A stretch of DNA of 11,368 bases, taken from assembly GCA_004524445.1 (NCBI GenBank), contig SDNP01000054.1, forward strand, positions 1-11,368. Reading direction: 5' to 3'. Every line of letters starts with the position of its first letter. The first letter of the stretch is position 1. This document shows positions 1 through 11,368 of the stretch, piece by piece. Source of the DNA: Candidatus Thorarchaeota archaeon (GTDB lineage: Archaea; Asgardarchaeota; Thorarchaeia; Thorarchaeales; Thorarchaeaceae). The notes beneath the pieces are model-generated. The model had not been told where the DNA came from and ran no database searches. It saw only the letters and a list, made by a program, of their open reading frames with translations. A program made the position numbers and the translations under genes.

Positions 1-2160
1 GTGATGTTATACGGGTCATCTGAAGCAGAGAACCATTCATCTGATTTGATGGTTCCTGTAAAACTTCCATCTCCATTGTTGTCTAATTGAAGACTCATTG
101 TGCCCCAACTGACGGTGATAACTGCATTCTCCCAGATTAGTCCGCCATGACGATCATCATAAAGATGTGCCGTAATGTCAAAGGAAGCAGACCAATTTAC
201 AGGGTCGATTGAATCAATCACAAGAGAGGCATCTGTTTCTTGCACTAGAATGATGACCGTGGTGAAGTCATGTGTCTGGAACCCTGACCGAGTTATCTCT
301 ATTCTGATGACATAGACCGGTCCTTCGCCAAACACATTCATGCCCAAGCCACGAGTGTCAACAGTGAAAGCGTATGTACCGTTGTTGTAGTCGCTTGTGT
401 CCATGATTGAGGTATCAAGGTCAACCAGATAATATGATGCAATCTCAGGTGACAATACTGGAGCGTTATCGAGTGTATTGTTCCAGTAGAACCTGACATC
501 AAACACATCAGCGTAGTATTTCTCGTAATAGTCTAGTTCCAGCACTATTTCATTTGGAACAGCCAAAATCCTCACGAATATGGTAGTGGAGTCTGAACTG
601 GCACCAGCCTTTGTTGCTACGATTTCAATCTCGTAGAAGTCCTCTTGAGGTACTGCATCATTTGCATCAAGGGATATGTTATAGATGCCACCAGCGAAAT
701 CATCTAGATTGCCGCTCTGGTCAATGACTGACTCCAAAAACCAGCTATAAGTAACGGTTGCTCCATCGACTGCTGCTCCAATTGATTGGTCCAACAGAAG
801 GATTTCCAGATTAAATGATTGCGTCCAGTAGACTTCTAATGGATTCTCTGCAGAACCATATTCCGCTTCAATAAAAAGTGGCACACGAATCGTTATGGTC
901 AGGGCTACTACATCTGATTCGTGATTGGCTTTGCTAAGATTAAGCTGAAAGATATAGGTTCCGGACTCGAAGGATCCTCCAAGGGTAACTTTGTATATTC
1001 CATCGCCCTCATATGTGAGCGTGACAGTATCACTCCAATTGTGACTGAATGTTGCACCATCAAGTCCAATATTACCCGAAATCCGAGTGTAATTCACTTG
1101 ATAGGTTGCTGACTCTAACCAGTCAATGGTCTGCGAATCCGATCCAACGACTTCAAGATTTGTTGGTGCTCTGGATACCGTTAAGAAAGCTGCCAAAGTT
1201 CCTGTTGCTTGTTGATAGTTATCTTTTGAACAGGTTACTGTTACATTCCAGTCTCCAACAGGTAACAAATCCTTGCCAAAGGTGTATGTGAATTCCGCTC
1301 CAGTTTCGGACAAAGTTCGACTAACATTCAGATATGAAATGCCATCCTTGGTATACCACCTTAATATTACAGATACACCGGTGAGACCAGCGTCAGAAGT
1401 ATTGCCTGGTAAATTGAAAACATACGAAAATGTCAATGAATGAGATGTGATATCCCAATCATAGTTATCCACAGTCAAATCGGTGACAAGCATTGGCACT
1501 TCTTTGATTAGCAATGAGATGGTGAAAGTCTGGTTAACATAATTTCTCTTTTCCAGTGAAATGCTCATAGAGTAGATGCCTACCGCCAAGTCATTCAGAG
1601 CACTAGCGGATAGAGAGTATGTACCATTTCCATTATCCACTAAGTCTCCCGAGCAGCTTGTGCCTATCACTGAGTATGAATATGTTCCGAGATCCGTCAC
1701 ATTTGCATCATTATCGTAGTCATCTAACCAGAATAAATGCGCTGAATGTGTGTTGTAATACTCACTGATTGTATCTGTTTCCTTACCTTCATTTGTTCGA
1801 GCAGGTTTGACGTCGATATAGATTGTCATCGGATTTGGATCGTCATGATCCACGCTATCAGAGTGTGCTCTAACCGTCATTACATATTGACCATCAATAA
1901 CATTCAGTCCCCATGCAGTGGCATTAACAACGATGGTGAAGTTAATTAGCGATGTGCGTGTTATCCAAGTGCCACTACCAGCCCATGTATCTTCGAAATA
2001 GGTAATACCGCCATAAGTGACAGTGATATTAAGCCAAGTTTGAGGTGATACAGCAGATGTGTCATTTTCGCCATCCCTGTCATACCATCCAACCACTAGC
2101 TGAGAATTATTTGTTTTCCACCGAACATTCACAATGCCAACTGTTGAATTCAACTCGGTG
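1..2160 (-). repeat. About seven tandem Ig-like (invasin/Big-like) ~100-aa repeats, continuing beyond the window
   Basis: Recurrent motifs: DNGNGTYSL, EGDGIYKV, DFAGGIYNI, DYNNGTYAF, NNGDGSF; GIYSMSISLEKRNY, GDWNVTVTCSKDNY, GTYIFQLNLSKANH, DFYEIEIVATKAG; DGATVTYSW / DGATFSHNW. Degenerate at the DNA level. Confidence 0.7.
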
Positions 2161-5100
2161 TACGCATCAGAATATGTAGGCGTTGATATGATTATCCAAT
2201 TGAAATACTCCCAGCCATAGTCCACCTTGGCCCCTAAAACCTGTCCGTATTCGTTACCAGAAACGACTGTAATATTGTAGGACACAGGACTATAGTAGGG
2301 AGCGGTTATGTTGCCATGGATATAGTAGAATATAATCCACCCAGTGCTGTTTGTTTTCCCTTGAGCTATGGGGTTTAGTGATGGTGTTCCACCTACTAGT
2401 GTTACGTTGACATCAGCATTGGAAACTGGATAGTTTTCACCGTCCTCTGTTGTCACTCTTATCCTGAGCTGGCTAATTGGAAGTTCAACAGTTTTGGATT
2501 GATAGCCTTGAAGATTGGCTATTGACTCTGTATCATTGAGAGCAGTAGGTGTATCACCATAGAGGTCGTCTTTGGTCACCTCGATACTCCAAGTACCGTT
2601 TACAATCCTATAGAATGTGAACTCTCCGGAGGAGTTTGTCCATTTAGTGATGTGATAACCTGTTTCGTTCTCATTAGTAATAGCCACCATTGCATTCTCA
2701 ACAGGGAGCTCATCCCAGCTCTCTACGTAGATATCGAGTGTGGTGAGAGGCAGTACCCAGTCTGGATGATCAAATGATCCAAGTGAGAATTCGCTGGATG
2801 ATATGGACCAGCTTCCAAACTTAGCCATATCTGAGTAGAGATAGCTATGAACGGGCCCATCATATCTGACGAAGATAGTGTAGTCATCAGCAGGCATTCT
2901 ATAGAATCTCGCCCATCCAGTGCTATTCGTTTCTTCGTAGTGAAGGAATACAGCAGGATTGCTACCATTGGTAACACGGACAGTAGTGGTATCATCCGGG
3001 GTTGCGTCCATAGAGTTACCCATTAAATCTTCGAAGTGAAGACTGAAGCTAGCCATTTCTAATGTGATTTCAATAGGTGTAACCGACCCAGTTATGGCAT
3101 GATCCGAGGTGTTTGTGACCCAAATTGAGCCTGAGGGGCTTGGAGATAACCAATTAGAAGCGTCTATTCTCGTCCTTACTTCGTAGGTTGCATTTAGGAG
3201 CCCTTCAAATACCACAAGGCCATTTGAATCTGTCACATCAGTTCTGTTTCGTCCCTGCTCGTCCAACCAAAGCGTACTATCTGTGGAATTGTATAGAGTG
3301 ATGCTTGCACCTTCGACTGGCACACCATCAAGGTCAACGACGGTGATGTCGAATTCGAACAAGTGACGTTCATCACCCTTTGCAATGACAAGACCATTCT
3401 CATCAGCCTCAGGAGTATATGCAGGCACGTGCCATCCGTATCCTGTGTCTCCTGTTGGGTTATAGGGTGATGAAGTTGAGAATAAGCCAAGGTCAACAAC
3501 ACCAATGCTTGCGTTGGATTCAATATGATAGAGGGTCATGCTTGATGAAACGGGGCGAAATGCTGCCATTCCACCTGCAGGTATTTCAAGAGTTCCATCA
3601 TTGAACCCGGTGATTTTAACTTCTGCATTCTCCAAAGCCACAATCATGAACTTGTAAGAGTTGATACCCCAGAGTTTGAAGGAAGAGCCGAACCGATGTC
3701 CTGAGGTGGTAGGTATCCAATCTCCAGCGTCTCTGGCATTTGTTGGGTCATAGAGACCCTCGACCATGAACATATCTCCAGAATTACGTGCTTTCAGGTG
3801 AAGGATATCCTCTGGATTCGTATCGCTTGCAGTACCAGGACCGATGGACTGAGAGCTATTGGCAAATATTTCCAAGGCGCCGCCGTATGACCAGACTGAA
3901 CCTGCGTTTCTCCACCAGTCCACAATTATCGTGGTTTCTTTTAAGTTTGTGACTCGTGTTCTGTCTTTGGAGTTTCCCATATCAATGGTATAGAATTCAT
4001 CACCAGCGAGTCCACCATCAACTGCGGGATAAAAGCCCCAAATGTCTCGAGCATGGGAAGCGTCATCGTCGCCAGCCCTTATGGATACAGGCTTTGTTGA
4101 ATTTACCTTCTTATAATCAGTGTAGAGAACATCTCCCTTGCTGATGTACTCTCCCGCATCTAAGGTCACTGGCCAATCCGTGTCAGAAACAGAGGTTTGA
4201 TTATAAAATGCCCATCCTGATTCTGCAGAACCAGATATGCTGGTGACCCATACCTCCGTATCATTCTCGTGAGCCTGAACCCAGTACATACCCTCGTTTC
4301 TGTCATCAAAACCTTCAACACCACCGATAATGAAGTGAGTACCTGTTCCATGGCTCATCTCGCTTACTCCAGGGAACCAGTCATTTATTGCAGAATTGGA
4401 GCCCTCGTTACCTTGCCCCATGCTAACTGCCATTGGATAATTGGAATATATTGCATAATAGCCATGGAATAGGGAATAGGAGTAGCTACTCGGCTCATAA
4501 CGAGCAGCATCATATTTGTCAAGAGTACCATAAGGAACATTGCTTGGATATACACTTCCGCTTGTTCCGGACCATCTATCATCAAGGTTCCTGGGATCAT
4601 CCCAGGTCTTACTTGAGGGGTCATACATCTCGATCAGGTAGTTGTTATCATCGTAATAAGATACCAAACTGAGCAGGGAGAATGTGTAGCTCTTGTAGAC
4701 AAATGGAAAGAAGTTCGGATGGCTTACTGACCCAACATCTTCCTTTGCATAGTAAATGTAATAGTTCTCTTCAGTATCTCCTTTTGAAACATTTACCATG
4801 AAGCTGACTCTGGTTGAAAGAACATAGTCACCAGTTGAGTCATAGGTTGTATTCCAAGTTTGGAACGGAAGAGGGGTCCAATCAGGGTTATCATAGTATG
4901 CCACTCTTATCGAGTCCCCGTAGCAGTGACCCTCAGTGAATGTAAGATATAGATGAACAGGAGAAAGTGTGCGTGAGGCTACGTTGGGTTCTGTGAAATT
5001 GAAATAACGTCTGTAAATATATGTGCTATTCCACCAGTTAGCCTCGTCTTGAGTGCCCGCAACCTCTAGATTACCGTGACGGATTTGTAATGAATTATCT

Positions 5101-5216
5101 GCGTCAAGAATTGGATTCTGATTTACAGGATTCGTTGCAGGATTGCCGGTGGCTAGAGGAAGCAACAATACAACAGCCAGCGCAGCTAGAACTAGAAATT
5201 TGGTAGAACGCTTCAC
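1..5216 (-). CDS. Giant secreted/cell-surface glycoprotein (>=1738 aa, 3' end beyond window): signal peptide, DUF2341-like region, IgGFc-binding-like repeats, carboxypeptidase-regulatory-like repeats and Ig-like repeats
   Basis: GTG start at 5216-5214 with SD GGAGGTG (5229-5223). Hand translation gives no in-frame stop down to position 1. The N-terminus MKRSTKFLVLAALAVVLLLPLATG looks like a Sec signal peptide. It is followed by NWWNSTYIYRRYFNF...ENYYIYYAK, repeated TDSNG/TNSTG and DNGNGTY-type beta-sandwich motifs, and about 40 N-x-S/T sequons (hand count). Confidence 0.93.
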   Translation of the reverse strand, partial: MKRSTKFLVLAALAVVLLLPLATGNPATNPVNQNPILDADNSLQIRHGNLEVAGTQDEANWWNSTYIYRRYFNFTEPNVASRTLSPVHLYLTFTEGHCYGDSIRVAYYDNPDWTPLPFQTWNTTYDSTGDYVLSTRVSFMVNVSKGDTEENYYIYYAKEDVGSVSHPNFFPFVYKSYTFSLLSLVSYYDDNNYLIEMYDPSSKTWDDPRNLDDRWSGTSGSVYPSNVPYGTLDKYDAARYEPSSYSYSLFHGYYAIYSNYPMAVSMGQGNEGSNSAINDWFPGVSEMSHGTGTHFIIGGVEGFDDRNEGMYWVQAHENDTEVWVTSISGSAESGWAFYNQTSVSDTDWPVTLDAGEYISKGDVLYTDYKKVNSTKPVSIRAGDDDASHARDIWGFYPAVDGGLAGDEFYTIDMGNSKDRTRVTNLKETTIIVDWWRNAGSVWSYGGALEIFANSSQSIGPGTASDTNPEDILHLKARNSGDMFMVEGLYDPTNARDAGDWIPTTSGHRFGSSFKLWGINSYKFMIVALENAEVKITGFNDGTLEIPAGGMAAFRPVSSSMTLYHIESNASIGVVDLGLFSTSSPYNPTGDTGYGWHVPAYTPEADENGLVIAKGDERHLFEFDITVVDLDGVPVEGASITLYNSTDSTLWLDEQGRNRTDVTDSNGLVVFEGLLNATYEVRTRIDASNWLSPSPSGSIWVTNTSDHAITGSVTPIEITLEMASFSLHFEDLMGNSMDATPDDTTTVRVTNGSNPAVFLHYEETNSTGWARFYRMPADDYTIFVRYDGPVHSYLYSDMAKFGSWSISSSEFSLGSFDHPDWVLPLTTLDIYVESWDELPVENAMVAITNENETGYHITKWTNSSGEFTFYRIVNGTWSIEVTKDDLYGDTPTALNDTESIANLQGYQSKTVELPISQLRIRVTTEDGENYPVSNADVNVTLVGGTPSLNPIAQGKTNSTGWIIFYYIHGNITAPYYSPVSYNITVVSGNEYGQVLGAKVDYGWEYFNWIIISTPTYSDAYTELNSTVGIVNVRWKTNNSQLVVGWYDRDGENDTSAVSPQTWLNITVTYGGITYFEDTWAGSGTWITRTSLINFTIVVNATAWGLNVIDGQYVMTVRAHSDSVDHDDPNPMTIYIDVKPARTNEGKETDTISEYYNTHSAHLFWLDDYDNDANVTDLGTYSYSVIGTSCSGDLVDNGNGTYSLSASALNDLAVGIYSMSISLEKRNYVNQTFTISLLIKEVPMLVTDLTVDNYDWDITSHSLTFSYVFNLPGNTSDAGLTGVSVILRWYTKDGISYLNVSRTLSETGAEFTYTFGKDLLPVGDWNVTVTCSKDNYQQATGTLAAFLTVSRAPTNLEVVGSDSQTIDWLESATYQVNYTRISGNIGLDGATFSHNWSDTVTLTYEGDGIYKVTLGGSFESGTYIFQLNLSKANHESDVVALTITIRVPLFIEAEYGSAENPLEVYWTQSFNLEILLLDQSIGAAVDGATVTYSWFLESVIDQSGNLDDFAGGIYNISLDANDAVPQEDFYEIEIVATKAGASSDSTTIFVRILAVPNEIVLELDYYEKYYADVFDVRFYWNNTLDNAPVLSPEIASYYLVDLDTSIMDTSDYNNGTYAFTVDTRGLGMNVFGEGPVYVIRIEITRSGFQTHDFTTVIILVQETDASLVIDSIDPVNWSASFDITAHLYDDRHGGLIWENAVITVSWGTMSLQLDNNGDGSFTGTIKSDEWFSASDDPYNI
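2170..3360 (-). repeat. Four carboxypeptidase-regulatory/transthyretin-like beta-sandwich repeats
   Basis: ITVVDLDGVPVEGASITL...TDSNGLVVFEGL; LHFEDLMG...TNSTGWARFYRM; IYVESWDELPVENAMVAI...TNSSGEFTFYRI; IRVTTEDGENYPVSNADVNV...TNSTGWIIFYYI. Period about 100 aa; boundaries approximate. Confidence 0.7.
3420..4690 (-). repeat. Four degenerate ~95-aa protein repeats resembling the IgGFc-binding (FCGBP N-terminal) domain
   Basis: Recurring motif sets: LVSYYDDNNYLI / VQAHENDTEVWV / VTNLKETTIIV / IVALENAEVKI; TLDKYD / TLDAGE / LEIFANS / LEIPAGG; IYSNYPMAV / VNSTKPVSI / IESNASIGV; DWFP..GTHF / FYP..GDEF / DWIP..GSSF. Boundaries approximate. Confidence 0.55.
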
Positions 5217-6380
5217 TTATTCCACCTCCATTGTAGCAGAAGCATTAGTCGGATGGAAATTCTTCAGAACTTCCAGATAATGCGTCGCCTGCCTGCTCGG
5301 GATATCCTCATCATTATACAGGTGAACAGTTCGCTCTATCAACCATTCGGGATATACTGTTACAACTTGAGGGCTACAATTCAGCATAATATGTTCACGG
5401 CCCTCCTCATCATTGATTCGAAACACAATGTTTCCTTTCTCAAGTTTCGTAATTACCTTCCTAACCTTGGACTTGTCCGCATCGAGTAGTTGAGGTAGGT
5501 CTTCGGTAAGCTGTGGGCCATCTCGGAGAATTTCAATAAGGTCATAGGCATCAAAGTCAAGGAGATATGTTGCAAGCTCTTGTGCTTCAGTCCATATTGT
5601 GTCAGATAAATCGCGGCGAAGTCGTGCCACGTAATTTCTATGATAGCGCTTAGCAGCACTCAAGTATTGGTCGCTAACCTCAGAAGGTAGTGCTCCTGAT
5701 TTTACCAATTTAAGTGTTGGAGATGATGTCTTCCGGAGAATAAATACTGCTCTGACCAGATAGATTACTTCAGTTGATAATCCCTCAACCCATCCTGTGG
5801 CGATTATGCCCATCTTCACCAAAGGACGAAGAACCATATCTATGTCGATTTTCTTTCCGACTTCTTCAAAGATTATTTGTTCAAGATCGCTCGACTCAAT
5901 CGTACCATTCCGAGTTAATGTCTGAAGAATGGCTCGACGAACGGGATCGTTTAACACGGATGCCTGCTGTTGCTCTGGTGTCATCATGGTATAGCGAGCA
6001 ATCTGTTTGTACAGCTTTGGCACCATATTCTTGTAAATATCGTCTTCAGTGTTCAAGAAAATCTGTGTCGCAATCTCTGGAAGTGCATCTTTGTAGACTT
6101 CGGGATCCTCATCAGGGTCCAGAACCAGAAAAACCATGGAGGGTTTGCCCTTCATGTGCATATTCAAACCGCCATAATACACTGCAAGTTTGAACTCGTC
6201 GAAGGAAAGGGACGTAAACCCAGGCTTCTGAGACTCTTCAGTTTCTCCAAGCGTGGCAATTCCGTATACTCTCATGCTCGTTGTGGGATCCAATCCAGTC
6301 TTGAATTTCTTCGGCGTCTTCGCTGTTACCACCGGACCGAGTTCATCATCCCACTTCAAAACAGCTAATCCTTTGGGCAT
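5217..6380 (-). CDS. Longin/uDENN (NPRL2-like) N-terminal domain plus two winged-helix domains; hypothetical Asgard-type protein
   Basis: 387-aa ORF. The N-terminus GLAVLKWDDELGPVVTAKTP matches the uDENN/NPRL2-type pattern (hydrophobic strand-F/W-D-x-x-x-G-P...P). Two wHTH-like segments: NDPVRRAILQTLTRNG...LRPLVKMGII and YDLIEILRDGP...VRKVITKLEKGNIV. Purine-rich GATGGAGAGA upstream of the ATG. Confidence 0.7.
   Translation of the reverse strand: MPKGLAVLKWDDELGPVVTAKTPKKFKTGLDPTTSMRVYGIATLGETEESQKPGFTSLSFDEFKLAVYYGGLNMHMKGKPSMVFLVLDPDEDPEVYKDALPEIATQIFLNTEDDIYKNMVPKLYKQIARYTMMTPEQQQASVLNDPVRRAILQTLTRNGTIESSDLEQIIFEEVGKKIDIDMVLRPLVKMGIIATGWVEGLSTEVIYLVRAVFILRKTSSPTLKLVKSGALPSEVSDQYLSAAKRYHRNYVARLRRDLSDTIWTEAQELATYLLDFDAYDLIEILRDGPQLTEDLPQLLDADKSKVRKVITKLEKGNIVFRINDEEGREHIMLNCSPQVVTVYPEWLIERTVHLYNDEDIPSRQATHYLEVLKNFHPTNASATMEVE
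5223..5229 (-). promoter_or_regulatory. Shine-Dalgarno site GGAGGTG for the giant surface protein, embedded in the last codons of the upstream gene
   Basis: The minus strand reads ATG GAG GTG GAA TAA GTG AAG. GGAGGTG lies 6 nt before the GTG start. Confidence 0.75.
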
Positions 6381-6635
6381 CTTTACTATCTCTCCATCTT
6401 TCCAATAGAGCCAACTCTGGTCTTAGACTCCGGTTCCAAGGTGGATGGTTCCAGAAACGCTATTCCGTGGAACGCGTCTTCTCATCTGAAACAGCCAGTC
6501 ATATCTGAATGTCCAAGTCCTTGTTTGGCAAAATATGGTCAGACCTGTGTTAAATCTCATAGATAATATGGAATTAATAAGAGAATCCCGTTTATATGGA
6601 GAAAGCTTCCAGATTAGTGGCTTATCTAACGGCTT

Positions 6636-7817
6636 TCATATGCTGTTGCTTTCAAAAATAGTTACAATCATATTATTGCCGAATCCACCAATATTGTGTG
6701 TAAGACCTCTATGTGCGTTCGGTACCTGCAGACTTCCGGGAGCCCTATTTGTGAGTTGCAGGAAGATATCTCGAATCTGAGCAACACCGGTCGCACCCGT
6801 CGGATGGCCCCGTGCCTTCAAGCCTCCAGTTGTGTTGATTGGTATCTTACCGTCAACTTCAACATCTCCCGATTTGATTATTTCAATTCCCTTTCCTTGC
6901 TTAGCTAGCCCCATATCCTCAATGTCGATAATCTCCAAAATAGAGAATGCATCATGAAGTTCGAATACGTCTATGTCTTCAGGGCGTGTTTTTGCCATTC
7001 TGAACGCATCTCTTGCTGCATTCACCGTTGCTGAAAGAGATGTAAGAGACTCTCTATGCTGTACTGCTAAGAAATCAGTTGCATGCCCTATTCCCTTGAA
7101 TGTTGCCGAGTCGCCGATAACACCTAGTTTTCTTGCCTTTTCGGCAGATGCAAGTACAACGCTGGCTGCCCCGTCGCTAGTTGGACAACAATCAAAGAGA
7201 GTAAGGGGGCTTGATACTATTGGGCTTGCATTCACTTTTTCCACAGTGATTTCCTTTTGAAAGTGAGCCAAGGGATTTCTCGCACCGTTTCTATGAGCTT
7301 TTACTGGCACTAAGGATAACTCATCGCGGGTAAGTCCATAATCATGCATATATCGGCGGGCAATTAGGGCCGCCAAGGAAGCTGGTGTTGCTCCGTAGCG
7401 GGCTTCATTCTCCTTGGAAATCATCTTGGCGAGGATAGCGGATGCTCTTTCACGAGATACCTCCGACATCTTCTCCATACCAACGACCAAGACTAATTCA
7501 GCCAAACCAGAACGAATCATAGCAAAACCAGCCTCAACCGCACTTGCACCGGATGAAGGTCCGCTCTCAATACGAGTTCCCCCAGCTGGGACGATGCCCA
7601 ACGAATCAGCCATCAGAGTCGATAAATGACCTATTCCAGTAAATTCATCGGGATTCTGAGAAGCTACCAAGATGTGGTCAATCTTTTCGCCAGACGCCTG
7701 TGCGTCCTCAAGTGCCCTAAGTGAGGCATTTCTGGCGAGGTCTATGATGGATTCTTCCAAGTGCCCGAACTTGGTCATTCCTGCTCCAATGACATGAACA
7801 GATCCCAATATGACCAC
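6636..7817 (-). CDS. Thiolase-fold protein (archaeal/SCP2-type) lacking the catalytic cysteines
   Basis: Motifs VIGAGMTKFG, VGMEKMS, NGARNPLAHFQ, DCCPTSDGAA, ELHDAF, GGLKARGHPTGATG and HNIGG. The true start is probably TTG at 7808 (MGSVHVIGAG...), preceded by AGGTGG at 7819-7814. Confidence 0.9.
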   Translation of the reverse strand: MVILGSVHVIGAGMTKFGHLEESIIDLARNASLRALEDAQASGEKIDHILVASQNPDEFTGIGHLSTLMADSLGIVPAGGTRIESGPSSGASAVEAGFAMIRSGLAELVLVVGMEKMSEVSRERASAILAKMISKENEARYGATPASLAALIARRYMHDYGLTRDELSLVPVKAHRNGARNPLAHFQKEITVEKVNASPIVSSPLTLFDCCPTSDGAASVVLASAEKARKLGVIGDSATFKGIGHATDFLAVQHRESLTSLSATVNAARDAFRMAKTRPEDIDVFELHDAFSILEIIDIEDMGLAKQGKGIEIIKSGDVEVDGKIPINTTGGLKARGHPTGATGVAQIRDIFLQLTNRAPGSLQVPNAHRGLTHNIGGFGNNMIVTIFESNSI

Positions 7818-8336
7818 CTACTCGATTAGAATCAATAAGTCACTAGGTACAACGGACGCTCCGGGCTCCACATTTACCTCTCTAATCCTACCAGATTTGG
7901 GTGCTTTCAGTTCATTGAACATTTTCATGGCTTCGAGAATGCATAATGTATCGCCGTCTTGTACCGAATCATTGAGAGCAACATGGACCTCTGTTATTTT
8001 CCCAGGCATGGGAGGATAGACCCCTCCAGGATTTTTGGTTCCCGACGATAGCGGTGCTGAAACAGGTGTATCTGCCTTCTTAGCCCGCACCCACTCTAGT
8101 GTGTGTTTTTCTCCGTCCAGTTGGATTGATATAGTATTGCCAGATCGTTTGAGTACTTCCACTCGGTGGTCCGTAGTCCTGTTATTCACCGTCCAGATGC
8201 CATCTTCTCCCTTTGTGGGTTTCATGGTGAAGCTTTGGTCGCCAATTTTGACAACAATTACTCCACCTTCATCCAACAAGTCAACCTCTACATCATAAGT
8301 CACATCTGTAAATTCGGCTTTATACTCAGGACTCAT
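7818..8336 (-). CDS. Stand-alone biotin carboxyl carrier protein with an N-terminal beta-rich (BT-like) domain
   Basis: PMPGKI...VQDGDTLCILEAMKMFNELKAPKSGRI...PGASV; the biotinylated Lys lies in EAMKM (K138). An Ala/Pro/Ser linker follows an ~85-aa N-terminal domain. Confidence 0.92.
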   Translation of the reverse strand: MSPEYKAEFTDVTYDVEVDLLDEGGVIVVKIGDQSFTMKPTKGEDGIWTVNNRTTDHRVEVLKRSGNTISIQLDGEKHTLEWVRAKKADTPVSAPLSSGTKNPGGVYPPMPGKITEVHVALNDSVQDGDTLCILEAMKMFNELKAPKSGRIREVNVEPGASVVPSDLLILIE

Positions 8337-8425
8337 CGGTAATCACTTGACAGGTTTTCATATTAGCGGGCATTTTAGTTCTACCCTCATTTCATTCATC
8401 GTATTTGCTTATCATATTGATTGTA

Positions 8426-9994
8426 CTACATGCGTCGTGTCTGCTCTCTTCTTCCAGAGGCAACCCATGGTGAATCTACCTTGGCCCAGCTGCTTGTCGA
8501 AGCAGGGATAGGTCGTCTTTGTCCGTCTTCTCGCCCATTCGAAGTCCAAGTATCACTTGTACTGGAGGAGGCGACTGCAAATCCACCCCGCTTCTTCATC
8601 ATATGAAGGACCGATGCCATAATGGCGAGCTGATTTTCAGGAGTCATATCACCATGGTGCTTTCGTTTTGACTTACGTACGAGAAAGTCAAGTGCATATT
8701 GAGGATAGAGGGCATAAGATATTTCATCCCGGCGGTCATGTTCAATATCCTTGAGAGCCTTTCGTGCTTCAGGAAGCTCAGGTGGAAGTAGGCTTGCAGG
8801 TCGCTCTTCAAGGGTTTCTTCATCCCCAATGATTTTTTGCCGGATTTCGGGGTCTAGTGGGGCTGGGGGGCGTCCATAGAAACCTCGGACATACTGCTTG
8901 ACTTCATGGGGGACCATCTTGTAGCGTTCGCCAGTGATAACATTCATCGTTGCCTGAGTGCCAACAATTTGGGACGATGGGGTCACTAGTGGAGGATAAC
9001 CCAAATCAGCTCGGACTCTAGGAACTTCTTGAAGTACCTCGTCATACCGATCCAAGGCGCCCTGTTCTCTAAGCTGGTTATCTAGATTCGATAACATCCC
9101 TCCGGGAATCTGCCATATCAGAACCTGTGGATTTACCCCCTTAAGACTGCCTTCGAATTCTGTGTAGTTCCGTCTGATGTCTCTGAAATAATCAGCAATC
9201 TCGGATAGAAGATTGACGTCGAGACCTGTGTCCCTTTGTGTCCCCTTCAGAGATTCTACTATAGACTCTACAGCCGGTTGAGAAGTCGCCATAGAAAGTG
9301 GAGAAATTGCGCAGTCCACAACATCAACGCCAGCCTCTGCGCCCTTCAGATATGCCATCGAGGCCATACCACTAGTGTAATGTGAGTGAAGCTGAATTGG
9401 GATGTCCAGCTCGTCTTTCAACCTCTTGACTAAGTCATAAGCGGCGGTGGGGGTGATTAACCCGGCCATATCTTTGATGCAAATGGAGTCTGCGTCTAAC
9501 GCGTATAGTTCTTTGGCTTTCTCTACGAATCGCTCATTGTTGTGAACCGGACTAAGAGTATAACAGAAACTTGCCTGAACATGTCCGCCTTCACGCTTTA
9601 CAAACCGCATTGATGGTTCCATATTTCTTACATCGTTTAGTGCATCGAAGATTCTGAATATGTCAATGCCAGCTTTGACAGCCTCTTCTATGAATGCTTC
9701 AAGGACATCGTCACTATATTGACGATACCCAACAATATTCGACCCTCTAAGTAGCATCTGGAATGGGGTTTTTGGCATTACGTCCTTTAAATTCTCAACA
9801 CGTTCCCACGGGTCCTCGTCCAAGAAGCGCATCATGCTATCAAACGTTGCTCCACCCCACATCTCTAGTGAATGGTATCCAACCTGATCAATTGTTTCAC
9901 ATATAGGTAGCATGTGCTCAGTGCGCATTCGTGTTGCAATCAATGATTGATGTGCATCGCGAAGGGTGGTATCAGTAATCTTCAGTTTCGTCAT
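8426..9994 (-). CDS. Pyruvate/oxaloacetate carboxyltransferase (PycB / OadA / transcarboxylase 5S family), no biotinyl domain
   Basis: Motifs DTTLRDAHQSLIATRM, EMWGGATFD, FQMLLRG, FRIFDALND, CIKDMAG, LHSH, QIPGGMLSN and LGYPPLVTPSSQIVG are all intact. No AMKM motif. Symbol left blank because pycB, oadA and 5S cannot be told apart from the sequence alone. Confidence 0.93.
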   Translation of the reverse strand: MTKLKITDTTLRDAHQSLIATRMRTEHMLPICETIDQVGYHSLEMWGGATFDSMMRFLDEDPWERVENLKDVMPKTPFQMLLRGSNIVGYRQYSDDVLEAFIEEAVKAGIDIFRIFDALNDVRNMEPSMRFVKREGGHVQASFCYTLSPVHNNERFVEKAKELYALDADSICIKDMAGLITPTAAYDLVKRLKDELDIPIQLHSHYTSGMASMAYLKGAEAGVDVVDCAISPLSMATSQPAVESIVESLKGTQRDTGLDVNLLSEIADYFRDIRRNYTEFEGSLKGVNPQVLIWQIPGGMLSNLDNQLREQGALDRYDEVLQEVPRVRADLGYPPLVTPSSQIVGTQATMNVITGERYKMVPHEVKQYVRGFYGRPPAPLDPEIRQKIIGDEETLEERPASLLPPELPEARKALKDIEHDRRDEISYALYPQYALDFLVRKSKRKHHGDMTPENQLAIMASVLHMMKKRGGFAVASSSTSDTWTSNGREDGQRRPIPASTSSWAKVDSPWVASGRREQTRRM

Positions 9995-10100
9995 GGCTTA
10001 ACGTAGCTAGGACTACCGTGATAGTATATAGTAGTTCTGCTGCGTTCCGCTTTTCGGAATATCATCATGAGAAAAGAATCTCGCATTTCTAATTCCTTAA

Positions 10101-10361
10101 GTGAAGAAAACGGGAGAAAAGAACCGAAATAACATGAATAATGAAAAGGTGTGGGGCTTTGAGGGTTGTGGCTGTATGTGGACTTTTTTCAAGAACCGCG
10201 ATATGGCATGTTCTAATGCGGGAGATAATACCGTTTGGGAAGTCACTCTTGAGCGTGCATATGAGCTTGATAATAAACGGAGGCAGGAGCTAGACTTCGA
10301 CAAGATTACTCTAGAGGAATTCAAGGAATGCGTCGACCACCCGATGTATTGTAACGAATAA
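10101..10361 (+). CDS. Small Cys-rich hypothetical protein (probable start ATG 10134, 75 aa)
   Basis: Protein-like composition (KVWGFEGCGCMWTFF...VWEVTLERAYELD...ITLEEFKECVDHPMYCNE). It fills the gap between divergent genes in the same orientation as the downstream genes. Confidence 0.6.
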   Translation: MKKTGEKNRNNMNNEKVWGFEGCGCMWTFFKNRDMACSNAGDNTVWEVTLERAYELDNKRRQELDFDKITLEEFKECVDHPMYCNE

Positions 10362-10458
10362 GAGACCCATTTCGCTATCTCGGGATACTACTTATGTAAA
10401 TCCAAGGATCTATCCCACTTTTGAACCGATCTACACATCATCTACCAATAGGCTTTAG

Positions 10459-11118
10459 ATGCCGCCAGATGTTTGGAATTCCGGAATCGGAAGTGACATG
10501 ATGAAGAACATCATTTTCAACCCTAATGTGTATAGATTTCTGTATTCTGTGGACCGCTTGTTTCCAGATAATCAAGTAGAGAAGTCAGTCCTTGATTGTG
10601 GAGCAGGCGGCAAGATACCTCCATTGGGTCTTCTGCATAAACTTGGCTTTGATACATGCGGAATTGATATCTTAGATGAGCAGATTGAGATGGTCAGACG
10701 GTTTGAAGAGGAGCATGATGTAGACCTCAATATACAGAAAGCAGATATGACAGAGATTCCTTTCGATGATGAGAGCTTCGGGTATGTCTACTCGCAGAAT
10801 TCTATTTTTCATCTAACCAAATATGATACAGCAAAAGCCATGCATGAAATGAAGAGGGTCCTAAGACCCCAAGGGTTTCTGTATGTGAATTTTTTGTCCG
10901 TTAAAGATGAAGGCTACGGAGAGGGGGAAGAAGTTGGACCGGGCGAATGGAGGGCTTTGGAACATGGCGAGTCCACGGTCCATAGTTACTATGGGGACGG
11001 AGAACCAGATCAATACTTCGCAGATACAAGAATCATCCTTAGAGAAAAGAGAATTCTCGACTCACGAAATCATAATCGAAAGATGGTGTATATTGAATAC
11101 ATTGCGAGAAAGGCATGA
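10459..11118 (+). CDS. Class I SAM-dependent methyltransferase
   Basis: Motif I VLDCGAGG, GID, ADMTEIPFDDESFGYVYS, and EMKRVLRPQGFLYVNF. The start may be ATG 10498 or 10501, after GGAAGTGAC. Confidence 0.9.
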   Translation: MPPDVWNSGIGSDMMKNIIFNPNVYRFLYSVDRLFPDNQVEKSVLDCGAGGKIPPLGLLHKLGFDTCGIDILDEQIEMVRRFEEEHDVDLNIQKADMTEIPFDDESFGYVYSQNSIFHLTKYDTAKAMHEMKRVLRPQGFLYVNFLSVKDEGYGEGEEVGPGEWRALEHGESTVHSYYGDGEPDQYFADTRIILREKRILDSRNHNRKMVYIEYIARKA

Positions 11119-11183
11119 AATTGACATAATCCTCATTTTTCCGCTTCCTCTTTATTCATTAACTCAAATGCAAATGCCAGTTT

Positions 11184-11368
11184 ATGGAAAAAGCAACGTT
11201 TGGCGGCGGATGCTTTTGGTGCGTCGAGGCCGTCTTTGAAAAAATGAAGGGCGTAAGGTCAGTAGTATCCGGGTATGCAGGCGGCCATGTTGAGAACCCA
11301 ACATACCAGCAGGTCACTACCGGTAAGACAGGTCACGCCGAAGTCGCTCAGATAGAGTACGACCCAGA
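11184..11368 (+). CDS. msrA: Peptide-methionine (S)-S-oxide reductase MsrA (5' partial)
   Basis: Hand translation from ATG 11184: [61 protein letters not shown]. It contains the GCFWC, SGYAGG and TGHAE signatures. Not in the ORF track because it runs off the window. Confidence 0.97.

Follow-up and report, generated by a model that had tools for sequence, protein, structure and literature searches.

The genome of the Thorarchaeota archaeon studied here encodes, within the window (the whole stretch of 11,368 nucleotides that was analysed), a thiolase-like protein with Pro in place of the catalytic Cys. Judging from the sequences of its clade, in which that Cys is always Pro, the protein (hereafter Pro-thiolase) seems unable to do what the label 'acetyl-CoA acetyltransferase' implies, and the label does not fit it. 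The best explanation is a tentative one: Pro-thiolase may work with a DUF35 partner and, instead of catalysing thiolysis, generate the enolate of an acyl-CoA, for example by decarboxylation of (methyl)malonyl-CoA. No paper describing Pro-type thiolase homologues was found in the literature searched.

A thiolase fold with Pro at the nucleophile position

Features of the Pro-thiolase gene and of the genes upstream of it are listed in Table 1, where residues are counted from the GTG at 7817; the TTG at 7808, preceded by GGTG, is the likelier start and gives a protein of 390 residues that matches the database copy P0002.

Table 1. Coordinates of Pro-thiolase, its active-site motifs and the linked BCCP and 5S genes
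Feature	Position	Strand	Remarks
Pro-type thiolase-like alpha subunit	6636..7817	(-)	393 aa from GTG 7817; Pfam Thiolase_N (1.4e-24) and Thiolase_C_1 (2.4e-41); NCBIfam PRK06064 (428 bits, cut-off 420)
HNIGG C-terminal loop (374-378)	6684..6698	(-)	Asn375 where bacterial thiolases have the Cys of CxG
GHP (337-339) with His338	6801..6809	(-)	Translation and homologue alignment
HDAF, His288-Phe291	6945..6956	(-)	Equivalent of HDCF in SCP2-type thiolases; Ala replaces the acid/base Cys
Cys210-Cys211 (DCCP)	7185..7190	(-)	Sole cysteines of Pro-thiolase; translation
Codon CCT, Pro87	7557..7559	(-)	Position of the thiolase nucleophilic Cys; phmmer alignment and translation
Biotin carboxyl carrier protein (BCCP)	7818..8336	(-)	172 aa; Pfam Biotin_lipoyl 2e-17
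5S-type (pyruvate/oxaloacetate) carboxyltransferase	8426..9994	(-)	522 aa; HMGL-like and PYC_OADA; NCBIfam PRK09282, 741 bits
C-terminal tail of 5S carboxyltransferase, about 70 aa	8429..8638	(-)	Helix, then repeated W-x-x-x-G-R motifs

The modelled fold is that of the archaeal/SCP2-type thiolase superfamily, with five alpha-beta-alpha-beta-alpha layers. The AF2 model (pLDDT 97.3) superposes on the thiolase of M. thermolithotrophicus (6ET9/6ESQ) with a TM score of 0.95, in agreement with the register assumed by an earlier, sequence-only reading of this DNA. The best matches are this acetoacetyl-CoA thiolase, known from a complex with HMG-CoA synthase and DUF35, and PFC_04095 of P. furiosus (7YVY), with E values of 8e-93 and 5e-77 and a TM score of 0.95; both have the length of Pro-thiolase and align to it without indels near the motifs. 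They differ from it in possessing the nucleophilic Cys (6ESQ also has HDCF), and no HMG-CoA synthase gene is linked to the gene described here. The motif RIESGPSSG occupies residues 82-90 of the translated gene, and phmmer alignment of this region to the solved thiolases 7YVY, 6ESQ and 4YZO is gapless and matches Pro87 to the nucleophilic Cys itself (IEaaCASG / VEaaCASG). The earlier placement of Pro87 at the nucleophile site is thereby confirmed.

In the thiolase mechanism an acyl-enzyme is formed on the nucleophilic Cys, and oxyanion hole 2 is formed by two backbone NH groups, one from the nucleophile residue and one from the C-terminal Gly. Pro offers neither a thiol nor the NH needed for this hole, which on chemical grounds loses one of its halves; formation of an acyl-enzyme is therefore impossible, and this excludes the standard route to thiolysis or Claisen condensation. 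Pro-thiolase lacks the nucleophilic Cys that a competent thiolase (EC 2.3.1.9 / 2.3.1.16) carries and also the acid/base Cys, which resides in HDCF in the SCP2 type and in CxG in the bacterial type, and for which HDAF and HNIGG are found here. The change from HDCF to HDAF had been correctly read, but it is not distinguishing: HDAF is also present in 20 of the 78 Cys-type representative clusters and in the Cys-bearing 7YVY. The translation likewise bears out what had been said of HNIGG, of the retained His338 of GHP and of DCCP as the site of the only cysteines. Oxyanion hole 1, built from the His of GHP and the His/Asn of HDxF/NEAF, is intact, since His338 and His288 are found in all 121 clade members (His288 being invariant also in 110 aligned family members), and it would still be able to polarise a bound CoA thioester.

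Strict conservation of Pro

Pro87 is neither a sequencing error nor a private mutation, because the best 120 homologues (61-87% identity, from Thorarchaeota and kin) all have it: 120/120 read G-P-S-[SA]-G, HDAF, GHP and [HQ]NIGG. Cys in close orthologues, which the sequence-only reading had named as fatal to its case, is absent from this set. Pro occurs at position 87 in 121/121 clade sequences, and every member of the Thor clade has Ser88. An orthologue with at least 61% identity is encoded by 40 of 43 genomes of one Thorarchaeota family (f1), and the Pro form recurs in other Asgard families, in haloarchaea and in bacteria. Across several lineages of 42-49% identity the residue is strictly Pro, with no mix of small residues, and this strictness argues for selection, not decay. 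Two of the four thiolase paralogues of this genome are devoid of the catalytic Cys, one having Pro and the other Gly.

Along the same line, His288, His338 and Asn375 are kept throughout the clade and in almost every other Pro-type cluster, while His338 is often lost in the Gly-, Asn- and Glu-type Cys-less relatives. This bears on the view that Pro-thiolase and DUF35 form a pseudoenzyme, that is, an acyl-CoA-binding scaffold or regulatory subunit which might, for instance, hold the transcarboxylase together with the acyl-CoA dehydrogenase (ACAD) described below. Both catalytic Cys are gone, oxyanion hole 2 loses an NH through Pro, DUF35 proteins scaffold archaeal thiolase/HMGCS and fatty-acid-synthase complexes (bioRxiv 10.1101/2024.07.05.601840), and the tight translational coupling to BCCP suggests stoichiometric co-production. 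Such a role is nonetheless somewhat unlikely, given that the three residues are invariant, that decay in other Cys-less lineages shows as loss of His338, that the Pro-thiolase branch is unaccelerated (tip about 0.34 vs a median of 0.63), and that transcarboxylase operons of other Asgard families do without Pro-thiolase. The invariance of His288, His338 and Asn375 is therefore more readily explained by retention of a non-thiolytic activity than by decay, and to that extent the non-thiolase activity proposed by the sequence-only reading holds up; its retro-aldolase analogy does not (see below).

A Cys-free clade shared with haloarchaeal ketothiolases

Pro-thiolase does not stand alone. In a FastTree phylogeny the Pro type falls inside a Cys-free Ser/Pro clade of 37 clusters (100% SH-like support), together with the alpha subunits of haloarchaeal BktB/PhaA, and the Hfx. 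mediterranei pHM500 thiolase too groups within this Cys-free HDAF/HDMF clade. The tree suggests that Pro arose at least twice within the Ser/Pro clade; the codon CCT is two changes away from the Cys codon TGT and one from the Ser codon TCT.

BktB/PhaA of Haloferax mediterranei are described in two reviews (PMC7137286, PMC9049629) as composed of an alpha subunit with a 'Ser-His-His' thiolase domain and a beta subunit of DUF35/OB-fold type. They share with Pro-thiolase the Cys-free clade, both His, a DUF35 partner and a link to propionyl-CoA metabolism; the pHM500 thiolase is 40% identical to it, has RIDQTSSSG/HDMF and is overlapped at its end by a DUF35 gene. In contrast, Pro-thiolase keeps His-His with Pro for Ser, which rules out even an oxy-ester intermediate, its gene lies within a transcarboxylase operon, and in this genome its DUF35 gene is parted from it by an inserted island.

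The nesting among Ser-His-His ketothiolases, the interchange of Ser and Pro in the clade and the invariant Ser88 are points in favour of Pro-thiolase having remained a BktB-type beta-ketothiolase, which would interconvert propionyl-CoA plus acetyl-CoA and 3-ketovaleryl-CoA, or cleave 2-methylacetoacetyl-CoA in isoleucine/odd-chain breakdown; the ACAD and propionyl-CoA-processing enzymes nearby are also the context expected of a propionyl-CoA-releasing thiolase. The reaction would have to rely on another nucleophile (Ser88, Cys210/211) or proceed non-covalently with DUF35 holding the second CoA ester. Yet residue 88 is by homology the buried Ala of C-A-S-G and is Ala in other Pro-type lineages (GPASG), Cys210, rejected as a clade-specific substitute nucleophile, is equally common in Cys-type thiolases, and oxyanion hole 2, abolished by Pro, is needed for electrophilic activation of the thioester, all of which make this activity improbable.

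The steroid side-chain retro-aldolases Ltp2-ChsH2(DUF35) and Sal-Shy(DUF35) likewise pair a DUF35 domain with a Cys-less thiolase fold of SCP2 type (PMC12329534), and their structures 6OK1 and 9MYR are among the fold matches. A retro-aldolase or lyase of this kind, splitting a 3-hydroxyacyl-CoA to give a carbonyl compound together with propionyl- or acetyl-CoA as the acyl-CoA, is however quite improbable for Pro-thiolase. Catalysis in Ltp2/Sal depends on the Tyr of YDHF / YDCY (PMC12329534), for which Pro-thiolase has His in HDAF, and because this defining Tyr is absent the Ltp2 analogy drawn from the sequence alone fails. Moreover, where the nucleophile used to be, Ltp2 and Sal have a Gly whose backbone NH they employ, and Pro has no such NH to give. 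By sequence, Ltp2 is a remote relative (E 3e-31 vs 8e-93 for archaeal thiolases).

The last gene of a predicted transcarboxylase operon

In family f1, the gene arrangement indicates that Pro-thiolase is the last gene of a 12S-5S-BCCP operon, translationally coupled to BCCP. In this genome the stop codon of BCCP abuts the Pro-thiolase start; BCCP is directly upstream of Pro-thiolase in 17/18 clade loci as well as in L001-L003, with a spacing of -8 to +14 nt, and the spacing from 5S to BCCP is mostly -1 to +4 nt. BCCP carries the motif EAMKM with Lys138 (codon 7925-7923, by alignment). Its beta-rich N-terminal part of about 100 aa matches PCC_BT only weakly (E 0.01, 16 bits), below the cut-off, and was not assigned to the BT domain. 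The 5S carboxyltransferase is without a biotinyl domain and its C-terminal tail is conserved across the clade; a Pfam search of this tail yielded no family match, even at E 10, and an Epsilon/OadG-like identity was discarded. In the window, the counterpart of a 103-aa gene predicted upstream of 5S in L001/G144 is broken by in-frame stops, and the gene is unlikely to be real.

The 12S subunit (TIGR01117, mmdA-type, 853 bits) is present in 41 of 46 family f1 genomes, often immediately upstream of 5S. Its absence from this assembly, which is 90% complete, is due to the end of the contig at 11368; G144, a genome of the same genus, has it about 2 kb past 5S. Biotin carboxylase was found in 0/46 family f1 genomes, and OadB in neither of the two genomes searched, this genome (G000) and a complete one (G001), which disposes of 5S/BCCP as pyruvate carboxylase or as an oxaloacetate decarboxylase Na+ pump. 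With 12S and without biotin carboxylase, 5S and BCCP are not orphans and are predicted to form a methylmalonyl-CoA:pyruvate transcarboxylase, a reading of these Asgard genes already given by Imachi 2020 (PMC7015854). The Propionibacterium-type transcarboxylase (12S/5S/1.3S) has the same make-up, namely 12S, 5S (PYC_OADA), a small EAMKM BCCP and no biotin carboxylase, here with methylmalonyl-CoA epimerase (MCE), methylmalonyl-CoA mutase (MCM) and MeaB nearby. It differs in that 5S here adds the W-x-x-x-G-R tail and BCCP an N-terminal domain, and in the fourth, thiolase-like gene coupled to BCCP, which is a trait of family f1 only.

The transcarboxylase itself, by genome comparison, does not need Pro-thiolase: Asgard families f12 and f13 have 12S-5S-BCCP(-MCM) without any Pro-thiolase, and conversely f7, f9 and f19 have Pro-thiolases without 5S/BCCP. 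It is therefore extremely unlikely, and the idea of an orphan 5S/BCCP has on these counts and on the presence of 12S been largely rejected, that Pro-thiolase is a thiolase-fold carboxyltransferase offering carboxybiotin-BCCP a second active site, where CO2 would pass to or from an acyl-CoA enolate in a novel, ATP-independent transcarboxylase made up of 5S, BCCP and thiolase. The tight coupling of the three genes in all clade loci, with no insertion between thiolase and BCCP, and the lack of biotin carboxylase and OadB in the genomes named above would agree with it; the canonical 12S, so often next to 5S, would not. A complex prediction with two thiolase copies and BCCP scored 0.00, which counts neither for nor against their pairing.

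A DUF35 partner and methylmalonyl-CoA enzymes

In relatives, DUF35 and then ACAD directly follow Pro-thiolase. Here both are on another contig (C38), displaced by an inserted island that encodes a longin, a giant protein and an Arf GTPase; insertions in clade loci come after the thiolase gene. The 387-aa downstream gene (5217-6380) belongs to this island, is absent from L002, L009 and L015, and was dismissed as an operon member. The fourth DUF35 of this genome, an orphan (C38:60427-60735) with an intact C-x2-C-x10-C-x2-C ribbon, is orthologous to the DUF35 found directly after Pro-thiolase in L009, L015 and L002, and is the putative dedicated beta-subunit gene (zinc ribbon and OB) for Pro-thiolase.

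MCE, MCM and MeaB are encoded 10-55 kb from Pro-thiolase in family f1. Family f7 has a ProTHL-DUF35-MCM operon, and in f18 and f19 MCM is within 6 kb of Pro-thiolase; the Pro-type lineages of f7, f18 and f19 are not orthologous to that of f1, and gene order would hence link Pro-type genes to the methylmalonyl-CoA pathway in two separate lineages. Replacement of a missing epimerase by Pro-thiolase was rejected, a canonical methylmalonyl-CoA epimerase, adjoining MCM, being above cut-off in 40/46 family f1 genomes.

A candidate reaction

In the best explanation, Pro-thiolase would be an alpha subunit that pairs with the DUF35 zinc-ribbon/OB protein as beta subunit in a thiolase-like enzyme. This enzyme would bind one of the thioesters of the methylmalonyl-CoA pathway, be it methylmalonyl-, malonyl- or propionyl-CoA, and may stabilise the enolate of this substrate without a covalent intermediate, and the most plausible reaction would be biotin-independent (methyl)malonyl-CoA decarboxylation, as in KSQ and TbSLP. 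The KSQ loading domains of polyketide synthases carry Gln at the former Cys and act on ACP esters, the retained oxyanion hole driving decarboxylation of malonyl. Pro-thiolase resembles KSQ and TbSLP in having a thiolase-superfamily active site without a working acyl-Cys; it keeps the His pair with Pro instead of Gln, and the comparison is a mechanistic one only. TbSLP, the SCP2-thiolase-like protein of T. brucei, is described as a slow malonyl-CoA decarboxylase with YDCF and a very low rate (PMC12329534), and would by analogy be a precedent for decarboxylation by a thiolase-like protein.

Against decarboxylation, KSQ enzymes have Gln and not Pro, the TbSLP rate is very low, and a second methylmalonyl-CoA decarboxylating activity looks redundant beside a complete transcarboxylase. 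Pro-thiolase shares an operon with 5S/BCCP in f1 only, which therefore represents one evolutionary event, not many. BktB/PhaA, moreover, are genuine ketothiolases working with propionyl-CoA, and the ACAD neighbour fits beta-oxidation; the context equally suggests thiolase-type work, which the active site seems unable to perform. A broader proposal, in which the Pro-thiolase/DUF35 pair would carry out C-C bond chemistry on methylmalonyl-CoA-pathway thioesters with no covalent enzyme intermediate, is a distinctly long shot. In one version, a Claisen-type condensation, linked to carboxybiotin or driven by decarboxylation, would pull the ketothiolase reaction, which is otherwise uphill, and would be physically coupled through BCCP to the transcarboxylase.

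Implications for Asgard metabolism

Asgard genomes have been credited with several ketothiolase/DUF35 pairs, which have been used to argue for fatty acid synthesis or fermentation in the archaeal relatives of eukaryotes (bioRxiv 10.1101/2024.07.05.601840; PMC7015854). With half of the paralogues here being Cys-less and the Pro form widespread, counting such genes as thiolases therefore overstates that capacity. The strict Pro, the intact His pair and the repeated methylmalonyl-CoA enzyme neighbours point instead to an uncharacterised reaction of propionate/succinate metabolism. If non-covalent C-C chemistry were true, it would be a new catalytic mode of the thiolase fold, and a decarboxylation- or carboxybiotin-driven condensation would provide Asgard archaea with an ATP-free drive for acyl-chain extension.

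Register, conservation and phylogeny of the proline

The sequence-only reading had placed Pro87 of a thiolase-fold protein (hereafter the Pro-thiolase) where thiolases carry their nucleophilic Cys. This register is correct, for phmmer alignments to thiolases of the PDB run gap-free from the preceding strand to the following helix, with Pro87 exactly opposite that Cys, and an AlphaFold2 model (110 homologues as input; pLDDT 97.3) superposes on 6ET9/6ESQ with a TM score of 0.95. The top PDB-sequence matches are the thiolases of P. furiosus (7YVY, 8e-93) and M. thermolithotrophicus (6ESQ, 5e-77) and ST0096 of S. tokodaii (4YZO). Pfam assigns Thiolase_N and Thiolase_C_1; the NCBIfam model PRK06064 ('thiolase domain-containing protein') is narrowly passed (428 bits, cut-off 420), and the score against the archaeal acetyl-CoA acetyltransferase equivalog model is 348 bits, below the cut-off of 600. 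Translation likely starts at the TTG at 7808, with GGTG ahead of it, giving the 390-aa product found in databases; Cys210 and Cys211 are the sole cysteines.

Features of the Pro-thiolase locus
Feature	Position	Strand	Remarks
Pro-thiolase ORF	6636-7817	minus	translation, 393 aa
RIESGPSSG	residues 82-90		Pro-thiolase, translation
Pro87 codon	7559-7557	minus	CCT, translation
Residue 285	6963-6965		Phe in this genome
HDAF	residues 288-291		Pro-thiolase
GHP	residues 337-339		Pro-thiolase
HNIGG	residues 374-378		Pro-thiolase
BCCP	upstream of Pro-thiolase	minus	172 aa, EAMKM
BCCP N-terminal domain	8025-8336	minus	~100 aa, beta-rich
5S-type carboxyltransferase	upstream of Pro-thiolase	minus	522 aa; HMGL-like + PYC_OADA; PRK09282 741 bits
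5S C-terminal tail	8429-8638	minus	~70 aa
Counterpart of 103-aa gene	10092-10385	minus	in-frame stops
387-aa island protein	5217-6380		window
Giant island protein	3-5216		window; continues past contig end
Arf-like GTPase of island	contig C38		island region G000 C38:59164-66910

A sequencing error or private mutation is excluded, since the 120 top-ranking homologues in the database (63-87% identity; labelled, where a label is given, Thorarchaeota, Sifarchaeia or Promethearchaeota) all have G-P-S-[SA]-G, together with HDAF, GHP and [HQ]NIGG. The reported change of HDCF to HDAF is likewise present, but it is not distinctive, being seen in the Cys-bearing 7YVY and in 20 of 78 Cys-type clusters. 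Three residues ahead of His288 (C-E-L-H-D-A-F), residue 285 is Cys in 95 of 121 clade sequences; the Phe of this genome indicates that this Cys is not essential. Within the 201 genomes sampled from the phylum, orthologues (at least 61% identity) are confined to the window's own family (f1, 16 genera), where 40 of 43 genomes have one.

Amino acids at the nucleophile position are unexpectedly diverse: in the 150 nearest clusters of a HMMER search of the whole library (50%-identity representatives) it holds C, S, P, G, D, N, T, A or E. An unrooted FastTree phylogeny of 142 representatives places the query among 37 clusters that form a Cys-free clade (100% SH-like support), with S in 20, P in 12, G in 2, T in 1 and F in 1, one being gapped; every member has HDAF or HDMF. 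Inside it lies the '3-ketoacyl-CoA thiolase' of Hfx. mediterranei pHM500, 40% identical to the query, with RIDQTSSSG and HDMF and its end overlapped by a DUF35 gene; its location, at the start of pHM500, suggests that it is bktB-alpha. Haloarchaeal BktB/PhaA alpha subunits are reviewed as 'Ser-His-His' enzymes requiring a DUF35 beta subunit (PMC7137286, PMC9049629).

In an unrooted IQ-TREE tree (quick mode) the f1 Pro clade (100% support) groups with clusters P0125 and P0129. The Pro types of f7, f9 and f19, three other Asgard families (42-49% identity), join haloarchaeal Ser types and a bacterial Pro group (P0128 and others) with 93% support; given these two separate groups, proline appears to have arisen here at least twice. 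At L068:5307-7541, the gene of P0128 (IENGPASG) is abutted by one for a 229-aa protein of no family and overlapped by one for a 117-aa zinc-ribbon (zf-ChsH2) protein.

Neither the thiol nucleophile nor the acid/base Cys is present, and the Pro-thiolase might be a CoA-binding pseudoenzyme or scaffold, which is considered rather unlikely; a scaffold role had already been proposed from the sequence. To be weighed with this loss, His288, His338 and Asn375 are invariant in 121 of 121 clade sequences and retained in nearly all other Pro-type clusters, while His338 is often lost in Gly-, Asn- and Glu-type Cys-less relatives; the clade's branches in the FastTree phylogeny are not long, and several distant lineages fix proline itself rather than assorted small residues.

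Genomic context

BCCP lies directly 5' of the Pro-thiolase in 17 of 18 clade loci of the genome collection (the exception being L017) and in three further contigs, with -8 to +14 nt between BCCP stop and thiolase start and mostly -1 to +4 nt between 5S and BCCP. The linkage has been maintained over 16 genera despite otherwise differing flanks; as all loci belong to one family, it counts as one evolutionary event. On the 3' side the order is thiolase-DUF35-ACAD (acyl-CoA dehydrogenase) in L009 and L015, and thiolase-124 aa-DUF35-113 aa-ACAD in L002. In the window's own genome an island absent from these three loci, encoding a 387-aa protein, a giant protein (>1738 aa) and an Arf-like GTPase, separates the Pro-thiolase from these probable partners; its DUF35 (intact C4 zinc ribbon) and ACAD (81% identity to the L002 ACAD) are encoded at the end of contig C38, where the sequence of the window carries on. 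The three other thiolase paralogues of this genome each adjoin their own DUF35; two are Cys types with HDCF and one is a Gly type (ENGGNTG) with HDAF. The latter (G000 C63:18330-18758, L007, outside the window; 420-aa frame, with YGHPV and VNSHAG) adjoins an unusually long DUF35 gene (237-aa frame).

By its content, the gene set is predicted to encode a methylmalonyl-CoA:pyruvate transcarboxylase and the methylmalonyl-CoA pathway, as previously inferred for Asgard archaea (PMC7015854). The window's 5S has no biotinyl domain. Neither biotin carboxylase nor OadB was found in the own genome (90% complete) or in the complete Thorarchaeota genome G001, and biotin carboxylase was found in 0 of 46 f1 genomes searched. 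Of the 46 f1 genomes, 41 encode the 12S-type carboxyltransferase (TIGR01117 mmdA subfamily, 853 bits), often immediately 5' of 5S (e.g. G047, G082, G186, L024). In the same-genus genome G144, the stretch 2-17 kb past the point matching 11368 holds 12S, biotin ligase, methylmalonyl-CoA epimerase, mutase, MeaB, B12 subunit and CoA transferase; 12S and the genes from biotin ligase to the B12 subunit are missing from the own assembly because contig C17 stops at 11368. Epimerase (40/46 f1 genomes) and mutase (45/46) always lie 10-55 kb from the Pro-thiolase. In the G144 island (G144:C1:195000-232000; L081, L082) the CoA transferase has two subunits, and there is further a second mutase-like gene (594 aa), accompanied by one for a corrinoid adenosyltransferase, as well as a GlcD/CCG-type dehydrogenase.

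The 5S C-terminal tail, a helix (MTPE..LAI.ASVLHM) followed by W-x-x-x-G-R, W and W-x-x-S-G-R motifs, is conserved in 15 of 15 clade loci inspected and, even at E 10, matches no Pfam family. BCCP has an extra conserved N-terminal domain, whose sole match is a sub-threshold one to PCC_BT (E 0.01, 16 bits); in propionyl-CoA carboxylase, PCC_BT joins carrier and 12S-type subunits. Gene calls in L001 and G144 include a 103-aa gene upstream of 5S; its counterpart in the window (49% identical) is interrupted by in-frame stops, and the gene is probably spurious.

Adjacency to BCCP and 5S could suggest a thiolase-fold carboxyltransferase, which is barely credible, and a 5S/BCCP/thiolase carboxyl-transfer machine is unlikely. 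Outside f1, 5S orthologues occur in families f12, f13 and f18; f12 and f13 have MCE-BPL-12S-5S-BCCP(-MCM-B12-MeaB) clusters (MCE, epimerase; BPL, biotin ligase; MCM, mutase) without a thiolase-like gene, and f7, f9 and f19 have Pro types and lack 5S, so the transcarboxylase is independent of the Pro-thiolase. In two actinobacterial MAGs (L064:2255-7152, with a biotinyl-domain gene present too, and L051) a Cys-type SCP2 thiolase (HVENACASGG, HDCF) lies <3 kb from a 12S-type carboxyltransferase; thiolase-carboxylase adjacency is thus not confined to Pro types.

Overlapping genes in f7 (L074:2521-6998, minus strand; L073 similar) run bacterial-type thiolase (Thiolase_N + Thiolase_C) - Pro-type thiolase (IENGPASG) - DUF35 - MCM, and the Pro-type gene lies 1.4 kb from MCM and MeaB in f18 and 6 kb from MCM in f19. 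None of these lineages is orthologous to f1, so the link of Pro types to the methylmalonyl-CoA pathway is seen in two separate lineages.

Proposed activity

In thiolases, the nucleophile residue contributes its backbone NH to oxyanion hole 2, and the enolate of a bound acyl-CoA is stabilised by the His pair, which makes up oxyanion hole 1. As proline offers no NH to hole 2, acyl transfer and activation of an electrophilic thioester would be lost; hole 1 is predicted to be intact. It is accordingly doubtful that the Pro-thiolase, for all its haloarchaeal relatives and probable DUF35 partner, is an unconventional BktB-like ketothiolase. A retro-aldolase of the Ltp2/Sal kind would suit the non-thiolase activity first proposed, yet the defining Tyr is absent, making it improbable.

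The reading tentatively preferred is that of a CoA-ester-binding, non-covalent enolate-forming enzyme. The Pro-thiolase would still bind a CoA ester, most likely methylmalonyl-, malonyl- or propionyl-CoA judging from gene context, and form its enolate without covalent catalysis, the simplest reaction being (methyl)malonyl-CoA decarboxylation. Parallels are offered by the E. coli sbm operon, which pairs a mutase with a methylmalonyl-CoA decarboxylase, and by Cys-less ketosynthases (KSQ). A further one is TbSLP, reported to be a slow malonyl-CoA decarboxylase (PMC12329534).

No description of Pro-type thiolase homologues was found in the literature searched, and Asgard ketothiolase/DUF35 pairs have so far been counted irrespective of their catalytic residues.

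Follow-up and report, generated by a model that had tools for sequence, protein, structure and literature searches.

A predicted transcarboxylase operon in a Thorarchaeota-type archaeon with an extra thiolase-fold gene that lacks both catalytic cysteines

The transcarboxylase of Propionibacterium freudenreichii (EC 2.1.3.1) consists of 12S, 5S and 1.3S subunits, and the archaeal gene cluster described here resembles it in several respects: a carboxyltransferase (CT) of the PYC_OADA/HMGL family of roughly 520 aa without a fused carrier, a small separate carrier with an EAMKM motif, a Carboxyl_trans subunit of the MmdA/12S/PccB family, also of roughly 520 aa (this 12S component is known from relatives), no biotin carboxylase, and genes for methylmalonyl-CoA mutase and epimerase nearby. 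It differs in its archaeal host, in a longer carrier (172 aa) with an all-beta N-terminal domain, in the score of its CT against the curated 5S equivalog (541 bits, below the 827-bit cut-off), in an extra thiolase-fold gene within the operon, and in being known as genes only. A transcarboxylase reading for Asgard archaea was already published in 2020, when Imachi et al., 2020 (PMC7015854) inferred an identical enzyme set; the set given there comprises a methylmalonyl-CoA decarboxylase-type CT, a biotin carboxyl carrier protein (BCCP), pyruvate carboxylase subunit B and the biotin ligase associated with them, and the passages searched do not mention any thiolase-like gene of the operon.

For that gene, the closest solved folds are the archaeal acetoacetyl-CoA thiolase from its DUF35-containing complex with HMG-CoA synthase (PDB 6ET9/6ESQ) and the Pyrococcus furiosus thiolase 7YVY (TM 0.95, rmsd 1.5 Å, 36–41% identity), which share with it their length, the GHP and HNxGG motifs and a DUF35 gene in the neighbourhood. 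Unlike these, the protein studied here has Pro in place of the nucleophile Cys and Ala in place of the HDCF Cys, hence 'Pro-thiolase', and no HMG-CoA synthase gene adjoins it. Thiolase folds without the nucleophile Cys are also found in the retro-aldolases Ltp2-ChsH2(DUF35) and Sal-Shy(DUF35) and in Trypanosoma brucei SLP, and the DUF35 association of Ltp2 and Sal resembles the DUF35 synteny of the Pro-thiolase. Ltp2 and Sal are the only characterised Cys-less thiolase-fold aldolases; together with SLP they rely on a catalytic Tyr within a YD[HC][FY] motif, and TbSLP has a feeble malonyl-CoA decarboxylase activity (PMC12329534). In contrast, the Pro-thiolase reads HDAF and is only 22–26% identical to these proteins. 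Sulfurisphaera tokodaii ST0096 (4YZO; 37–39% identity) likewise lacks both cysteines (Ser, HDMA) and groups with the doubly Cys-less clade discussed below; we found no report of its function in the literature.

The window that we analyzed is an entire 11.4-kb contig from a Thorarchaeota-type metagenome-assembled genome (MAG). An earlier note, made from the sequence alone, had described three co-oriented genes spaced 89 and 0 bp apart, flanked by a divergent gene and a 255-bp gap. This layout was borne out, with all three genes on the minus strand (Table 1). The same note had listed a biotin carboxylase, OadB, 12S, DUF35 and HMG-CoA synthase as missing from the cluster, which is literally so in the window; however, the lack of 12S is most likely an effect of the contig edge and a gap in the MAG, and a DUF35 gene lies about 12.3 kb downstream.

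Table 1. Features of the window.
Feature	Position	Strand	Basis or remark
CT gene (522 aa, 5S-type pyruvate/oxaloacetate carboxyltransferase)	8426..9994	-	ORF and domain matches
Codon of Lys174 (KDMAG) in CT	9473..9475	-	Position computed
BCCP gene (172 aa, stand-alone biotin carboxyl carrier protein)	7818..8336	-	ORF and domain match
Codon of Lys138 (EAMKM) in BCCP, expected biotinylation site	7923..7925	-	
Thiolase-like gene (393 aa, Pro-thiolase, both catalytic cysteines missing)	6636..7817	-	ORF and domain matches
Codon of Pro87 (CCT; ESGPSSG), nucleophile-Cys position	7557..7559	-	
Codon of Ala290 (GCA), equivalent to the acid/base Cys in the HDCF loop of SCP2-type thiolases (HDAF in this protein)	6948..6950	-	
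Next gene past the thiolase-like gene	5217-6380		255-bp gap between the two
Divergent methyltransferase gene	10459-11118		Other side of the cluster
msrA, first 61 codons, truncated by the contig end	11184..11366	+	Synteny anchor for the expected 12S position
TATA-like box (ACTATATAC), candidate archaeal operon promoter	10021..10035	-	Some 30-38 nt before the start codon of CT; seen in the sequence itself

The CT protein contains PYC_OADA (Pfam, 8.7e-54) and HMGL-like domains with the motifs RDAHQS (12), KDMAG (174) and HSHYT (203) intact, and the domain search gave no Biotin_lipoyl match anywhere in its 522 residues. By analogy with the CT domains of known structure from 5S and pyruvate carboxylase, Lys174 is presumably the carbamylated, metal-bridging lysine. 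Orthologues of equal length (69–91% identity) occur in more than 35 genomes of the Thor family. The BCCP (Pfam Biotin_lipoyl, 2e-17) is made up of an all-beta N-terminal domain (about residues 1–85), a linker and a biotinyl domain; in structure comparisons of its AF2 model (pLDDT 76), residues 103–172 matched the Pyrococcus horikoshii BCCP (Z 14.4) and transcarboxylase 1.3S (Z 13.5), and the segment E135-A-M-K-M139 is unchanged across 38 orthologues. The best NCBIfam models for the CT are those of PycB (domain model, 741 bits, residues 1–453) and OadA (705 and 684 bits), which would suit a two-subunit pyruvate carboxylase in which CT and BCCP form a split PycB, or a Na+-pumping oxaloacetate decarboxylase in which they make up the alpha subunit; in either case the partner genes would lie elsewhere. 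We consider this assignment extremely unlikely, given that none of 61 Thor-family genomes gave a Biotin_carb_C hit in a search that was positive in 13 of 14 control genomes, and that OAD_beta (PF03977) was found neither in the MAG nor in the complete Thor genome CP070761.1, the two genomes searched for it. The complete genome, in which we found neither a biotin carboxylase nor OadB, encodes one Carboxyl_trans protein and a single biotin carrier. These results support the earlier suggestion that CT and BCCP work in a transcarboxylase-like enzyme without a biotin carboxylase or a Na+ pump. Their sequences mark CT as the 5S-type and BCCP as the 1.3S-type subunit of a predicted ATP-independent methylmalonyl-CoA:pyruvate transcarboxylase, with the 12S part of this assignment taken from the genomes of relatives.

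The contig stops within msrA, 1.37 kb past the cluster, and the msrA fragment is 95% identical to the MsrA of a genome of the same genus (G144), where the gene order is msrA, 12S, RNase HII and BirA, as it is on the near-identical contig L001. The gene after msrA in G144 encodes a 530-aa Carboxyl_trans protein that matches TIGR01117 (mmdA) over its full length with 853 bits, and in both G144 and L001 BirA is followed within 19 kb by MCEE, the mutase large subunit, MeaB and a B12 subunit. Since our contig ends inside msrA and 12S is the next gene in G144, its absence here is most likely an artefact of the assembly. The whole MAG (90% complete) yielded no Biotin_carb_C, Carboxyl_trans or OAD_beta match, and for at least 31 kb past msrA in G144 no gene has an orthologue in it, the universal RNase HII included; this stretch was most likely lost in assembly and is not lacking in the organism. 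Across the family, 53 of 61 genomes gave a Carboxyl_trans match (22 of 23 among those of high quality); in six loci 12S is the gene immediately upstream of CT, and in seven more the two are no more than about 6 kb apart. The earlier premise that there is no CoA-side carboxyltransferase was thus wrong, as relatives have a canonical 12S/MmdA-type gene beside the cluster or a short way from it. The accompanying caveat that the partners could be encoded elsewhere is most likely the answer.

In the enzyme that we propose, CT would act on the pyruvate/oxaloacetate side, BCCP would carry the biotin and the 12S/MmdA-type subunit would serve the CoA side, shifting a carboxyl group between (S)-methylmalonyl-CoA/propionyl-CoA and oxaloacetate/pyruvate with no ATP and no Na+ pump. 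The 12S/MmdA-type gene would lie just past the contig end together with a biotin ligase, and the genes for methylmalonyl-CoA epimerase, mutase and MeaB further on. We put the probability at about 0.6 that both parts of our reading are right, i.e. a transcarboxylase whose 12S gene lies off the contig, and a Pro-thiolase that is a DUF35-partnered, non-covalent acyl-CoA enzyme.

The thiolase-like protein matches Pfam Thiolase_N and Thiolase_C_1 and NCBIfam PRK06064 (428 bits), and its AF2 model (pLDDT 94) superimposes on the Methanothermococcus thermolithotrophicus acetoacetyl-CoA thiolase 6ET9 with TM 0.95 and an rmsd of 1.5 Å. It had been described as Cys-less, correctly, and both catalytic cysteines are lost: same-genome paralogues have the nucleophile Cys at the position of Pro87 and read HDCF where this protein reads HDAF. 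The Cys of HDCF is the acid/base residue of SCP2/archaeal-type thiolases (PMC12329534). At the Pro87 position, all 55 canonical relatives have Cys and all 40 family members have Pro. GPS[SA]G stands in each of the 120 homologues that come closest in the database, so Pro87 is not a sequencing slip. Ala290 is invariant within the family, and so are H288, D289, F291, N328, H338 and P339, as in true thiolases, which means that the oxyanion-hole His (H338 of GHP, followed by P339) and Asn (N328) are kept. From its sequence, the protein is predicted to be unable to form an acyl-enzyme, and would therefore carry out neither thiolysis nor Claisen condensation.

The Pro-thiolase gene directly follows BCCP in 30 of 30 Thor-family loci and 16 of 17 GenBank loci, starting about 0–14 bp past the BCCP stop or overlapping it in more than 45 genomes of 16 genera, and CT and Pro-thiolase occur together in 37 of 43 sampled family genomes. 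This synteny survey showed that the gene is linked to CT/BCCP in other genomes, as the earlier note had needed it to be. The linkage, the retained thioester-polarising residues and the lack of Carboxyl_trans in the MAG are the arguments for that note's suggestion that the Cys-less thiolase supplies the acyl-CoA half-reaction, in which case the CO2 of carboxybiotin would be placed onto an acyl-CoA enolate in the thiolase oxyanion hole. We find this suggestion unsupported and very improbable. The absence of 12S from the MAG is most likely an assembly gap, canonical 12S genes occur in most genomes of the family, the complete one included, and often beside CT, and biotin is not known to enter the active site of any thiolase. 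BPL-12S-CT-BCCP operons in three other Asgard families (f12, f13 and f18) contain no thiolase gene, and genomes of family f19 encode Pro-types (48–49% identity) while no CT gene was found in them; thus, the Pro-thiolase need not supply the acyl-CoA half-reaction. We propose instead that it would be co-transcribed with BCCP, yet not be the missing half.

A related question is whether the Pro-thiolase belongs to the biotin enzyme at all. The protein nests in a wider clade whose members all lack both cysteines, and this clade predates the linkage to CT/BCCP and extends beyond it; three genomes (G153, G171 and L025) keep an intact Pro-thiolase without adjacent CT/BCCP, and a Pro-type contig with haloarchaeal-type regulator genes has DUF35 but no CT. 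Given these cases and the f19 genomes, the function may be independent of the biotin enzyme. Together with the thiolase-less operons of f12, f13 and f18, they would fit a separate acyl-CoA module of Pro-thiolase, DUF35 and an acyl-CoA dehydrogenase (ACAD), for example for a beta-oxidation-like or side-chain-cleavage step, that stands 3' of the transcarboxylase genes by chance and has no coupling to biotin. We regard such a chance placement as unlikely, though worth keeping in view, because the near-zero distance to BCCP over so many genera suggests selected co-transcription, because CT and Pro-thiolase co-occur, and because the methylmalonyl-CoA theme of the neighbourhood suits an enzyme acting on CoA esters. 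It is improbable that the Pro-thiolase is instead a catalytically dead scaffold tethering 12S, 5S or BCCP, much as DUF35 and thiolase do in the archaeal thiolase/HMG-CoA synthase complex. The loss of both catalytic cysteines, the translational adjacency to BCCP and the DUF35-scaffolded multienzyme complex of the closest solved relative would agree with a scaffold; however, the remaining active-site residues are constant over 40–87% identity, which is unusual for a pure scaffold, and the transcarboxylase operons of three other Asgard families manage without it. Moreover, the pattern of the BCCP N-terminal domain is also seen in BCCPs from Asgard operons without a thiolase, so this domain is no dedicated thiolase-docking module.

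No DUF35 gene adjoins the Pro-thiolase within the window. In all 28 family genomes that have both genes on one contig, a specific DUF35 gene is encoded on the strand of the Pro-thiolase and downstream of it, at a distance of 0.1–0.7 kb in six genomes, about 3 kb in four and 7.6–20.5 kb in 18, and is followed by an ACAD gene in every locus inspected. The end of contig C38 joins the start of the window, which places DUF35 and ACAD downstream, across the contig junction, in the host genome. More distant Pro-type members likewise lie beside DUF35-like genes. Judging by these gene orders, CT-BCCP-ProThiolase-DUF35-ACAD is most likely the ancestral Thor arrangement, and a cassette of roughly 12 kb with surface-protein, longin and GTPase genes would now split it in the host genome.

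On this basis, the Pro-thiolase is most likely a non-thiolytic, DUF35-partnered acyl-CoA enzyme of C3 metabolism and not a substitute for 12S. What the sequences show directly are identities, motifs, gene order and gene inventories; the substrates, the reaction and, through synteny, the partnership with DUF35 are our inference. The protein's ancestry would lie in an older group of archaeal thiolase homologues of the DUF35 type, from which both the nucleophile Cys and the HDCF Cys had disappeared; its kept His/Asp/Asn framework would bind and polarise a thioester, and with the DUF35 protein it would perform non-covalent chemistry on an acyl-CoA, e.g. retro-aldol cleavage or decarboxylation, feeding or draining the propionyl-/methylmalonyl-CoA pool used by the transcarboxylase. 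Decarboxylases derived from ketosynthases by a Cys-to-Gln exchange offer a comparison by analogy only. Counting against this chemistry, the Pro-thiolase lacks the Tyr-based YDHF/YDCY motif of Ltp2 and Sal and shows no residue that could obviously serve as the general base in abstracting a proton. We favour the weaker of the earlier options, in which the Pro-thiolase is the next step of a pathway that touches acyl-CoA metabolism. More speculatively, and in our view rather doubtfully, it may be an active, undescribed enzyme recruited to the Thor transcarboxylase operon that, with DUF35, makes or consumes propionyl-/methylmalonyl-CoA non-covalently; in the boldest version it could even meet carboxy-BCCP and give the transcarboxylase a second acyl-CoA site. 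If true, a function would thereby be assigned for the first time in a wide archaeal clade of cysteine-free 'thiolases', to which S. tokodaii ST0096 also belongs.

Two minor observations concern the ends of the arrangement. The ACAD scored 343 bits against the acryloyl-CoA reductase model (cut-off 640), a generic match, and the TATA-like box upstream of CT (ACTATATAC) is possibly the archaeal promoter of the operon.

The source MAG (2.79 Mb, 64 contigs, 90% complete, 5.4% contamination) holds the window as its entire contig C17, whose minus strand carries five genes, namely those for a carboxyltransferase (CT), a biotin carrier (BCCP) and a thiolase-fold protein without both catalytic cysteines (Pro-thiolase), a 387-aa protein gene and a giant ORF. 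The names given in databases to its nearest homologues assign it to Thorarchaeota. On re-reading the ORF positions, we recovered the intergenic gaps of 89, 0 and 255 bp described in the earlier note, whose observation of the cluster as a whole was accurate. Between the CT and methyltransferase genes lies an 86-aa Cys-rich ORF (10101-10361, plus strand) that is 67% conserved in a congener, compared to 83-95% for its neighbours; in the congener, the gene caller preferred a 103-aa ORF on the opposite strand.

Positions of the genes discussed, in the window or on contig C38 of the same MAG
Feature	Position	Strand or orientation
CT, carboxyltransferase, 522 aa	8426-9994	-
BCCP, biotin carrier, 172 aa	7818-8336	-
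Pro-thiolase, thiolase-fold, 393 aa	6636-7817	-
387-aa protein, no family assigned	5217-6380	-
Giant Ig-like ORF, open at contig start	3-5216	-
Methyltransferase	10459-11118	upstream of and divergent from the CT cluster
msrA, first 61 codons, truncated by contig end	11184-11366	upstream, divergent
DUF35 gene of the source genome	C38:60418-60795	
Acyl-CoA dehydrogenase (ACAD) gene of the source genome	C38:59158-60342	

We found that CT combines PYC_OADA and HMGL-like domains, with the PycB domain model matched over residues 1-453 and the motifs RDAHQS, KDMAG and HSHYT; a domain search over its 522 residues found no biotinyl domain. The EAMKM motif of BCCP is invariant among orthologues. Its modelled C-terminal domain superposes on the P. 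horikoshii BCCP (Z 14.4) and on the 1.3S carrier subunit of transcarboxylase (Z 13.5), in a fold search that covers the biotinyl domain only, as this domain filled the match list of the full model. Residues 1-85, at the N-terminus, make up a conserved all-beta domain, and BCCPs of other Asgard families show the same pattern. A role of this domain as a dedicated thiolase-docking module was rejected, because the identical domain pattern is present in BCCPs of families that lack the thiolase.

A profile search of the source MAG gave no match to Biotin_carb_C (the biotin carboxylase marker), Carboxyl_trans or OAD_beta (OadB, the Na+ pump membrane subunit). In the closest relative (thiolase 87% identical), the same cluster is followed by the methyltransferase, msrA, a 530-aa Carboxyl_trans protein, RNase HII and biotin ligase, and the 530-aa protein matches the MmdA/12S subfamily over its full length (TIGR01117, 853 bits). 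In the same-genus genome G144, genes for methylmalonyl-CoA epimerase, the large mutase subunit, MeaB and the B12-binding subunit come further along, within a span of 19 kb. The G144 genes over at least 31 kb past msrA, RNase HII included, have no orthologue anywhere in the source MAG. To our knowledge, RNase HII is universally needed by archaea, and this region is therefore a gap in the assembly and no loss in the organism. Carboxyl_trans is present in 53 of the 61 genomes of the Thorarchaeal family (22 of 23 high-quality ones); with the adjoining region unassembled here, the earlier description of a module lacking its second half-reaction is not borne out. Biotin_carb_C was matched in none of the 61 family genomes, and by the identical search in 13 of 14 control genomes. 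In six family loci the 12S gene is the immediate upstream neighbour of CT, in seven more the two are no further than about 6 kb apart, and BPL-12S-CT-BCCP operons occur in three other Asgard families. The complete Thorarchaeal genome CP070761.1 encodes one Carboxyl_trans and a single biotin carrier, and neither biotin carboxylase nor OadB was found in it. These inventories leave only 12S, 5S and a carrier, and thus the only biotin enzyme that these genomes can build appears to be a transcarboxylase. We put at about 0.85-0.9 the probability that CT and BCCP belong to a transcarboxylase as its subunits and that 12S is absent through an assembly artefact. The match to the PycB model would also suit a pyruvate carboxylase B or oxaloacetate decarboxylase (PycB/OadA) reading of the pair; given the missing biotin carboxylase and OadB, we lend that reading next to no credence.

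The "novel carboxyl-transfer module" thus probably reduces to a known enzyme type, which bears on annotation: Thorarchaeota CT and BCCP should be annotated as transcarboxylase 5S and 1.3S, not as pyruvate carboxylase B or oxaloacetate decarboxylase, and biology should not be read into partner genes that a short MAG contig happens to lack. Transcarboxylase needs no ATP to connect pyruvate/oxaloacetate with the methylmalonyl-CoA/succinyl-CoA branch, and the assignment touches the models that have been published for fermentation and syntrophy in Asgard archaea; Imachi et al., 2020 (PMC7015854) inferred propionate metabolism in Asgard archaea from the same gene set. What is left is a known enzyme operon in a variant specific to the lineage, with a strongly conserved Cys-free thiolase homologue in addition, and the puzzle is the presence, behind a biotin carrier, of this doubly Cys-less protein from a widespread archaeal clade on whose function we found no report.

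Aligned with three same-genome paralogues, Pro-thiolase has proline at the nucleophile-Cys position and alanine where SCP2 and archaeal thiolases have the Cys of the HDCF loop that acts as acid/base (PMC12329534). The Cys-less character reported in the earlier note was confirmed at both positions: GPS[SA]G is found in 120 of the 120 nearest database homologues (63-87% identical), and GPSSG and HDAF in all genome-derived orthologues. When 40 family members were compared with 55 canonical relatives, few positions split the two groups, C87P and C290A being the only ones fixed in both, and H288, D289, F291, N328, H338 and P339 were invariant in family members and canonical relatives alike. The AF2 model (pLDDT 94) superposes on the acetoacetyl-CoA thiolase of the M. 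thermolithotrophicus thiolase/HMG-CoA synthase/DUF35 complex with a TM of 0.95 and an rmsd of 1.5 A. Proline has no backbone NH, and in thiolases the NH at the nucleophile position belongs to the second oxyanion hole. Judging from its sequence, Pro-thiolase cannot form an acyl-enzyme, and it looks like an enzyme that would still bind and polarise a CoA thioester. Loss of both cysteines might also be expected of a dead scaffold subunit, a reading that we consider improbable beside the invariant residues. The source MAG also encodes a second paralogue without either catalytic Cys (C63:17505-18767, plus strand; ENGGNTG, HDAF, 420 aa, 28% identical) and two canonical Cys/HDCF thiolases (C1:43602-44768 and C63:39921-41105), each followed by a DUF35-like ORF.

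A synteny survey of the kind suggested in the earlier note recovered the linkage of the thiolase to CT and BCCP in other genomes. The order CT-BCCP-Pro-thiolase holds in 30 of the 30 family loci that were retrieved with CT as anchor and in 16 of 17 informative GenBank loci, with Pro-thiolase starting 0-14 bp past the BCCP stop or overlapping it, and this placement behind BCCP is kept across at least 16 genera. Both CT and Pro-thiolase are present in 37 of 43 sampled family genomes, and neither in three. In one genome (G156; locus L123 on contig C4, L123 positions 5210-6374), Pro-thiolase is split into ORFs of 279 and 129 aa by a frameshift or an assembly error, with CT, BCCP and the downstream DUF35 gene intact. 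An intact Pro-thiolase without CT/BCCP beside it occurs in G153 (L124), G171 (L125) and a GenBank MAG (L025). We found no CT in G153 or G171, whose assemblies are 81% and 88% complete; CT may be either lost or unassembled there. G171 has a 12S gene, with no CT near it. Families f12, f13 and f18 have the transcarboxylase operon, with no Pro-thiolase found in them, and Pro-type proteins of family f19 (48-49% identical, GPASG, HDAF) come from genomes in which no CT was found. Such separations could indicate that Pro-thiolase is part of an unrelated neighbouring module, which, weighed with the linkage across genera, we regard as unlikely. In the G153, G171 and L025 sublineage, Pro-thiolase lies directly behind the giant surface-protein gene.

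Each of the 28 family genomes scored, which have both genes on one contig, carries a specific DUF35 gene (107-125 aa; OB_ChsH2_C and zinc ribbon) downstream of Pro-thiolase and in the same orientation. Six genomes have the two genes 0.1-0.7 kb apart, four have them about 3 kb apart, and in 18 the separation is 7.6-20.5 kb. At inspected loci an ACAD gene then follows, and DUF35-like genes also stand beside more distant Pro-type proteins. The end of C38 (66484-66910) and the start of the window (1-432) share an overlap of about 430 bp and run collinearly with G144, so the two contigs should form one sequence, with the junction falling within the giant surface-protein gene. This join places DUF35 and ACAD about 12.3 kb downstream of the thiolase, a spacing equal to that in G144. 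The variable spacer is a cassette encoding the 387-aa protein, the giant surface protein, an Arf-like GTPase and coiled-coil proteins; Pfam matched Arf in the 293-aa protein and nothing in the 387-aa protein. Most simply, an ancestral operon of the order CT-BCCP-ProThiolase-DUF35-ACAD would later have been split by the cassette. In most Thorarchaeal genomes the cassette sits between Pro-thiolase and DUF35/ACAD. Here it spans about 12 kb (window 3-6380, minus strand, and C38:60800-66910), includes the 387-aa gene and the giant Ig-like ORF, and encodes proteins of 387 aa, about 2300 aa (surface), 293 aa (Arf-like GTPase), 189 aa, 125 aa and 469 aa, of which the last is a coiled-coil protein. In one Thorarchaeal genome (L011, 11408-21167), the pair of 388-aa and giant proteins is tandemly duplicated downstream of the thiolase.

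We propose, at about even odds, that Pro-thiolase works with DUF35 as an acyl-CoA enzyme that performs no thiolysis and has a metabolic link to the propionyl/methylmalonyl-CoA pool. In the Cys-less relative Ltp2, retro-aldol cleavage sets propionyl-CoA free, and T. brucei SLP is a weak malonyl-CoA decarboxylase (PMC12329534). Both show what Cys-less active sites can do, whereas Pro-thiolase has neither motif; a motif check found no YD[HC][FY] signature of Ltp2/Sal aldolases (signature from PMC12329534). The earlier note had suggested, as one of two speculative options, that Pro-thiolase handles the CoA side of a transcarboxylase-like reaction. Its place behind BCCP would suit this role, the predicted complex of a Pro-thiolase dimer with BCCP (score 0.00) speaks neither for nor against binding, and with 12S encoded beside CT in relatives we hold the role to be very improbable. 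A substitute for methylmalonyl-CoA epimerase was also considered and rejected, because a canonical epimerase (TIGR03081, above cut-off) adjoins the mutase in G001, G144 and f13 genomes. The CT-BCCP-ProThiolase-(inserted cassette)-DUF35-ACAD collinearity offers a concrete, cheap protein set for testing.

In a quick FastTree phylogeny (unrooted, midpoint root for drawing only), all Pro-type proteins fall within one clade of 41 representatives (local support 100), in which both Cys are absent in 41 of 41, and the Thorarchaeal proteins form a nested subclade of 12 rows (support 100). Only these two groupings are solid. If the root lies outside the doubly Cys-less clade, the Cys loss is older than the recruitment next to BCCP. 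A single origin of the Pro substitution was rejected, as the tree requires eight changes, at least four of them forced. S. tokodaii ST0096 (4YZO; Ser, HDMA), which is solved and uncharacterised, has a signature as in members of the doubly Cys-less clade. A literature search found no functional report on ST0096 or Pro-type thiolases; an archaeal FAS preprint deals with Cys-bearing ketothiolases. A distant Pro-type thiolase (47% identical; L013, 3154-6034) shares its contig with haloarchaeal-type regulators; a DUF35-like gene comes after it and a divergent biotin ligase is one gene away, and no CT or BCCP was found on this 8.3-kb contig.

For window positions 5000-11368, salt-lake metatranscriptome and freshwater-sediment metagenome contigs contain stretches of CT, of BCCP and of the 387-aa gene that are 90-99% identical, and close relatives therefore live in both sample types. 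The salt-lake metatranscriptome contigs come from a close relative; CT, BCCP and the 387-aa gene are each covered in part, as is the CT-BCCP spacer, and the thiolase body is not. Such contigs are uninformative on absence, level and operon ends. One environmental DNA contig extends beyond the window's end.
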